Positions 1 through 64,000 of a DNA stretch of 64,000 nucleotides are shown here, one piece after another. The notes below the pieces were generated by a model, which saw only the letters and a list, made by a program, of their open reading frames with translations, did not search any database and had not been told where the DNA came from. The translations under genes were made by a program, and so were the position numbers. Source of the DNA: an uncultured Acidiferrobacteraceae bacterium (lineage in GTDB: Bacteria; Pseudomonadota; Gammaproteobacteria; Acidiferrobacterales; SZUA-150); NCBI GenBank assembly GCA_913009895.1, contig CAJVXY010000002.1:93279-157278 (forward strand). Direction: 5' to 3'. Within the stretch, counting starts at the first letter, position 1. Each line of letters starts with the position of its first letter.

Positions 1-1215
1 TACCAGGTCATTAATTTCGGATGCAGAACTTGTGGCTAATTCAGGCCCGGGCATTCCTGTAGCTTCCGCATTGAGTGCTCTAGAAACATTTGCAATAGGC
101 CTGATTACGGCATATTCATAAATTAATATCCCCAGTATGGTGATAAACGCGCCAATGAAAGCAATTAACCATATGGCATCCGATAATTTCCCCGAGGTTT
201 CCCTCATGGCAACAATATCCTTGGCGGTAAACTCAACAATATTGTCTGTTAGCAGGTTAATTGTTATCCAGATTTGTTTGAACAGGGGGAGTACTTCCTG
301 TTTCATCAATGCCAGGTCTTTTCTCTTTTTGTCCGTGATGTAAAGTTCCATTACTTGTTGGTGATTCTTAAACCATACAGGTACAAGACGTTTTAGTTTT
401 TCAAGAGAAATTTCCAGAGAACTATTAAGGAGTCCATTTTTTTGAAAACTGGTCAGGATATCAAGGTGTACCTGGATTTTGTCAGCTTGTTTATTTCTAT
501 GTAACTTTTGCCGGTTGACAGCATCAAACAGCCTAATGTTTTTTAAATTATTTCTAACGGCTGCGAGATGGTCAAATGAAGACGTCATTACAATCCATTC
601 CCGTTTTAAACTCTGAAAATTATTCTTGACTGTGTCTTTTTGTGAACTCTTAACGTTAATTATTACATTCTCAATACTTGCAGTTACTTGCTTTAAAAAT
701 TCTGTGTCGATGGGTGCCATACGTTTTGAGATAATGCTGGCAACTGGATATATTGCCTTATTGTCTCTTCTAATATTAATTACATCATTAACCTTTCTGC
801 TTAGTTTTTTGATGTAATTGTCCAGTAATATAATAATTTGATCGTTATTTGCAGTATCTTCGTAAAATGAAAGCAGGTTTAGCTCGGGCAATTTTGATAC
901 TAATTCATCAAGTGTCGTGATAATTTCAACTTTGTAGGTATCATTGGGGTCAATAAGGTATTGCTGGAGTGTAGTTTCTATTTGCCAGATTGCATCCGTA
1001 ATCTCGGTTAACAATGCGAGGGTTGTTTGCCTTTCAAAGGTATTTGATACACTGGCTGTGTTTGTGCGCGACACAAGTGAACTGGAAAAATAGGCAGCGA
1101 CAAATAAAAGCACCATAAAAATAAATGATGCAAAAATGATTCGCGAACGAATACTATCCAGACGTATGAATCTAATAAATGAGTGAACACTGGAAATGCG
1201 GGTATCTTGATTCAA
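1..1215 (-). CDS. Sensor protein, N-terminal portion (TM, ~330 aa helical periplasmic domain, TM, HAMP-like linker); 3' end runs off the window
   Basis: Absent from the ORF track because it has no stop inside the window. My manual minus-strand translation is open from the TAA at 1242-1240 down to base 1. Candidate starts are TTG at 1215 or ATG at 1116. It gives IIFASFIFMVLLFVAAYF (TM1), DAIWLIAFIGAFITILGILI (TM2, nt 180-121), then YEYAVIRPIANVSRALNAEATGMPGPELATSSASEINDLV (HAMP-like). The output domain is not visible. Confidence 0.6.
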   Translation of the reverse strand, partial: MNQDTRISSVHSFIRFIRLDSIRSRIIFASFIFMVLLFVAAYFSSSLVSRTNTASVSNTFERQTTLALLTEITDAIWQIETTLQQYLIDPNDTYKVEIITTLDELVSKLPELNLLSFYEDTANNDQIIILLDNYIKKLSRKVNDVINIRRDNKAIYPVASIISKRMAPIDTEFLKQVTASIENVIINVKSSQKDTVKNNFQSLKREWIVMTSSFDHLAAVRNNLKNIRLFDAVNRQKLHRNKQADKIQVHLDILTSFQKNGLLNSSLEISLEKLKRLVPVWFKNHQQVMELYITDKKRKDLALMKQEVLPLFKQIWITINLLTDNIVEFTAKDIVAMRETSGKLSDAIWLIAFIGAFITILGILIYEYAVIRPIANVSRALNAEATGMPGPELATSSASEINDLV

Positions 1216-1432
1216 ATTAAGACCTGCTTGTTTGTTTTCTTATACGGCCAGCGGGATTAACAGGCCCGAACCGGGTCGATGACCCGAAAATCGACAATAC
1301 TTATGCATCTGTCACTGAACTTAAGTATAGAGCCTGAGTCTCATCTGTCACAAAGTATTGCTACTTCTTTGCTATAATCCCTAGCAATAATTATAGTATA
1401 TTTTTAACTTATTGAATGTATGGAGAAAATAA

Positions 1433-2149
1433 TTGAAATTTAATTTTTTGACAGCAATTTTGATGTCCTTGTTGATGTTATCGAGCCAGGCCACCCAGGC
1501 GGGGCCAAAGGAAATCAGGCAACAACTCAAGCAGGCCATGCCCGGCCTTGAAATCAAAGCGATTCGTAAATCGCCCATTAAAGGCCTGTATGAGATCGAG
1601 GTCGGTATGCAAATCGTCTATGCCACAGATGATGGCAAGCACCTGGTGGTTGGTAAAATCATTAAGGTAAAGAATAAAGAGAATTTAACGGAAAAAAGAC
1701 AGCAAGCTCTGCTGGCTAACATGGTCAATGGACTGCCAGAAGATTTAATGATTATTATCAAGCCCAAAAAGGTGAAGCGCACACTTACAATTTTTACTGA
1801 TGTTGACTGCCCATATTGTGCGAAATTACACGAAGAGGTCCCCGAGCTGGTGAAAGCGGGGGTCAGGATTCGATATTTACTTTACCCGAGAAATGGCCCG
1901 GCAACGCCTACTTTCCGCAAATCTGTGGCAGTTTGGTGTTCCAAAGACAGGATCAAGGCCATTGGGATGGCCAAGCGGGGCGAGAAACTTGAATACAGGG
2001 AATGCGATAACCCGGTCATGAAAAATTATAGTTTGGGCAGACATATTGGCATTACCGGTACACCGACTATTATATTGGAAGACGGCAGTATGTTGGGGGG
2101 TTATATGCCTGCCAAACAAATTCTTAAGCGGCTTGGATTGTCAGGTTAG
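1433..2149 (+). CDS. dsbC: Periplasmic thiol:disulfide interchange protein, DsbC/DsbG family
   Basis: Has a signal peptide and the thioredoxin-fold active site DVDCPYCAKLH. Length (238 aa) and C-terminal GTPTII are typical of DsbC. Start codon is TTG. Confidence 0.8.
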   Translation: MKFNFLTAILMSLLMLSSQATQAGPKEIRQQLKQAMPGLEIKAIRKSPIKGLYEIEVGMQIVYATDDGKHLVVGKIIKVKNKENLTEKRQQALLANMVNGLPEDLMIIIKPKKVKRTLTIFTDVDCPYCAKLHEEVPELVKAGVRIRYLLYPRNGPATPTFRKSVAVWCSKDRIKAIGMAKRGEKLEYRECDNPVMKNYSLGRHIGITGTPTIILEDGSMLGGYMPAKQILKRLGLSG

Positions 2150-2219
2150 AGCAGGGGCATTTCAAGAAGCATCATTTTTAAAGAAGGAATGAGCAACGAA
2201 TAAAGAAAAGCCGAGATCC

Positions 2220-3317
2220 TTGTTTCGCCTTTTTGATGCCGTAACAGAGATTTTACGGCTGAGGCGGCAACTATCTGACCTTAAAAGCAGCGTCAAGCAC
2301 AATGCCCAGGTATGGTCAGGGTTCCGGTTTATAGAAATCAGCCTGATTGGCGCCAAGACTTTCGACGAACTTATTGACGGACTGGCGGCCGGTTTCCCCC
2401 AAGCCTTTCCCGAGATAGACTGCATCACACTTGCCTGTTTTGATAATGATTATGAAATTACTCGCCTGTTAACCCAGGGCGGCAGACAGACGCCTCATCC
2501 TGCTTTTGTGCGCCTGGAGCCGGATGACTTATCTATCCTTTTTAGTAATTTTAATCGCCCGATGCTGGGTATCTGTGACGATTCCCTGCAAAGAACTTTT
2601 TTCCCAAATTTTGAAGGCATATTAAATTCTGCCGCAATCTCGCCATTGATTGTTCAAGACCGTTTAATAGGCTCGCTCAACCAGGGTAGCTGTAAAACAA
2701 ACCGGTTTTCAACTTCTTCAGCCACAGACATGTTGCAACACCTGACCGCTGTAACTGCAGTCACGGTTGATAATGTGCTTGTCCATGAACGATTGCGTGA
2801 AGATGGTTTAACCGACCCCCTGACAGGATTATCAAACCGTCGTTTCTTTGAGCGTCGTCTGAAAGAAGAAGTGAAACGCTGGTACCGCAATGACGGCGCC
2901 TTGTCATGCATGATTGTTGATATTGATTTTTTCAAGAAAGTGAATGATCAATATGGTCACCAGGTTGGCGACGATGTACTGAAAGTAGTTTCCACTGAAT
3001 TGGGTAGTGATTTGCGTGCAAGTGATGTGTTGGCCCGTTACGGTGGTGAGGAGTTTGTGCTTTTACTGCCTGAAACAGATGCTAACCATACCGTTGAGAT
3101 TGCTGAACGTTTACGGGAACGTATCGCCAACAAGCAAGACTGGGAATGTTCAGTGCCGGTATCGCTTACCATTTCAATAGGTGTATCGACATTAACCGCT
3201 GCCAACCTTGAGCAAACCCATGCCTGTAACTGGTTAGTCAGACAGGCAGATACCGCATTATATAAAGCCAAGAACCGGGGCCGGAATTGTGTCGTCCAGG
3301 CCCAGGAGTCGGGCTAG
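2220..3317 (+). CDS. Diguanylate cyclase (GGDEF) with N-terminal GAF-like sensory region
   Basis: Contains DPLTGLSNRR, RYGGEEFVLLLPETD and ALYKAKNRGRN, the GGDEF signature. The TTG start is uncertain. Confidence 0.85.
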   Translation: MFRLFDAVTEILRLRRQLSDLKSSVKHNAQVWSGFRFIEISLIGAKTFDELIDGLAAGFPQAFPEIDCITLACFDNDYEITRLLTQGGRQTPHPAFVRLEPDDLSILFSNFNRPMLGICDDSLQRTFFPNFEGILNSAAISPLIVQDRLIGSLNQGSCKTNRFSTSSATDMLQHLTAVTAVTVDNVLVHERLREDGLTDPLTGLSNRRFFERRLKEEVKRWYRNDGALSCMIVDIDFFKKVNDQYGHQVGDDVLKVVSTELGSDLRASDVLARYGGEEFVLLLPETDANHTVEIAERLRERIANKQDWECSVPVSLTISIGVSTLTAANLEQTHACNWLVRQADTALYKAKNRGRNCVVQAQESG

Positions 3318-3333
3318 GGTCCGGTTCTGGTTG

Positions 3334-4311
3334 TTATGCCGATTGTGTACTCCCTGGTGTTAGCAGGTGTAGTAAATTTACGACCGCCAGTAGTAATAAT
3401 GCAGCCACTGCGTTATGGACAGTGACTACTGACAGTGGTAGCTCTGTTAAAACAGAAGTTACTCCCAGCAAAACCTGCAATACAAGAAATACAAGAATAC
3501 TGATGCTGGTGTTGTAGAATCGCTCGTTTAAACCCGACATTTTAATTGCGAGAACTGCCAGGTATATAAAGGTAATAAACGCACCTATCCTGTGCACCAT
3601 GTGTATTGTTAACTGGATATTTCCGGCAATAACCCTTCCCTGGTCGTCCACAGAGAGTCGACGCGATATATCGAAACCATCGCTTAAATTGGCAATAGCT
3701 GTCCAGTCACCGTTACAACCAAGCAGGTTTGTGCAAGCAGGTGCAGCAAAATTAGCACTCGTCCAGGCACCAAACATAATCTGGATAACCAGGATAACCA
3801 GGCCAAGCAGCACCCAGGGTTTCATTGTTGTGAACGCGTGGTTTACCCCCATTTCAAACGGAACTAATCGTTGACTCATCCACCACAGTAAAGCCAGCAT
3901 GGCCATGCCACCCAGCAGGTTTCCCAGTGTGACAATAGGCAAATCCGGTGATGGCGTGTTGTAACCCAGTACAGATAAAAAGACAGTGAGCCCGAATACG
4001 AGCAAAGGAATAAATACGCCAGCGCCCTGGGTAGCACGTCCTCGTAATGCCATATATGCGATACCCAGTACAATAAAGCCTAACAGGGAAGCGGCAATTC
4101 GGTGAATGACACCTGCCCATGTTTTAGGTACAACACTGCGTTCATGAACCAGTGATATTTGGCCATAACACTCCGGCCAGGGCTCACAACTTAAGCCCAC
4201 GCTATCAAGGCGCATATAGGCACTTAATACCACGGCAGCAAATGTCAGTAATAATGCCAGGTTAATCAGGAGTGAATAAAGGTTGGCGGTTGATTTGCTA
4301 TTTGTCACCAT
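3334..4311 (-). CDS. ctaA: Heme A synthase (COX15/CtaA family)
   Basis: Polytopic membrane protein with the Cys pair CEPWPECYG and the HR motifs (VIHRIAASL, HMVHRIGAF) characteristic of CtaA/COX15. Confidence 0.8.
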   Translation of the reverse strand: MVTNSKSTANLYSLLINLALLLTFAAVVLSAYMRLDSVGLSCEPWPECYGQISLVHERSVVPKTWAGVIHRIAASLLGFIVLGIAYMALRGRATQGAGVFIPLLVFGLTVFLSVLGYNTPSPDLPIVTLGNLLGGMAMLALLWWMSQRLVPFEMGVNHAFTTMKPWVLLGLVILVIQIMFGAWTSANFAAPACTNLLGCNGDWTAIANLSDGFDISRRLSVDDQGRVIAGNIQLTIHMVHRIGAFITFIYLAVLAIKMSGLNERFYNTSISILVFLVLQVLLGVTSVLTELPLSVVTVHNAVAALLLLAVVNLLHLLTPGSTQSA

Positions 4312-4442
4312 AATTATTTTATCCCGTTTAAGTTCTGGCTGGGGAATTGTCTATATGTCCGAGAATACACACTAGATAACAGACCCTGGGTAGAAATGTC
4401 AAAAAGCGAATCTGCAAGTATACGTAAACAACGGTTGCAAAC

Positions 4443-4456
4443 TTAACACAGGTCAA
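4443..4456. promoter_or_regulatory. Candidate FNR/Dnr-type box TTAAC-ACAG-GTCAA (reverse complement TTGAC-CTGT-GTTAA)
   Basis: Imperfect palindrome in the divergent ctaA / heme-copper operon intergenic region. It has the same half-sites as the box upstream of nirS (15635-15648). Confidence 0.4.
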
Positions 4457-4670
4457 GTGAATGCGTAGTTGGCAGTGTTCTACTGACAATCTGGCAGTGG
4501 CAGGTTAGTACGAGACATTAAGAATATTATCATAATCTAATATTATGACTGTCGCAGTTATGTTTTTTTTCAGGCGTAAGTGCATGAACGTCTAACCAAT
4601 ATAATGTTACTACTTTGCTGCAATAATGTGGTAGATTGATTTGCAACACTAGGCAATAAAGGTTTCTAAT

Positions 4671-4700
4671 CTAATTCAATATGGTCTAATTCAATATGGA
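4671..4700. repeat. Tandem direct duplication, 2 x 15 bp (ctaattcaatatgg + 1 nt)
   Basis: ctaattcaatatggt at 4671-4685 and ctaattcaatatgga at 4686-4700. The second copy runs into the GGAGGTGG Shine-Dalgarno of the 4712 small ORF. Confidence 0.8.
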
Positions 4701-4711
4701 GGTGGCACCAG

Positions 4712-4870
4712 ATGTCCAATGAAAATCGAGAGGAGAATGAAGAAATTCCAGTAATGCAGCGTATTCTTGATAATCCGTTCCTTTTATTGTTTCTGGGAGT
4801 AGTTATTCCGACTGTGTTTTATATTATTTGGGGGATTATGGAGATTATACACGTACCTATCGCAAAATAA
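4712..4870 (+). CDS. Small single-TM protein (52 aa), possible subunit IIa-like accessory subunit of the downstream heme-copper enzyme
   Basis: Below the ORF-track length cutoff. The ATG is preceded by GGAGGTGG. Translation is MSNENREENEEIPVMQRILDNPFLLLFLGVVIPTVFYIIWGIMEIIHVPIAK, with one hydrophobic helix. It lies directly 5' of subunit II. Confidence 0.5.
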   Translation: MSNENREENEEIPVMQRILDNPFLLLFLGVVIPTVFYIIWGIMEIIHVPIAK

Positions 4871-4926
4871 TTAAGTTAAGAATTTTAACTGGAAAAACTT
4901 TTAACTAAAAAATTGGAGGTAGCACT

Positions 4927-5466
4927 ATGAGCTCCCTTTTACCACCACCAGATCGAATCTGGTGGAAAGAGCCATTAGAAAGAGTAGAGCTAATCTGGGT
5001 CGCCATTGCACTGGTGTGGAGTATTGTTATGTTCTTCATGATGCCTTATTGGCATGTGTACGGAAAACAGAACGTGTCAAACGAGGCCTACAAAACCACG
5101 CCTGAAGCCTTTAAAGCCAAGACTGAAGCAATGGTCGAACAATACACGGTGCGGACAGAGACGGCCGGAAATATACCCGTCGTCAGACCTCCTGTGGGAG
5201 ATGTTTATTTACTGGCACGGTTGTGGGAGTGGTGGCCTATTTTGGAGCTGGAAAAGGACCAGAGCTACCGCTTGCATATTGCATCACTTGACTGGCAACA
5301 CGGTTTTTCACTGCAGCCCGCAAATATCAATCTCCAGGTATTACCTGGTTATGAGATGGTGGTGACCGTCACACCGAATAAGTCTGGTGAATACTCAATT
5401 GTTTGTAACGAATATTGCGGGATCGGCCATCATAGAATGATTGGCAAGATCTACGTAACGGAATAA
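4927..5466 (+). CDS. Heme-copper oxidase superfamily subunit II, CuA-type, ba3-like (single TM plus cupredoxin)
   Basis: CuA ligand pattern DWQHGF ... CNEYCGIGHHRM (H, CxxxCxxxHxxM). The C-terminus VCNEYCGIGHHRMIGKIYVTE closely resembles the Thermus ba3 subunit II C-terminus. At 179 aa with one TM helix it matches B-family architecture. Confidence 0.85.
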   Translation: MSSLLPPPDRIWWKEPLERVELIWVAIALVWSIVMFFMMPYWHVYGKQNVSNEAYKTTPEAFKAKTEAMVEQYTVRTETAGNIPVVRPPVGDVYLLARLWEWWPILELEKDQSYRLHIASLDWQHGFSLQPANINLQVLPGYEMVVTVTPNKSGEYSIVCNEYCGIGHHRMIGKIYVTE

Positions 5467-5478
5467 GGGGAGGAGGAT

Positions 5479-7170
5479 ATGGCAAATAACAACGAATTTC
5501 GCACCTGTCCGGATACCGGATTACAGTTTCACCGACCAGCTGAGACGCTAATGAAGTTAAACGCTGTGGTAGCAGTTGTTTTTCTGCTGGTAGGTGGCAT
5601 CCTGGGTTTATTGTTAGGGTTGACACGATGGCCGGCTATTCATTTGCTTGGCGCATCAGATTTTTACAAAGTACTGACACTCCATGGTATTGATGTCTTG
5701 ATTTACTGGATCATTTTCTTTGAAATAGCAGTACTTTATTTTACATCATCGACGTTATTGAAATGTCGGCTGGCAACACCGCGTATGGCCTGGCTGGCTT
5801 TTGCACTAATGTTGATCGGTGCCGTCACTAATAATGTTGCAATTTTGCAAGGCAATTCCAGTGTGATGTTTACGTCTTACGTACCAATGCAGGCAGACCC
5901 GATGTTTTATCTTGGCCTGATTCTGTTTGCTGTTGGGGCGCTCATTGCCAGTTTTGTTTTTCTTGGAACCCTGGTGATTGCCCGGGCCGAGAAGACATAT
6001 GAGGGGTCTATGCCGTTGGTGACTTTTGGTGCCCTGACAGCAGCTATAATTGCAATATTTACCATTGCCTCGGGCGCGATCATTTTAATACCGACATTTT
6101 TATGGTCGGTGGGCTTGATTGAAGGTATTGATCCGATTATGTACCGGGTGATCTGGTGGGCCTTCGGCCATTCCTCGCAGCAAATCAACATGGCCACCAT
6201 GGTTGCAGTGTGGTATGCCGTCGCTGCCGTTGCGTTTGGTGCCAAGCCTTTGTCAGAAAAAATGTGTCGCAGCGCTTTCCTGTTGTACATATTGTTCCTG
6301 CAACTCGCTAGTGCCCATCATATACTCGTGGATCCTGGCATTAGTTCAACCTGGAAAATATTTAATACCAGTTATGCCATGTACCTGGCGGTGCTTGCCA
6401 GTATGATTCATGGCTTGACAGTTCCAGGCGCAATCGAGGCCGCTCAGCGCAAACGGGGTTTCAATAAAGGTTTGTTCGAATGGTTGCGCAAGGCACCCTG
6501 GAGCAATCCCTCATTTTCCGGCGTATTCCTGTCTATCATTATTTTTGGGTTCCTGGGCGGCATATCAGGCGTAGTGATGGGGACTGAGCAAATTAACCTG
6601 ATTATCCATAATACCCTTTATGTACCAGGACACTTTCATGCGACAGTTGCTACCGGTACAACCCTGGCCTTTATGGCTTTAACGTATTGGTTAGTGCCGG
6701 TATTGTTTCGTCGCCAGGTAATTTTTCCAAAGCTTGCAAGTTTGCAACCGTACCTTTTTGGCTTGGGCATGTCAGGGGTCGCCTTGTTTATGATGGGCGC
6801 AGGAACACTTGGCATACCGCGACGGCATTGGGATATTACCTTCGCCGACTCACCATTGACTCATAATTTCCCGGAGATGGCCAACGCGTTGCTCGGTTTC
6901 ATGGGCGTATCAGTACTCCTGGCCGTGGTAGGTGGCGGCCTATTCTGTTTACTGATAGTAGGTTCATTATTATTTGGCAAGCGTTTGAGCCTGACTGAGA
7001 AGGGCGAAACGCCGTTGATAGCAGAACCCGTTACCAGTTACGAAGGTGTTGGAATTGGTAAAATAGTGGCACCGGGGACACTGGTGCTGGCGATGGTGTT
7101 TTTGACAGCATTCGTTCTCTACTATTTTATTAACTGGAAATTCCTGTCGCAGACCTGGGGTTTGAGTTGA
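5479..7170 (+). CDS. Heme-copper oxidase superfamily subunit I, B-family-like, lacking the helix-VI cross-link tyrosine; candidate NO reductase (sNOR/eNOR-type)
   Basis: 563 aa. Ligand His are H69 (LTLHG), H231 (GHSSQQ), H280/H281 (SAHHIL) and H385/H387 (PGHFHAT). These parallel ba3 H72/H233/H282/H283/H384/H386. Position 235, equivalent to ba3 Y237, is Gln. Confidence 0.85.
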   Translation: MANNNEFRTCPDTGLQFHRPAETLMKLNAVVAVVFLLVGGILGLLLGLTRWPAIHLLGASDFYKVLTLHGIDVLIYWIIFFEIAVLYFTSSTLLKCRLATPRMAWLAFALMLIGAVTNNVAILQGNSSVMFTSYVPMQADPMFYLGLILFAVGALIASFVFLGTLVIARAEKTYEGSMPLVTFGALTAAIIAIFTIASGAIILIPTFLWSVGLIEGIDPIMYRVIWWAFGHSSQQINMATMVAVWYAVAAVAFGAKPLSEKMCRSAFLLYILFLQLASAHHILVDPGISSTWKIFNTSYAMYLAVLASMIHGLTVPGAIEAAQRKRGFNKGLFEWLRKAPWSNPSFSGVFLSIIIFGFLGGISGVVMGTEQINLIIHNTLYVPGHFHATVATGTTLAFMALTYWLVPVLFRRQVIFPKLASLQPYLFGLGMSGVALFMMGAGTLGIPRRHWDITFADSPLTHNFPEMANALLGFMGVSVLLAVVGGGLFCLLIVGSLLFGKRLSLTEKGETPLIAEPVTSYEGVGIGKIVAPGTLVLAMVFLTAFVLYYFINWKFLSQTWGLS

Positions 7171-7291
7171 CCCGTGTTTCAGTAAGTTAATGCCTGGCAG
7201 GTAGTTTCAGGATGCCTGCCTGGCGATCATTTGTGATGGCCATAGCTGGTGAGGAAAAGTTGATATAAAAACTTAATCGAAAATAAATACT

Positions 7292-8161
7292 ATGCTGAGT
7301 TTACTCGTTAATGTTTTTAAACTTAGAATCGGCTTGCTGATTGCACTAACAGCGTTAGCCGGATTTGCAGTTACGCCTGGCAGGGATTTGGCATCCTGGC
7401 AAATTGCTGTTCTGGGCCTGCTGGTGCTGATGTCTTCAGCCAGTGCTGGTGCCTTTAACCAGTATGCTGAACGAGATCTGGATGCGAACATGAAGCGTAC
7501 CCGGAATCGGCCGTTTGTCACGGGTGAGCTCAATCATAATAGTACCTGGTTATGGGGTATTGCAGGATTATTGGTATTCGCCGTAACCACAGCTGCCTGG
7601 TTATTTAATGCAGCCACCGCATTTTATATTTTTATGGGTGCATTTGTGTATGCGGTGATTTATACCGTATGGCTTAAGAGAAGAAGTGTATTAAATATAG
7701 TTATCGGTGGTCTGGCGGGTAGTTTTGCAGTACTTGGCGGGGCTGCTGCTGCTGATCCCAACCTGGGTCCAGTGGCAATATTACTGGCAGTGGTATTATT
7801 TTTATGGACACCTCCGCACTTCTGGAGCCTGGCGATTGCCCTGCACAAGGACTATGCGGCAGCCAGGGTGCCAATGTTGCCCGTGGTAGTTGGCGATGCT
7901 GCTGCTGCTAAAATTATTTTTACCAATACGGTGTTGCTGGTAATTGCATCATTGGCACCGGTTTATTATGGCCTTGGCTGGGTGTATTTAATTTGTGCAA
8001 TGTCAGGCGGTATATATTTTCTTTATAAAAGCTATCAACTTATCTATACACCTACAAAAAAGATGGCGATGGCCAATTTTTTTGCCTCGATTATCCAGCT
8101 TTCCCTGATCCTGATTGGTGTTATGCTTGATACACAGTTTACAAGATGGGAAGTTTTTTGA
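7292..8161 (+). CDS. ctaB: Protoheme IX farnesyltransferase (heme O synthase)
   Basis: UbiA-family motif NQYAERDLDANMKRTRNRP in a polytopic protein of 289 aa. Confidence 0.85.
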   Translation: MLSLLVNVFKLRIGLLIALTALAGFAVTPGRDLASWQIAVLGLLVLMSSASAGAFNQYAERDLDANMKRTRNRPFVTGELNHNSTWLWGIAGLLVFAVTTAAWLFNAATAFYIFMGAFVYAVIYTVWLKRRSVLNIVIGGLAGSFAVLGGAAAADPNLGPVAILLAVVLFLWTPPHFWSLAIALHKDYAAARVPMLPVVVGDAAAAKIIFTNTVLLVIASLAPVYYGLGWVYLICAMSGGIYFLYKSYQLIYTPTKKMAMANFFASIIQLSLILIGVMLDTQFTRWEVF

Positions 8162-9000
8162 ACTTAAAGCAGAAAAAAGTTTTAATTTTTTTTGTTGTTT
8201 TATTGTTGTTTTTTTCTCCAGCACACTGGCTGGCAGCTGCGGAAACACCTGTAACCAGCAAACCTGAGTTACGGAAATTTGAAAAATCCTCGGCTTTGGT
8301 AACCAGCCAGGGCGCCATTGGCCACGTAACCGGTGATTATACGTTCTACGATCGCCAGCAGCGAAAGGTACTACTCTCAAGCTATCGCGGTAAACCCCTG
8401 ATCATAAGTTTGATATTTACAAGCTGCCATCATATCTGTCCGACAACTACACAAAATTTAGCGAATGTGGTTAAACTTGCCCAGGAGGTTCTGGGTGAAG
8501 ATAGTTTTAACATTGTTAGCATCGGCTTTGATGTACAAAATGACACGCCTGATGCGATGCGCAATTTTGCAATTCAACAAGGCGTGGATGAAATACCTGG
8601 CTGGGAATTTTTAAGTGCTGACGCACCTACAATAAATGCATTGACTGGTGAACTGGGTTTCCAGTTCTTTCCTTCGGCAGGTGGGTTTGATCATTTAATC
8701 CAAACCAGCCTGATCGATGCCGAGGGCGCTGTATATCGCCAAGTGTATGGTACAAAATTCAATACACCATTACTGGTAGATCCATTAAAAGAGCTGGTTT
8801 TTGGGCGACCGGTTAAAGGTTCGCTGGTAACATCGATACACAATAGAATTCGGCTGTTTTGTACTGTCTATGACCCGGCAAGTGGTCGTTATATTTTTGA
8901 TTACTCCCTTTTTGTCGGGATGATTATTGGTTTTATAATATTAATTTCAATTTCTATATGGCTGGTTCGTGAATGGCGAAAATCAGCCACAAGTAAATGA
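8146..9000 (+). CDS. senC: SCO1/SenC family copper chaperone, with N-terminal signal and C-terminal TM helix
   Basis: Thioredoxin-like CxxxC site (FTSCHHICPTT) plus a downstream conserved His (GGFDHLIQTSLID). The C-terminal hydrophobic helix is FVGMIIGFIILISISIWLV. Overlaps the ctaB stop. Confidence 0.75.
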   Translation: MGSFLNLKQKKVLIFFVVLLLFFSPAHWLAAAETPVTSKPELRKFEKSSALVTSQGAIGHVTGDYTFYDRQQRKVLLSSYRGKPLIISLIFTSCHHICPTTTQNLANVVKLAQEVLGEDSFNIVSIGFDVQNDTPDAMRNFAIQQGVDEIPGWEFLSADAPTINALTGELGFQFFPSAGGFDHLIQTSLIDAEGAVYRQVYGTKFNTPLLVDPLKELVFGRPVKGSLVTSIHNRIRLFCTVYDPASGRYIFDYSLFVGMIIGFIILISISIWLVREWRKSATSK

Positions 9001-9100
9001 GAAAAATAATACAAGTAACAAGTAAGTGCAGAATTACATTATGGTATCTTTTTCTCGATATGCGTAAAGTTCGGTATTGTTTAATTAAAGGAGCCTCTCT

Positions 9101-10681
9101 TTGCTAGAAAGAACGCAGAGAAGTGGTCGACGACTCTTCGAATGGGTAGAGGCCGGATTCAATCGAATTGGCGGCCATCGCTGGAATCCATTTTATCAGC
9201 TCGGGGCCCTGTCATTTTTCTTTTTCTGGATCATTACTGTCAGCGGCCTGTATCTTTACATTTTCTTTAGAACTGGCACGACAGCAGCTTATGAATCAGT
9301 AGAATACCTGACTATTGATCAGTGGTATCTTGGCGGTGTGATGCGTAGCTTGCATCGTTACGCATCGGATGCGTTTGTAGTTACAATTGTATTGCATATT
9401 CTGCGTGAGTTCTTCATTGGTCGTTACCGCTACTTTCGCTGGTTCTCCTGGGTTACCGGTGTCCCGTTGCTATGGCTAACGTTTGCGGCGGGAATCGGGG
9501 GCTATTGGCTGGTATGGGACAGCCTGGCCCAGTACATTGCGATAACTACGGCTGAATGGCTGGATTGGCTGCCTTTTCTTACCGATCCGATTGCGCGTAA
9601 TTTTCTCAACCAGGCAAGCATGAGTGATCGATTCTTTTCACTACTGTCATTCCTGCATATCGCCATACCTTTATTCTTGCTATTGGGTATGTGGATACAT
9701 ATCCAGCGTATGACACTTCCTCGCTCCAATCCAACACGTATCCTGGCTGTGGGTACTATCTCGGCGCTGTTAGTGCTTTCGTTTATCCTGCCAGCCACGA
9801 GCCAGGAACCAGCCAACCTTGATAATCTTGTCTTTACGGTAAATCTTGACTGGTTTTATCTCAATTTTTACCCTTTGCTTGATAAATGGTCGGCTGGCAG
9901 CATCTGGGCACTGGTTTTTGGTGTTACATTGTTGTTAGTGGTGATGCCCTGGTTACCGCCTCACAAACCAGAACCCGTTGCCGTAGTCGATCTCGAGAAT
10001 TGCAATGGATGTGGGCGCTGTTTCGATGACTGTCCATTTGGCGCAGTTGATATGTTTCCACGTACAGATAATTTACCATTTTCCCATGAGGCCGTTGTTG
10101 ACAGCGCATTATGCGCCAGTTGCGGCATTTGTGTTGGTTCTTGCCCAACCGCAACGCCATTCAGGCGGGCGACAGCTTTGGTGCCAGGTATAGATATGCC
10201 GCAGTTAAAGATCGCGGATATCCGGGATAAAACCGTACAAGCCGCAGAAAAATTAACTGGTCATGACAGGGTGATAGTATATGGTTGTCGAAATGGGACC
10301 GACATAAACAGGTTACAGGGATCAGGCGTGGCGGTAATTTCATTACCGTGTATTTCTGCTTTACCGCCGTCTTTTATAGATTTTGTGATTGCACGTGGCC
10401 ATGCTGAGGGTGTGTTCCTCACAGGTTGTCAGCAGGGCGATTGTTACTACCGCTTGGGCATTGACTGGACAGAACAACGTATAGCCGGACTTCGTGATCC
10501 TGCGCTTCGAAAAAAGGTGCCACGTGAGCGTGTAGCCACATGCTGGTCCGGCCCGGTAGGATTTGCCAGGCAAAAAGCCGAACTGGTTTCATTCAGGGCC
10601 CAGTTGCTGGAAATGGGACCTAACAGAAGGAACGGTGCAATCATTAATAAAACCGATACACCTGACAGCAAAGGGGGGTGA
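9101..10681 (+). CDS. Fusion protein: di-heme cytochrome b-like membrane domain + 2x[4Fe-4S] ferredoxin + MvhD/FlpD-like domain
   Basis: Two helices each carry His pairs at i/i+14 (HRYASDAFVVTIVLH and HIAIPLFLLLGMWIH), as in bc1/b6f cytochrome b. These are followed by CNGCGRCFDDCP and CASCGICVGSCP. The last domain has VYGCRNG...LPCISALP...LTGCQQGDCYYRLG, which is MvhD-like. TTG start with AGGAG 8 nt upstream. Confidence 0.7.
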   Translation: MLERTQRSGRRLFEWVEAGFNRIGGHRWNPFYQLGALSFFFFWIITVSGLYLYIFFRTGTTAAYESVEYLTIDQWYLGGVMRSLHRYASDAFVVTIVLHILREFFIGRYRYFRWFSWVTGVPLLWLTFAAGIGGYWLVWDSLAQYIAITTAEWLDWLPFLTDPIARNFLNQASMSDRFFSLLSFLHIAIPLFLLLGMWIHIQRMTLPRSNPTRILAVGTISALLVLSFILPATSQEPANLDNLVFTVNLDWFYLNFYPLLDKWSAGSIWALVFGVTLLLVVMPWLPPHKPEPVAVVDLENCNGCGRCFDDCPFGAVDMFPRTDNLPFSHEAVVDSALCASCGICVGSCPTATPFRRATALVPGIDMPQLKIADIRDKTVQAAEKLTGHDRVIVYGCRNGTDINRLQGSGVAVISLPCISALPPSFIDFVIARGHAEGVFLTGCQQGDCYYRLGIDWTEQRIAGLRDPALRKKVPRERVATCWSGPVGFARQKAELVSFRAQLLEMGPNRRNGAIINKTDTPDSKGG

Positions 10682-10684
10682 GCC

Positions 10685-11077
10685 ATCATCTTAATTGAGT
10701 GGAAAGAAGAATTCTCTGTTGGCGTGCCGGGAGTTGATCATGAGCATAAAGTACTGGTTGATCTTTTGAACAGGCTTTATGAAAATTTGATGCGAGAGTC
10801 GACTGCTGAAGAGGTGGAAGAATTTCTTGGCGAGATTTACGCCAGGATATCAGCGCATTTTGCATTGGAGGAAAATATCATGCGCGAGCAACATTATGAC
10901 CAGTATAGTGAACACAAGGCGGACCATGAGCGGTTGCTGGACGAGATTCGTGACATCATGGATGACCATACTGCAATGGAAAATTCGGACAAGGACAAGT
11001 TTGCCGAACGCTTAAAATCATGGTTTGTTAATCACTTCAAGACCCAGGATGCCAGGCTTCATGGACGTTTGTCATAA
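10685..11077 (+). CDS. Hemerythrin-like (bacteriohemerythrin) protein; true start unclear
   Basis: Metal-ligand pattern VDHEH, HFALEE, HKADHE, NHFKTQD. The track ORF starts at GTG 10724, but the conserved N-terminal IEWKEEFSVGV lies upstream. It is reachable only from ATC/ATT codons (10685-10696) or by reading through the upstream TGA (10679-10681). Confidence 0.75.
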   Translation: MILIEWKEEFSVGVPGVDHEHKVLVDLLNRLYENLMRESTAEEVEEFLGEIYARISAHFALEENIMREQHYDQYSEHKADHERLLDEIRDIMDDHTAMENSDKDKFAERLKSWFVNHFKTQDARLHGRLS

Positions 11078-11158
11078 TGACAGAAGTAAGAAATGCCATG
11101 TTAAAGAGAAACTTGATAATTCAGGTAATATTTTACCGCGCAGGATTTTAGGGAAATA

Positions 11159-11704
11159 ATGATGACCAGGGTATTACAATATATAGGCCAGGTAGTAGCA
11201 TACGGAGGGTTCATTATTTTTGTCGGCTACTTGTCTGCTGCACCTGCCTATGTTCACCTGCAGCCAGGCCAGGCTCAAATAAAGCTTAGCTTTAGTCATG
11301 CGGGAAAGCCCGTCAGTGAATGTCGTGAACGTAGCGATGAAGAGCTTGCACGTCTTGCGCCTAATATGCGCGTAAGAAAAGTATGCCCCAGAGAACGTTC
11401 CGGTGTAGCTGTAGTGCTGGAGGTGGATGACAAGTTGTTGTATAGCGATATTTTACAACCCTCCGGCCTGAAAAAAGACGGGACATCAACAACATACAGA
11501 AAATTCACGGTTAAAGCCGGTAAGTATAAAATAAAAATAAAACTCAAGGATGACTTCCGGAAATCAACGACCATCAAAGATGTGTCAAAGTTAAATGCAG
11601 GTGATTTTAATTACACATATTCCCGGAAAGTCTATCTCGGTGCAGGAAAAATAATGGTCATTGATTTTAATAAGGAGGCAGATGGATTTGTTTTCAGTTT
11701 TTGA
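11159..11704 (+). CDS. Hypothetical N-terminally anchored protein (181 aa)
   Basis: One N-terminal TM helix (VVAYGGFIIFVGYLSAAPAYV) followed by a Lys-rich soluble domain that looks beta-rich. I recognise no family. Placed between the hemerythrin and the second heme-copper-like gene. Confidence 0.5.
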   Translation: MMTRVLQYIGQVVAYGGFIIFVGYLSAAPAYVHLQPGQAQIKLSFSHAGKPVSECRERSDEELARLAPNMRVRKVCPRERSGVAVVLEVDDKLLYSDILQPSGLKKDGTSTTYRKFTVKAGKYKIKIKLKDDFRKSTTIKDVSKLNAGDFNYTYSRKVYLGAGKIMVIDFNKEADGFVFSF

Positions 11705-11793
11705 TGAAGTTAGTATAGTGATAACAGGCAATTTAATCTTCCCGGTAGATAACCAGAGCTTTTATCTGTTTTAAAAAAAGTTAAACATACGAT

Positions 11794-13161
11794 ATGCAGG
11801 AAGATTTCATACTATCGGTACCAAAAGATAACCGTCGGGATTTAGCCAAAGGCTGGCTCTGGCTGGGTTTAATTTCTCTATTAGTATCAGGAATTTTTTC
11901 AGTTCTCCTGGTAGTCTTTCGCACGCCCTATATCCAGAATATTTTCTCCTCGGTAGATTTTTTTCGAACTGCTCTGGTTGTCCATGTAGATCTTTCTGTT
12001 TTGGTCTGGTTTCTTGCTTTTGGTGGCGTGTTCTGGAGTTTGAATTCCACTACCAGTTTCATACGGCTCGGTTGGTCAGCATTATTCTTTGCCACGCTGG
12101 GTACGATAGTGATGGTGCTGGCGCCATTTATTGGTAATGGCAACCCGCTGATGAGTAATTATATTCCTGTCTTGCAGGATTCAGTGTTTATAACAGGTTT
12201 GTTGTTTTTTGCATTTGGTATCACCTTGCTGGTTCTGCGAAGTATGTTTGCTATCCCACTGGTAGGGCTGCAAATTACAGGTGTTGGTTCATTACGTTTC
12301 GGCCTGAATACCGCTGCTATATCTGCAATTATGGCGCTGCTCGCATTTTTCTGGTCTTTTCTGGCTATGCCGGATTTTGTTACTGGAAAAGCCTTTTACG
12401 AACTCCTGTTTTGGGGTGGCGGCCACATGCTGCAATTTACATATACATTGCTCATGCTCGTCGCCTGGTTGTGGTTGGCTACTGCTTCGGGTCTCCGCAT
12501 TGCCCTGAGTCCAAGAGTTGTGCTGCTTCTTTTCATATTAGGTCTAATGGCGGTATTCACGGTTCCGCTAATTTATTATTCCTACAAAATAATTTCAGTT
12601 GAACACATTAAACTCTTTACCTGGTTGATGGCGTATGGTGGCAGCCTGGCCACACTACCATTGGCTTTGGCAATTCTTCACGGTTTTTTTATTAGCTCAC
12701 CAGCATCAGGATCACAGACACCCTTACGAGCAAGTTTGATCATGTCTATGATTTTATTTGGTGTCGGTGGTGTTATCGGTTTCCTGATCGAGGGGAGTAA
12801 CGTTACGATTCCCGCCCATTATCACGGTTCTATTGTCGGCGTTACATTGGCATTTATGGGGATGACGTATAATTTACTGCCGCGTTTTGGTTATAAGTAT
12901 CCTGATGTGAAATTGGCTCGTATTCAACCCTATATATATGGAGGTGGCCAGTTATTGCATGTATCAGGATTAGTATGGTCAGGAGGATATGGTGTCCAGC
13001 GAAAAGTTGCAGGTATTGAGCAGGGGCTCGACGACATGGAAAAAATTGCCGCGATGGGCTTGATGGGCCTGGGGGGATTGGTCGCGATTATAGGCGGACT
13101 GATGTTTCTCCTAGTGGTTTATAAAGCCATGGCAAACAGGAAAACGCAAGAAACAGCCTAA
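11794..13161 (+). CDS. Heme-copper oxidase subunit I-like polytopic membrane protein with incomplete metal-ligand set
   Basis: 455 aa and about 12 TM. Has LVVHVDL (H64), FWGGGHMLQF (H211) and IPAHYHGSIVG (H342/H344), at spacings reminiscent of HCO helices II, VI and X. There is no HH pair where helix VII would be; YY261-262 sits there. Confidence 0.55.
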   Translation: MQEDFILSVPKDNRRDLAKGWLWLGLISLLVSGIFSVLLVVFRTPYIQNIFSSVDFFRTALVVHVDLSVLVWFLAFGGVFWSLNSTTSFIRLGWSALFFATLGTIVMVLAPFIGNGNPLMSNYIPVLQDSVFITGLLFFAFGITLLVLRSMFAIPLVGLQITGVGSLRFGLNTAAISAIMALLAFFWSFLAMPDFVTGKAFYELLFWGGGHMLQFTYTLLMLVAWLWLATASGLRIALSPRVVLLLFILGLMAVFTVPLIYYSYKIISVEHIKLFTWLMAYGGSLATLPLALAILHGFFISSPASGSQTPLRASLIMSMILFGVGGVIGFLIEGSNVTIPAHYHGSIVGVTLAFMGMTYNLLPRFGYKYPDVKLARIQPYIYGGGQLLHVSGLVWSGGYGVQRKVAGIEQGLDDMEKIAAMGLMGLGGLVAIIGGLMFLLVVYKAMANRKTQETA

Positions 13162-13256
13162 AGAACGTAAAAAATATCTACAGCAGTTGCCGGATGAAAT
13201 GGTTTTTTCTAATACTACTAATCGTTGATTGCAGTTAGTTAAGCAAAAAGTAATGA

Positions 13257-13466
13257 TTACGTTTTCGTAAAGTACTGCGTCAGTTGAAATAGCGCGAGGG
13301 CTAGCGTAAGGATAATCACGAAAAAAATCAGGCTACGATTTTGAAGACGTTCACCCCGTTTTTCTTCAATACGATTGAGAATCCAGTCTGATCCAAGATA
13401 GAGCGTTATTCCTGCTAAAGTAAACAAGACTATTTCCAAAAGTTGACTCCTGTGAATAATAAGCAA
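13257..13466 (-). CDS. Small two-TM membrane protein (hypothetical)
   Basis: Two hydrophobic helices separated by RIEEKRGERLQNR. An internal TTG at 13439 has AGGAG 7 nt upstream and may be the real start. No family recognised. Confidence 0.35.
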   Translation of the reverse strand: MLIIHRSQLLEIVLFTLAGITLYLGSDWILNRIEEKRGERLQNRSLIFFVIILTLALALFQLTQYFTKT

Positions 13467-13816
13467 TATTAAAAGTTAGCCAGAAAATATGCCAGGGGAC
13501 AAGTAATGCAAAAAAATTGGGTTCTTGGCCAACATGTCCAGGCATTTTTATCAATCTTACTGCCAAACCCCAAGCAGTAATTTCGTTCAAGTTTATCACG
13601 ATGCTGAATTTGCCGTAAAAAGAATTTTCCCAGGAGGTTTATGAGTGCCTGACTCGGAGGTATATATAAAAGTGATTTATCAATGTTTGCCCTGTTAAAT
13701 TAAAAGCAGGAGAGTACCCACTATAAAATTACGGGTATATATTTTTTAACATATCTCAACTAAATCATAGGATATTTCAGAAAATGGGCATATATTGTTG
13801 AGATGCAATATATGTT

Positions 13817-13830
13817 TGATGTAAGTCAAT
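13817..13830. promoter_or_regulatory. FNR/Dnr-type box TTGAT-GTAA-GTCAA
   Basis: Matches TTGAT-N4-ATCAA at 9 of 10 positions and exactly fits the TTGAT-N4-GTCAA variant. It lies about 156 bp upstream of the nirI-like start. Confidence 0.55.
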
Positions 13831-13985
13831 TACTTGGAAGTTAGTCTATGGTTAAACTTACGTAATAGTAATCTGGCCACGTTGCAGGTTGCTTGATTTT
13901 TTTTTGAGTGGTGTATCTGGATTTATAAACAGAGGCTGTCATAAAAAATTTATCTAAACATAGAATATTAGACTTACCCTGTCTT

Positions 13986-15524
13986 ATGGTGGGCATATTC
14001 TTGCTCACGGTGAGTGCTGGTGTATTTGCTGGTGGTACACTGGAAACCTACCCTGAAATAAAAAATTTTTTCCCTGCTTTAACCCGTGTCGGTGATATTG
14101 CTGGCGAGCCGCCTGCAGCACCTGTGTACCAGCAAGGTAAACTTCTGGGATATGTATTTTCTACACAAGCAATAGCACCTATTCCTGCTTATTCGGGTAA
14201 ACCTATTAACATCCTGGTTGGCTTGAATCTTTCCGGACAGATAACGGGCCTTAAGATAATCGAACATCACGAGCCAATTTTATTGGTTGGCGTTTCTGAA
14301 AAACAATTAAAAGAATACATTGATCAGTACCAGGGCGTGGACATTTTTGATCGCGTCCGGGTAGGGGCAGAAAAGAAAGCGGGCTCAGTGGGTATTGACA
14401 CGATTAGTGGCGCGACCATTACTGTGATGGTCTCCAATGCCACTATTGTCAATTCTGCCAGAACCGTTGCGGCCAGGTACGGCATTACTCGTAGTAGAAA
14501 GTCGGGTAAAAGCTCGCCAGTAATTTTAACAAGACAGGCCCCGGTTGCGGCTGAAAAAGAACTTCCGGCAAATAACCCGGCTGAGACTCCCTTGGTCTCA
14601 GAAGCGCCAGACCTGGAGCGGGCCTGGGTCACCATCTGGGAAGGTCGTGCTATTGAGATTGGTATTTTGGTTTTTGCCCTGTTCTTATTGACAGCAATCC
14701 TGTTATTTCAGGATTGGATTGTACGACGACCAACCCTGTATGAATATTTACGGAATGGTTATTTATTATTTACTGTTTTTTTTATTGGTGGTTATGCGTT
14801 GGCACAGCTTTCTATTGTTAATGTTTTGACCTTTGTTCATGCTTTTGTCCATGACTTCAGGTGGGAAACCTTTGCCCTGGACCCCCTTATATTTATTCTC
14901 TGGGTATTTGTTGCATTCACTTTGTTGTTATGGGGGCGCGGGGTGTACTGCGGCTGGTTATGTCCATTTGGTGCTATGCAGGAATTGATAAACATGGTTG
15001 CCCGTCGCTTTAAGGTTAAGCAGTGGGAATTCCCGACTATGGTTCATGAGCGTCTTTGGGCAATAAAATACGTGGTGTTGATTGCATTGTTCGGCATCTC
15101 ACTACAGTCACTATCATTGGCAGAGTATTACGCAGAAATCGAACCATTTAAAACCACGATTCTGCGTTTTGATCGGGCATGGCCATTTGTGCTTTATGTG
15201 GTGGTCCTGTTAATGATTTCTATAGTCAATCGCAAGTTTTATTGTAAATATATTTGCCCCCTGGCAGCTGCCCTCATAATTCCGGCCCAAAACCGGGTTT
15301 TTGACTGGGTAAGAAGACGCAATGAATGTGGTAAACCATGCCAGGTCTGCGCTGATTTATGTGAAGTACAGGCGATCGCACCAACTGGTGAAATTAACAA
15401 GAATGAATGTCATTATTGTCTGGACTGCCAGGTAACATACTGGAATGAATACAAATGCCCACCCCTGGTCCAGGAACGTAAAAAGCGGGAACGGCATATT
15501 GCTGTTCATAGCCTTTCGAATTAA
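13986..15524 (+). CDS. nirI: NosR/NirI-family membrane protein (periplasmic FMN-binding domain, TM domain with CX3CP motifs, C-terminal polyferredoxin)
   Basis: FMN_bind-like GIDTISGATITV, CGWLCPFGAMQE and CKYICPLAA, and C-terminal CGKPCQVCADLCE / CHYCLDCQ...CPP. Sits directly 5' of nirS. It is shorter than classical NosR, and its start is uncertain. Confidence 0.75.
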   Translation: MVGIFLLTVSAGVFAGGTLETYPEIKNFFPALTRVGDIAGEPPAAPVYQQGKLLGYVFSTQAIAPIPAYSGKPINILVGLNLSGQITGLKIIEHHEPILLVGVSEKQLKEYIDQYQGVDIFDRVRVGAEKKAGSVGIDTISGATITVMVSNATIVNSARTVAARYGITRSRKSGKSSPVILTRQAPVAAEKELPANNPAETPLVSEAPDLERAWVTIWEGRAIEIGILVFALFLLTAILLFQDWIVRRPTLYEYLRNGYLLFTVFFIGGYALAQLSIVNVLTFVHAFVHDFRWETFALDPLIFILWVFVAFTLLLWGRGVYCGWLCPFGAMQELINMVARRFKVKQWEFPTMVHERLWAIKYVVLIALFGISLQSLSLAEYYAEIEPFKTTILRFDRAWPFVLYVVVLLMISIVNRKFYCKYICPLAAALIIPAQNRVFDWVRRRNECGKPCQVCADLCEVQAIAPTGEINKNECHYCLDCQVTYWNEYKCPPLVQERKKRERHIAVHSLSN

Positions 15525-15634
15525 TGATATGTATCAACAAAATTTGATGGTTATGTTAAATATGCTGGTGCCAGACGTAAAACGTATGAATACATCACCA
15601 AAAGCTGATATATGAAGGAGCTGGTATACTCGAC

Positions 15635-15648
15635 TTGACTTAGGTTAA
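15635..15648. promoter_or_regulatory. Candidate FNR/Dnr-type box TTGAC-TTAG-GTTAA
   Basis: Lies about 150 bp upstream of nirS. Its half-sites are identical to the reverse complement of the 4443-4456 box. Confidence 0.4.
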
Positions 15649-15747
15649 AGCAGAAATACGGTAATACATGTCAGTATAGGCATTATTTTCTTGGGATAAG
15701 GGTTCACAATTTATGTAGAATAACTCTTATTGACACAATATGTTTGA

Positions 15748-17535
<1,788 letters not shown>

Positions 17536-17618
17536 AGGATAATAACTTCGGCTAATTATGCGGGGGTTAATTTGTGCCCCCGTATTTTTTGAATAGTAAT
17601 ATTGACAGAGGTATTGCC

Positions 17619-18416
17619 ATGAAAGATTCAGCCTGTGTGTATTTGGTTGGTACTGGACCTGGTGATCCTGATTTGTTAACAGTTAAAGCGCTACGTTTGT
17701 TGCAAAGTGCCGATGTTGTAATCTACGATCGCCTGGTTAATAAAGCGATCCTGCAACAAGTCCCCGCCGGCGTACTTAAAATATTTGTTGGTAAGGCAAC
17801 AAGCAATCACGCATTCTCCCAGGATGAAACCAATCGGTTAATGGTTAAACTTGCCGATAAAAAAAGAACTATTGTCAGGCTGAAAGGTGGCGACCCCTTT
17901 ATTTTTGGGCGTGGTGGTGAGGAGGCGTTGTACCTGGCCCAAAGGGACATCCCTTTTGAAATTGTGCCCGGGATAACGGCTGCCACGGCAGCTGCTACTT
18001 ATGCCGGAATACCGCTGACACACCGTGGATTAGTGCAAAGTGTACAGTTCATCACAGGCCACGGCCGGAATAACAAACCGCTGGATTTTGATTGGCAGAA
18101 ACTGGCCGACCCACAGACCACACTTGTTGTTTATATGGGGCTGGCGACTATTGGCGAAATAAGCAAACAGTTGATTGTTGCCGGGTTGCCGGCAGATATG
18201 CCAGTAGCCGCAATTGAAAATGGATCAACAGCCAGGCAACAGCGCTTGTTAACCACGTTAAAGGATGTACCAAAAGATGTAAAACTATATGGACTTCAGC
18301 CACCTGTTTTATTTGTCATTGGCAGAGTAGTGGGGCTGGCAGAATCCCTGGACTGGTTTATTACAGATGACCTTGATTCATGTGAAGGTGAACAGGATAA
18401 GCATGCGCAAGGCTAG
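17619..18416 (+). CDS. nirE: Uroporphyrinogen-III C-methyltransferase (SUMT) for heme d1 synthesis
   Basis: VYLVGTGPGDPDLLTVKALRLLQSADVVIYDRLV and GGDPFIFGRGGEE. The track ORF begins at 17574; the internal ATG at 17619 (MKDSACVYLVG) fits the family N-terminus. Confidence 0.9.
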   Translation: MKDSACVYLVGTGPGDPDLLTVKALRLLQSADVVIYDRLVNKAILQQVPAGVLKIFVGKATSNHAFSQDETNRLMVKLADKKRTIVRLKGGDPFIFGRGGEEALYLAQRDIPFEIVPGITAATAAATYAGIPLTHRGLVQSVQFITGHGRNNKPLDFDWQKLADPQTTLVVYMGLATIGEISKQLIVAGLPADMPVAAIENGSTARQQRLLTTLKDVPKDVKLYGLQPPVLFVIGRVVGLAESLDWFITDDLDSCEGEQDKHAQG

Positions 18417-18732
18417 GAGAGCGTGGCTCCTTTTCTGCATCAGTATTTTAACCCCTACCGCAATGGCAGAAATTACGGTTTCGCGCCAGGTAGAGTTAAA
18501 AAATCTTTTAGAGCAGGACTGTGGTTCATGTCATGGCCTGACGCTAAAGGGTGGCCTCGGCCCGGCTTTGACTATTGATGCCATGAAAAAGAAACCTCGG
18601 GCAGTCATGCTGGCAACAATATCAGATGGCCGTCCTGGTACACCCATGCCACCATGGAAAAATATTTTAACAGCTGAAGAGATAGCGTGGCTGCTTGATG
18701 TGTTATATAAAGGTAGTTACCGTGAAAAATAG
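18403..18732 (+). CDS. nirC: Cytochrome c55X
   Basis: Signal peptide plus CGSCHG. A small mono-heme c in the nir context. ATG 18403 overlaps the nirE stop. Confidence 0.8.
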   Translation: MRKARRAWLLFCISILTPTAMAEITVSRQVELKNLLEQDCGSCHGLTLKGGLGPALTIDAMKKKPRAVMLATISDGRPGTPMPPWKNILTAEEIAWLLDVLYKGSYREK

Positions 18733-19912
18733 AAATTATAAAAAATGGTTAACAATCCTGGCTGTTGCCGTTCTTGCGACAGGCACATCTTCCTGTGTAA
18801 CGGTACGGGCAACCGGGGACCTTGGGATCGTAATTGAACGGGCAACCGGTAGTGTGCAAATTATTGAGACAACTAACCGTACTGTTCTTGGGCGTGTCGA
18901 CAAGCTTGGTGATCTGTCTCATGCTTCAGTAGTTTATTCACGCGACCAGAAATATGCCTATGTTTTTGGACGGGATGGCGGGCTGACAAAAATTGATCTG
19001 ACTTCCCGATCTATCGATAAACGGGTTCTCCAGGCGGGAAACAGTATTGGTGGCGCTATATCAACGAATGGTCGACTGATAGCTGTCTCGAATTACAAAC
19101 CAGGCGGAGTCCGCGTGTTTAGTGCCGAAACGCTTGAGTTGGTTGCAGATATTCCGGCAACCTATGACAAGCAAGGCAGGCGCTCCAAGGTAGTAGGTCT
19201 GGTTGATGCACCAGGGCAAAAGTTTGTCTTTAGCCTGTTCGATGCCGGAGAAATTTGGGTTGCCGATTTTAGCAAATCAAATCAACCGGATATTACAAAA
19301 TTCAGACAAATCGGTAATCAGCCATACGATGCTTTAATTTCACCAGAGGGTCGTTATTATATTGCAGGCCTGTTTGGTGAGGATGGTTTGGCATTACTGG
19401 ATCTCTGGCACCAGGATGCTGGCGTAAAAAGAATTCTGAATGGATATGGTCGAGGTAAGAAAAAATTACCTGTTTATAAAATGCCGCACCTCGAGGGTTG
19501 GGCAATTGCCGGTGGCTATACTTTTGTACCGGCAGTGGGGCTACATGAAGTGCTGGTAATTAACAGGAGTAACTGGCGCGAGAAAAAAAGAATAGCAGTT
19601 TATGGTCAGCCGGTATTTGTTATGGCAAGTCCTGACCAGCGGAAAGTGTGGGTTAATTTTGCTTTTCCCAACAACGACACTGTCCAGGTAATCGATACAG
19701 AAACCCTTAAGGTGGTAAAACAAATAAAACCAGGAAAGGCCGTGATGCATATGGAATTTACTCCTCGTGGTGAGGAGGTATGGGTATCAGTCAGGGATGA
19801 AAATTTAGTGAAAGTGTACGACACCAGTACTTATAACGTGACCGCCTTGCTGAAAATGAAAAAACCGAGTGGAATTTTCATGTCAGCCAGGGCGCACCGT
19901 ATCGGGCTGTGA
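18722..19912 (+). CDS. nirF: Heme d1 biosynthesis protein NirF (cd1-like beta-propeller without heme c)
   Basis: Resembles the NirS d1 domain (ending KKPSGIFMSARAHRIGL) but has no CxxCH. GTG 18722 gives VKNRNYKKWLTILAVAVLATGTSSC, a possible lipoprotein-type signal. Confidence 0.85.
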   Translation: MKNRNYKKWLTILAVAVLATGTSSCVTVRATGDLGIVIERATGSVQIIETTNRTVLGRVDKLGDLSHASVVYSRDQKYAYVFGRDGGLTKIDLTSRSIDKRVLQAGNSIGGAISTNGRLIAVSNYKPGGVRVFSAETLELVADIPATYDKQGRRSKVVGLVDAPGQKFVFSLFDAGEIWVADFSKSNQPDITKFRQIGNQPYDALISPEGRYYIAGLFGEDGLALLDLWHQDAGVKRILNGYGRGKKKLPVYKMPHLEGWAIAGGYTFVPAVGLHEVLVINRSNWREKKRIAVYGQPVFVMASPDQRKVWVNFAFPNNDTVQVIDTETLKVVKQIKPGKAVMHMEFTPRGEEVWVSVRDENLVKVYDTSTYNVTALLKMKKPSGIFMSARAHRIGL

Positions 19913-19925
19913 GGGAGGGCTTTTG

Positions 19926-20381
19926 ATGAACCTCAATACCCTGGAAAAAAGACTCTTGAATGAGTTTCAGCGTAATTTTCCGCTGGCGAAAAAACCTTAT
20001 GCTGAAATTGCCATGAAACTGGGGGTTGACGAAAACCTGGTGTTGCAGATCCTGGAAAAATTACAGTCCATGGGCGTTATTAGTCGTGTCGGCGCTGTAT
20101 TTGAGCCACATCGTATTGGTGCCAGCACCCTGGCATCGATGACCGTGCCTGAATCAGAATTGATAGCTGTTGCCGATATTGTCAGTAGTTTTGTTGAAGT
20201 TAATCACAATTACGAGAGGGAGCATAAAATCAACTTGTGGTTCGTCGTCACTGCCAGGGATGATAAACATTTACAAAAAGTAATTCGTGAAATAGAAGAG
20301 CAAACCGGGTACGAAGTTATGCGCTTGCCAATGCTGGAAAATTATCATATTGACCTGGGGTTTGACTTAAAATGGACGTAA
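19926..20381 (+). CDS. nirD: Siroheme decarboxylase subunit NirD (Lrp/AsnC-like)
   Basis: The N-terminus LEKRLLNEFQRNFPLAKKPYAEIA is typical of NirD/AhbA-type proteins. ATG 19926 follows GGGAGGG. Confidence 0.8.
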   Translation: MNLNTLEKRLLNEFQRNFPLAKKPYAEIAMKLGVDENLVLQILEKLQSMGVISRVGAVFEPHRIGASTLASMTVPESELIAVADIVSSFVEVNHNYEREHKINLWFVVTARDDKHLQKVIREIEEQTGYEVMRLPMLENYHIDLGFDLKWT

Positions 20382-20938
20382 AAGTAACCGGGAAAACACT
20401 TATGCCAGGCCTGCAGGAGTTTGATGAGCAGGATTGGGCGCTGGTAAGACTGATCCAGACAGGATTACCAATTTTGTCTCGACCATACCAGGTATTGGCT
20501 GAGCAGACAGGGCTAACAGAAGAAGATGTAATAACAAGACTAAAAAGAATGCAGCAAACAGGTTGCATCAAACGCATGGGTGTCATTGTCAGGCATCGGG
20601 AGCTTGGCTACCGGGCCAACGCAATGGTGGTCTGGGATGTCCCGGATGAGCTGGTAACTGAAACAGGGCGTTGTTTAGGACAATTTGAATTTATCACTCT
20701 CTGTTATCGGAGACCACGTCACTTACCGGTCTGGCCGTATAATTTATTTTGCATGATTCACGGCCATAGTCGTGATGAAGTTTTGCAACGTCTCGGTATG
20801 CTGGTAGAAAAATGCAAGCTGGAATTTAAATACAAGATTCTGTTTAGCAAACGCTGTTTTAAACAACGTGGTGCTATTTACCAGCCTGTTCAGACTTCTG
20901 CGGATAAAACAAAAATTAATTTAACGGGTACCCGGTAA
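20372..20938 (+). CDS. nirL: Siroheme decarboxylase subunit NirL
   Basis: Paralogue of NirD/G/H: LIQTGLPILSRPYQVLAEQTG and YRRPRHLPVWPYNLFCMIHG. Overlaps the nirD stop. Confidence 0.8.
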   Translation: MDVKVTGKTLMPGLQEFDEQDWALVRLIQTGLPILSRPYQVLAEQTGLTEEDVITRLKRMQQTGCIKRMGVIVRHRELGYRANAMVVWDVPDELVTETGRCLGQFEFITLCYRRPRHLPVWPYNLFCMIHGHSRDEVLQRLGMLVEKCKLEFKYKILFSKRCFKQRGAIYQPVQTSADKTKINLTGTR

Positions 20939-20939
20939 T

Positions 20940-21389
20940 ATGCAACTGGACTCCCTTGACAGGCAGATTATTAATACATTGCAAAAAGGATTTCCTGTCT
21001 CGGAACGCCCCTACCATGATGTTGCAGAAATACTGGGCACCAGTGAAACGGAGCTTTTATCCAGGTTGCGAAAACTGCTAGATGATAACTACCTGACACG
21101 ATTTGGCCCCATGTACCAGGTCGAGAAACTGGGCGGTACCTTCACGCTGGCGGCCATGAAGGTACCAATAGAGCGATTTGACTCTGTAGCAGCGTATGTG
21201 AACAGTTTTTATGAGGTTGCACATAATTACCAGCGAGACCACGACTTTAACATGTGGTTTGTAATTGCTACCGAGAAAAAAGAAGAAATTAACAATGTGA
21301 TAGACCGAATAAAAACTTTGACTGGAATTAAAGTCTACAATATGCCAAAACAACAGGAATTTTTTATTAAACTCCAGCTCCATGTTTAG
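20940..21389 (+). CDS. nirG: Siroheme decarboxylase subunit NirG
   Basis: Paralogue: IINTLQKGFPVSERPYHDVAEILG and VAHNYQRDHDFNMWFVIA. Confidence 0.8.
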   Translation: MQLDSLDRQIINTLQKGFPVSERPYHDVAEILGTSETELLSRLRKLLDDNYLTRFGPMYQVEKLGGTFTLAAMKVPIERFDSVAAYVNSFYEVAHNYQRDHDFNMWFVIATEKKEEINNVIDRIKTLTGIKVYNMPKQQEFFIKLQLHV

Positions 21390-21405
21390 ATGAGAAGCTC
21401 AAGAA

Positions 21406-21936
21406 ATGTTTAACAAAAATATTGACGAGGAAAAAAAATCCAGTGAAATTGACGATATAGATCGTCAATTGATTATTGCTACCCAAAAAGGCCTGCCTCT
21501 GGATCCACGCCCATATAATGAAGTGGCAAAAAAACTTGGAATTACAGCATCAGAGGTCAGGCAAAGACTGGAGCTTATGCTTGAGCGCAAAATCATAAGA
21601 CGTATCGGTGCGGTACCAAATCATTATCGCCTCGGTTACCGCGCAAACGGTATGACTGTATGGGATGTACCGGACAGGAAAATTACAGAGCTTGGAAAAA
21701 AAGTAGGCACACTGGAATTTGTCAGTCATTGTTATCAGCGGCCAAGACATTTACCGGAGTGGCCATATAACCTGTTTGCAATGGTGCATGCAAAAGACCG
21801 TAGCGAGGCTATGAAAATGACTGATAAAATAGCTGCGCTGCTTGGCAAAGATAATCATGGTCATGATGTTTTGTTCAGCACTCGTATCCTGAAAAAGAGC
21901 GGATTAAGGCTAGTTTCAAAAACGAATGATTATTGA
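21406..21936 (+). CDS. nirH: Siroheme decarboxylase subunit NirH
   Basis: Paralogue: ATQKGLPLDPRPYNEVAKKLG and YQRPRHLPEWPYNLFAMVHA. Confidence 0.8.
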   Translation: MFNKNIDEEKKSSEIDDIDRQLIIATQKGLPLDPRPYNEVAKKLGITASEVRQRLELMLERKIIRRIGAVPNHYRLGYRANGMTVWDVPDRKITELGKKVGTLEFVSHCYQRPRHLPEWPYNLFAMVHAKDRSEAMKMTDKIAALLGKDNHGHDVLFSTRILKKSGLRLVSKTNDY

Positions 21937-21966
21937 TAAACAAAAACTGGTGTAAAAGGTCTCAGG

Positions 21967-23169
21967 ATGTTTCGTATTAGTCGGTACATGCAAGAGTTGG
22001 CAAATCCATCCCCGTTGGCGGAGGTAAAAAAACCATCGGGACCTGTTGTCATCTGGAACTTAATACGACGGTGTAATTTAACTTGCAAACACTGTTATTC
22101 CATTTCAGCTGATAAGGATTTCGCAGGTGAATTATCGACAAAAGAAGTCCTTACTGTAATGGACGACCTTAAGGCCTTCGGCGTTCCGGTTTTAATATTA
22201 TCTGGCGGCGAGCCGCTTTTACGCCCGGATATATTTGAATTATCCCGCCATGCCAAAAAAATGGGATTTTATGTAGGCTTGTCCACCAATGGCACATTGA
22301 TAGATGAAAATAACATTCGGGATATTGTCGATGTGGGATATGACTATGTTGGCATTAGTATAGATGGGCTTCGGGAAACACATGATCGTTTTCGACGTAA
22401 GCAGGGCGCCTATGATGCTTCCATGCATGGGATAAGTTTATGTCGAGACCAGGGGATAAAAGTGGGTCTGCGTTTTACCATGACAAGTGATAATGCCCAT
22501 GAGTTTCCGGAATTACTGGAATTAATGGAACAGGAAAAAATTGACAAGTTTTATCTTTCCCATCTTAATTACGCGGGACGTGGCAATAAAAACAGAATGG
22601 ATGACGCCGTCTTGAAAACGACCAGGCAGGTTATGGACAAACTTTTTGATACTTGCTGGAGCCACGTACAACGTGGTGACAAAAAAGAATATGTTACTGG
22701 CAATAACGATGCCGATGCTGTTTATTTATTACAGTGGATAAAACAAAAATTTCCTGACAAGTATGAGCATATGAGAGCAAAACTCGCTCAATGGGGCGGC
22801 AACTCATCTGGCATCAATATATCCAATATTGATAACCTGGGTAATGTGCATCCTGACACATTCTGGTGGCACTACGGTCTGGGAAATGTACGTGAACGTC
22901 CGTTTTCGCATATCTGGCAGGATACCACTGATCCCCTGATGGCTGGTCTTAAATCATCACCCAGGCCTGTAAAAGGTCGTTGTGGACAATGCCGGTATCT
23001 TGACGTTTGTAATGGCAATACCAGGGTGCGAGCCCACCAGTTAACCGGTGATCTGTGGGCTGAAGATCCGGCATGTTATTTAACGGATGAGGAGATTGGT
23101 GTTACCGGTACCGGCGAACGCCTCAAACTTAGCCCTTATACCAGGACAAAAAAAATTGCACGTAACTGA
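21967..23169 (+). CDS. nirJ: Radical SAM heme d1 biosynthesis enzyme NirJ
   Basis: CNLTCKHCY radical-SAM cluster motif and a C-terminal auxiliary Cys cluster (CGQCRYLDVCNG), in the nir context. Confidence 0.9.
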   Translation: MFRISRYMQELANPSPLAEVKKPSGPVVIWNLIRRCNLTCKHCYSISADKDFAGELSTKEVLTVMDDLKAFGVPVLILSGGEPLLRPDIFELSRHAKKMGFYVGLSTNGTLIDENNIRDIVDVGYDYVGISIDGLRETHDRFRRKQGAYDASMHGISLCRDQGIKVGLRFTMTSDNAHEFPELLELMEQEKIDKFYLSHLNYAGRGNKNRMDDAVLKTTRQVMDKLFDTCWSHVQRGDKKEYVTGNNDADAVYLLQWIKQKFPDKYEHMRAKLAQWGGNSSGINISNIDNLGNVHPDTFWWHYGLGNVRERPFSHIWQDTTDPLMAGLKSSPRPVKGRCGQCRYLDVCNGNTRVRAHQLTGDLWAEDPACYLTDEEIGVTGTGERLKLSPYTRTKKIARN

Positions 23170-23194
23170 GGATTATCAACAGGATTATAAAGTC

Positions 23195-24757
23195 GTGCAA
23201 TACAAGAAATTTTCACTAAAAAAAATTTGCCAGTCATTGGCTCTTGTTTTACTGGTTGTCCCAGCTATAAGCCATTCAGGCACATCTTTATATAAAGAAC
23301 ATTGCGCAAGTTGCCATGGTGTAGACCGCCTTGGCGGTAACGGTCCGGCCTTGTTACCAGAAAACCTGAGACGGTTAAAACGACCAAACGCGGTCAAGAC
23401 AATCCTGAATGGTCGTATTGCGACACAGATGCCAGCATTCGGCACAAAACTATCGAGGCAACAGGCTGAAAAACTGGTTGATCTCATTTACACACCTCCT
23501 GCAAAGAAGCCACGCTGGGGTGAAAATGAAATAAACAACACACATGTTTTTTATAAATACAAAAATGCTCTTTCAGATAAACCGGTATTCAAGGCTGATC
23601 CGCTTAACCTGTTTGTTGTAGTAGAAGTCGGTGATCATCACGTCACAATTTTGGATGGCGATACGTTTGAGCCGATCCACCGTTTTCCAAGTCGTTATGC
23701 CTTACATGGTGGCCCTAAATTTTCTCCAGATGGTCGATATGTTTATTTTGCATCAAGAGATGGCTGGATAAGTAAATTCGATATCTATAATCTGAAAACA
23801 GTTGCAGAAATACGCGCCGGAATTAACACGAGAAACGCTGCTGTTTCCAGTGACGGGCGTTTTGTCATTGTCGGTAACTACTTACCACATACGCTGGTAA
23901 TTCTGAATGCATCAGACCTGACTCTGAATAAAATAATATCTGTAGATGATCAAATGGGTAAAACATCGCGGGTCAGTGCAGTTTACGATGCAGCTCCACG
24001 TAAGAGTTTTATCGTTGCCCTCAAGGACATCCCTGAGGTTTGGGAGATTCCTTATACGGAAGATCATGAGCCAATATATCCCGGCCTCGTCCATGATTAC
24101 CGGATGGACGAAGCGCTGGCATTAAAAGGACCATTTCCGGTGAGGCGTATTAAACTGGATGATTACCTGGATGATTTTTTCTTCGATCAAAGCTACAACA
24201 ACCTGATAGGCGCTGCCCGAAATAGCAAAAAAGGGCAGGTGGTTAACCTGCTTGTAGGCCGCAAGGTTGCCGATGTTGCGCTTCCCGGGTTGCCGCATTT
24301 AGGATCAGGGATTACATGGCCATATAAGGGCACCATGGTACTGGCAACGCCAAATTTAAAACAAGGTGTTGTCAGTATTATTGATATGAAGAACTGGAAA
24401 ACTATTAAACGTATTAAAACATTAGGGCCAGGTTTTTTTATGCGCAGCCATGAAAATACACCTTATGCCTGGGTAGATGTTTTCTTTGGGCCAGACCGGG
24501 ACGCAGTTCATATTATTGATAAACGAAACCTGAAGATAATAAAAACATTACGCCCAGCGCCAGGAAAGATCGCTGCCCATGTAGAGTTTACTCGTGATGG
24601 ACGTTACGCATTACTTAGTATCTGGGATAATGATGGCGCTCTAGTAGTCTATGATGCAAATTCTCTGAAAGAAGTAAAACGAATACCCATGAAAAAACCT
24701 TCTGGCAAGTACAACGTATTTAACAAAATTCACCGATCAAGAGGCACAAGCCACTAG
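23195..24757 (+). CDS. nirN: NirN (cytochrome c + cd1-like propeller; dihydro-heme d1 dehydrogenase)
   Basis: Signal peptide, CASCHG and a NirS/NirF-like propeller (ending KKPSGKYNVFNK). The track ORF starts at 23087 inside nirJ. GTG 23195, after AGGA, gives a sensible signal peptide. Confidence 0.85.
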   Translation: MQYKKFSLKKICQSLALVLLVVPAISHSGTSLYKEHCASCHGVDRLGGNGPALLPENLRRLKRPNAVKTILNGRIATQMPAFGTKLSRQQAEKLVDLIYTPPAKKPRWGENEINNTHVFYKYKNALSDKPVFKADPLNLFVVVEVGDHHVTILDGDTFEPIHRFPSRYALHGGPKFSPDGRYVYFASRDGWISKFDIYNLKTVAEIRAGINTRNAAVSSDGRFVIVGNYLPHTLVILNASDLTLNKIISVDDQMGKTSRVSAVYDAAPRKSFIVALKDIPEVWEIPYTEDHEPIYPGLVHDYRMDEALALKGPFPVRRIKLDDYLDDFFFDQSYNNLIGAARNSKKGQVVNLLVGRKVADVALPGLPHLGSGITWPYKGTMVLATPNLKQGVVSIIDMKNWKTIKRIKTLGPGFFMRSHENTPYAWVDVFFGPDRDAVHIIDKRNLKIIKTLRPAPGKIAAHVEFTRDGRYALLSIWDNDGALVVYDANSLKEVKRIPMKKPSGKYNVFNKIHRSRGTSH

Positions 24758-24803
24758 CGCGATGTTAAAAATATATTTTCAAATAACCAGACAGAAAATA
24801 TTC

Positions 24804-25487
24804 TTAACAGACAAAGTTGCGCAATCCTTCCGGGTCATTCACGTGTATAATAGCCCCTTCAACCTTTATTAATCCAATCTTGCTAAGGTTGTGAAAAATC
24901 CGTGATAAAGACTCTGGCTGAACAGACAACCGGGACGCCACTACAGATTTTGGTAATCTTAATTTTACCTCAGAAGGATCTTTGGAGCCTTCAGGCAGGT
25001 GTTGAAGTAAATAGCTAACAAATCTCAAGGTAGCATTTTGTAACGACAGGGACTCGATATCATTCAGGCGACTCCTGAGCCTCATACTCATATCCGCCAT
25101 TACCTGAAAACAAGTATCAACATTCTCGTGTAATATTTCGATGAATATCTCGTTATCAAAGGCGATAACTTCACTCTCTGCTAATGCCTCGGCGTTAACA
25201 GGGTATGTTTGACGTTTCATAAACATGATGGCTTCTGCAAATGTTTGTTGCGGGCCAACAACATCTACAACTTTTTCAGTGCCGTCAATAGAGAGTCTAT
25301 AAAGTTTAAATAATCCACTTCTCACCAAATAGAAATGTTTGGCATGATCATTGCGCCTGAATAATAATTCTCCCTCATCTAACTGCACGATAGAGATTGT
25401 TTCGATTACTTTGGTTAGCTGCTCTTCGGTCATCCCTGAAAAAAGATGGTTCTGGGAAAGTTCCTTATGTGAGGATAGTTGATTCAT
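24804..25487 (-). CDS. dnr: CRP/FNR-family transcription regulator, Dnr/NnrR-type (no N-terminal Cys cluster)
   Basis: cNMP-binding-like fold (LFRRNDHAKHFYLVRSGLFKLYR) and a C-terminal HTH with the E--SR recognition motif (PESLSRIF). No FNR-type Cys cluster. Convergent with nirN. Confidence 0.8.
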   Translation of the reverse strand: MNQLSSHKELSQNHLFSGMTEEQLTKVIETISIVQLDEGELLFRRNDHAKHFYLVRSGLFKLYRLSIDGTEKVVDVVGPQQTFAEAIMFMKRQTYPVNAEALAESEVIAFDNEIFIEILHENVDTCFQVMADMSMRLRSRLNDIESLSLQNATLRFVSYLLQHLPEGSKDPSEVKLRLPKSVVASRLSVQPESLSRIFHNLSKIGLIKVEGAIIHVNDPEGLRNFVC

Positions 25488-25700
25488 AACGAATGGCCAG
25501 CCAGTCAGATTGAAAGATAACTCGTTAAATTATGCTTATTCTAGCACAATACTGGCCAGCAAGCGGAGCCTGTTCAGCTACGTTTCAATCCCTAATCCTG
25601 GTAAAGGCCATGATCTGCCAGAAGGGTAAAAACTGAAAAGTACTACTTCGACAGGCCCGGTTGTGAAAGCAGGCATGGGCGGGTTTTTTGTCCTTGATGA

Positions 25701-26162
25701 TCAGGTAGCCAACGACCGATAAATCCATGACATAACTTGCTCGGCTACGATTATTGCAATTACTACAACAATAAACGCAAACAGTCCATGTATTGGTCCT
25801 TTAAATAATACACTGTTGCCAAATGAAAAATTGATAGCCTGGAGTATCACCAGCTTTGAAACAAAAAGTATCACCCAGGTGGAAAGGACGCGTAGCACCC
25901 TGGCTTTTATGCCCGACATCTTTTTAAAATAGTTGGCTACCCGGTGCTCAATTACGAGAGTTGCCTGCAACAATACTTGCAGTAGCAATGCGGTCATTAA
26001 TGAAATCACGAAAGATTGAATAAAAACATAATCCCAATATTGATTGAGCAGGTTTAACACCGTTAGATCAATCAATACGAAATACGTATATTTGAAAAAT
26101 AATTGTTGTCGCCTCGAGAATGATCCGGCATGTTTATTCTCAATTACTTTTTTTGGTAGCAT
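25701..26162 (-). CDS. Hypothetical 4-TM membrane protein
   Basis: 153 aa with four predicted hydrophobic helices. No family recognised. Confidence 0.45.
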   Translation of the reverse strand: MLPKKVIENKHAGSFSRRQQLFFKYTYFVLIDLTVLNLLNQYWDYVFIQSFVISLMTALLLQVLLQATLVIEHRVANYFKKMSGIKARVLRVLSTWVILFVSKLVILQAINFSFGNSVLFKGPIHGLFAFIVVVIAIIVAEQVMSWIYRSLAT

Positions 26163-26207
26163 GAAGTGTTCCCTGGATTATCAGCTATTGTTTGACGTAT
26201 TCGAGAA

Positions 26208-26660
26208 TTATTTTGCGTTATCTGACAGTTTATTTCGCTCTGCCTGAAATTTCTTTGTCACACTTTGAAATGTCGACATCAATGCAGCTGTGGATACACC
26301 AATCATTAAAACGCCATTGATGGCTTCAAGGGCACCAAGCAGTCTGTATTTTTCAGACATAACGATATCGCCATAACCCAGGGAGCCAAAATTTACAGCG
26401 GAGTGGTAGAATGCAGTATCGAACTTTTGAAACTCGCCTAATAGCAGGAACAACAGCGCCCATACTGCGATTTGACCAAGGTTACCGATAACCAGTATCA
26501 ACATGATGCTATTGATAAGCACCAGGCTGGATAAAAACGATATATGATCACTGATGTGTTGTTTGCGATAGTAGTAACGAATGGCAACAACCAGCAGAAT
26601 TGTTTGCAGCAATAAACTTAGCACCATCGTTGGCAAGCCCAGTAGAAAGTTTGTAAGCAT
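26208..26660 (-). CDS. Small potassium-channel-like protein (pore loop GYGD)
   Basis: Selectivity-filter-like FGSLGYGDIV flanked by TM helices. 150 aa. Confidence 0.65.
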   Translation of the reverse strand: MLTNFLLGLPTMVLSLLLQTILLVVAIRYYYRKQHISDHISFLSSLVLINSIMLILVIGNLGQIAVWALLFLLLGEFQKFDTAFYHSAVNFGSLGYGDIVMSEKYRLLGALEAINGVLMIGVSTAALMSTFQSVTKKFQAERNKLSDNAK

Positions 26661-26680
26661 TTATTTAAGTCTCCGAAGGT

Positions 26681-27709
26681 TTATACGTTTGATACTGCCT
26701 GTTTGGCTTGTCGATGAGTACGAAGATATTCCAGGATATACAAGGCTAGCCAGGCATAAAGGGTGATGCCGATAAACAGACTCATGCGGCTAAAGAATGC
26801 TGCATACACGTCTTTGCCGTTGGCACTGTCTGCGACTGCCGGGCCAAGCATAATCAACATGGTCATTGCCACATTCAACCAGAAAGAGGCCGGGAACCGG
26901 GTCGGGATTAATTGGTAGATTTTGCAGGCGAAGTACAGGCTGGCCAATAACATCCATAAAAAGAACATCCACAAATTGGTGTAGATGCCTAGCAGTGCCC
27001 AGAAAATAACTGCAAAAATACCACCCAGAAAAGTGGAGCCCAACAGTTCTCTGCCCGCATCTTTTGCATCTAACATGGAGCTTTGTTGGCCCAGTAATAC
27101 CGCTTTCATGATAACAGCTATGTATGCAGCGGGGTTGGTGAGTACCAGCCAATAAACGGGCAGTACAATTACAGTGCTGCGTAGTGCTATCCAGTTGGAT
27201 TGATCTGGTGTCACTGGTTTTTCCGGTTTTTCTGCAGCCGTGGCAGGGTCTTCCGGTAACCAGGGATAAATTATCCACTGACAAAAAACAGCGATACTGG
27301 CACCCAGGGCAAGGCTCTCAATGACCGTGATTGCAAGACTGAAACTGACTGTACCGACCGCAGATATAAGTGTGAAACCGATTATGAGAAAAGTACCAAA
27401 CAGGGCTTTGCCCATGTTAACGGTCAGGTAGTTACTAAAATACAGGCCCACGGCCACCAATAAAAAAGCAGTAAACTGAAAATGCAGTAAAAGTGGAATC
27501 AGCAGGAGTCCCACGCCACAAGTGATGAATATCACAACCACCAACCCAAGCAATTTCTTTGGGCCCATGGGCGGTCCGGGCATTGCTGCAAACAAGAAGG
27601 CAAGTAAGGGCGCAATAAAAGGCAACGGTATTTGCAGGCCATAGGCGATCACCAGGGTCAGCGCTGGAATAATGCTTAATCGAAAAATACGTCTGGCCTG
27701 GATATGCAT
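26681..27709 (-). CDS. FUSC-like / DUF2955-type inner-membrane efflux component
   Basis: Polytopic 342 aa protein downstream of and co-oriented with the MFP and OMF genes. The N-terminus RLSIIPALTLVIAYGLQIPLPFIAPLL is typical of fusaric-acid-resistance-like proteins. Confidence 0.6.
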   Translation of the reverse strand: MHIQARRIFRLSIIPALTLVIAYGLQIPLPFIAPLLAFLFAAMPGPPMGPKKLLGLVVVIFITCGVGLLLIPLLLHFQFTAFLLVAVGLYFSNYLTVNMGKALFGTFLIIGFTLISAVGTVSFSLAITVIESLALGASIAVFCQWIIYPWLPEDPATAAEKPEKPVTPDQSNWIALRSTVIVLPVYWLVLTNPAAYIAVIMKAVLLGQQSSMLDAKDAGRELLGSTFLGGIFAVIFWALLGIYTNLWMFFLWMLLASLYFACKIYQLIPTRFPASFWLNVAMTMLIMLGPAVADSANGKDVYAAFFSRMSLFIGITLYAWLALYILEYLRTHRQAKQAVSNV

Positions 27710-27767
27710 CGTGAACTATCAGTTGAGAGACACTGGAGAGAATTTGCAACAATCAGTCACGTTGAAT

Positions 27768-28916
27768 TTAGTAGGCATAGGAGAACAGGCTCATGATGCG
27801 GATGTAGATCATGCCAATCAGTTGTGTTAACCAGGCGCCATCACTGTAGGCGATTACCTCTGCCTGGCCACCTATGCGCACATGTTTTCGAATACGGGCG
27901 CGATGCTCATCATCAATTTCTATCATGACTGGATAACGTTGTGATTGGCGTAACCAGTCACGATTGTTCTCTATGGTTGGTAAATTACCCGCCGATGGTG
28001 GCTGTCCGGCAGCGACCCCGAGACCAATACTGCGTACTTTACCGCTAAAGACATTGCCTGGCATGGCATCAATCACCAGTTCTACTGGTGTGCCCACCTG
28101 CATATGCCCCAGATTATTTTCAGTAAACTCAGCCCGTATCCAGTAGTCCTGTATGGCGATAAGCGTCATTATCGCAGCGCCACTGCCAGCAAACTGACCA
28201 ACATCTGCACGTAGTTCAGTGATGATCCCCGCCGCGGAAGCACGGACAACGGTATTTTCGAGATCTAAAGCCGCTTTTTCGACGGCGCTTTGTGCCGTTT
28301 TAAGTTGCGCATTATCCTGGCCTTCACCGCCTTTTTGTTCTTTGGCCCGTTGAATTTCAGCTTTTGCAGCCTGTACTTTAGCCCGCGCCTGTTTTGCCGA
28401 GGCGCGCGACATTTCCAGGCGCCTGACGGAAATTGCTCCCTCATCCTCCTTATATAATCGTTCCTGACGTCTGACATCCTGTTCTGTTTTGGTTGCGTTG
28501 GCCTTGGCAGCCAGCAGTTTCGCTTCGGCCGACGCCACGCCGGCTGCACCCGCGCCAATCTGATTTTTAGTTTTTTCCAGATCAGACCTGGCCCGTTTCA
28601 GGGCAATTTCATATTGTGAACGGTCAATCTCAAACAGAGGCTGTTCTGCTGTCACAGTTTCATTGTTCTTCACCCAGACCCTGGTAACCACACCACCGAC
28701 TTTGGGCGCAACACCAACCACAAAACCCTGTATTCGCGCCTGTTGTGTGTAAGGCGTGTACCTGTCGGAGACCAGGTACCAGACCAGGCTCAAAATAATT
28801 GCCAGCAGGATACCGGCAGTGCCTTTCTTGATCGAGGAGAGCGCTTTATTACCCTCATCCTCAGTATCTTGTTCTGCGTCAACAGTGAGTTTTTGTTCTT
28901 TTTCAGTCATCTTCAA
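27768..28916 (-). CDS. HlyD/EmrA-family membrane fusion protein
   Basis: N-terminal TM, long Ala/Lys/Gln coiled coil, and barrel-sandwich segments (RIQGFVVGVAPKVGGVVTRVWV..., GTPVELVIDAMPG). Confidence 0.85.
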   Translation of the reverse strand: MKMTEKEQKLTVDAEQDTEDEGNKALSSIKKGTAGILLAIILSLVWYLVSDRYTPYTQQARIQGFVVGVAPKVGGVVTRVWVKNNETVTAEQPLFEIDRSQYEIALKRARSDLEKTKNQIGAGAAGVASAEAKLLAAKANATKTEQDVRRQERLYKEDEGAISVRRLEMSRASAKQARAKVQAAKAEIQRAKEQKGGEGQDNAQLKTAQSAVEKAALDLENTVVRASAAGIITELRADVGQFAGSGAAIMTLIAIQDYWIRAEFTENNLGHMQVGTPVELVIDAMPGNVFSGKVRSIGLGVAAGQPPSAGNLPTIENNRDWLRQSQRYPVMIEIDDEHRARIRKHVRIGGQAEVIAYSDGAWLTQLIGMIYIRIMSLFSYAY

Positions 28917-30435
28917 AGCGCTCCTGGGCAGATTCTTGATTGACCTTGGATTCAGATAATGGGTGGGTCAACAGGTCACCCCATTTGCTACGTTCTTGCA
29001 TGGCCTCTCTTGTTTTCTCAGGTATCAGTTTTTCGACAGGCATATCGGTCCAGCCGCCACCAAGCCCCTTATATAAATTAATGACAGCACTGATATGGTC
29101 TCCATGAGTTTGTAACTGTCGTTCGGCCTGGGCAAATTTTGCCCGTTGGGCATCCAGGACACGTTGAAAATCAGCATAACCCTCCCGGTATCTTATATTC
29201 GCTATTGCCAGGGCACGTTCGGATGCCTCCACGGCCTTATCCACCAATACTTTTTGTTCTGCTGTTTTCTGGATACTGTATGCGGCATCGTCAACCTCTC
29301 TGGCAGCCTGCAAAACAGCGTTTTGGTAGGATTCGATCAACTGTTGCAATCTTGCATCCTGCACCCGTACATTGTTTCTGATACGACCGTAATCAAAAAT
29401 ATTCCATTGCAGACTTGGCCCAAGCTGTAAGCTGCCAGTAGATGAGCTTCCGCTTAGACTATTGCCTGACAAGCCAATACTGCCCAGTAGTGTAATCGCC
29501 GGATAATAATCCGCCTCGGCAATACCGATTTGGGCAGACTGGGTCGCTATTTGCCATGCAGCTGCACGGATATCAGGGCGACGGTTAAGTAATTTTGCCG
29601 GTATCTCCTGGATGCTATCAGTCGCCACGACAGGCAGGCTGTAATCAGTCATGATCAATTCAGTAATTTCTCCGGGCGGACGGGCCAGCAAAACAGACAA
29701 TGAATTTCGAACTTTTAGCAGCGTTATCTCTAATGCGGGAATACTCGACAACGTTGCCAGGTATTGTGTCTTTGCCTGTTGCAAATCAAGCTCAGAATTT
29801 TCTCCATTTCGATACAAGGCATCAGTAATTTCAAAACTGCGTTTTTGAATATCAGCATTTTTGTGGGCAATAACAATTCGTGCTTCAGTTGTGCGGTACG
29901 CAAAATACAGATCTGTTAGCTGCGCACTGATCAGCACCTGTACATCTTGTTGATTGGCGATGGAGGCAAAAAATGCCGCGTCTGCCGATTCAATGCCACG
30001 TTGAAATCGCCCCCAGAAGTCGAGCTCCCAACCCAGGCTGAAACCAATATTGGCATTGCCAAAACTTTGACTGCTGTTTGGTAGCTCACCGCCATAAGAC
30101 TGGTTATTCACATAGTTAACTGCACCCCCGATCTGTTGTACCTGCGGATAACGATTACTGCCTGCAATCCCCAGTAAAGCACGACTCTCAAATATCCGTA
30201 AGCCGGCAATACGTAACTGGATGTTTTCCTGGCGCGCGATGGTGATGAGTTTGTTGAGTATCGGGTCATTGAACAATTGCCACCAGAAACGAAGATCAAT
30301 TCGTTTTTGAGTAGTTTGATCTGCAGTAGCGCCATAGACGACAGGCTCCCAGTCCTGTAGCCAGGCCACATCAGGTTCCTGGTAGTCGGGACCAAGCGTG
30401 GTGCAGGCCGAGAGCATCAGGAGACTATCAGCCAA
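28903..30435 (-). CDS. Outer membrane efflux lipoprotein (OMF, NodT family)
   Basis: Lipobox LMLSAC followed by TTLGPDYQEPD, with TolC-like repeats. The signal peptide (KLSSKWLLILALADSLLMLSAC) extends upstream of the TTG 30435 start called in the track. Confidence 0.85.
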   Translation of the reverse strand: MADSLLMLSACTTLGPDYQEPDVAWLQDWEPVVYGATADQTTQKRIDLRFWWQLFNDPILNKLITIARQENIQLRIAGLRIFESRALLGIAGSNRYPQVQQIGGAVNYVNNQSYGGELPNSSQSFGNANIGFSLGWELDFWGRFQRGIESADAAFFASIANQQDVQVLISAQLTDLYFAYRTTEARIVIAHKNADIQKRSFEITDALYRNGENSELDLQQAKTQYLATLSSIPALEITLLKVRNSLSVLLARPPGEITELIMTDYSLPVVATDSIQEIPAKLLNRRPDIRAAAWQIATQSAQIGIAEADYYPAITLLGSIGLSGNSLSGSSSTGSLQLGPSLQWNIFDYGRIRNNVRVQDARLQQLIESYQNAVLQAAREVDDAAYSIQKTAEQKVLVDKAVEASERALAIANIRYREGYADFQRVLDAQRAKFAQAERQLQTHGDHISAVINLYKGLGGGWTDMPVEKLIPEKTREAMQERSKWGDLLTHPLSESKVNQESAQERFEDD

Positions 30436-30511
30436 TGCCAGTATCAGTAACCACTTACTGGATAATTTGTTTGCTATGTTGATGATGTTCTGGCCTGGAT
30501 AAAAAAATATA

Positions 30512-31639
30512 TCAATCTATAGAAGGCTTAACAGTTAAATCAGCTTTATCTGTATCTGTTTCCTCCAGCCAGACCATGAACAGTGTATAGCCCAATACAA
30601 AAACAACTGCGCCGATAAACAAGCCGATAATCCCATGTGCCAGCATACCGCCGATAGCACCAATGAATATCACCGCCATTGGTGCCTTGACGCCACGCCC
30701 CAGCAGAATAGGTTTCAGTACGTTGTTCATTAAACCGACAGCAATGTTCCAGACCAGGAACATGATTGCGACACCGGTACCGGCAGTTGAAAATGCGTAA
30801 ATTGACAGTGGGATAAGTATAATCAGGATATCAATCTGAACCACAGCCAGCACCAGGCAAAGCAACGCCAGTGCGCCTGCCCCCGGAATACCCATGGCCA
30901 TGAATCCCAGGCCCGCCAGCAAGGCTTGCAATATGGCAATTCCAAGGATGCCATTGACGACACTGGTGACCGTTGCCTGGGCCAAATCAGTCATGGACTT
31001 GCCATTTTCACCAACCAGCCGCGTGAGTATGGCTTCTGTCGCTCGCCGGCCTTTTGCTGCAGTGGCCAGAAACACACCAGCAATAATAATTGAAAATATA
31101 AACATCAGGATGGTCAACCCTGTGCCTGCAGCTGTTTTGATAAGCCATTTAACTATTATTTCAAGCTGCGGCTGTACCGAGCGCATAGTATTTTTCGGAT
31201 CCAGCGAGGCCTTGCTCCAGAAGGCCGACACTTTCTCGCCAATGAGTGGCCAATCTTTAACGCCGGCAGGCGGGGCAGGAATAGCGAATGTGCCTTTGTT
31301 TACTTTAGTAGTGAGCGACTGCGCCTCATCAATTAAAGCCCCGCTGAGCATGATCGTGGGCGTAATCAGTAATGCGAGCAATAAAAATGTGTACAGGGTC
31401 GCGCTTAATGCGTTGCTCAGACCCAGTTTGGACTGTAACAATCGGTGTAATGGATAACTGCCTACCGCAATAATGATGCCCCAGATAACCGGGACTAAAA
31501 AAGGTGCCGCTATATAAAGCGACCAGAATGCAAGTAGTGCGATCAGCCCGATGCGGATGGCAACATCAATTTGCTGGCTGCTCGATTTTTGTTTTGATGC
31601 ATTATCAGTAGAGTTGCTCATTAATTCTCCCGCTTCCAA
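30512..31639 (-). CDS. AI-2E family transporter (PerM/UPF0118)
   Basis: 375 aa polytopic protein with the characteristic N-terminal helices and a Gly-rich C-terminal half (LGRGVKAPMAVIFIGAIGGMLAHGIIGLFIG). Confidence 0.75.
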   Translation of the reverse strand: MEAGELMSNSTDNASKQKSSSQQIDVAIRIGLIALLAFWSLYIAAPFLVPVIWGIIIAVGSYPLHRLLQSKLGLSNALSATLYTFLLLALLITPTIMLSGALIDEAQSLTTKVNKGTFAIPAPPAGVKDWPLIGEKVSAFWSKASLDPKNTMRSVQPQLEIIVKWLIKTAAGTGLTILMFIFSIIIAGVFLATAAKGRRATEAILTRLVGENGKSMTDLAQATVTSVVNGILGIAILQALLAGLGFMAMGIPGAGALALLCLVLAVVQIDILIILIPLSIYAFSTAGTGVAIMFLVWNIAVGLMNNVLKPILLGRGVKAPMAVIFIGAIGGMLAHGIIGLFIGAVVFVLGYTLFMVWLEETDTDKADLTVKPSID

Positions 31640-31845
31640 TCAAAAAAGTGACTTGTTTTTTTACCGTCGCCAATATACCAGTTCTAATCAAGAAAGTTTT
31701 ACCACTTCATGCCGATCGCTCAATTATACCAGCACTCACCATCGTTGTTTCTATACCAAAAAAAGACCCTGTACTCCATTAAGATTGAATTACTGTAGAA
31801 TCAGCCCAACTTTCAAATAAATCAGACAGGTAATACGGGCACTGG

Positions 31846-31869
31846 CAATGACAATGACAATGACAATGG
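31846..31869. repeat. Hexanucleotide tandem repeat (CAATGA)x3 plus a degenerate copy
   Basis: ggCAATGACAATGACAATGACAATGGcag, read directly from the sequence. Lies just 5' of the symporter remnant. Confidence 0.8.
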
Positions 31870-31882
31870 CAGTAATAATTTT

Positions 31883-32128
31883 TATAAAAAACTCAGCGCC
31901 TTTCAACAGGTAAATAACGCGTTGGTTCTGGGGATTCTAACGGGCATTTTTTTTGGTGAACTTGCCGTGGTACCGAAAGTGGGCAGCACAATCTACATTC
32001 GCCTGTTACAGATGACCGTATTGCCGTATGTGCTGGGCTCCATCATCTCTGGCCCAGGCAGACTAAATGCCAATATGGCTGCAGACATAGGTATTAATGC
32101 ATTACCCACGCATTGGCAAAAAATTTAA
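31883..32128 (+). pseudogene. Remnant of a dicarboxylate/amino acid:cation symporter (DAACS, GltP/DctA-like), N-terminal ~80 codons only
   Basis: The frame reads YKKLSAFQQVNNALVLGILTGIFFGE...YIRLLQMTVLPYVLGSIISG, matching the conserved DAACS N-terminus. It has no ATG (TAT at the expected position) and a stop at 32128, against about 420 aa for intact family members. Confidence 0.55.
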
Positions 32129-32155
32129 TGGGTATAGAAGAAGCAGGAATAAAAC

Positions 32156-33829
32156 TTAAAGAAACAAATAAACAAGTACGCCCAGCAAAGCAGTGATTCC
32201 CCCCACCATCATCCATTGCCAGGGCTCTGCACTGATTGGTTGATTGTGCTCCGTGGTTTTATTCTCGATCGTAGCGGGAGGATTGCTTACGGCATCAAGA
32301 AATTCGACCGCAGTACCGAAGCGATCTTCAAAGTTGACCGCACAGGCTTTTTTCATTACATCCCGTAACCATTCCGGGATATCAGCAATGTAATGCTCGG
32401 CTGAAGTAAATGAATTAAAGTTTATATCGGCTGCAGCGGTGACACTGCCATAGGGAAGATGGCCGGTAATCATCCTGTAGAGCGTGACACCGGCGGAATA
32501 AATATCGGCACGTTGATCACTTTCGTTGCCTACCAGTAATTCAGGTGCCATGTAGCTCTTTGTACCGCTATAGGCCCTGGTATCAGCACCGCGATCCTGG
32601 AGCTGTTCGATGCTGCTTAATCCAAAACCGATAAGGGATAATTGTCGTTTCCTTTTATCTACCAGCATGTTGCCAGGTTTGATATCCCGATGCATCACGC
32701 CTTGTTTATGTAAATAAATTAATCCTTCCAGGAGTTGTTTGATTAAATATAGTGATTCACCGATTTCAAGAAAACCTTTTCTGTCGATGCGTTTGCCAAG
32801 ATTCTCTCCGCGTCGGTATTCCAGGACCGAGTAAAGAACCGTGCGGCGTTTTGGACTGATATCATATGCTTTGACAAAATGGGCGTGATCCAGGCGTTTA
32901 CCAATCCATTCTTCTCTCAGGAAAGCGTCAATATAGGCAGAATCTTCGGCCAGGCCCGGAATAGGGAAACGCAAGGCCACGGTTTTGTCTGACTTTTGGT
33001 CAGATGCTTTATAAATACAGGCCAGTCGCCCCTTGTGGACAAGTCCACGAATCTGGAATCCATCTACTGAATCACCTTTGTGTGGTAATGAACAAACCGG
33101 TAAAGCAGAAATTGAATCGGTACCTTTTGTTGTTTCGGTATCAGGCAGTTTTTCAACCTTGGCTACACAGGCACTGACATTGTCGGCACTGCCAGCAGCT
33201 ATTGCCCCCTGGACAACATTACTGGCCATTGTTTCCGCCGAATCATCTTTTATTAAATGCGCCAACAACGAAGTGCCGTTGAGCAGGTCATGAATGCCAT
33301 CCGAAGTAAGCAAAAAGATGTCGCCTGCTTGCAAGTCACCATGGAGAATTTGCAAATCCATTTCAGCATTAAGCCCGCAGGCACTGGTGACTACCGAGCC
33401 CATTTCCAGAGTCGTCAGGGTATGGTCGTGCGTTAATTGCCGGATGCGGGCGTCACGTAATAACCAGACCCGGGTATCACCCACATGGCCGATCACCCAG
33501 TGGTGTTTATGTAATACCAGGGCCGAGAGGGTGGTGGCACCGGTATTGTTTGAACTGCCTACCAGGGTATTATTGGTCGCGTTGAAACTTTCTTTCATGA
33601 CACGTTTTAATGACCATGAAAGTGGCGCTGCATAAATATTTTCACTTAAACTTGAAAGTGCCAGGGTGGCAACATCCAGCTCGTCAGATTCATCTACCGT
33701 GTCGGCAATGGCCAGTACGGCTGGTTTGCTATAGGGCACGGGTGCAGGATGGGCAACCGTGACAGCGTCGTGATTCTCTGCCTGTTTGCCCGGTAAGCTT
33801 TTGCTACCTGTATCCAGAATTAATGGCAT
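32156..33829 (-). CDS. Fusion of a PP2C-type Ser/Thr phosphatase and a Hanks-type Ser/Thr protein kinase, with a C-terminal TM anchor
   Basis: N-terminal GHVGDTRVWLL, LLTSDGIHDLL and SADNVSACV indicate PP2C. HRDIKPGNMLV, GTKSYMAPE and DIYSAGVTLY indicate the kinase. The C-terminal helix is WQWMMVGGITALLGVLVYLFL. Confidence 0.85.
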   Translation of the reverse strand: MPLILDTGSKSLPGKQAENHDAVTVAHPAPVPYSKPAVLAIADTVDESDELDVATLALSSLSENIYAAPLSWSLKRVMKESFNATNNTLVGSSNNTGATTLSALVLHKHHWVIGHVGDTRVWLLRDARIRQLTHDHTLTTLEMGSVVTSACGLNAEMDLQILHGDLQAGDIFLLTSDGIHDLLNGTSLLAHLIKDDSAETMASNVVQGAIAAGSADNVSACVAKVEKLPDTETTKGTDSISALPVCSLPHKGDSVDGFQIRGLVHKGRLACIYKASDQKSDKTVALRFPIPGLAEDSAYIDAFLREEWIGKRLDHAHFVKAYDISPKRRTVLYSVLEYRRGENLGKRIDRKGFLEIGESLYLIKQLLEGLIYLHKQGVMHRDIKPGNMLVDKRKRQLSLIGFGLSSIEQLQDRGADTRAYSGTKSYMAPELLVGNESDQRADIYSAGVTLYRMITGHLPYGSVTAAADINFNSFTSAEHYIADIPEWLRDVMKKACAVNFEDRFGTAVEFLDAVSNPPATIENKTTEHNQPISAEPWQWMMVGGITALLGVLVYLFL

Positions 33830-34020
33830 TCGTGTAGTCCTGCTAGCCTATAAAAATTATGGTAAATGCGTCTTTAAACATAGCACAGGGATAGATGCTT
33901 GTTATGGCGTGCTGCAAATCCAGATATCAAAATTATCGATACACTCTGGCGACAATTTATTGCAAACTAACGACCACCAATTTTGAATAAATAATTGTTT
34001 GTATTCAATGGAGTAGCCAA

Positions 34021-34899
34021 GTGAGTTCGGTTTTTCTGAAAGGCACACAACTTCCGGGTAAATGCAGGAAACTTACGGCAATACTGGCATATTTGTTGTT
34101 GGCAAGTTGTGCCACTGTCGATGAGGCAGGCCTGACAAATACACCTGATTCTGATGCATCAGAGCTTGCGACAATCAATCAAGTACAGAATCCTGAATTG
34201 TCTACTGAACAGGATCCGGATGCAGATATTGATAATGACCCCTGGGAGGGTTTTAACCGGGCCATGTATTCATTTAATGATGGTCTTGATGAGTTTGTTT
34301 TAAAACCAACGGCCAAAGGCTATAAATATGTTATGCCTCATTATGTTAGTACTGGCGTCACTAACTTTTTTTCCAACCTGAATGAGATCACCGTATTGGT
34401 GAATAGTTTTCTCCAGGGGAAATTTTTAAAGGGCGCTTCTGACACGGGTCGATTATTGATCAACTCAACGATTGGTCTGTTAGGCATAATTGATGTCGCC
34501 AGTTATATGCACCTGGAAAAACATGATGAAGACTTTGGTCAGACCCTGGCCGTCTGGGGTGTTGGTGATGGCCCGTTTGTAGTGTGGCCAATAATCGGTG
34601 CCAGGAACATGCGTGATACCGTAGGCTGGACCGGCGACTGGGTGACAAATCCTTATACCTATGTACAGCCTGTTTCAATAAACTGGGGCCTGGCGATAGC
34701 TGATATCATTGATAACCGCGCGCTTTTGCTGGGAGCCAAAGATATTCTAACAGAGGCCTCAAGTGGTGACCCTTACGTCTTTTATCGTGAGGCCTATAAA
34801 CAACGACGGTTGTTCAAGATTTACGATGGTAATCCGCCAGTTGTTGAGGATGCTGAATTTGATGCCCTGTTATTCGGTGATGATGATGTTAAAAAATAA
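34021..34899 (+). CDS. mlaA: MlaA/VacJ family outer-membrane lipoprotein
   Basis: Lipobox LLASC and DPWEGFNRAMYSFNDGLDEFVLKPTAKGYKYVMP, the classic MlaA signature. Confidence 0.85.
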   Translation: MSSVFLKGTQLPGKCRKLTAILAYLLLASCATVDEAGLTNTPDSDASELATINQVQNPELSTEQDPDADIDNDPWEGFNRAMYSFNDGLDEFVLKPTAKGYKYVMPHYVSTGVTNFFSNLNEITVLVNSFLQGKFLKGASDTGRLLINSTIGLLGIIDVASYMHLEKHDEDFGQTLAVWGVGDGPFVVWPIIGARNMRDTVGWTGDWVTNPYTYVQPVSINWGLAIADIIDNRALLLGAKDILTEASSGDPYVFYREAYKQRRLFKIYDGNPPVVEDAEFDALLFGDDDVKK

Positions 34900-34921
34900 A
34901 AATAACTTAATGATACGACCC

Positions 34922-35500
34922 ATGAAACATGCCGCTTTGGTTTTTGTGGTGTTACTGTCATCAACAGCCTTATTGCCCTTGTACGCCGCCAATGAGAACG
35001 CCAAAAGCAAGACTGCAATAAAAGATGGCACAGTCAGTGTCAGCAACGCGACTTTGAGTTTTAAAATGGTGCCTCGTACCCCGGATCAAATGGCGGCTTT
35101 TTACGAGGGCCGTGGTTTTCCGGCAAAGGCCACCAATGTTTTTAATGAAGTTTGCTTTTTTACGGTGATCGTAAAAAACCTTTCCCGGGATATTGTCTGG
35201 CTTGAGCCTGCAAATTGGCAAATTAACCGCGAGTCTGGTGAAAATATAAAAAGACTGGGTCAGCAATACTGGCGCAAGCGCTGGCAACAGCTTAACCTGC
35301 CAAAAAATAACCAGGCCACATTTCGCTGGACCTTGTTACCCACATCCCGGGATTTGCGTCCCGATGAAGGCGTGGGGGGCAACCTGGTCCTGGCCGCAAC
35401 ACCCGGTAAAATCATGGTTACCCCGGTTTTTCGGTTGGGTGCGGAGGGACAATCGAGACTGAAACTGGCGACTCAAACAATTCGTTGCGGAGGCAGGTGA
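34922..35500 (+). CDS. Hypothetical secreted protein
   Basis: The track ORF (34763) overlaps mlaA. ATG 34922 (or 34910) gives a signal peptide, MKHAALVFVVLLSSTALLPLYA. No family recognised. Confidence 0.5.
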   Translation: MKHAALVFVVLLSSTALLPLYAANENAKSKTAIKDGTVSVSNATLSFKMVPRTPDQMAAFYEGRGFPAKATNVFNEVCFFTVIVKNLSRDIVWLEPANWQINRESGENIKRLGQQYWRKRWQQLNLPKNNQATFRWTLLPTSRDLRPDEGVGGNLVLAATPGKIMVTPVFRLGAEGQSRLKLATQTIRCGGR

Positions 35501-35504
35501 AAAC

Positions 35505-36035
35505 ATGAAAAAGCACACCCAGGTAATATTGTTTTTCCTCCTGATCTGGTTTGCAGGTGTTAACAATACGGCATTTGCTGTCGAGCTGCCAAAAGGCCTG
35601 ATTAAGCTCGATGGCCAACCGGCACCCGCTTTGCGTTTGAGCAATAGTGATGGGGTGGTTCGTGACCTGAAGGATTTTCGTGGTCAATGGGTTTTGGTGC
35701 ATTTTTGGGCCAGTTGGTGTGGCCCTTGTCGTAAGGAGATGCCCAGCATCCAGGCGCTCTTTAAACAGCTGCCAGCTGACAAAATAGCCTTTTTTCTGGT
35801 TAATACAGCCGAATCTGAAGATACGGTATTTGAATTTTTGAGCATTGTTGCCCCGGATCTGGACTCGACGCTAGATTTGGAAGGCGCTGCCACAGAGCGC
35901 TGGCAGCCCCGCGGTTTGCCCTCGAGTTTTTTTGTCGACCCGCAAGGCAGGTTGCAATATCTTGCCCTGGGCGGGCGTCCATGGATGCGAGCGGACTATT
36001 TGGGCTTCATTAAGCAAATTTCCGGGGTAAAATAA
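35505..36035 (+). CDS. TlpA/ResA-like periplasmic thiol:disulfide oxidoreductase
   Basis: Signal peptide plus WASWCGPCRKEMP. Confidence 0.8.
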   Translation: MKKHTQVILFFLLIWFAGVNNTAFAVELPKGLIKLDGQPAPALRLSNSDGVVRDLKDFRGQWVLVHFWASWCGPCRKEMPSIQALFKQLPADKIAFFLVNTAESEDTVFEFLSIVAPDLDSTLDLEGAATERWQPRGLPSSFFVDPQGRLQYLALGGRPWMRADYLGFIKQISGVK

Positions 36036-36195
36036 GTAGTAATGGTTTTCTCCGGGAATTTCCCCCGATCTTTTACCACTGAAAAATAGCGCATAAAGGC
36101 TTTCTTTTTCCAGCCAAAGCGGTAGAATTGCGCGCTTTCCGGCCCGAGCGATGGCCAGATAATGCTTTTTCCTATCGGAAACCGAGGATGATTGA

Positions 36196-36444
36196 ATGTT
36201 AACAATACGATTGGCCCGTGGTGGCGCTAATAAACGACCTTATTACCGTATTTTCGTTGGTGATAGTCGACGCGCGACAACTGGCAAAAACGTTGAGCAA
36301 TTGGGATTTTTTAACCCCATGGCCACAGGCGAAGAAGAGACGCTTCGCATTGATTTAAAGCGAGCCCAGTACTGGGTGGAAAAGGGCGCTAAACCCTCAG
36401 ATCGCGTGGCAAAATTAATGAAACAGGCTGCAAAAGCCGCCTGA
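36196..36444 (+). CDS. rpsP: 30S ribosomal protein S16
   Basis: [21 protein letters not shown]. Confidence 0.95.
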
Positions 36445-36497
36445 TCAGGCACCTGATTTAGCTGCTTAAGCTGCTATTGCATCTATAGATAGGGCCC

Positions 36498-37073
36498 ATG
36501 GCCGACAGCAAAAGACCGGGCGAAAAGGTCGTTGTTGGCAAAATAACGGGTGTTTATGGCATCAAGGGCTGGGTGAAGGTTTACTCCTATACCCGTCCGA
36601 TTACAGGCATTTTAGAGTACAAAACATGGCAACTCAGCCCAGCTGATGGGTCGGGCAGGCCAGAAGAGGCGGGAAAATCGCAGACCCTGCAATTAGTAAC
36701 CGGTCGTCAGCAAGGCAAAGGTATTGTGGCCCAGCTAGCGGGTTATGATGATCGGGATCAGGTCCGGGTTTTGGTCGATCAGGAGATTTTTATCCCGCGG
36801 TCACAGTTACCGGCACTACCTGCGGGGCAGTACTACTGGACAGATCTTGAAGGCCTGACGGTCGTCGGGCTGGATGGCGAAACACTAGGTCAGGTTGACC
36901 ATATAATGGAAACTGGTGCCAACGACGTGATTGTCGTGAATGTTACAGGGACTAAGAGTGCCAGCAAGGCAAAACAGTGCCTGATACCTTATATACCGGG
37001 TGTAGTACAGGAAATAGACCTGGATCAGGGAATGATGCGGGTGGACTGGCGGCTGGATTGGGATGCAGATTAA
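36498..37073 (+). CDS. rimM: 16S rRNA processing protein RimM
   Basis: [20 protein letters not shown]-barrel C-terminus, and conserved rpsP-rimM-trmD-rplS order. Confidence 0.9.
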
Positions 37074-37842
37074 CATGCCGGCTAATTTACGGATCGGCGT
37101 GATTACACTGTTTCCCGAGATGTTTGCAGCAATCACGGATTTTGGTGTGACAGGAAGGGCGGTTAACAAGGGACTGGTAACATTGCAGTGCTGGAATCCC
37201 CGTGATTTTACGACGGATCCTCATCGAACTGTCGATGATCGTCCTTATGGAGGCGGACCCGGCATGGTCATGAAGGCGCTACCATTGGCTAAGGCCCTGG
37301 CAGCGGCAAAGAATGAAATTGGCGTAAATACCAGTGTCATTCATTTAACACCGGAGGGTCGGCGCCTGGATCATCAAGGCGTTAAGGAACTGGCCAGTCG
37401 GGAAAAGCTGATTTTTTTAGCAGGTCGTTACGAAGGTATTGACGAACGCCTGATCGAAGACGAAGTCGATGAAGAGTGGTCAGTAGGAGATTATGTGCTT
37501 TCAGGCGGAGAACTGGCCGCCATGGTGATAGCAGATAGTGTGATCAGGTTGTTACCCGGTGTATTGGGCGATGAGACCTCGGCAGAACAGGATTCTTTTG
37601 TTGATGGCTTGCTTGATTGTGGGCATTTTACCCGTCCGGAATTATACCAGGACAAGAAGGTGCCAGAGGTGCTGCTGTCCGGGGACCATGAAAAAATCAG
37701 AAAATGGCGATTGAAGCAATCTTTGGGTCGTACCTGGTTAAAGCGACCGGATTTATTAGATAAACGAATTTTGAATGACGAAGAACAGGCCTTGTTGAAT
37801 GATTTTCAGCAAGACAGAATCAAGGCAGGAGTTAAAAAATGA
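37063..37842 (+). CDS. trmD: tRNA (guanine37-N1)-methyltransferase
   Basis: [24 protein letters not shown] and [13 protein letters not shown] 37075 is an alternative start. Confidence 0.95.
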
Positions 37843-38183
37843 GCAACATCATTAAAGAAATTGAAACACAGCAAATGGGCCGGGAACTGCCCGATTTTGG
37901 CCCCGGTGATACGGTTGCCGTCCATGTAAAGGTTGTTGAAGGTGGTAAAGAACGGCTCCAGATATACGAAGGTGTCGTCATCGGTCGTCGTAATCGGGGA
38001 TTTAACTCATCGTTTACCGTCAGAAAAATCTCTTACGGTGAAGGCGTTGAACGTGTATTTCCTTTATACAGCCCGAATGTCGCCAAGATTGAAGTAAAAC
38101 GACGGGGTGCGGTTCGTCGCGCCAAGCTTTACTATTTGCGCAAACTCTCCGGCAAAGCGGCAAGAATTAGAGAAAAAATTTAG
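37839..38183 (+). CDS. rplS: 50S ribosomal protein L19
   Basis: [31 protein letters not shown]. Confidence 0.95.
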
Positions 38184-38206
38184 TATTAATATTTTTATAT
38201 GCTATT

Positions 38207-38238
38207 AAAACAGGCGCTTTTAGCGCCTGTTTTCGTTT
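38207..38238 (+). terminator. Rho-independent terminator after rplS
   Basis: aaaaCAGGCGC-tttta-GCGCCTGttttcgttt: a GC-rich 7 bp stem extendable with A/T pairs, a 5 nt loop and a T-run. Confidence 0.7.
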
Positions 38239-38279
38239 GGCCGTAAATTTAATATGCTTCTGATCTCATCATTCAAAAA

Positions 38280-38783
38280 GTGGGTCTTGTTATGGATCAG
38301 CCAGCCAAACAGGCAGTCGAAAATACCGAAACTATTCTTAAAACGCCGCTGGGTTATTTATCAATCTCCATGTCTGGGTCATCATTATCCAGCCTCAGCA
38401 TTTTGGGCGGCAAACATCGTGTGCAACAATCAAAAACTAAACTCTCCTCAAGAACGGCACGACAGATTTCAGATTATTTCCAAAATCCAAAGAAAAAATT
38501 TGATTTACCGTTGGCATTAAATGGTACAAAATTTCAGCAAAGAGTTTGGCGGGCCTTGCAAAAAATACCTGCTGGCCAAACACGCACCTATGGCCAGTTA
38601 GCAAAACAACTCAAAACAGCCAGCCAGGCGGTGGGCAATGCCTGTCGAGCCAACCCCGTGCCTATCATTGTCCCCTGTCATCGGGTTGTGTCTGCCACCG
38701 GTTTGGGTGGTTACATGGGAAAAACCAGCGGCAGCAAGACAAACATCAAGCAGTGGTTACTGGATCATGAGCAAGGACAATAA
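38280..38783 (+). CDS. ogt: Methylated-DNA--protein-cysteine methyltransferase
   Basis: Active site IVPCHRVV preceded by FQQRVWRALQKIPAGQTRTYGQLA. Confidence 0.85.
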   Translation: MGLVMDQPAKQAVENTETILKTPLGYLSISMSGSSLSSLSILGGKHRVQQSKTKLSSRTARQISDYFQNPKKKFDLPLALNGTKFQQRVWRALQKIPAGQTRTYGQLAKQLKTASQAVGNACRANPVPIIVPCHRVVSATGLGGYMGKTSGSKTNIKQWLLDHEQGQ

Positions 38784-39672
38784 AGATAATAATACAGTTA
38801 CCATTGAAAATTTTCTGGATGTTATCTGGACTGAACATGGCTTGAGCCAGAACACCCTATCGGCTTATCGTTGTGATTTACAGGGTTATGCCGACTGGTT
38901 ATCTACAAATGGCGCAACACTTATTGATGTAACCCGTGAGCAGTTACTGAAATACATCGCCGATGTAAGTAAAAAAATGCAAGTCCGTACAAGCGCCAGA
39001 AAATTATCCAGCTTGCGACGTTTTTACGGTTATTTATTGCAGCAAGGTTTACGCGAGACAGATCCAACCACAGACATCGATGCACCAAAACTGGATCAAC
39101 CCTTACCAAAAACACTATCTGAATCACAAATAGACGATTTACTGGCTGCGCCGGATGTTGCAGACGCATTAGGCTTGCGTGATCGCGCCATGCTTGAGAC
39201 GTTATATGCAACCGGGTTGCGGGTGACCGAGTTAATCAGTTTGCCTGTCAATCAGGTTAATCTGGATGCGGGGGTGATACGTGTCATGGGCAAGGGCAGC
39301 AAGGAACGCCTGGTGCCCTTGGGTGATGAGGCGGTGCATTGGTTAAATGCTTATGTTAAAAAATCACGACCAGACATATTAAATGGCCGGGTTAGTGATT
39401 CACTGTTTATAACCCAGCGCGGTAAAGCTATCTCCCGCCAGGGATTTTGGTATTTGGTAAAACGTTATGCGGTTAAGGCTGGTATCCATGAGTCCTTGTC
39501 ACCCCATGTTTTGCGCCATGCGTTTGCAACCCATTTACTGAATCATGGTGCAGATTTAAGGGTAGTTCAGTTATTGCTGGGCCATTCAAGTTTATCTACC
39601 ACCCAAATATATACCCACGTTGCCACGGAACGATTAAAAAAATTACATTCCGTGCATCATCCGAGGGGATAA
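38767..39672 (+). CDS. xerD: Tyrosine recombinase XerD
   Basis: SAYRCDL...LRRFY, ATGLRVTEL, HVLRHAFATHLL and LLGHSSLSTTQIYTHV. The track ORF starts at 38638 inside ogt. ATG 38767 (MSKDNKDNNT) gives the usual ~300 aa. Confidence 0.9.
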   Translation: MSKDNKDNNTVTIENFLDVIWTEHGLSQNTLSAYRCDLQGYADWLSTNGATLIDVTREQLLKYIADVSKKMQVRTSARKLSSLRRFYGYLLQQGLRETDPTTDIDAPKLDQPLPKTLSESQIDDLLAAPDVADALGLRDRAMLETLYATGLRVTELISLPVNQVNLDAGVIRVMGKGSKERLVPLGDEAVHWLNAYVKKSRPDILNGRVSDSLFITQRGKAISRQGFWYLVKRYAVKAGIHESLSPHVLRHAFATHLLNHGADLRVVQLLLGHSSLSTTQIYTHVATERLKKLHSVHHPRG

Positions 39673-39721
39673 ATGCTGGACTAACAGCGGATAGAAGAAG
39701 TGTGGTTGGAGAAGGTTGGTT

Positions 39722-40444
39722 TTAGTGGTAAGTGTGTTTAGTACGGCTATGACTGCCGGTTTCGTTCAAAAGAAAAACATCTATTCCGGAAATATTCCTG
39801 AACCCCAAAATCATTGCAGTTTTTTGTATCAGGGATTGCCAATCTATTGATTGTATTTTTCGACGCAAGAGTACATTGAGCTCGTTGGTCAGGATATTAT
39901 GTTCAAGTTTAAGTGTTTTCAGTGACAGAAAATAATCAACTGACATGTATGCCAGCACACCAATGCCAAGCTTGATAAACCAGAGTGCGTTACCCGCTAT
40001 CATCCAGGTAAGCAAACCGGCAATTACCAGGAAAAAAGTGACCAGGCCGTAACTGATAGATCTCGTCCTGGCATCCTGGTTGGTCTTTATTTGTTTTCGC
40101 AGGCTGCGCTCTTGTTTACGGCTGCGCTCATTATGCGAGTGTTGCAAATCACGAAAAATACTCATCAATTTTGTTAAACGGCCTATGTGCCTGTCATTCT
40201 TTAGCCCGAAAATATTGATGGCATTGGTGACCGCCTCATTAAACTGTTGCAAGCCATGTTTGACCTGCCCGGGATTACGATCATCAATCGCCTGGTTTAA
40301 AGTCGCTCGCAGTTCCAGGACATCAGCTACTTCAATTGGGAAGTGTAACCCGAGAATCTGACGATAGTATTGAACGAATGTATCCTGCCCCAATTGTTGC
40401 TGGGCGAGATCATCACTATGGTGAATTTCATTTTTCATATTCAT
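39722..40444 (-). CDS. Hypothetical membrane protein (soluble helical N-domain plus two TM helices)
   Basis: 240 aa. Basic stretch ERSRKQERSLRKQIKTNQDARTR followed by two hydrophobic helices. No family recognised. Confidence 0.4.
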   Translation of the reverse strand: MNMKNEIHHSDDLAQQQLGQDTFVQYYRQILGLHFPIEVADVLELRATLNQAIDDRNPGQVKHGLQQFNEAVTNAINIFGLKNDRHIGRLTKLMSIFRDLQHSHNERSRKQERSLRKQIKTNQDARTRSISYGLVTFFLVIAGLLTWMIAGNALWFIKLGIGVLAYMSVDYFLSLKTLKLEHNILTNELNVLLRRKIQSIDWQSLIQKTAMILGFRNISGIDVFLLNETGSHSRTKHTYH

Positions 40445-40559
40445 TGTTCGGCTTCCCTGCGCAAATTAATTGTCAGATTTCTTGATCCTCAACGCTTAAT
40501 TATAGCAGTAATTTGAGGGAGTTATAGTGTTTTGATAGTGACATTTCTTGGCGCCAGGG

Positions 40560-42572
40560 CTAACCATTGTCCAGCAACGCCCTGATATTTGACAGGTAGG
40601 TATTACCCCGTTGTTGTTTCTCTTTTTCATCAACCGCTGTCTTGTGAACCCAGTTTAAATCATCTTCTGGTAGCTCCGTTAAAAACCTGCTCGGTTCACA
40701 AGCGATTTGTTCACCATGTTTTTTTCTTGAAGTTGCATAGGAAAGGTTTAGTCTTTTTTGGGCGCGGGTGATGCCTACATAAGCCAAACGGCGTTCCTCG
40801 CTAATACCATCAGTATCCTGGCAGGCATGATGGGGCAATATGTTTTCCTCCATTCCGACGAGATACACATTCGGAAATTCCAGGCCCTTGGCAGCATGTA
40901 AGGTCATCAGGGATACCCGGTTATCTTCTCCCTTGTTTTCATCGCCGTCCAGGGTTCCCATCAAAAGAATATGAGATACAATTTTGGACAAGCTCTCCTT
41001 GTGACCCAGGTGTGAAACCCAGGACCTTAGCTCACCAATGGATTCGATACGTCTTTTAACGGCCTTGTCGTCCTGGTTTAATTCCCGCAGCCAATTTATA
41101 TAATCGACATCCTCAAGCAGCCTGTTAATTATATTTTCAGCGGACTCGGTTTCAGATTGTTCAGAAATGTCATCAAGCCATTGAATAAATTGTTTTAGCC
41201 TTGCCTGTGATTTACTGTTGTTCAGGCCAATTTTTTCAGACTCCCGGGATGCGGCCACCATTGCCAACCCGTTTTCTGAAGCATATCTTCCCAGCTGGCT
41301 TAGGGTTTTGGTGCCGATATGGCGTCGAGGGGTATTAATAACACGTAAAAAAGCGGCATCATCATCGGGGTTGGTTATTAATCTTAAATAACCCAGAATG
41401 TCTTTAATTTCAGAGCGCTCAAAAAATGAAGTGCCACCACTCAGGTAGTAGGGAATATTATTCTCAGCCAACACCTTTTCAAATACCCGCGATTGATGGT
41501 TGCTTCGATAAAGAATGGCATAGTCCCTGAATTGACGCCGATGCCGAAATATCTGGTACTGGATATCTGAAACAACTTTTTCGGCTTCCTGAACGTCAGA
41601 CTTTGTTTCCAGGACATTTATTTGATCGCCATAACCCAATGTACTCCAGAGTTTTTTATCAAAAATATGTTCGTTATTATCGATAAGCTGGTTGGCCGCC
41701 TTTAAAATACGACCTGTTGACCGATAATTCTGTTCAAGCTTGATCACATGCAAATCAGAAAAATCATCGGCTAACAAACCAAGATTTTCTGGCTGGGCAC
41801 CGCGCCAGGTGTAGATAGACTGATCGTCGTCCCCAACCACGGTCAGGCATGGCCTGTTGCCAGTAATAATTTTTACCAGTTCATATTGACACTTGTTTGT
41901 GTCCTGGTATTCATCAACCAGTAAATATTGAATTTTTTCTTGCCATTTACTGCGTAGCTGGGAATCTTCCAGTAATTTCCTGACGGGCAAATAAATCAGG
42001 TCATCAAAGTCCAGGACATTATAGGCTTGCAGGGTGTTTACATACTCCGGAAAAATTTTAGCGGCAAGGTGTGCGTCCGGGTTATTGGCATGTTCTGTCA
42101 GCGCCTGGTCCGGGTTGATAAGACCGCCTTTCCAGTTCGAGATGTTTTGGTGCACGGCATAAATAATTTGTTTGTCACCACTTTGGGCTAGCGGTAACAG
42201 GTTTTTAATAATCGTCCGACTGTCTTCACCATCAATAATATTGAAGCCTTTACGCAGGCCAAATTCTTTTTGATGGGCTGATATGATTTTCAGGCCAAGG
42301 GCATGAAAGGTGCAAATGGTCACCGCTTCAGATGCACTGGTTTTACCATAACCAGTTGTAGATATAATCCTGCCCCGCATTTCCTTAGCCGCCTTGTTGG
42401 TAAAGGTGACTGCAAAAATAGTTTCCGGCTGGACGGCACACTTTTCCATGAGCCAGCAAATCTTGCGGGTAATTACGGTCGTTTTACCACTGCCAGCGCC
42501 AGCCAGAACCAGTAGCGGTGACTCGGTATGGCGAACGGCTTCTTTTTGCGGGGAATTAAGGCCTGATAACAC
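40560..42572 (-). CDS. rep: ATP-dependent DNA helicase Rep (UvrD/Rep SF1 family)
   Basis: LLVLAGAGSGKTTVITRKI, AVTFTNKAAKEM, LLVDEYQDTN, VGDDDQSIYTWRGA, LEQNYRST and LMTLHAAKGLEF. Length (670 aa) and N-terminus fit Rep better than UvrD. Confidence 0.88.
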   Translation of the reverse strand: MLSGLNSPQKEAVRHTESPLLVLAGAGSGKTTVITRKICWLMEKCAVQPETIFAVTFTNKAAKEMRGRIISTTGYGKTSASEAVTICTFHALGLKIISAHQKEFGLRKGFNIIDGEDSRTIIKNLLPLAQSGDKQIIYAVHQNISNWKGGLINPDQALTEHANNPDAHLAAKIFPEYVNTLQAYNVLDFDDLIYLPVRKLLEDSQLRSKWQEKIQYLLVDEYQDTNKCQYELVKIITGNRPCLTVVGDDDQSIYTWRGAQPENLGLLADDFSDLHVIKLEQNYRSTGRILKAANQLIDNNEHIFDKKLWSTLGYGDQINVLETKSDVQEAEKVVSDIQYQIFRHRRQFRDYAILYRSNHQSRVFEKVLAENNIPYYLSGGTSFFERSEIKDILGYLRLITNPDDDAAFLRVINTPRRHIGTKTLSQLGRYASENGLAMVAASRESEKIGLNNSKSQARLKQFIQWLDDISEQSETESAENIINRLLEDVDYINWLRELNQDDKAVKRRIESIGELRSWVSHLGHKESLSKIVSHILLMGTLDGDENKGEDNRVSLMTLHAAKGLEFPNVYLVGMEENILPHHACQDTDGISEERRLAYVGITRAQKRLNLSYATSRKKHGEQIACEPSRFLTELPEDDLNWVHKTAVDEKEKQQRGNTYLSNIRALLDNG

Positions 42573-42757
42573 TGTGTGTCTTTATTAAATCAATCTATTT
42601 ATGTTTCGATGGCGGGGGAGTCTACCTGTTCGAATCATAAAGATGTAGATTGATTTTTTTATGTTTATGTGGTTTTGCTGTTCTGATTATTTAGAATTTC
42701 TGCTTCTATACATCTTCGAGCTTCACTAAGTTATCACCTAATGGCACACTACCAGTT

Positions 42758-44257
42758 GTGAATAGCAGTAAAATATTGAACCTGGTAGCGTCTAAAATAC
42801 CAAAAACCTCAAAGTTAACCGCGAGGTTTTTCTTGCCATGGCTGGTTGTGGTGATTAGCAGTACACCTGTTTATGCGCAGCCCTCAGCAACAAGTCAGTT
42901 CAAGAAAATTGCCAGGAATTACGGCATTAACGCTGGCAGTGTTAGTGTATACCTGAAAAAAATCGGTGATCAGAAACCATTTCTTGCCTGGAATGCCGAT
43001 GCCCCCAGGAATCCCGCTTCAACAATAAAAATATTAACCACATTTGTTGCCCTCACGGAGCTGGGTCCAAATTACAAATGGAAAACAGAAAGTTATAGTC
43101 GAGCTTTGCCAGTCGAGGGTGCTATCGATGATTTGTACCTGAAGGGTTATGGCGATCCTTACCTTATAACTGAAAATTTTTGGCGCTTGATTCGTGGTAT
43201 TAAAAACAATGGTTTGCAGTATATAAGAGGTGACCTGGTTCTGGACAAAAGTTTTTTCGAGCGTATAAAAAACAATCCGGCAGATTTCGATGGCCGACCT
43301 TCACGCTCCTATAACGTTAATCCGACTGCATTGTTATTAAATTTTCAATCCATAAACTATAAATTCCGGCCCGATGCACTCAATCAACGCATCAAAATAA
43401 TCCCTGACCCTGATACCGGCGCAAAGATAATTAACAAGGTTAAATTATCAGGCGGCCGTTGTGGCGCCTGGAAAAGAAAAATAAAACTCAAGAATGGGGA
43501 TTCTGATAAAACAGTATTCAAGGGGCGTTTTGCCTCGTCCTGTGGCGAACGTGGTTATTATCGTGTGGCAACGAATGGGTCACAATTTATCTATGGCGTT
43601 TTTAAAAAATTATGGCAGGAGCAGGGCGGTACCCTGGATGGCCAGTGGCAAGAGGCCGTGGTGCCTGAAGGTGCAAAACTGTTACATACCCATTATTCGC
43701 CACCCATGAGCAATGTAGTCCGGGCGATTAACAAGTACAGCAATAATGTCATGACTCGCCAATTGTTATTAACATTGGGCGCTGAGAAAATAGGATTGCC
43801 TGGCACCGTCGACAAGGGCAGGACTGTGATCAATGACTGGCTGGAGGAGAAAGGTTTTAATTTCCCCGAGCTGGTTATCGAGAATGGCGCCGGCTTGTCT
43901 CGCAAGACCCGGATCTCGGCCAGGCATATGGGGGAGTTGCTGGCGTATGCTTATCGTGATCCCCGTATGCCTGAATTTATGTCCTCTTTACCCATCGCAT
44001 CATACGATGGCACTTTACAGAAAAGGTTTGCCGGAACTGCCCTGGAGGGACGATTACATCTCAAGACCGGGTTGCTGGATGATGTTCGCGCATCGGCGGG
44101 TTATCTCCTGGATAATAACGCGCAACGATGGGTCGTTGTGATACAGCACAATGACCGCAACGCACCGCAACGGGTCGGCCAACGTTTTCAGGATGCGATA
44201 CTGCGCTGGGTCTATATGCAGACCTTGCCAGGCAACGGCGAAGACTTAATCTATTAA
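42758..44257 (+). CDS. dacB: D-alanyl-D-alanine carboxypeptidase/endopeptidase (PBP4)
   Basis: SxxK motif PASTIKILTT, the NKYSNN region, the KTG motif HLKTGLL, and a signal peptide. Confidence 0.85.
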   Translation: MNSSKILNLVASKIPKTSKLTARFFLPWLVVVISSTPVYAQPSATSQFKKIARNYGINAGSVSVYLKKIGDQKPFLAWNADAPRNPASTIKILTTFVALTELGPNYKWKTESYSRALPVEGAIDDLYLKGYGDPYLITENFWRLIRGIKNNGLQYIRGDLVLDKSFFERIKNNPADFDGRPSRSYNVNPTALLLNFQSINYKFRPDALNQRIKIIPDPDTGAKIINKVKLSGGRCGAWKRKIKLKNGDSDKTVFKGRFASSCGERGYYRVATNGSQFIYGVFKKLWQEQGGTLDGQWQEAVVPEGAKLLHTHYSPPMSNVVRAINKYSNNVMTRQLLLTLGAEKIGLPGTVDKGRTVINDWLEEKGFNFPELVIENGAGLSRKTRISARHMGELLAYAYRDPRMPEFMSSLPIASYDGTLQKRFAGTALEGRLHLKTGLLDDVRASAGYLLDNNAQRWVVVIQHNDRNAPQRVGQRFQDAILRWVYMQTLPGNGEDLIY

Positions 44258-44525
44258 CGGGAATTTTGGTCTTTTGTTTATATATTATTGAACTATAAGC
44301 ATCGATATGATGCGATTTAGCGTCTATTTTCTCCTAAAAGCAGCTAATTCACAAAAAAATGATAAACCGCAGTATTTTCAACTTAGGGCTGCGTTTATGG
44401 CCTGCAAAGACTATCATGGATAGGTTCTGAATCTATGCCACGCTTCAGGGTCTTATCAAATGTATGCCAAAAGCTGGCGCCAATAACTAAAACCAATAAA
44501 AATTAAAAGAAATGAGGATAAGGAA

Positions 44526-45806
44526 ATGACCAGATATGTAACTGCCAGTATCACCAAAAAGAAAAAGGAGGGTGTATTGCCAATTATGGAAGGCACCCTG
44601 GGGCCTGATGCAGTAGATATCACGAGCATGTATAGCCAGCAGGGTATATTGGCCTTTGATCCCGGTTTTCGTTCAACCGCTTCCTGTCAGAGTGCCATCA
44701 CTTTTGTTGATGGTGAAAAAGGGATTTTGCTTTATCGGGGTTACCCCATTGAGCAATTGGCCGAAAAAGCCAGTTACCTGGAAGTCGTTTACCTGCTGAT
44801 GTTTGGAGAGCTGCCAAGCCAGGAAGAAATGGACATTTTCAGGCAACGTGTCACACATTTTAATATGTTGCATGAGCAAGTCCTCGATTTTTATAAAGGC
44901 TTCCGCCGAGATGCCCACCCGATGGCGGTCATGGTCGGCGTTGTGGGCGCCTTGTCGGCTTTTTATCACGATCACATGGATATCAATGACCCGGAACAGC
45001 GGATTAACGCGGCTATCAGGCTGGTTGCCAAAATGCCAATGATCGCCGCCTCCAGCTATAACTACAATATTGGTGCGCCTCATCGTTATCCAAGAAATGC
45101 ATTGGGTTATGGGGAAAATTTCCTGCACATGATGTTCGGCATGCCCAGTGAGGATTATGAGGTTGAGCCGGTGCTGGCCAGGGCCATGGAAAGTATTTTT
45201 ATACTCCATGCGGATCACGAACAAAATGCTTCTACCTCAACTGTGCGTCTGGCTGCATCTTCGGGCGCCAACCCGTTTGCCTGTATCGCCGCCGGCATTG
45301 CCAGTCTTTGGGGACCTGCTCATGGCGGTGCCAATGAAGCGGTCCTGAAAATGTTAGGAGAGATTGGTGACGTGAAAAATATCCCAAAGGCGATCGCGCG
45401 CGCCAAAGACAAGAATGATTCTTTTCGGCTCATGGGCTTTGGGCATCGGGTTTACAAAAATTTTGATCCCCGTTCACGGGTCATCCAGAAAACAGCCAAA
45501 GAGGTGCTGGACTATCTTGGCACCGATGATCCGATGCTGGAAATTGCCATGCGCCTGGAAGAAATTGCCCTCAGTGACGAGTATTTTATTGAAAGAAAAC
45601 TTTACCCGAATGTAGATTTTTATTCTGGCATCCTGCTCAAGGCGATGAAATTTCCAACCACCATGTTCACAGCCATTTTTGCCCTGGCCCGTACCTCGGG
45701 GTGGGTTAGTCAGTGGCTGGAATTACATGAGCAGAGCAGCCATGGTATCGACAGACCGCGCCAGTTATATATCGGTAAACCAAAGAGGGACTATCCGGAA
45801 AAGTAG
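44526..45806 (+). CDS. gltA: Citrate synthase (type II)
   Basis: [16 protein letters not shown] and [13 protein letters not shown]. Confidence 0.95.
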
Positions 45807-45835
45807 TAGTGCGGGTACGTTAGTTGAGCAGTGGG

Positions 45836-46732
45836 TTATTTGCCAAAACGTTTTGTTAACACGCCATAGGCATCAATGCGACGATCACGAAAAAAAGTCC
45901 AGATCCGGCGCACTGACTCAGTACGGCCAAGGTCGATTTCCGAGGTTAATATTTGTGCTTTTTTGCCAGCAGCCTGGGCCAGTATTTCTCCCTGGGGACC
46001 GGTGATGAAGCTGTGGCCCCAAAAATCTATCCCCTTACTTTGCCCGGAGCCATCTGGTTCGTGACCCGTACGATTGCAGCATATTAATGGCAGGTTATTA
46101 GCAATGGCATGGGATTGTTGAATGATTCGCCAGCTATTTAGTTGCCGTGTTTTTTCAGCATCATCATCGTCCGGGTCCCAGCCAATGGCCGTTGGGTAAA
46201 TCAACATTTCTGCGCCATTTAATGCCATACAACGGGCCGCCTCCGGGTACCACTGATCCCAGCAAACCATGACACCCAGTTTTCCAACTGATGTTTTGAT
46301 TGGTTTAAATTCATTATCGCCAGGGGTAAAGTAATATTTTTCAGAATAACCGGGGTCATCTGGTATATGCATTTTCCGGTAACAGCCTGCCAGGCTGCCA
46401 TCACTATCCAGGACGACTGCGGTATTGTGGTAAATACCGGCCGCACGTTTTTCAAACACCGAACCGACGATGACAATCTTGTGTTCTTTTGCCACAGACG
46501 ATAATTTTTCTGTAACGGGGCCGGGTATGGTTTCCGCCAGATCAAAGTTTTCAGTATTTTCTGACTGGCAAAAATATATATTCGCATGTAATTCTTGCAG
46601 TATGACCAGCTGGGCGCCTGTTTGTGCGGCGTTTTTAATTTCGGCAATACTTTTGGCCAGGTTATTTTCCTGATTCTCGGAACAATTTTGCTGAACCAGG
46701 GCGACTTTGATTTTTTTTGATTTTATTTTCAT
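45836..46732 (-). CDS. aguB: N-carbamoylputrescine amidase (C-N hydrolase family)
   Basis: VALVQ...LQELH..YFC, the catalytic Cys region GVMVCWDQWYPEAAR, and adjacency to aguA. Confidence 0.88.
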   Translation of the reverse strand: MKIKSKKIKVALVQQNCSENQENNLAKSIAEIKNAAQTGAQLVILQELHANIYFCQSENTENFDLAETIPGPVTEKLSSVAKEHKIVIVGSVFEKRAAGIYHNTAVVLDSDGSLAGCYRKMHIPDDPGYSEKYYFTPGDNEFKPIKTSVGKLGVMVCWDQWYPEAARCMALNGAEMLIYPTAIGWDPDDDDAEKTRQLNSWRIIQQSHAIANNLPLICCNRTGHEPDGSGQSKGIDFWGHSFITGPQGEILAQAAGKKAQILTSEIDLGRTESVRRIWTFFRDRRIDAYGVLTKRFGK

Positions 46733-46758
46733 GGCCTGTTGGTTAATAATAATTACTG

Positions 46759-47820
46759 TTAAAGCTTTAGCTGTTCAGGTAATTGCATGGTCACACAATG
46801 CAGGCTGCCGTGTTGCTGGATCAGGGGCAGACAATTTACCGGAATAATTTTACGCCCCGGAAACGCAGAAGCAAGATTTTCTTCGGCTATTTTGTCATTG
46901 GGGTCGTTGTAAGCAGGTAATAACACCGTGCCATTAATTACCATGAAATTTGCATAGGTTGCGGGTAGTTGCTGACCAGAGTTATCGTATATGGGTGCAG
47001 GCTGGGGTAATGGAATCAGGTGATAGGCCTGATTTTTAATGCTGGTGAAGGATTGTAATTCGGCCTCCATTTTCCGGAGCGATTCATAATCCGGGTTTTC
47101 CTGATTGGTGCATGTGACATATGCAATCGTATTGACATCGCAAAAGCGGGCGAGGGTATCAATATGGCCATCGGTATCGTCACCGGTTAACGCACCATGG
47201 CTTAACCAAAGAAATCTGGTGATGCCCAGATATTCCGAAAGTTTTATTTCAAGATCAATTTTCGTTAAACCGGGATTTCGTGTTTGCGCCAATAAACAAC
47301 TTTCCGTGGTGAGCAGGGTGCCAGCGCCATCTACCTCAATACTGCCACCCTCAAGCACAAGCTTGATTGATTCCATGGGGTGAGGCCCAAAGGTGTTTTG
47401 GGCGGAGAGCGTGCGGTTGATTTCATTGTCCAAATCGCTGGAGAATTTATTCCCCCAACCGTTAAACTGAAAGTCCAGTAACAGGGGTTCGTTCTGGCAC
47501 AATACAGTCAGGGGCCCATGGTCTCTTGCCCAGCTATCGTTTGATTCTGCCACGACGAAGCGCAGCTGGTTGACTAGTAAACCAGCCTCAAGGATGCAGG
47601 TTTTAATGTGGGCCATGTGGTTTTGGTTAAAACAGACAATAATGAGTTTTTCTACCCGGGCAATCGCCCTGGCGATCTCGATAAATACCTGCTCTGCCGC
47701 AGCCAGGTCTGGTGCCCAATCGGTTTTATGATGAGGCCAGGTGAGTAATACAGCACTTTGGGGCGCCCATTCGGGAGGCAGATAGGGTCGGCAGTCAGGA
47801 ATTGAAGGAGAGAGAGTCAA
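46759..47820 (-). CDS. aguA: Agmatine deiminase
   Basis: PPEWAPQSAVLLTWPH, DSWARDHGP, TDGHIDTLARF and C-terminal GSLHCVTMQLP. Confidence 0.9.
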   Translation of the reverse strand: MTLSPSIPDCRPYLPPEWAPQSAVLLTWPHHKTDWAPDLAAAEQVFIEIARAIARVEKLIIVCFNQNHMAHIKTCILEAGLLVNQLRFVVAESNDSWARDHGPLTVLCQNEPLLLDFQFNGWGNKFSSDLDNEINRTLSAQNTFGPHPMESIKLVLEGGSIEVDGAGTLLTTESCLLAQTRNPGLTKIDLEIKLSEYLGITRFLWLSHGALTGDDTDGHIDTLARFCDVNTIAYVTCTNQENPDYESLRKMEAELQSFTSIKNQAYHLIPLPQPAPIYDNSGQQLPATYANFMVINGTVLLPAYNDPNDKIAEENLASAFPGRKIIPVNCLPLIQQHGSLHCVTMQLPEQLKL

Positions 47821-47956
47821 GTCGAGTAATATAAATTATTGGTCTTCACAGGTACACTGAAAAAGAGTAGCGAGTAACTACGACTACAAGGATGTGGTCG
47901 GTAGAGCGACGCAGGACGCCAAAGCCGAGGAACTGGGAAAAGCTCCTGGCCACTCG

Positions 47957-48002
47957 TCCCTAGTCCCTAGTCCCTAGTCCCTAGTCCCTAGTCCCTAGTC
48001 CC
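47957..48002. repeat. Heptanucleotide tandem repeat (TCCCTAG)x6 plus a partial copy
   Basis: Six perfect consecutive copies read directly from the sequence. Located in the divergent aguA / DUF1015 intergenic region. Confidence 0.95.
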
Positions 48003-48109
48003 AAATGGCATAATTACCGGTTTGACCTGATCGAGCAAGCAGTTTTTAATGGCGCCCGCCAGCTTCAAGTTGGCCCCTGATTTGAGCTAAAAAAACCAAG
48101 GAACCAAGT

Positions 48110-49351
48110 ATGACATTAATACGACCTTTTACAGGTTTGCGACCAGCAACTGGCCGCGCTGACGATGTGGCAGCACCGCCCTATGACGTTTTGAATACTG
48201 AGGAGGCCCGGATCCGGGCAAAAGGCCGCCCTTGGAGTTTTCTGCATATTTCCCGGCCCGAGATTGATTTACCACCGGGCACCGACCAGTTTGCAGCCGA
48301 AGTTTACGCCAAGGGCAAAGAAAATTTTGATCACATGCTGGCTGAGGGCGTATTAGTAAGAGACGAAAAGCCCAGTTACTACTTCTATCGCCTGATCATG
48401 GGAGGACATACCCAGACAGGACTGGTGGCTGCCGCCTCGGTTGCCGATTACGATAGCAATCGTATTCGTAAACATGAGTTTACGCGACCGGACAAAGAGG
48501 ATGATCGGGTAAGACAGGTGGACACCCTGAATGCACAAACTGGTCCGGTATTTCTGACTTACCGACATTCTGATGTGATTGATCAAATGGCTTCGAAATA
48601 CCTGGCAAGTAATCCGGATGTAGACATCACCGCCGATGATAATGTGCAACATACGCTCTGGCCAGTTAGCGAAGATAACGACATTAAAATAATTACAGAC
48701 ACATTTGATGTCATGGATTGTTTGTATATTGCCGATGGCCATCATCGGTCAGCGGCCGCATCACGGGTTGCAGCCAGCCGCATAGAAACTAGCGCAAATC
48801 ATTCGGGTGATGAAAGTTATAACTACTTCCTGTCAGTTATTTTTCCTGATAATCAAATGCAGATTCTTGATTACAATCGGGTGATTAAGGATTTGAACGG
48901 CTTGTCACCAGAGACTTTTTTGCCAAAGTTGACACAGGCTTTTTCTGTTAAACCTGTCAGTGAGGAAGCAAAACCCGGGAAGGCTGGAGAGTTTGGCATG
49001 TACCTGGCAGGACAATGGTATAAACTAACTATCAACAAAGACCTTATCCCGGAAAACGATCCAGTAGGTCGTCTGGATATCTCGTTACTGGCCAATAATT
49101 TGATTGATCCCATACTGGGTATTAGTGATCCCCGGCGCGACAAACGAATTGATTTTGTCGGCGGGATTCGTGGCCTTAAAGAACTGGCCAGGCGGGTAGA
49201 CTCCGGTGAAATGGCCGTTGCCTTCGCTATTTATGCCACATCAATGCACGATTTAATGGCCGTTGCCGATGCCAACGAAGTGATGCCACCCAAGTCGACG
49301 TGGTTTGAACCCAAGCTGGCCGATGGCCTGGTATCCCATGTGCTTGATTGA
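48110..49351 (+). CDS. DUF1015 family protein
   Basis: N-terminal MTLIRPFTGLRPATGRADDVAAPPYDVL and YIADGHHR, as in DUF1015. Confidence 0.75.
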   Translation: MTLIRPFTGLRPATGRADDVAAPPYDVLNTEEARIRAKGRPWSFLHISRPEIDLPPGTDQFAAEVYAKGKENFDHMLAEGVLVRDEKPSYYFYRLIMGGHTQTGLVAAASVADYDSNRIRKHEFTRPDKEDDRVRQVDTLNAQTGPVFLTYRHSDVIDQMASKYLASNPDVDITADDNVQHTLWPVSEDNDIKIITDTFDVMDCLYIADGHHRSAAASRVAASRIETSANHSGDESYNYFLSVIFPDNQMQILDYNRVIKDLNGLSPETFLPKLTQAFSVKPVSEEAKPGKAGEFGMYLAGQWYKLTINKDLIPENDPVGRLDISLLANNLIDPILGISDPRRDKRIDFVGGIRGLKELARRVDSGEMAVAFAIYATSMHDLMAVADANEVMPPKSTWFEPKLADGLVSHVLD

Positions 49352-49374
49352 GTGATGAGTGCGATGGATTAGTC

Positions 49375-51096
49375 TCAGAAAAGAGACCAGCCTGAGTCAT
49401 TGGTGTCTTCTTTCAGGACCCTGCCGACCTCGCCTGATTTCCGGGAATCGGTTTTTGTTCCCCGGGGTGTATTCCCAGGGAGCCCTGTTTCTGTTTTAAC
49501 TTTTTGTCCATTATCAGCACTTCCGGTTTTTACATGTTTCATATTTCCGGATTTAGATTTTATTTTAAAGAAAGCGACCATTTCATTAAGCTCGTGGGAG
49601 TAGTCTTCCATTGCCCGGCTTGATGCGGCAGCCTCTTCAACCAGGGCGGCATTTTGTTGGGTCATGCTGTCCATTTGCAGGACTGCAGCATTGACCTGAT
49701 CAATTCCCGAACTTTGTTCCTTGCTTGCAGAAGATATTTCAGCAGTTAGCTTGGCAACTTTACGCACACCTCCAATTATCTCACTCAACATTTCTCCAGA
49801 CTCGTCCACTAACGTTATGCCAGTTTCAACTTTATCAGTACTATCATGTATGAGCGCTTTTATTTCTTTAGCCGCGTCTGCGCTACGTTGGGCGAGGACA
49901 CGAACTTCGCCGGCCACGACTGCAAAACCACGACCCTGTTCACCTGCCCGGGCAGCTTCTACGGCGGCATTCAGTGCCAGCAGGTTTGTCTGAAAGGCAA
50001 TGCCATCAATGGTGCTGATTATTTCTGAAATCTGGTTGCTTGATTTACTTATTTCATCCATTGCTCCTACAGTTTTTGAGATAACTTCAGCGCCCTTCAG
50101 GGCATTTTGCTGATTTAGTTGAGCAATATTTCTGGCATCTTCGGCATTCTCTGCGTTTTGTCTTACTGTCGCTGCCATTTCTTCCATTGAGGAAGAGGTT
50201 TCTTCCAGGGCCGAGGCTTGTTCTTCCGTTCTCTGGGACAGGCTATCGTTGCTTTCTGCCATATGGGTTGCACCTTCGCTAATTGAGGCGGAGCTATCTT
50301 TTACACCCAGGACAATACTTTTAATATTACCACTCATGTCATGCATTGCTGCCAACAGCTGACCAGTTTCATCTTTGGTTTCCCTGGTATCAAGCCGGAA
50401 ATCCAGGTTGCCCTGGGAAATTTTCCTGGCAGCTGATACTGCAATGGTCAATGGCGCCACAATACTTTTTGTAATATATGAGGCCAGCATGATAGCTGTG
50501 ATAATGGCCAAAATCAGCAGTGAGTAAGCGACATATACGGAAGTATCACGGGTTTTATCTGCAATTTTTTTGAACTGGTCAGCCGTGGCAGAGGCATGTT
50601 CAATTAGTTGTTTGGTGGCTTTTTTTAATTCAATTTTGTGAGCAGCTCCCCTTGACTGCATAATTTTGGCTACGTTCACCTTGTTATCGTTACGCATTGA
50701 CTCGAGAATTTCATCTCTTATGGGCGCCCAATCCTTAAAGAGTTTAATCATGTTTTGCACTTGTGATTTGTCTCCAAGAACACGATCTTGTACGGTATTC
50801 AGATCGTCCAGGATAATTTTTTCGTATTCTCTAATTTCGTCTGCGATAGTATCAATTTGAGAGGCGTCCTGATCCAGGACGACTGCTTGTATGGCATGTT
50901 CCATATTTTTGATATTGTTTTCGACTTTTAGCACAAGTGTACTGATCTTAAACGGGTGCTTGTAAAGTTTGTCAGTCAGGCTGCTGAGATTACTGATCTG
51001 GTATTGTGTAACAGCGCCAAGCAATACCATTATGAGAATCATTACCGCAAATCCTGCGCCCAGGCGGTAACCAATTTTAATGTTCTGAATATTCAT
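49375..51096 (-). CDS. Methyl-accepting chemotaxis protein (4HB-type periplasmic domain, HAMP, MA domain, C-terminal tail ending GWSLF)
   Basis: AFQTNLLALNAAVEAARAGEQGRGFAVVAGEVRVLAQRSA. The internal ATG at 51096 (MNIQNIKIGYRLGAGFAVMILIM) is the likely start, rather than 51147. Confidence 0.9.
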   Translation of the reverse strand: MNIQNIKIGYRLGAGFAVMILIMVLLGAVTQYQISNLSSLTDKLYKHPFKISTLVLKVENNIKNMEHAIQAVVLDQDASQIDTIADEIREYEKIILDDLNTVQDRVLGDKSQVQNMIKLFKDWAPIRDEILESMRNDNKVNVAKIMQSRGAAHKIELKKATKQLIEHASATADQFKKIADKTRDTSVYVAYSLLILAIITAIMLASYITKSIVAPLTIAVSAARKISQGNLDFRLDTRETKDETGQLLAAMHDMSGNIKSIVLGVKDSSASISEGATHMAESNDSLSQRTEEQASALEETSSSMEEMAATVRQNAENAEDARNIAQLNQQNALKGAEVISKTVGAMDEISKSSNQISEIISTIDGIAFQTNLLALNAAVEAARAGEQGRGFAVVAGEVRVLAQRSADAAKEIKALIHDSTDKVETGITLVDESGEMLSEIIGGVRKVAKLTAEISSASKEQSSGIDQVNAAVLQMDSMTQQNAALVEEAAASSRAMEDYSHELNEMVAFFKIKSKSGNMKHVKTGSADNGQKVKTETGLPGNTPRGTKTDSRKSGEVGRVLKEDTNDSGWSLF

Positions 51097-51534
51097 GTTG
51101 CACCCCTGGTGCTGCAGGGTAATAACGCAGCAATATGAATCTTCCATGATGATTTTGTGAAACGGGACAGCTCAAAAACAATATGTATTCGTGAGCAATA
51201 TTTACTTCTGTACTTTTAGTTAAGCAATGTTCGGGCCAAGTTCAAGCTGGCTTTGGTAAGTACCCTGGAGACAATAAATAAAATTTATAAACAAAAGGCA
51301 TGGACTTGTACCGCTAAAAGCCCATAAATTTCAATAGTATTATATGTTTGCAGTAAAATATTAGCGCATAACACTTTGAATATATTGAATTAATTAGAAT
51401 ATTTATGTCTTTAGCAAACAAACACTAACTGGCAGTTTAAACGCCATCCGGGCTGTGTTGCTATTTACTAGACAGGATAAGAGATAAGTGAAGCTTATCG
51501 GTAAATGCAGTACTTTCTTATGTTCTTTGGTTGT

Positions 51535-52383
51535 TTATTTTCGACGAGCATCGTCGCCGACAATAAAAAGCACCTTATCAAGCCAGCGATCCGGTAAGAG
51601 TTTCTTCATGGCCTGAAAAAAATAAGTCGGGAATGTAACTGAGTAGCGAATTTTCGGTTTTGGTGATTCCAGCGCATGGGTTACCCTTTTCAGGACGGAT
51701 TCCGGCGGTAAAGTAAAAGGCATTTTCCCTTTTTTGCCTTCCAGCCTTGCCTGCATGGCCAGGTAGAATTCTTTGTGGGCACTAAGTTCAGGATTAATAT
51801 TTTTTTTGTACGCGGCATAGGCGTTGTTTCGGAAACGACTGACGATGGGGCCGGGTTGCACCAGGCTGAGATAAATATTGGTGTTTCGTAATTCCAGCCG
51901 CAAGGTGTCGGTTAATCCTTCCAGTGCGTATTTACTGGCATTGTATGCGCCGCGATAGGCAAGCGAGACAAAACCTAACAAGGAACTAATTTGTATGATG
52001 CGCCCATAATTTTGTTTTCGCATGACTGGCAAAACCAGGTTGGTTAACTCCTGGGTACCAAAAACATTTGTTTCAAACTGACGGCGCAGGACATCGCGAC
52101 TTAAGTCTTCGACCGCACCTGGTTGTCCATAGGCACCGTTGTTGACAAGCGCGAATAACCTGCCATTCGTCTTTTCAAGGATGTTTGAAAGGGCTGATTT
52201 TATGGATTCAGAAGAATCCAGATCAAGTTGCAGACTTTCCAGTCCCGCTTCCTGCAGTGGTGTTATATCCTGGGCCCTGTGGACACTGGCGAATACCCGG
52301 TAACCTTTTTTCTGTAAGCCCCTGGCCAGGCATAAACCAATGCCTGATGAACAGCCTGTAATCAAGATAGATTTTTTAGTCAC
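51535..52383 (-). CDS. Short-chain dehydrogenase/reductase (SDR)
   Basis: ILITGCSSGIGL, NNGAYG and YNASKYAL. Confidence 0.85.
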   Translation of the reverse strand: MTKKSILITGCSSGIGLCLARGLQKKGYRVFASVHRAQDITPLQEAGLESLQLDLDSSESIKSALSNILEKTNGRLFALVNNGAYGQPGAVEDLSRDVLRRQFETNVFGTQELTNLVLPVMRKQNYGRIIQISSLLGFVSLAYRGAYNASKYALEGLTDTLRLELRNTNIYLSLVQPGPIVSRFRNNAYAAYKKNINPELSAHKEFYLAMQARLEGKKGKMPFTLPPESVLKRVTHALESPKPKIRYSVTFPTYFFQAMKKLLPDRWLDKVLFIVGDDARRK

Positions 52384-52561
52384 AATTATTTCCCCTGCTG
52401 CCTTAAAGTTCTATTAAATTATTCTCAGTTTCAATCTAAAACTGGGGTATATTATATGTTCTGGTATAAGCTTGGCCATATTGGATTATTATGGTGAGTT
52501 AATATGGGCTGCCAACAATGTTTATTCTATATAAATAGGGAAACAATCAGAACCAATTGAG

Positions 52562-54436
52562 ATGTCTGCATCAGAAACTAAATTGTACTGGTCTCAAAAC
52601 ATCACTGTGCCAACATCAGTTCTGGCGCGACTCAATATTTCAGCAACACTGTTTAGCGAGTTGAATGGGCTGGATATTCGCCAAAACGATTTACTGGTGG
52701 TCACACATAAAGAGGCAATCAGTGCATTGTCTAAGAATCAAGCTCAGGGCCGCTGGCTGCTTTGGAATGAGACTGATACCGTTGTTGATAATAACTTGCT
52801 GGTTTGGCCAAATCTGGTTGGCGTTGTCGATAGTAATTGTAGTGATGATACTGTTTTTATGGTGTTGCGCGGCATTTTACAACACAAGGCCGGTGATAGC
52901 GCCGACTCTCTAAAACGAATTCTTGAAGTTGGGCGAGCCCTGGCCTCGGAAAAAGATCTCGATATTTTATTTGATCTCATACTTAGTCATGCCCGCAGTC
53001 TGACAAATTCTGATGGCGCATCTATTTATACGCGAGATGCTGACGGCAAGATATTTTTACGTTACTGGCAAAACGCTTCTATTGGCCATGCCGCTGCGCC
53101 ACAAAAAATACCCGTAGGCGATGACAGTGCAGCCGGCTGTGTAGCAAGAAATGGTGAAACTCTGGATATCCCTGATGCTTATTTGATACCGGCAAATGTG
53201 CCCTACAAATTTAACCCTGCCTCAGACCAGAAAAATTGTTACCACACCCAGTCGATATTGACTGTACCCATGAAAAACAAGGCCGATGAAGTGGTGGGTG
53301 TGCTGCAGCTGATTAATAGAAAAAAAGATTCCCAGGCCACGTTAAAAACGGAAAAAGATTGTCAGAAATGTGTGATGCCATTTGAAGAGAGTGATCGCCA
53401 AGTTGCCGAAGCCCTTGCAGGGCAGGCGGGGGTGGCGCTTGAAAACAGTATTTTATATGCCGACATTGAAAAACTGTTTGAAGGTTTTATACGTGCTTCA
53501 GTCCATGCGATTGAGTCGCGGGATCCAACAACTGCGGGCCACTCTTTTCGTGTGGCCGAATTTACGGAACGATTGGCAAGGGCAGTAGATCATACGGATC
53601 AGCATAATCTCAAAAACACGTCGTTCACCAAGGATGAGCTTAGGGAAATTCGATATGCATCATTATTGCACGATTTTGGCAAGGTCGGCGTCAAGGAAGA
53701 TGTGTTGGTCAAGGCTAAAAAACTTTACCCATACCAGATGGAAGAAGTACAGCAAAGAATAAAACTTGCCCGCGTATCTGTGCAACGCAAGGCCTTTGCA
53801 CAAATGGTTGCCTTGCATGATGATAAAAAATTAAGCAGTAAGGATCGCGCCAGCAAAAGACAACAGCTCGATATGTGGCTTGTCGACCAGCTGGCAAGCC
53901 TGGATCAATATTTACAGATTGTGGTAACTGCTAATGAGCCGGCGGTGTCCCACGCCGAAGTTTCATCAGACCTGGAGAAGGTGATTAATTTCAGATTTCC
54001 CGATGAAAACGATGAGCCCATTGCGTTGCTGAATGAATTCGAATTTGCTGATTTATCGTTATCCAGGGGCAGCCTCAATAATGAGGAGCGCAGGGAAATT
54101 GAATCTCATGTGAGTCACACTTTTGATTTCTTGAGCCTGATACCCTGGACCAGAAATCTGGCCAATTTACCCGGTATTGCTTATGGCCATCATGAGAAGC
54201 TCGATGGTAGCGGTTATCCAAGAGGACTGTCGGCCAGTGAAATATCAATAGGTGCACGCATGATGACCATTTCAGACATTTATGACGCCCTGACCGCCAT
54301 GGATCGTCCTTACAAGAAGGCACTGCCGGTGGAGCGGGCACTGGATATACTGGGTTATGAGGCCAAGGAAGGAAAAATAGATACCGGGCTGCTCGATATA
54401 TTTATCCAGTCCAAAGCCTTTGCGCCAATTACTTAA
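52562..54436 (+). CDS. GAF domain-containing HD-GYP phosphodiesterase
   Basis: GAF-like middle region, then HSFRVAEF, LLHDFGKVGV and HHEKLDGSGYPRGL. Confidence 0.85.
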   Translation: MSASETKLYWSQNITVPTSVLARLNISATLFSELNGLDIRQNDLLVVTHKEAISALSKNQAQGRWLLWNETDTVVDNNLLVWPNLVGVVDSNCSDDTVFMVLRGILQHKAGDSADSLKRILEVGRALASEKDLDILFDLILSHARSLTNSDGASIYTRDADGKIFLRYWQNASIGHAAAPQKIPVGDDSAAGCVARNGETLDIPDAYLIPANVPYKFNPASDQKNCYHTQSILTVPMKNKADEVVGVLQLINRKKDSQATLKTEKDCQKCVMPFEESDRQVAEALAGQAGVALENSILYADIEKLFEGFIRASVHAIESRDPTTAGHSFRVAEFTERLARAVDHTDQHNLKNTSFTKDELREIRYASLLHDFGKVGVKEDVLVKAKKLYPYQMEEVQQRIKLARVSVQRKAFAQMVALHDDKKLSSKDRASKRQQLDMWLVDQLASLDQYLQIVVTANEPAVSHAEVSSDLEKVINFRFPDENDEPIALLNEFEFADLSLSRGSLNNEERREIESHVSHTFDFLSLIPWTRNLANLPGIAYGHHEKLDGSGYPRGLSASEISIGARMMTISDIYDALTAMDRPYKKALPVERALDILGYEAKEGKIDTGLLDIFIQSKAFAPIT

Positions 54437-54541
54437 GCTCAGCGAGTTAAAGATAACTTTTGTTAGCAGCCGACCACAGTTATAATCACGCCCGATTTTA
54501 CCATTATTTTTAAATAATAATTTTACAGGTTTTATTTTTTC

Positions 54542-55489
54542 ATGAGTAAATCACTCCGTGTTGGCGTCGTTGGTGTCGGTTACTTAGGCAAGTTTCACGC
54601 GCGCATTTATAACCGCATGGCCGATGTTGAACTGGTCGGCGTTGTCGATACAGACAAAACCACAGTTGATGCAATTGCCGAGGAATGTGGCTGTGAAGCT
54701 TTTACTGACCCGGCTGCGCTAGTGGGCAAAGTCGATGCCGTGAGCATTGTTGTGCCGACAATTTACCACCTTGACGTCGCCCGTCCGTACCTGGAGCAGG
54801 GCACCCATATGTTGATGGAAAAACCCATCGCACCGGACCTGGCAGCGGGTACCGAGCTGGTGGCACTAGCCGACAAGGCAGGGGTGACATTCCAGATAGG
54901 ACACCTGGAAAGATACAATGCCGGTGTCCAGGCGATCATTGAGCGCGCGAAGGATCCACGATTTATTGAAGTCCATCGTTTGGGTACGTTTGTGCAACGG
55001 GCAACCGATGTCGACGTGGTCACCGATCTGATGATTCATGATATCGATATTGTCATGGCCATGGTGGCTTCACCAATACGGAATATTGCAGCTGCAGGTA
55101 CATCCGTCTTAACTGATCATGTAGATATTGCCAACGCCCGACTGGAATTTGAAAACGGTGCCGTTGCCAATGTCACAGCAAGCCGGGTATCCAACAAGAA
55201 GTTTCGCCGAATTAGAGTTTTTTCCAAATCCAACTACTACGGAATGAATTACGAGGATCAGCAGCTTGAGATTGTTAGTGCAAAACAAGGCAACAAAGAA
55301 GGCGATGTGCCAGATATTATCTCGGAGACGTTGAATGTTGAAACACAGTTACCACTTGATGCGGAGCTGGCGGATTTTATTGATTCAATTCGGCAAAAAA
55401 GAAAACCAAAAGTTGATGGTGCAACCGGGCTGGAAGCCATGCGTGTGGCCCTGGCTGTGAAGGAAAAAATAGCCGCATGTCTGACGTAA
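54542..55489 (+). CDS. Gfo/Idh/MocA-family NAD-dependent sugar-nucleotide oxidoreductase (GnnA/WbpB-like)
   Basis: Rossmann N-terminus VGVVGVGYLGKFHA, EKP motif (MLMEKPIA), 315 aa, translationally coupled to a DegT aminotransferase. Confidence 0.75.
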   Translation: MSKSLRVGVVGVGYLGKFHARIYNRMADVELVGVVDTDKTTVDAIAEECGCEAFTDPAALVGKVDAVSIVVPTIYHLDVARPYLEQGTHMLMEKPIAPDLAAGTELVALADKAGVTFQIGHLERYNAGVQAIIERAKDPRFIEVHRLGTFVQRATDVDVVTDLMIHDIDIVMAMVASPIRNIAAAGTSVLTDHVDIANARLEFENGAVANVTASRVSNKKFRRIRVFSKSNYYGMNYEDQQLEIVSAKQGNKEGDVPDIISETLNVETQLPLDAELADFIDSIRQKRKPKVDGATGLEAMRVALAVKEKIAACLT

Positions 55490-56592
55490 TCGATAAAATC
55501 CCTTACCTTGATTTAACTAAAGAATTTTCCGAGCTGGAAAGTGAATGGTTCGAGCTGATCAGAGAAACTGGTGCACGAGGCAGTTTTATTCTTGGCCCGA
55601 ACGTTAAAGCCTTTGAGAAAGAAGTCGCAAATTATGTTGGTAGTAAATATGCCGTTTCGGTTGCCAATGGTACCGATGCCCTAATGCTTTCATTGCGAGG
55701 GCTGGGTATTGGGCCTGGTGATGAAGTGATTACAACGCCCTACACGTTTTTTGCCACCTCGGAATCGATTGACATGGTAGGCGCCACACCTGTATTTGCT
55801 GACATACTGCCAGATAGTTTTGTCATTGACCCGGAAAGTGTTCGCCAGAAAATCACCAAAAAAACCAAAGCAATTATGCCGGTACACTTGTTTGGTTATC
55901 CGGCCAACATGGAAGAGCTAAAAAAAATTGCCGATGAACATAATTTAAAAATTATTGAAGACTGTGCCCAGGCTTTTGGTGCCAGTAACAGTAAACATCG
56001 TGTAGGCAGCCAGGGAGACACGGGCTGTTTTAGTTTTTACCCAACCAAGGTGCTGGGCTGTTATGGTGATGGCGGTATAATTACCACCAGCGATAAAGAA
56101 CTGGTAGACCATTTGCATAAATTGCGAAATCATGGCGCAGTGAAGCCCTTTGTCCATGACGAGATCGGTACCAATAGTCGATTGGATGAGGTGCAGGCAG
56201 CATTATTACGAATCAAATTAAAACGAATAAACCAGGCAATAAATCACAGGAGTCAGGTTGCCGTCAATTACAGTGAGCAATTGCAAGATGTTTTAACCGC
56301 TGTGCCAATGGCGCCTGAAAATGGCATCCATGCCTATAACTTATATACTGTTCGCGCTAAAAATCGCGATGCCTTACGTCAACATCTCACAGATAGTAAT
56401 GTCGGTACATCACTTTGTTATCCCCAGCCATTACATTTACAGCCCGTTTATTCTGAGCTGGGTTATCAAGCAGGCGATTTGCCTGTTGCTGAAGCGGCCT
56501 GTGAAAATGCCTTATCCCTGCCAGTGTATCCCGATATGCCCAAACAACATGTCGATCATGCTTGTAAATTAATTAAAGATTTTTATAAGTAG
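55477..56592 (+). CDS. DegT/DnrJ/EryC1/StrS-family PLP aminotransferase (GnnB/WbpE-like)
   Basis: FEKEVANYVGSKYAVSVANGTDAL, IEDCAQAFGA, FSFYPTKVLGCYGDGG and NSRLDEVQAA. Confidence 0.85.
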   Translation: MSDVIDKIPYLDLTKEFSELESEWFELIRETGARGSFILGPNVKAFEKEVANYVGSKYAVSVANGTDALMLSLRGLGIGPGDEVITTPYTFFATSESIDMVGATPVFADILPDSFVIDPESVRQKITKKTKAIMPVHLFGYPANMEELKKIADEHNLKIIEDCAQAFGASNSKHRVGSQGDTGCFSFYPTKVLGCYGDGGIITTSDKELVDHLHKLRNHGAVKPFVHDEIGTNSRLDEVQAALLRIKLKRINQAINHRSQVAVNYSEQLQDVLTAVPMAPENGIHAYNLYTVRAKNRDALRQHLTDSNVGTSLCYPQPLHLQPVYSELGYQAGDLPVAEAACENALSLPVYPDMPKQHVDHACKLIKDFYK

Positions 56593-56657
56593 AATAAGGA
56601 CGTGCTCAGCCAATGCCGGCTTATCGCATTTATACTACGGAATAAAAGTATCCGAAT

Positions 56658-58685
56658 ATGAAAGATACAAAAATAATTTCAGAAGCGAATAGTTTCCGGC
56701 TTGGCTATCGTGGCGATATAGAAGGACTTCGCGCTGTGGCAGTTCTTCTGGTTATAGTAACTCATGCCGGGGTTCCCTGGATTCGGGGAGGCTTTATTGG
56801 CGTGGATGTATTTTTTGTGCTTTCAGGTTACTTGATCACTGGCCTGTTGTTGCAGGAAATCAAGGAAACGGGCGAGATTAAATTCCTGAAATTTTATGCA
56901 AGGCGGCTCAAACGTTTGTTGCCCGCGCTGTTGTTTATGGTGATTCTTACATCATTTCTTGCTGCACTATTATTTGCTCCCCTGGAACAATTAAGTCACG
57001 TAGCCGCAGCTCGTACAGCATCAGTCTGGTTTAGCAATATTTATTTCGCCATAACGAATTTTGGTTATTTTGATAAAAGCGTAGACGAGAATTTATTCTT
57101 ACATACCTGGTCACTTGGCGTGGAGGAACAATTTTATCTTGTATGGCCGGTTTTAATCATGTTCCTGCTCGGGGCTTGGAAATGGCAGGGCGTTAAACAA
57201 GATTTGTCGCGGTTGTTTTATGGAATGATCGCAACAATAGGATTATTTCTGGTGTTCTCGGTAATCTTGTCCTACACGTTGCCGTTATGGGGGTTTTATT
57301 CAATGCCATCCAGGGCATGGCAGTTTGCCCTTGGCGCTATTGTACTTCTCTGGACAACACAAAAAGGTAAAAATATTTCCAGTATTTCCAGTCTCCATAT
57401 TTCGCAAAAAACTTCACTCGTTTTTTCTATAGGCGGTTGGGCTGGAATAGTTCTTATACTGGCTTCGGCTTTTATACTTGGCCCTAACAAAACGTATCCC
57501 GGGTTATGGGCGCTAATGCCGTCCGTCGGGGCCGCACTGGTCCTGGTTGCCGGTTCAAGCGATCATTCTACAAGTATCACAAAACTCCTGTCAGTTTCCC
57601 CGATGCAATGGGTAGGCCGCCTTTCCTATTCCTGGTATTTGTGGCATTGGCCGATGTTAATTCTGGGGAGTGTTATTTTTATCAATAATGAGAACATTAA
57701 TAACGCATTTCTTATTGCTCTTTCTCTTGGGATAGCATTATTTTCCTACAAGGTAGTAGAAACGCCTATTCGACGGAGTAAATATTTATCACCCAGGATC
57801 AGGCTAACAATTACTGCATCATTAATTCTAATGTTGATAACCTTTGGACTATCGTTCACCTGGCAAAATACTGCTAACAAGTGGGCGGCATCGACAGAAC
57901 AAAAAATATATACAGATGTGCGAACTAAAGTACCTGTCATATATAAAATGGGTTGTGATGAGTGGTTTTATACTGCACGCGTACGCGTTTGCGCATTCGG
58001 AGAAAAGTCGGCCAAAAAAACGGCCATATTAATTGGTGACAGTATGATGGGGCAGTGGTTTCCAGCAATTGCCCCAATTTTCACCAAACCTGGCTGGCGA
58101 TTACTCGTGCTGACAAAATCTGCTTGTCCAATGGTCGATGAACCATTCTTTTATAAACGCATTGGCAAGGTGTATGCCATTTGTGATCAATGGCGTGGAC
58201 AGGCATTAAACGTGCTCGCATCTTTTAAGCCAGACGTGGTTATTATGGGAGGAAGCGCTTCATATGAGTACACGCGTACTCAGTGGGTTAATGGCACGAA
58301 ATCCGTGTTAGAAAAAATATCTCCTGTTGCAGGAGAAGTTTATATCCTTCGGGGAACATACATATTACCATTTGATGGTCCTGCATGTCTCGCACGTCGC
58401 GCCTGGCAAGCAAAGGGTATTTCCGCAGCAGGAGACTGTAGTGCCCCGGCGGGTAGCGAACTCTATGACGATATATTCGAATGGCTGGGTGAAGCATCTG
58501 CTGATTTTGATAACGTTAAGGTTTTAGATTTAAATTCACTGATCTGCCCAGACGGTGTTTGTTATGCTGAGCTTAATGGCGAAATCGTTTTTAGAGATTC
58601 GCAACATCTTTCTGTGGATTACACGAAAACCCTGACTGAGAAATTAGAAGGTCTTGTCCTGGGGGCTAACAAACCAACAAAGTAA
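56658..58685 (+). CDS. Acyltransferase family 3 (OafA-like) membrane protein with C-terminal SGNH domain
   Basis: RGDIEGLRAVAVLLVIVTHAG, HTWSLGVEEQFY, about 10 TM, and a C-terminal GDSMMGQW SGNH-type block. Confidence 0.8.
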   Translation: MKDTKIISEANSFRLGYRGDIEGLRAVAVLLVIVTHAGVPWIRGGFIGVDVFFVLSGYLITGLLLQEIKETGEIKFLKFYARRLKRLLPALLFMVILTSFLAALLFAPLEQLSHVAAARTASVWFSNIYFAITNFGYFDKSVDENLFLHTWSLGVEEQFYLVWPVLIMFLLGAWKWQGVKQDLSRLFYGMIATIGLFLVFSVILSYTLPLWGFYSMPSRAWQFALGAIVLLWTTQKGKNISSISSLHISQKTSLVFSIGGWAGIVLILASAFILGPNKTYPGLWALMPSVGAALVLVAGSSDHSTSITKLLSVSPMQWVGRLSYSWYLWHWPMLILGSVIFINNENINNAFLIALSLGIALFSYKVVETPIRRSKYLSPRIRLTITASLILMLITFGLSFTWQNTANKWAASTEQKIYTDVRTKVPVIYKMGCDEWFYTARVRVCAFGEKSAKKTAILIGDSMMGQWFPAIAPIFTKPGWRLLVLTKSACPMVDEPFFYKRIGKVYAICDQWRGQALNVLASFKPDVVIMGGSASYEYTRTQWVNGTKSVLEKISPVAGEVYILRGTYILPFDGPACLARRAWQAKGISAAGDCSAPAGSELYDDIFEWLGEASADFDNVKVLDLNSLICPDGVCYAELNGEIVFRDSQHLSVDYTKTLTEKLEGLVLGANKPTK

Positions 58686-58771
58686 TCCAGACCCTAATGA
58701 CCTGAAAGTAACTTACTGGAGATGCCTGTAAGTTATTTACAGAATATTAGAAAAATAATTTATTGAATGAA

Positions 58772-59116
58772 TTAAAATGTCCCATGTTTCCAGCCCCATT
58801 TTTTTCTCGGCGCATCAAGAAATTCAATGTAGGTTCTATCGCCGGAAATATTCAATTCACTTTCTGTGAGTCCACACAAAGCGTCTGAAAGTGTCGCGGT
58901 TTTATCTTCTGACAGGCCAATTGATTTAAGCTCCAGGAAGGCACAGCCTTCATCGGAGCCGGCAAACATCATGGGTTGGGGTGGCGCAAATGCAACCATG
59001 ACATAGGATTCAGGTTTGCCCAGAATCTTTGCCACCTGTGACGATGCCTTGATTAAAAATGCTTTTTGTTTGTCCTCGTTTATTTCGTGGTTGGTTCTGA
59101 CAGATAGATAGGGCAT
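58772..59116 (-). CDS. MIF/phenylpyruvate tautomerase family protein
   Basis: ATG 59116, after GGAGA, gives the Pro-1 N-terminus MPYLSVRTN, with LGKPESYVMV and an ending of GWKHGTF typical of MIF-like tautomerases. The track ORF starts 7 codons upstream. Confidence 0.7.
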   Translation of the reverse strand: MPYLSVRTNHEINEDKQKAFLIKASSQVAKILGKPESYVMVAFAPPQPMMFAGSDEGCAFLELKSIGLSEDKTATLSDALCGLTESELNISGDRTYIEFLDAPRKKWGWKHGTF

Positions 59117-59170
59117 GCTTGTCTCCATAGATACCATTATTTAGTCAGACAATGTAACTAAACCATCATT

Positions 59171-59761
59171 ATGAAACAACATGCACCTGCCTGTGATCGT
59201 AACCAGTCCTATATTCTTGAAATTCTGCAGGGCATATTACCGGGCAAAAAAAAGCTTCTGGAAATAGGTAGTGGTACCGGCCAACATGCCGCTTACCTGG
59301 CGCCACATTTCCCCGGACTGAGCTGGTATCCCTCTGACCTTGAGGAAAATCTCGCCAGTATTAATGCCTGGCGAGATGAGAGTTCTGTGACCAATGTCGA
59401 ATCTGCCAGAGCGCTTAACCTGGCAACTGGCCTGTGGCCAGTGACTTCATGTGATGCAGTTGTTTGTATTAATACGATTCACATCATTTCATGGGAGTTG
59501 GTGGAAAAACTTTTTACAGGCGTCGGAAACGTTTTATCAAAAGACGGGGTGTTTTATGTGTATGGCCCTTACGAGTATGAGAATGAATCACTTTCAGAGA
59601 GTAATGTAAATTTTAACGAATGGTTACGACAGCGTGATCCTGCCAGCGGTATCAGAAAATTTGAGAATGTAAACGAGCTGGCCAGGAAAAATGATTTGAT
59701 TTTCCAGTTTGATAAATCAATGCCAGCAAATAATCATTCGATAGTTTGGAAAAAAAATTAA
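59171..59761 (+). CDS. DUF938-family SAM-dependent methyltransferase-like protein
   Basis: HAPACDRNQSYILEIL and LEIGSGTGQHAAYL. Confidence 0.65.
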   Translation: MKQHAPACDRNQSYILEILQGILPGKKKLLEIGSGTGQHAAYLAPHFPGLSWYPSDLEENLASINAWRDESSVTNVESARALNLATGLWPVTSCDAVVCINTIHIISWELVEKLFTGVGNVLSKDGVFYVYGPYEYENESLSESNVNFNEWLRQRDPASGIRKFENVNELARKNDLIFQFDKSMPANNHSIVWKKN

Positions 59762-59850
59762 GATAAAACAACACTGCTGTCTTTAATCCAGGGTTTGATC
59801 TTTTAAAGGGTGGTACCAGGCTCCAACAGATCAACGGCTCTATTATAATT

Positions 59851-59880
59851 CCTGGATGCCGGATCAGTCCGGAATGACAG
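59851..59880. repeat. Short copy of a small inverted-repeat element (termini CTGGATnCCGG ... CCGGAATGAC)
   Basis: cCTGGATgCCGGatcagtCCGGAATGACag shares both termini with the reverse complement of 63771-63866. Confidence 0.35.
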
Positions 59881-59960
59881 CTGTAAGGTAGCGAGCGCTG
59901 CGCGCACGATGAGTTGGGCGATATGTTTTCATGTTTATCTTGCCACACTATCTCACCAAA

Positions 59961-61067
59961 TTATCTCATCAGGCGAATGCCACTGCGGGCCTCGTTAAGG
60001 GTTTCCTGTAGCGAAGAAGATCCAGCAGCTCGAAGTCGTCGTTCCAGACCCCTGTTGATACGTCGGATCAGACCCGGGCCTTCGTAAATCAAGCCAGTAT
60101 AGATTTGCACCAAATCTGCCCCGGCGACCATTTTGTCCCAGGCATCTGTAGCGTTTTCGATTCCGCCCGTACCAATGATTGGCACCTTGCCCTGGAGATG
60201 GTTATAGAGTTTTCTGATTATTTCTGTGGACATTGTTTTCAGGGGCCTGCCACTTAAACCACCATTCTCAGTCGCATACAAATCGTTTTCCATGCCCGGT
60301 CGCATTACGGTGGTATTGGTTGCAATCACCGCATCAATTTTGTGTTTTAAAACTGTGTCTGCAATTGATTTTAATTCTTCGTCATTCAGGTCCGGTGCAA
60401 TTTTGACAGCAAGGGGCACATAATGACGCCGTGTTTGTGTTTGCACGATTTGTTCCTGTTTCAGGCAAGACAGGAGGCTGTCCAGGTTGTCACCTGACTG
60501 TAACTCTCTCAAGCCAGTGGTATTCGGAGAAGAGATATTGATGGCAATATAATGTGCATGGGGATAAACGGCGCGCATGGCCATTAAATAATCCTCGTTT
60601 GCCTGTGATATTGGTGTCGTGGCGTTTTTACCAATGTTGATACCAATGATACCTTTTTTGCCAAACAACCTGAGATTCATGAGAAAGCGGTTGACGCCGA
60701 CACTGGGAAAACCCAGGCGATTAATAATGGCGTGTTCAGACTCAAGTCGAAATATTCTCCTGCCAGGATTTCCTTTTTGTGATTTAGGCGTCACCGTACC
60801 CAGTTCCACCCAGCCAAATCCCAGGTCGGAGAAAGCACGGGTACAGGTACCATTTTTATCGAGACCGGCAGCCAGGCCCACAGGATTAGGAAAATCAATG
60901 CCCATTACATTTATACTGAGTTTTTTTATCTGGCCTGCCATCACCAGTCGAACGAGCAGGCCAATACCAGGCACCATGTATGCTGTTCGAAGAAAACGAA
61001 CCATGAGTTTGTGCGAGAACTCGGCACTGAATAAAAATAAAATCGGGCGAATTAGTTTTTTGTACAC
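59961..61067 (-). CDS. pyrD: Dihydroorotate dehydrogenase (quinone), class 2
   Basis: N-terminal membrane-association helices, GFGWVELGTVTP, NRLGFPS, INIGKN and GGLSGRPL. Confidence 0.9.
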   Translation of the reverse strand: MYKKLIRPILFLFSAEFSHKLMVRFLRTAYMVPGIGLLVRLVMAGQIKKLSINVMGIDFPNPVGLAAGLDKNGTCTRAFSDLGFGWVELGTVTPKSQKGNPGRRIFRLESEHAIINRLGFPSVGVNRFLMNLRLFGKKGIIGINIGKNATTPISQANEDYLMAMRAVYPHAHYIAINISSPNTTGLRELQSGDNLDSLLSCLKQEQIVQTQTRRHYVPLAVKIAPDLNDEELKSIADTVLKHKIDAVIATNTTVMRPGMENDLYATENGGLSGRPLKTMSTEIIRKLYNHLQGKVPIIGTGGIENATDAWDKMVAGADLVQIYTGLIYEGPGLIRRINRGLERRLRAAGSSSLQETLNEARSGIRLMR

Positions 61068-61145
61068 GTTGTTATGAATCCGAAATTTAAATGTTTAAAA
61101 ATAAAATGCTAATGATACCGTAATGTTCTATACAAAATGTATTAA

Positions 61146-61940
61146 TTAAATAAAGCTTTCGTTTTTACCCAGGTAACGCCACTGTCCTTCGGGTAAATGG
61201 CCCAACATGATCTTGCCAATACGAACCCGTTTTAAGCCAGTAACTTTAACCTCAACCTGGTCACACATACGCCGTATCTGGCGTTTGCGGCCTTCGATGA
61301 GAATAAATTTCAGTTGATCTTCGTTAAGGCGTGTGACCTTGGCTGGCTTTAATAATTTACCGTCCAGGGACAAACCATGGTTGAGCAGGGCCAGTTTTTC
61401 CTGGCTAATCTGGCCATCAATACGGACCAGGTATTCTTTTTCCACCGGACTGTTCTCGCCAACAAGCGTTTTGGCGACGCGTCCATCCTGGGTCAATACC
61501 AGTAAACCCTGGGAATCAATATCAAGACGGCCGGCAGGTGCCAGGCCCTGTAAATGTTTTTGACTGAAGCGGAGTGAATTATTTCTATATTTATTCTCAT
61601 TTTGGCCCTGGCCCTGATATTTTGCACTGTTTTTATATTGGTTGCCTCGATTCACCAGTGCCACGGCCGGGGTATAACCATCTTCGGCCTGTCCCGAGAC
61701 ATAACCGACAGGTTTATTAATCAACACCGTCACTTTATTGTCCTGGCTTTGTTGCGCCTGTTTATGCAGAACAATACTGGCAGCAGATTTTACCCGGGTA
61801 CCGAGTACATCGATGATCTGACCATCCACGGACACCAGCCCCTGCTCAATAAAGCGGTCGGCTTCGCGTCGCGAGCATAATCCCTGTTGGGACATGAGTT
61901 TGGACAGGCGAATATTTTCATTTTCAGGCTGGTCGGTCAT
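61146..61940 (-). CDS. rRNA pseudouridine synthase with S4 domain (RsuA/RluB/RluF family)
   Basis: S4 domain [29 protein letters not shown], catalytic [19 protein letters not shown], and RKRQIRRM. Confidence 0.85.
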
Positions 61941-62037
61941 AACAGTGCGGATTATACAGGGATTCTGCTAAACTCGCCGCCCAGTAGAGTACAGAAAAGC
62001 AGATGAAAACACGCTTAAATCCAGTCACGAGGAGTGT

Positions 62038-63720
62038 ATGGCCAAGCCACTAAATAAAATCAGTTCCCGTATTACCCAACCCAAGTCCCAGGGCGCCTCC
62101 CAGGCCATGCTTTTAGGGACCGGTCTCAACGAGCAGGATCTGGCCAAGGCCGAGGTGGGCATTGCCAGTGTCTGGTGGGAAGGCAATACCTGCAATATGC
62201 ATTTGAACGACCTGGCTGCCAAAGTAAAAGAAGGCGTGGTCGCGGCCGACCTGGTGGGCATGCGCTTTAATACCATTGGTGTATCAGATGGTATTTCTAT
62301 GGGCACAGAAGGCATGAGTTACTCCCTGCAGTCCCGGGATCTGATCGCCGATTCCGTGGAAACCGTCATGGGAGGCCAGTGGTATGACGGCCTGATTGCC
62401 ATACCCGGCTGTGACAAGAATATGCCCGGGGTGTTGATCGCCATGGGGCGCTTGAACCGTCCCGCGCTCATGGTTTATGGCGGCACCATCAAACCCGGCC
62501 ATGGCAAGTCCGGTGAGACACTGGATATTGTGTCCGCCTTCCAGAGTTACGGCGCATTTATCACCGGCAAAATTGACGAAGAAACCCGCCAGGATGTGGT
62601 CAAAAATTCCTGTCCCGGTGCCGGTGCTTGTGGCGGTATGTATACGGCCAATACCATGGCCAGTGCCATCGAGGCGCTAGGTATGTCCTTGCCCTATAGC
62701 GCGTCTGTGCCGGCGGTTGATCCGGGTAAAACTGTAGAATGTTTAAAAGCAGGGCAGGCAATCAAAAACTTGTTGGAAAAAGATATTTGTCCGCGGGATA
62801 TTATGACCCGGGTAGCATTTGAGAATGCCATGGTGATTGTGATGGCGCTTGGTGGTTCTACCAATGCCGTATTGCATTTAATTGCTATGGCCAGATCGGT
62901 TGAGGTCGATTTGCAAATAGCAGATTTCCAGAAAGTCAGCGATCGCATTCCTTTTATTGCTGATCTTAAACCCAGCGGTCGATACGTAATGGAAGACTTG
63001 CATAATGTCGGCGGCATTCCGGCGGTCATGAAATATTTGCTAGAGAAAAATCTGCTGGATGGCAGTTGTCTTACTGTTACCGGCAAAACCATTGCTGAAA
63101 ATCTCAAGGACTTGCCCACACTTTTGGACGGCCAGGATGTTATCCTGCCTGTTGAGAAACCTATTAAAAGCAGTGGCCATATTCGGATTCTTAAAGGCAG
63201 CCTGGCACCGGGCGGTGCCGTGGCAAAAATTACCGGCAAGGAAGGTGAAAAATTTTCCGGCCCGGCAAAAGTTTACGATTCCGAAGAGGCCATGCTCAAG
63301 GCCCTGGAGGATAAAAAAATAAGCAAGGGCGATGTTGTGGTCATTCGTTATGAAGGGCCCAGGGGCGGCCCCGGCATGCCGGAAATGTTGACACCGACCT
63401 CAGCCATTATGGGTGCGGGTTTGGGTGACCATGTGGCCATGATTACCGATGGTCGTTTCTCCGGCGGCTCCCATGGGTTTATTGTTGGCCATGTGGTGCC
63501 CGAAGCGCAGGAGGGTGGGCCAATAGGACTGATTCAGGATGGCGATCTCATTACCATCGATGCAGTGGCCAATACCCTTGATGTTGATGTGAATGAAAAG
63601 GAGCTGGCTAGCCGCAAAGCAGCCTGGATCATGCCTGCCTACAAGGCCACGCGGGGCACGCTTTACAAATACATCAAGAATGTTAAAAACGCATCGGAAG
63701 GTTGCGTGACTGACGAATGA
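62038..63720 (+). CDS. ilvD: Dihydroxy-acid dehydratase
   Basis: [41 protein letters not shown] and [13 protein letters not shown]. Confidence 0.95.
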
Positions 63721-63770
63721 AATTATTATTAATTTCTTTAGGTTTTAATTTCTGAAATCTATTGCGAATA

Positions 63771-63866
63771 CCGTCATTCCGGCGCGACCAGAACCATCGG
63801 AGATGGTTTAGGAAGTCCATGATAAAACTCTGTCAGGAGGTTTTATGGAAAGCCGGAATCCAGAGG
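63771..63866. repeat. Long copy of the small inverted-repeat element (MITE/REP-like), 96 bp
   Basis: ccGTCATTCCGGcg ... agCCGGAATCCAGagg. The terminal inverted repeats (cATTCCGGC / GCCGGAATc) bracket about 70 bp with internal hairpins (ccatc-gga-gatgg and ataaaac...gttttat). Confidence 0.4.
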
Positions 63867-63950
63867 TTTACAACTGTGACGCGATAAAATTAACCCATCG
63901 TCTATTTGTAACAGGGCTTAGAAAAATAAATATTCAGGGAGTTTATTTCG

Positions 63951-64000
63951 TGAACAGAAAAATTAAGTTTTATAGTTTAATTATTTTATTTCTTGCAATC
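63951..64000 (+). CDS. Possible 5' end of a secreted or membrane protein, truncated by the window edge
   Basis: GTG AAC AGA AAA ATT AAG ... gives MNRKIKFYSLIILFLAI, which looks like a signal peptide. Only 17 codons are visible. Confidence 0.2.

Follow-up and report, generated by a model that had tools for sequence, protein, structure and literature searches.

A bacteriohemerythrin gene in the window, the 64,000-nt stretch of DNA analysed here, lost its ATG start to ATC by a single base change, is still conserved, and is most likely translated from that ATC with the aid of a very strong Shine-Dalgarno (SD) sequence. On the comparative sequence evidence, we consider it probable that the hemerythrin is a separate gene starting at AUC 10685-87, with a normal-length product of 130 aa that forms no fusion with the upstream protein. 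The in-frame TGA that precedes it reflects chance rather than a fusion of genes. The upstream ORF (9101-10681, forward strand) closes ...DSKGG-TGA with its stop at 10679-10681, one codon 5' of ATC 10685-87, and this TGA separates it from a hemerythrin frame that is the same as its own. Two ORFs are expected to share a frame by chance in one case out of three. After the TGA the frame runs GCC ATC ATC TTA ATT GAG TGG AAA GAA GAA TTC TCT GTT GGC GTG, translated as AIILIEWKEEFSVGV. Its first ATG, GTG or TTG is GTG 10724, 13-14 codons into the conserved N-terminus. The first-pass annotation had described a single in-frame TGA between the cyt b-FeS-MvhD gene and the hemerythrin, and all of the features it listed lie where it placed them (Table 1).

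Table 1. Features of the junction between the cyt b-FeS-MvhD gene and the hemerythrin gene (window coordinates)
Feature	Position	Strand	Remarks
Membrane cytochrome b with two 4Fe-4S motifs and FlpD/MvhD	9101..10681	+	Pfam; 526 aa counted from first canonical start
Shine-Dalgarno AGGGGGGTGA	10672..10681	+	10 contiguous predicted pairs with canonical 16S 3' tail; includes upstream TGA
6-G run	10673..10678	+	5 G in L001 and L002/L003
Upstream-gene stop TGA	10679..10681	+	hemerythrin in frame with this TGA in window lineage only
Proposed start ATC	10685..10687	+	positional homologue of family ATG; 6-nt spacer after G-run
Bacteriohemerythrin CDS as proposed	10685..11077	+	130 aa; stop TAA 11075-77
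Residues 2-14 of proposed hemerythrin			ILIEWKEEFSVG
Expected N-terminal peptide, AUC start at 10685			(M)ILIEWKEEFSVGVPGVDHEHK; GTG 10724 product would begin MPGVDHEH
GTG, first canonical start	10724..10726	+	gene callers' choice (117-aa product); not conserved as start
Next module gene, 181-aa protein	11159..11704	+	syntenic in L001, L002, L138, L144 and L145

The upstream protein carries Pfam domains PF00033, PF13631, PF12838 and PF02662, and its 120 top homologues span 505-552 aa. The downstream product is predicted to be a single-domain bacteriohemerythrin of 130 aa; its homologues have 130-133 aa. It matches the NCBIfam bacteriohemerythrin profile NF033749 with 101 bits (cutoff 84), residues 4-127 falling on profile positions 1-125, and TIGR02481 with 96.8 bits (cutoff 51.75). 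PF01814 is the only Pfam match above cutoff, TipAS being sub-threshold at 16.9 bits against 23.8. The pattern of seven di-iron ligands, H / HxxxE / HxxxH / HxxxxD, is represented by H22, H59/E63, H78/H82 and H118/D123, which are invariant or nearly so in the alignment. NCBIfam profile position 1 aligns to residue 4 of the post-TGA stretch, as does residue 3 of the solved M. capsulatus bacteriohemerythrin. The conserved N-terminus is thus upstream of any canonical start, bearing out what had been read from the sequence earlier. The protein resembles McHr of Methylococcus capsulatus (PDB 4XPX), to which it is about 30% identical as judged by eye in the HMMER alignment, and DcrH-Hr (PDB 2AVK) in being a single domain of about 130 aa with an NF033749 match and the same ligand pattern. 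Unlike these, it is encoded inside a SenC/cyt b-FeS-MvhD/COX1-like module of denitrification type. The precedent of NorA (Ralstonia eutropha) and RIC/YtfE, cited in the first-pass annotation, stands as an analogy, the common trait being a di-iron hemerythrin-like fold next to NO-metabolising genes, but not as a family assignment. RIC, YtfE and NorA are about 220 aa long and have an ScdA_N domain at the N-terminus in addition to a hemerythrin-like one. Membership of that family is ruled out by the length of 130 aa, by PF01814 as the sole Pfam match above cutoff and by bacteriohemerythrin as the best NCBIfam match.

ATC 10685-87 is the homologue of the family start. Of 125 homologous loci, 116 have ATG (110), GTG (5) or TTG (1) at the aligned position, and the homologues begin M-[SAT]-L-I-E-W. 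Among the 125 loci, ATC occupies this position only in the window and in the relatives L001 and L002/L003, which have amino acid identities to the window of 92-93% (L001) and 79-80% (L002). It has been retained across these three lineages, which are separated by dS of 0.42-0.87. At the start position the outgroups L138 and L144 have GTC ATG A, in which TCATGA forms an ATGA stop/start overlap; this is the ancestral arrangement. They read GGG TCA TGA / ATG A.. and L001 reads GAG TCA TCA TCT TAA / ATC ATC, so that one G-to-C change destroyed the hemerythrin start and the upstream stop together. With ATC present in just three independent lineages, constraint from the upstream frame that overlaps it in L001 and L002 could account for part of its conservation. 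The overlap has two substitutions, both silent for the upstream protein; in the hemerythrin they replace residues, though conservatively. Members of the ATC clade were obtained solely by exact-protein look-ups; genome-contig and metagenome-contig scans yielded no more, every match being at most 65% identical. The junction is missing from L137, a further member, because its contig starts within the hemerythrin gene. Homologues carry the labels Gammaproteobacteria, Acidiferrobacterales or Sulfuricaulis; the source is marine metagenomes.

The run GGGGGGTGA overlapping the stop, previously described as SD-like, is a genuine SD match, and nothing else in the window pairs as strongly with the anti-SD. 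Its predicted duplex energy, -16.3 kcal/mol with an anti-SD assumed to be canonical (the organism's own 16S gene lies outside the window), is the strongest of 127,972 14-nt windows on both strands of the 64 kb. None of the 100 homologous loci with a canonical start reaches this value (mean -9.0, best -15.3). The SD ends 3 nt and the G-run 6 nt before ATC, and the SD is conserved in L001 and L002. An SD-sequestering hairpin, GGGGUGA/UCAUCUU, proposed by the alignment fold was rejected, being G-U rich, without covariation and no stabler than shuffles. Initiation had earlier been suggested at ATC/ATT within 10685-10696; the evidence supports ATC 10685-87 specifically, as it is the homologue of the family ATG, is ATC in all three clade lineages and follows a 10-bp SD. 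The locus appears to combine the features of a near-cognate start, namely a conserved N-terminus with no canonical start 5' of it, a codon at the family-start position and suitable SD spacing. We infer that AUC is the codon in use.

Two other readings make the TGA itself the point of interest. Readthrough of TGA 10679-81, by a near-cognate tRNA, selenocysteine or recoding, could yield a functional four-domain cyt b-FeS-MvhD-hemerythrin fusion, and in its favour both ORFs do share a frame, in the window as in three more assemblies of the same population. Background UGA leakiness would also give traces of such a fusion. However, the frame relation is not conserved. L001 and L002/L003 have five Gs where the window has six, and their upstream ORF, offset by 2 nt from the hemerythrin frame, ends TCA TCA TCT TAA inside the hemerythrin gene; a common frame is found in one of four distinct junction types. 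The distance from stop to start is +3 nt in the window, -10 nt in L001 and L002 and -4 nt (ATGA) in L138 and L144. None of the 120 best homologues of either protein is a fusion, PF01814 is absent from the 120 of the upstream protein, and the 120 best hemerythrin matches include no long forms. The junction has no Rfam match and no covarying or unusually stable structure 3' of the TGA (fold z-scores about 0). TGA is moreover an ordinary stop that ends 14 of the 51 long ORFs in the window, neighbouring genes included, which rules out its reassignment. A -1 frameshift fusing the ORFs in L001 and L002 was likewise rejected: by eye, the sole G-run slip would land on the hemerythrin-frame TGA, and the interval from there to the upstream TAA contains no X XXY YYZ slippery site. 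A functional fusion is thus highly improbable, and the orthologue comparison proposed in the first-pass annotation, with separate genes, an ATG, GTG or TTG start in 116 of 125 loci and no shared frame in L001 and L002, speaks against the fusion it had entertained. The other reading treats the 6-G run as a homopolymer sequencing or assembly error that would have created the in-frame TGA, such runs being error-prone and the relatives having five Gs. This is barely credible. The 6-G run, the TGA and GCC ATC ATC are identical in contigs of ERZ909564, ERZ909563 and ERZ1742236 (98.0-100% nucleotide identity), so that six Gs recur in four assemblies drawn from three ENA analyses, among them a strain that differs by 2% over 3.4 kb. 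In sample ERZ909563, L141 with six Gs and the relative L001 with five were assembled as separate contigs. Because four assemblies agree on the run, an error there is rejected. With an ancestor that had two genes and an ATGA overlap, this also leaves unsupported the earlier idea that a recent nonsense mutation or sequencing error split an ancestral fusion.

Other alternatives accept a separate hemerythrin gene. Its translation may begin at a different near-cognate codon, ATC 10688 or ATT 10694, mainly by termination-reinitiation rather than by SD-directed de novo initiation. Codon 5, being ATT or ATA, is near-cognate in each of the three lineages; it shares one base with the upstream TAA in L001 and L002, making TAATA a near-cognate analogue of TAATG, and gene pairs with short overlaps are often coupled (PMC6728339). 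ATT 10694, however, lies 15 nt past the G-run, too far for the SD, and TAATT in the window no longer involves a stop since the upstream stop has moved to 10679-81. Codon 3, corresponding to ATC 10688, is GTC in L002, and the family start aligns to 10685 rather than to either codon. We find this alternative unlikely. Loss of the start might instead have silenced or crippled the gene, leaving an untranslated relic or only a truncated 117-aa product from GTG 10724. Gene callers chose internal starts in every clade member (products of 117, 108 and 95 aa) and AUC is intrinsically weak, yet the pattern of selection makes this very unlikely. Within the ATC clade dN/dS is 0.08-0.17, and the hemerythrin of every lineage is free of frameshifts and stops over dS of up to 0.87. 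The N-terminal segment 5' of GTG 10724 is itself under purifying selection: codons 2-14 show five synonymous and two nonsynonymous differences between the window and L002 (Fisher p=0.0007), and a synonymous excess at p about 0.03 in the other two lineage pairs. The codon aligned to GTG 10724 is GTA in L001 and GAG in L002, which rules it out as a conserved start; no canonical internal start is conserved. The anti-SD scan found no SD-like match 5' of this GTG, the nearest other strong site starting downstream at 10727, and the strongest SD of the 64 kb is maintained ahead of ATC instead.

A start at AUC 10685-87 fits the following history. In the ancestor, the cyt b/FeS/MvhD and hemerythrin genes overlapped by ATGA, with the upstream stop TGA within ...TCATGA.... 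One G-to-C transversion then replaced the ATG by ATC and the upstream-frame TGA by TCA. This extended the upstream ORF to TCA TCT TAA, a state that survives in L001 and L002. Later, in the window lineage, an extra G in the G-run put TGA in the upstream frame one codon before ATC, with loss of the four-residue tail ESSS present in the 5-G relatives; the in-frame arrangement of the two ORFs is accidental on this account. If fMet is inserted at AUC, the hemerythrin would begin MILIEWKEEF.... In E. coli, AUC initiates at about 1-2% of AUG, and its N-terminal Met has been shown by mass spectrometry (bioRxiv 10.1101/063800). At 1-2% of the AUG rate or below in E. coli, AUC initiates poorly, and the hemerythrin yield may be low accordingly. 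The weak codon would be compensated by the unusually long 10-bp SD at optimal spacing, consistent with the tendency of suboptimal starts to pair with stronger SDs (PMC5622118). Translational coupling, which is frequent in gene pairs with short overlaps (PMC6728339), probably assists, as ribosomes would terminate 3 nt before ATC in the window and 7 nt past it in the relatives.

The AUC start is a known kind of exception and involves no new recoding mechanism or protein architecture. In E. coli, infC and pcnB have near-cognate AUU starts. The start of Deinococcus dnaA is ATC, as determined by N-terminal proteomics (PMC2830850). Shared with these systems are a conserved N-terminus 5' of canonical starts and a conserved AUH at the homologous position (PMC2830850; 10.1101/063800); there, as here, gene callers mis-annotate the start. 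Unlike infC, pcnB and dnaA, the gene codes for an accessory redox protein, not for a housekeeping regulator, and its AUC start is a prediction from sequence. Its AUC also arose inside an ATGA overlap, so that the same mutation took out the upstream stop, and there is no sign of a regulatory scheme like the autoregulation of IF3. A further resemblance is to coupled ATGA/TAATG pairs: the window and its relatives have stop and start within 3-10 nt and an SD that lies inside the upstream ORF or at its end (PMC6728339); L138 and L144 have the canonical ATGA with an intragenic SD. The window and its relatives differ from such pairs in that the restart codon is AUC, not AUG, and the coupling here is putative.

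We see a slim chance that the AUC start is a selected setting rather than a tolerated defect, a very strong SD being combined with a very weak start at the upstream stop. If so, hemerythrin synthesis would be strictly dependent on ribosomes finishing cyt b-FeS-MvhD, or sensitive to IF3 levels, and a low ratio of hemerythrin to its membrane partner would be fixed in a putative NO-handling module. The in-frame TGA of the window would then also permit a trace of four-domain fusion through UGA leakage. The locus is a clean case, found in nature, of a single substitution that removed a stop and a start together and of a lesion that has persisted while selection stayed purifying, in association with an exceptionally strong SD. 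Every database copy of this hemerythrin is mis-annotated, at 117, 108 and 95 aa instead of 130, and the same is expected wherever a start codon has been lost within an ATGA overlap. The gene belongs to a module of SenC, cyt b-FeS-MvhD, hemerythrin, an unknown 17x-aa protein and a divergent heme-copper oxidase-like protein; the 181-aa protein encoded next has no Pfam or NCBIfam match. This module is widely conserved and uncharacterised, and may hold more biological interest than the start codon.

In the ORF upstream of the hemerythrin (9101-10681), Pfam finds a cytochrome b domain, two 4Fe-4S motifs and an FlpD/MvhD domain; the ORF ends ...AGC AAA GGG GGG TGA, with the TGA at 10679-81. After it the DNA reads GCC ATC ATC TTA ATT GAG TGG AAA GAA GAA TTC TCT GTT GGC GTG (A I I L I E W K E E F S V G V) and stays open to the TAA at 11075-77, confirming the shared frame of the two ORFs that the first-pass annotation had pointed out. 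The earliest ATG, GTG or TTG of the hemerythrin frame is GTG 10724. The bacteriohemerythrin profile NF033749 matches at 101 bits (cutoff 84) with its position 1 on the L of LIEW, and residue 3 of the solved chain of McHr, the Methylococcus capsulatus bacteriohemerythrin (4XPW/4XPX), pairs with the same L. The conserved N-terminus therefore lies upstream of all canonical starts, as that annotation had also claimed. Exact-protein look-up recovered three more assemblies of the same population, L140 (ERZ909564), L141 (ERZ909563) and L135/L142 (ERZ1742236), with 98.0-100% nucleotide identity. All read AGCAAAGGGGGGTGAGCCATCATCTTAATTGAGTGG at the junction, and the window sequence is not an artefact.

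A homologue search covering 5.8 billion proteins gave two nearest hemerythrin matches annotated short, P0001 (108 aa, 92% identity) and P0105 (95 aa, 80%). They were called truncated because their locus DNA has no canonical start: upon inspection, none lies upstream of IEW in the related loci L001 and L002/L003, whose junctions read AAAGGGGG TGA GTC ATC ATC TTA ATA GAG TGG and AAAGGGGG TGA ATC ATC GTC TTA ATA GAA TGG, respectively. Genome and metagenome scans yielded 131 loci; of all loci fetched, window included, 125 cover the N-terminus. At the position aligned to 10685-87, 110 of the 125 have ATG, five GTG and one TTG. ATC is confined to the window, L001 and L002/L003; at the few other exceptions an ATG lies one to a few codons off. 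Full-length homologues begin M-[S/A/T]-L-I-E-W, and by this alignment ATC 10685-87 is the homologue of the family ATG. GTG 10724 corresponds to GTA in L001 and to GAG in L002, thus it is not conserved as a start.

Across the window, L001 and L002, the hemerythrin frame contains no indels or stops. Over 131 codons (Nei-Gojobori), dN/dS is 0.077 for window-L001 (dS 0.42), 0.172 for window-L002 (dS 0.73) and 0.128 for L001-L002 (dS 0.87). Codons 2-14, ATC through GGC, precede GTG 10724 and hold about 7.5 synonymous and 31.5 nonsynonymous sites; in the same pair order they show 2/0, 5/2 and 3/2 synonymous/nonsynonymous changes (one-sided Fisher p = 0.028, 0.0007 and 0.032; comparisons non-independent, counts small). 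This signal suggests a translated frame before the GTG, and we infer that protein is still made from the gene, with its N-terminus.

The ATC lies 6 nt downstream of the G-run of the Shine-Dalgarno (SD) sequence. SDs of the three ATC-bearing lineages are the strongest of 103 distinct homologous loci (-16.3 to -16.6), compared with a mean of -9.0 ± 2.8 and a best of -15.3 for canonical-start loci (n=100), and the window's own is the strongest of 127,972 14-nt windows on both strands of the whole stretch. A 16S gene has no Rfam match within the window, so these energies assume a canonical anti-SD. The best reading is an SD-directed fMet-tRNA start at AUC 10685, which probably gains from ribosomes that finish the upstream ORF 3 nt before this codon in the window, or 7 nt past it in the relatives; such coupling would continue that implied by an ancestral ATGA overlap. 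Start-position homology, the SD and the frame constraint all support what the first-pass annotation had listed first, ATC/ATT initiation behind an SD, and it is possible that the actual start is ATC 10688 or ATT 10694 rather than ATC 10685. In E. coli, initiation from AUC reaches about 1-2% of the AUG level (0.02-3% across constructs), and the product carries an N-terminal Met by mass spectrometry (10.1101/063800). Deinococcus dnaA has an ATC start, identified by N-terminal proteomics and conserved in three species (PMC2830850). Stronger SDs associate with suboptimal starts (PMC5622118), and coupling is common among overlapping gene pairs, where it typically involves an intragenic SD (PMC6728339). 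These precedents make AUC initiation feasible.

Readthrough of the TGA into a hemerythrin fusion, also raised by the first-pass annotation, would draw on the shared frame, but that frame is not conserved in relatives. L001 and L002/L003 have five Gs in the G-run versus six in the window, placing their upstream ORF in another frame, GGG GGT GAG/GAA TCA TCA/TCG TCT TAA (…SKGGESSS*), which stops within hemerythrin codons 4-5. The window's frame match is thus lineage-specific, owing to a 1-nt indel. PF01814 is present in 0/120 of the best upstream-protein homologues (505-552 aa), and none of the best 120 hemerythrin matches exceeds 151 aa. Nor was a recoding structure found: 10300-11300 has no Rfam family at E ≤ 1, folding the three junctions to a consensus gave no compensatory pair, and single-sequence folds give z-scores of -0.4 to +0.9. 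Fusion or readthrough is not supported. The other proposal, a nonsense mutation or sequencing error splitting an ancestral fusion, is not supported either: the further assemblies agree, and in the outgroup loci L138 and L144 a separate, ATG-started hemerythrin forms one of two ATGA-overlapping genes. The junction is neither a new recoding event nor a new domain architecture. The suggested NorA/RIC precedent holds as analogy but not as protein identity: a bacteriohemerythrin of 130 aa is what the gene encodes. Separately, TGA reassignment was rejected, as TGA ends 14/51 long ORFs in the window; frameshifting in the five-G relatives is implausible by inspection, as a slip on the G-run would run straight into TGA, past which there is no slippery heptamer.

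The gene pair sits in a module (8146-13161) of SenC, cyt b-2x[4Fe-4S]-MvhD, hemerythrin, a 17x-aa protein without family match and a divergent COX1-like protein. This module, which appears uncharacterised, recurs in L001, L002, L138 and L145, and in over 80 MAG loci of Alpha- and Gammaproteobacteria (among L004-L134). A distance of 500-600 nt separates the end of the cyt b gene from the hemerythrin in most of these, implying another gene between them; in L139 and L143 a 167-181-aa gene occupies this gap. Homologues of the window's 181-aa protein number over 1000 at E ≤ 1e-20, almost all of them without a name or labelled 'hypothetical'; the protein invariably occurs within this module. Gene callers report a 30-aa ORF overlapping that gene's end, directly ahead of the COX1-like gene and placed via L135 2043-2135 and L140 2459-2551. 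In contrast to the 563-aa COX1, the COX1-like protein matches Pfam COX1 weakly and no NCBIfam model; it may represent a divergent NOR-type or other heme-copper oxidase family. Beyond it, window 13161-14023 and L135 3566-4299 are 80-84% identical with indels, the strain being otherwise 98% identical; this 825-nt gap up to the NosR-like gene appears to be locally hypervariable or recombined. A 581-aa ORF follows the NosR-like gene; its L001 counterpart has domains of cytochrome cd1 (nirS-type), and L138 has a nosZ-like gene next, so the neighbourhood is a denitrification island.

Features at and around the hemerythrin junction (window positions)
Feature	Position	Observation
COX1, 563 aa	5479-7170	Pfam COX1, 236 bits
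SD AGGGGGGTGA	10672-81	10 contiguous pairs with canonical 16S tail GAUCACCUCCUUA, -16.3 kcal/mol predicted
181-aa protein	11159-11704	no Pfam or NCBIfam match
30-aa ORF	11682-11774	
Heme-copper-oxidase-like protein, 455 aa	11794-13161	Pfam COX1 weakly, 43 bits, E 3e-11
NosR-like protein, then 581-aa ORF	13986-17535	FMN_bind + Fer4_5 (NosR-like)

Four canonical-start loci (L138, L144, L145/L146) have the window's gene order of cyt b gene, hemerythrin and 17x-aa gene. The upstream frame ends ...GGG TCA TGA in L138 and ...ATG TCA TGA in L144, and the hemerythrin begins ATG ACC ATT ATC GAG TGG and ATG AGC CTG ATC GAA TGG, respectively, a classical 4-nt ATGA overlap in both. L145 (2501-2523) and L146 (739-761) have a 23-nt overlap of the upstream ORF with a hemerythrin that starts at ATG; the upstream stop position is therefore evolutionarily labile relative to the hemerythrin start. 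The aligned region of L001 is GAG TCA TCA TCT TAA (upstream) and ATC ATC TTA ATA (hemerythrin). One G-to-C change in an ATGA overlap converts ATG to ATC and TGA to TCA together, extending the upstream ORF two codons to TAA. A later extra G in the window lineage then put the TGA inside the SD in frame with the upstream ORF, trimming the ESSS tail. Taken together, the neat part is this evolutionary path, a single ATGA-overlap mutation followed by a G-run indel, plus the extreme SD, and the window hemerythrin belongs to a rare, known class of conserved near-cognate starts missed by gene callers.

Follow-up and report, generated by a model that had tools for sequence, protein, structure and literature searches.

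A haem-copper oxidase-like protein without a canonical CuB/FeB site in an eNOR gene cluster, and its possible role in haem handling

Descriptions of the eNOR family of haem-copper oxidoreductases (HCOs) come from Hemp & Gennis and from Murali et al. 2024 (PMC11214002). eNOR is an abundant and recently recognised source of N2O. The window analysed here, the whole 64,000-nucleotide stretch of a contig from an uncultured Acidiferrobacteraceae bacterium (CAJVXY010000002.1, positions 93,279 to 157,278), holds an eNOR gene pair and, at the far end of the same cluster, a second gene for a protein resembling subunit I, with part of the expected ligand set missing. What is such a protein for, in a cluster that already encodes a subunit I of its own? 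The features on which the answer draws are collected in Table 1.

The eNOR pair comprises subunit II (179 aa), with the CuA motif C-x3-C-x3-H-x2-M, and subunit I (5479-7170; 563 aa), with GHSSQQ, AHH and HFH; a Gln at the Tyr position is diagnostic for eNOR (PMC8756737). As the 563-aa neighbour is an eNOR, the HCO-like gene is a paralogue inside an eNOR operon. It lies among biogenesis genes (ctaB, sco1 and ctaA), not between structural genes. Genes for nirS and haem d1 border the cluster, with a NosR/NirI-like gene also close by.

Table 1. Features of the eNOR cluster and residues of the HCO-like protein (positions are those of the window; conservation among 124 family representatives at no more than about 55% identity)
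Feature	Position	Strand	Remarks
Haem A synthase CtaA	3334..4311	-	Pfam COX15-CtaA, E=3.5e-39; divergent from cluster
eNOR subunit II and eNOR subunit I	4927..7170	+	Pfam COX2 and COX1
Haem O synthase CtaB	7292-8161	+	NCBIfam TIGR01473, 269 bits, above cut-off
SCO1/SenC copper chaperone	8146-9000	+	Pfam SCO1
Cytochrome b + 2x[4Fe-4S] + FlpD/MvhD-like domain (cyt b-FeS)	9101..10681	+	Pfam and NCBIfam
Bacteriohemerythrin	10724..11077	+	Inside cluster; Pfam and NCBIfam
p181, 181 aa	11159..11704	+	N-terminal TM helix and beta-sandwich; invariant C55 and C76; no known domain
HCO subunit-I-like protein	11794..13161	+	455 aa, 12 TM helices; both haem sites predicted to be kept, CuB/FeB site lost
H64, helix II	11983..11985	+	Equals ba3 H72, low-spin haem axial ligand; 99% conserved
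H211-M-L-Q214, helix VI	12424..12435	+	H211 100%, Q214 99% conserved
L259-I260-Y261-Y262, periplasmic end of helix VII	12568..12579	+	Site of two CuB/FeB His ligands in HCOs
H342-Y343-H344, helix X	12817..12825	+	98%, 97% and 98% conserved
R403-K404	13000..13005	+	Equals ba3 R449/R450; 96% and 97% conserved; aligned to RR pair of ba3 and eNOR
Small 2-TM ORF, 69 aa	13257..13466	-	ORF list; immediate downstream neighbour of HCO-like gene

Identity and ligand set of the HCO-like protein

The open reading frame starts with ATG, and its translation contains LVVHVDL, FWGGGHMLQF, PLIYYSYK and IPAHYHGSIVG. A sequence-only reading of the locus had placed the first, second and last of these motifs in HCO helices II, VI and X and proposed a compact relative of the HCOs. 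Alignments to the Thermus ba3 oxidase and to eNOR bear out both points, and several comparisons show the kinship: Pfam COX1 (PF00115) spans the whole length of the protein (43.3 bits against a cut-off of 34.8) and matches 73 of 78 family members; the AF2 model (pLDDT 94.2) has 12 long helices and, in Foldseek, matches Thermus ba3 subunit I with a TM score of 0.75, ranked above A-type and cbb3 oxidases; and profile-profile comparison links the protein to eNOR I (hhalign Prob 100, E=6.9e-49, 24% identity over 451 columns). A profile built from 78 diverse homologues likewise matched ba3 subunit I over its full length (E=2.3e-15) when run against PDB sequences. The breadth of that profile mattered, as single-sequence and low-diversity searches of the same sequences missed ba3: phmmer with the HCO-like protein alone returned no match, and when 20 close homologues were made into a profile the sole match was spurious (E=1.2). 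The 78-sequence profile had 19 matches at E<=10, of which 18 were variants of Thermus ba3 subunit I (B-family) and none was cNOR, qNOR or cbb3. The nineteenth, 7deg, is a haem-copper terminal oxidase whose family was left unchecked.

By sequence and fold, then, the protein is nearest the B-family/eNOR lineage, and its place in that lineage of the HCO superfamily, as an expressed gene product, is well supported. The earlier reading had stopped short of naming a known family, rightly so, with the three-His set broken and the NnrS profile (PF05940) unmatched in the protein and in all 78 family members. cNOR, qNOR, NOD and the 'N2O red' family, the C-family branch in which three His and a Glu bind FeB, were rejected on the grounds of ligand pattern and nearest relatives. 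gNOR is also rejected, given that two His are lost in the HCO-like family and no conserved Asp stands at those positions. NCBIfam has no model for the HCO-like protein, p181 or the small 69-aa ORF.

As judged from the aligned ligands, the protein keeps both haem sites. H64 and H344, aligned to ba3 H72 and H386, form the bis-His pair of the low-spin haem, H342 aligns to the proximal ligand of the high-spin haem (ba3 H384), and H211 to ba3 H233, the single CuB/FeB ligand that is kept. Both axial His and one B-site His, which had been suspected from the motifs, are thus present by alignment to ba3 and eNOR, and H64, H211, H342 and H344 are each conserved in 98-100% of the 124 representatives. W207 is conserved throughout (100%), as are, nearly so, R403 and K404, whose equivalents bind the haem propionates in HCOs. 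Q214 aligns to the cross-linked Tyr237 of ba3 by HMMER, but to the first, not the second, Gln of the eNOR motif GHSSQQ by hhalign; the active-site Tyr position of the O2-reducing HCOs (A, B and C) is in either case taken by Q214 or F215.

The CuB/FeB site is lost. The CuB/FeB set consists of one His in helix VI and two in helix VII, and H211 alone remains. The equivalents of ba3 H282/H283 are L259/I260 (HMMER), those of the eNOR HH pair I260/Y261 (hhalign). Within residues 255-266, HH occurs in one of the 124 representatives and any His in 26. The sequence-only reading was therefore right that the canonical site is absent and that the helix-VII pair is missing; its placing of YY where HH is expected holds less well, since Y261/Y262 lie one or two residues off the exact site and are not conserved. 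With Y261 at 52% and the position of Y262 usually Leu, YY is a detail of this lineage and no feature of the family. Substitute metal ligands were sought in H271 and E270, which are invariant in close homologues, yet they were rejected at the level of the family because their conservation there falls to 28% and 48%, respectively. Having lost both helix-VII ligands, the protein cannot hold a canonical CuB/FeB. Nor is a proton path of the K type conserved: helix VIII is entirely apolar, and the K-path residues S309, T312, T315, Y244 and Y248 of ba3 are replaced by apolar residues or Trp. Loss of the B-site His pair, together with the lack of a conserved K-type path, makes a second NO or O2 reductase of a known kind unlikely.

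Gene neighbourhood, partners and expression

The HCO-like family is large, widespread and uncharacterised, with at least 1475 clusters at 50% identity in at least 600 species. Cultivable bacteria among its carriers are Noviherbaspirillum sp. ST 5-3, Pelomicrobium sp. G1 and Seongchinamella sediminis U0301. Searches of the literature for HCOs lacking CuB and for paralogues of subunit I brought up nothing specific. The order eNOR II-eNOR I-CtaB-SCO1-cyt b/FeS-p181-HCO-like is kept across beta- and gammaproteobacteria, and copies in eNOR operons are often trailed by the small 2-TM ORF. Since Nitrospirae and Magnetococcales carry the gene with their A-type oxidase operons, the family is not specific to eNOR. 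In Nitrospirae, CtaB lies directly 5' of it, and CtaA adjoins it in gammaproteobacterial and betaproteobacterial lineages and in one alpha/endosymbiont-like lineage, the last assigned from neighbouring genes. One protein joins the HCO-like domain to CtaB (P0234), another joins cytochrome b to the HCO-like domain (P0121 on L084). A subclade with fused TPR repeats follows directly after ResB/CcsA on four contigs, which also carry multihaem cytochromes and a CcmH/CycH-type TPR protein nearby. For several distant members on short contigs, gene content said little about the context; tblastn revealed CcsA fragments on these contigs. Rickettsiales-like members are solitary and adjoin folE, with no haem-biogenesis gene as neighbour; a CtaA at first supposed upstream of one such copy (L169) is a 326-aa protein that matches nothing in Pfam.

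The anchored 181-aa partner proposed from the sequence proved a steady companion, present in 71 of 80 genome loci and immediately upstream of the HCO-like gene in 45. p181 has 1076 homologues (E <= 0.001) and matches nothing in Pfam or NCBIfam; Pfam finds no domain among the 120 homologues listed, and those that bear a name are all called 'hypothetical protein'. Its AF2 model is confident (pLDDT 92.5), and Foldseek against the PDB gave no significant match, the best being CARDB and CBM41 beta-sandwiches at E=0.01. A degenerate cupredoxin/COX2 or a Cox11-like protein is thus unsupported by that search, and the sequence holds no CuA motif. The cyt b-FeS protein, in which two H-x13-H pairs can be read directly, is likewise encoded in 71 of 80 loci; in 23 loci its gene directly precedes the HCO-like one, and in one locus (L124) p181 is fused to its C-terminus. 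It is the probable electron-transfer partner of the HCO-like protein, and we propose a partnership of all three because the gene order is conserved and because both the cyt b::HCO-like and the cyt b-FeS::p181 fusions exist. Hemerythrin, encoded inside the cluster here, is found in 10 of 80 genome loci and 18 of 80 metagenome loci.

An apparent counterpart is found in Ferrigenium straubiae, where a 2026 preprint classifies a syntenic operon as eNOR and names the corresponding gene (IMG 2878407321, KO K02274) 'eNOR scaffold protein of unknown function', proposing a redox supercomplex around the cytochrome b proteins (bioRxiv 10.64898/2026.01.22.701106). The order is alike (eNOR II, eNOR I, haem o synthase, sco1, cyt b-like, hypothetical, HCO-like counterpart); the paper gives the name and 'unknown function', with no ligand analysis. 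The two almost certainly belong to one family, judging by synteny and the KO label and not by sequence alignment. Transcripts of the counterpart occur in every nitrate-Fe(II) culture, and the proteome of one of these contained its product at 28.0, where eNOR I and II reach 31.6; in the nitrate-Fe(II) replicates kept at 28 deg C its transcripts fall some 6- to 45-fold short of theirs. Lying below eNOR I/II as both protein and transcript, it suggests an accessory and not a stoichiometric subunit.

Maturation factor or respiratory module

What might such an accessory do? The gene neighbours suggest that the protein may help to build or serve haem enzymes, and that it would not be a second reductase. 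We tentatively favour, at somewhat short of even confidence, a redox-active accessory for haem handling or maturation that works alongside the cyt b-FeS protein, because of the ctaB, sco1 and ctaA neighbours, the fusion to CtaB, the adjacency to CtaB and CtaA elsewhere, the A-type operons, the ResB/CcsA-TPR subclade and the low abundance in Ferrigenium. The protein would be a membrane accessory with two haems that serves haem-O/A-dependent oxidoreductases, in this cluster the eNOR, and it would probably reside in the membrane with the cyt b-[4Fe-4S]-FlpD protein and p181, and the small 2-TM protein would probably be part of the same assembly. The cyt b-FeS protein could pass electrons between the cytoplasm or the quinone pool and the low-spin haem, and the high-spin pocket, with its distal His and Gln, could hold or redox-poise haem O/A on its way from CtaB/CtaA to eNOR, a role comparable to the one that the CcmF b-haem plays, together with the TPR chaperone CcmI, when cytochrome c is matured. 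Several points count against it. Haem binding by the protein is itself predicted from sequence; the near-perfect haem sites, the Arg/Lys pair, W207, H211 and Q214 are what one would expect of a working redox enzyme; and a chaperone role fits poorly because haems lying as deep as they do in subunit I would not easily be released. An electron-transfer chain with terminal chemistry of its own would account at least equally well for the cyt b fusion and the FeS/FlpD domains, the solitary Rickettsiales-like copies next to folE have no haem-biogenesis neighbour, and next to ResB/CcsA the protein could act in the membrane as redox partner to the multihaem cytochrome. Were the maturation reading correct, it would add a new class to the assembly proteins of haem-A enzymes and offer an experimental handle on eNOR assembly and haem A supply under low oxygen.

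The main rival, which we consider rather unlikely, is a respiratory module free of copper and FeB, catalytic or electron-transferring, that supplements or protects eNOR. Electrons would run from a quinol or cytoplasmic donor through cyt b-FeS into the HCO-like protein, first to its low-spin and next to its high-spin haem, and NO, or O2 at low tension, would be bound and reduced at a haem-only site aided by H211 and Q214. The cyt b::HCO-like fusion and the loci with cyt b directly upstream (23 of 80) speak for it, as do the 96-100% conservation of the residues for two haems and a distal pocket, the abutting nirS and haem d1 genes, the expression of the Ferrigenium counterpart and the supercomplex proposed by the authors of that work. 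Set against this, two of the three B-site ligands are apolar throughout the family, no proton path is conserved, eNOR II has a CuA entry site of its own as read from its sequence, and the family also turns up where cyt b is missing, next to A-type oxidases, CtaA/CtaB or ResB/CcsA, as well as in Rickettsiales MAGs, which are not expected to respire NO. If catalytic, the protein would be the first copper- and FeB-free enzyme on an oxidase scaffold. A structural pseudo-subunit that stabilises or organises eNOR, another HCO or a supercomplex, with haems that serve folding and no chemistry, seems improbable: the Ferrigenium label, the co-encoding with HCO operons of two families and the loss of the catalytic metal site all suit it, but the 99-100% conservation of H211, Q214 and W207, which line the old active site, is hard to explain, the CtaB, cyt b and TPR fusions and the ResB/CcsA context imply haem-handling or electron-transfer activity, the abundance lies below that of eNOR I and II, and stand-alone copies exist.

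Two further readings take the distal pocket as their starting point. A membrane gas sensor or buffer, in which a five-coordinate haem in a globin-like His/Gln pocket binds NO or O2, either to signal or to sequester it, together with the hemerythrin of the cluster, draws on the distal His and Gln beside a His-ligated haem, on the hemerythrin gene in the operon here and at the loci counted above, and on the nearby nirS and NosR/NirI-like genes. We judge it very unlikely, in that neither the HCO-like protein nor any conserved neighbour supplies an output or signalling domain, hemerythrin is missing from most loci, and the haem-biogenesis contexts and fusions are left unexplained. The least probable reading we entertain is an active copper-free, haem-only HCO, fed by cyt b-FeS, whose unprecedented chemistry would serve haem A synthesis under anoxia; it could, for example, supply the oxidant for CtaA (O2 made from NO in a dismutase-like reaction, with hemerythrin as carrier) or oxidise haem O. 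If true, it would solve a puzzle from the eNOR literature, namely how denitrifiers make a haem-A-dependent NO reductase without oxygen.

Comparison with known systems

The protein resembles its neighbour eNOR subunit I in the 12-helix fold, the haem ligands, the Arg pair and the Gln beside the helix-VI His where oxidases have a cross-linked Tyr, and is encoded in the same operon. Unlike eNOR subunit I, it has neither the helix-VII HH nor a polar K-type channel, is about 100 residues shorter, is unpaired with a CuA subunit and belongs to a family that also occurs away from eNOR. Subunit I of Thermus thermophilus cytochrome ba3 (1EHK, 3S8F) is the closest solved structure by both profile and fold: H72, H233, H384, H386 and R449/R450 all have equivalents, whereas H282/H283 have become L259/I260 and Y237 has become Gln. 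Three active-site His are conserved in all HCO families but gNOR, in which one is replaced by Asp, metal binding is still predicted and the partner subunit lacks CuA (PMC11214002). Among the HCO families described, gNOR alone departs from the usual B-site ligands; the HCO-like family differs in exchanging two His for apolar or aromatic residues, and in a p181 partner with no detectable similarity to cupredoxins. The putative NO dismutase NOD is likewise related to the HCOs, has a remodelled active site and is proposed to catalyse a non-reductase reaction, but it derives from qNOR in the C-family branch and is about 800 aa long, against 455 aa for the B-type-related protein here.

Beyond the HCOs, CcmF/CcmI and NrfE/NrfG each pair a membrane protein whose bis-His b-haem acts on haem in transit with a TPR chaperone, and Surf1 and CbaX, whose genes accompany those of oxidases, serve specifically to insert haem a. 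The likeness is one of function, which the TPR fusions and the ResB/CcsA and CtaA/CtaB links would fit; there is no kinship of sequence or fold with the HCO-like protein, which is HCO-derived.

The small 2-TM ORF downstream escaped the sequence-only reading. It matches no family, yet tblastn matches were found in 77 of about 173 loci, and in 62 of 161 loci no more than 600 bp separate it from the HCO-like gene upstream of it, the median gap being about 30 bp; in 39 of these both genes share a strand.

The family as a whole is thus a large, widespread and expressed offshoot of the HCOs in which two of three active-site His are gone and both haem sites appear to be kept. Its genes routinely carry the annotation 'cbb3-type' or 'cytochrome c oxidase subunit I', and they will inflate tallies of oxidases and NORs in surveys of metagenomes.

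A haem-copper oxidoreductase fold beside an eNOR

The final long ORF of the co-directional cluster, whose ATG start is credible since the N-terminus is kept in homologues, encodes a 455-aa protein with the fold of haem-copper oxidoreductase (HCO) subunit I. Pfam COX1 aligns residues 17-420 with positions 2-425 of its 436 (43.3 bits, cut-off 34.8) and hits 73 out of 78 diverse members of the family. Against PDB sequences, phmmer with the target alone returned no match and a profile of 20 close homologues one spurious match only (E=1.2); a profile of 78 diverse homologues matched subunit I of the B-family ba3 oxidase of Thermus thermophilus over its full length (E=2.3e-15). An AF2 model built on the 78-homologue alignment (pLDDT 94.2, pTM 0.94) contains twelve long helices, and Foldseek places it closest to ba3 (E=6.5e-9, TM 0.75), followed by A-type oxidases and cbb3. 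The 563-aa protein of the same cluster is also recognised as a relative, by BLASTP (E=2e-15) and by hhalign between the target profile and 55 orthologues of that neighbour (Prob 100, E=6.9e-49, 451 columns). Profile-profile comparison and structure prediction thus uphold the HCO relationship proposed in the sequence-only reading, whose quoted motifs, and positions for H64, H211, H342, H344, Y261 and Y262, are all correct in the translation.

The 563-aa protein carries the motifs GHSSQQ, AHH and HFH, the first of which puts a Gln at the position of the oxidases' cross-linked Tyr, a replacement diagnostic of eNOR (PMC8756737); a syntenic operon in Ferrigenium has likewise been classed as eNOR (bioRxiv 10.64898/2026.01.22.701106). 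The main oxidase-like pair (4927-7170, forward strand) is therefore an eNOR, with its own CtaA, CtaB and SCO1. Downstream of the cluster lie a NosR/NirI-like gene, nirS and genes for haem d1 biosynthesis, and as the eNOR pair stands directly beside them, the organism probably denitrifies via eNOR. The NosR/NirI-like protein is short (512 aa, FMN_bind and Fer4_5), scores 674 bits against the NCBIfam NosR model (under its cut-off of 1000) and is encoded ahead of nirS; 12 of 80 loci have such a gene 3' of the HCO-like one.

Features of the cluster and its flanks in the window
Feature	Coordinates	Strand	Basis
CtaA, divergent, upstream of cluster	3334-4311	-	
COX2-like protein (eNOR II), CuA motif C-x3-C-x3-H-x2-M	4927-5466	+	sequence reading, Pfam
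563-aa COX1 protein (eNOR I)	5479-7170	+	Pfam
Haem O synthase (CtaB)	7292-8161	+	Pfam, NCBIfam
SCO1	8146-9000	+	Pfam
Cytochrome b fused to two [4Fe-4S] motifs and FlpD/MvhD-like domain (cyt b-FeS)	9101-10681	+	Pfam, NCBIfam
Bacteriohemerythrin	10724-11077	+	Pfam, NCBIfam
181-aa anchored protein (p181)	11159-11704	+	sequence; no family match
HCO-like target, 455 aa	11794-13161	+	ORF and translation
Small ORF, 69 aa, two predicted TM helices	13257-13466	-	
NosR/NirI-like protein	13986-15524	+	

Searching 5.8 billion proteins with the target gave more than 7400 matches, the best 120 of which are all about 455 aa, at least 64% identical, chiefly from gammaproteobacterial MAGs, and labelled either as 'cbb3-type cytochrome c oxidase subunit I' or as 'hypothetical protein'. 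An exhaustive search of 50%-identity representatives recovered 1475 clusters at E<=1e-3 (631 at E<=1e-30), and a species-level genome scan at least 600 matches. Members bearing a name belong to the Gamma- and Betaproteobacteria (among them the isolates Noviherbaspirillum sp. ST 5-3, Pelomicrobium sp. G1 and Seongchinamella sediminis), Nitrospirota, Magnetococcales and Rickettsiales MAGs; no NCBIfam model matches the family. Whilst the fold and superfamily are known, this variant is without description as a family in the literature searched, including the enumeration of HCO families by Murali et al. 2024 (PMC11214002). The sole mention found is the 2026 preprint on Ferrigenium straubiae, where gene IMG 2878407321 (KO K02274) has a product in the proteome at 28.0, with eNOR I and II at 31.6, and transcripts roughly 6- to 45-fold under those of the eNOR genes in 28 deg C nitrate-Fe(II) replicates. 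Synteny and annotation suggest that this gene belongs to the family.

Haem ligands, the copper site and the proton path

Residue equivalences were taken from a HMMER alignment to ba3 and an hhalign alignment to eNOR, which agree for most positions, and conservation from 124 representatives of 50%-identity clusters. The axial ligands of the low-spin haem, H64 and H344 (ba3 H72 and H386), are conserved in 99% and 98%, the proximal ligand of the high-spin haem, H342 (ba3 H384), in 98%, and the helix-VI CuB ligand, H211 (ba3 H233), in 100%, so that the four histidines singled out from the sequence are 98-100% conserved. R403 and K404 (ba3 R449/R450; 96% and 97%), equivalents of the HCO haem-propionate pair, are also kept, as are W207 (100%) and Q214 (99%). 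Depending on the alignment, Q214 falls on the cross-linked Tyr237 of ba3 or on the first Gln of the eNOR QQ.

The helix-VII ligand pair is missing across the family, in agreement with the absence of a canonical CuB/FeB site noted before: residues 255-266 include HH in only 1/124 representatives and any His in 26/124. The loss of the HH pair stands; its exact replacement by YY does not, since the pair aligns with L259/I260 (against ba3) or I260/Y261 (against eNOR), Y261 is 52% conserved and position 262 is mostly Leu. H271 and E270 were considered as substitute metal ligands and set aside, being invariant in close relatives yet just 28% and 48% conserved family-wide. There is no conserved K-type path: apolar residues or Trp take the place of ba3 S309, T312, T315, Y244 and Y248 in the target, and helix VIII (282-299) has no conserved polar residue in the family. 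With the haem ligands kept and the HH pair and K-path residues lost, the target should bind two haems in the manner of subunit I, whilst being unable to build a canonical CuB/FeB site and lacking a conserved cytoplasmic proton path; it is thus unlikely to be a conventional NO or O2 reductase.

Partners and neighbourhoods of the HCO-like gene

In most of 80 genome loci, found by tblastn with the window's proteins, the order is COX2-like, eNOR I, CtaB, SCO1, cyt b-FeS, p181, HCO-like; cyt b-FeS and p181 each occur in 71, SCO1 in 61, eNOR I in 56, CtaB in 48, CtaA in 27 and nirS in 25. Directly 5' of the HCO-like gene stands p181 in 45 loci; a cytochrome b takes this place in 23, CtaA in divergent orientation in 5-7, and CtaB in 2. 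A same-strand CtaA follows in 5. Among 80 metagenome loci, cyt b-FeS lies at most four ORFs from the HCO-like gene in 24, SCO1 in 20, hemerythrin in 18, CtaA in 15 and CtaB in 8. Three fusions tie the components together: cyt b to HCO-like without the FeS part (P0121, 761 aa), cyt b-FeS to p181 (locus L124, 685 aa) and HCO-like to CtaB (P0234, 748 aa), the last encoded after a COX2/COX1 pair. The cytochrome b of cyt b-FeS has two H-x13-H pairs and 'DWFY' at the PEWY position of bc-type cytochromes b; many betaproteobacterial loci hold two cyt b-FeS copies.

Linkage to cyt b-FeS and p181 is conserved, as is that to the 69-aa ORF, which the sequence-only reading had passed over. The latter was matched by tblastn in 77 of about 173 loci examined; in 62 of 161 it lies within 600 bp on the 3' side of the HCO-like gene (median gap about 30 bp, same strand in 39). 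No family match was found for it. Its L126 homologue bears a weak N-terminal likeness to AI-2E/PerM transporters, which may account for the following gene in Ferrigenium being labelled 'PerM'.

For p181 there are 1076 homologues at E <= 0.001; among the 120 listed, none has a Pfam domain and every source-given name is 'hypothetical protein'. The alignment has a TM helix at the N-terminus; C55 and C76 are invariant and H47 and M70 nearly so, all in a 'CRER...EELA.LAPNMR...CPRER' segment that could form a disulfide or else a metal site of the Cu(I) type. The AF2 model (pLDDT 92.5) comprises the TM helix and a beta-sandwich without significant Foldseek match in the PDB (best E=0.01, CARDB and CBM41 folds), so p181 is not demonstrably a cupredoxin subunit II. 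As p181 in the L124 fusion follows the C-terminus of cyt b-FeS, connected by its own TM helix, the sandwich would lie across the membrane from the FeS domains, presumably in the periplasm, which would suit the conserved Cys pair.

Outside eNOR operons, a Nitrospirae MAG (L021 11903-13240) has the order COX3-SCO1-COX2(cyt c)-COX1 (A-type, 481 bits)-CtaB-HCO-like, and a Magnetococcales MAG carries the HCO-like gene divergently to COX3-SCO1-COX2-COX1 (434 bits)-SCO1-CtaB. Further 3' in L021 come an Rrf2 regulator and a protein with a weak cytochrome bd subunit-I-like N-terminus and a C-terminal cytochrome c domain. One contig has CtaA divergent from and abutting the HCO-like gene; its 1446-aa ankyrin-repeat protein and BufA1 suggest an alphaproteobacterial or endosymbiont origin. 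In a further subclade (6 among 150 representatives listed) the HCO-like protein bears a C-terminal TM helix and TPR domain, and its gene lies directly 3' of ResB-like and CcsA genes (L172 4233-6239; L173 9001-11136), with multihaem cytochromes c of 790-817 aa close by and, in L172, also a CcmH/CycH-type TPR protein. A CcsA fragment immediately 5' in L082 and L083 brings the total to four contigs. The arrangement resembles a cluster dedicated to cytochrome c maturation, with an HCO-derived protein in it. The HCO-like gene is thus recurrently linked to CtaB, CtaA, SCO1, ResB/CcsA and HCO operons of two different families.

Candidate roles

Because these neighbours are repeatedly haem-cofactor biogenesis genes and not one particular respiratory enzyme, we rank first, tentatively and at somewhat under even chances, a redox-dependent accessory of haem handling or maturation. 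The target would join cyt b-FeS and p181 in a complex in the membrane and act on haem cofactors, in the window haem O/A(s) destined for eNOR. The main rival, a copper-free catalytic or electron-transfer module, draws on the cyt b fusion and on the fact that the entire redox apparatus is almost perfectly conserved; we hold it clearly less likely than the first. A pure scaffold appears improbable, and a gas sensor or buffer more improbable still. None of these hypotheses accounts for Rickettsiales-like genomes (L169 7001-8889; L170; L088), where the HCO-like gene overlaps the start of folE (GTP cyclohydrolase I) and no respiratory or haem genes lie near it (small genomes; a 1.55-Mb contig).

A large family that, to judge from its residues, has kept both haem sites, given up the CuB/FeB site along with the proton channel, and settled in haem-maturation contexts runs against the published generalisation that every HCO family but gNOR retains all three active-site His (PMC11214002). 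It is also a source of mis-annotation as 'oxidase subunit I', and is relevant to the biogenesis of eNOR and to how haem A is supplied in anoxia, a question raised in the eNOR literature. The hemerythrin gene inside the eNOR accessory cluster, present near the HCO-like gene in 10/80 genome and 18/80 metagenome loci, might encode a binder of O2 or NO linked to O2-dependent haem A synthesis.
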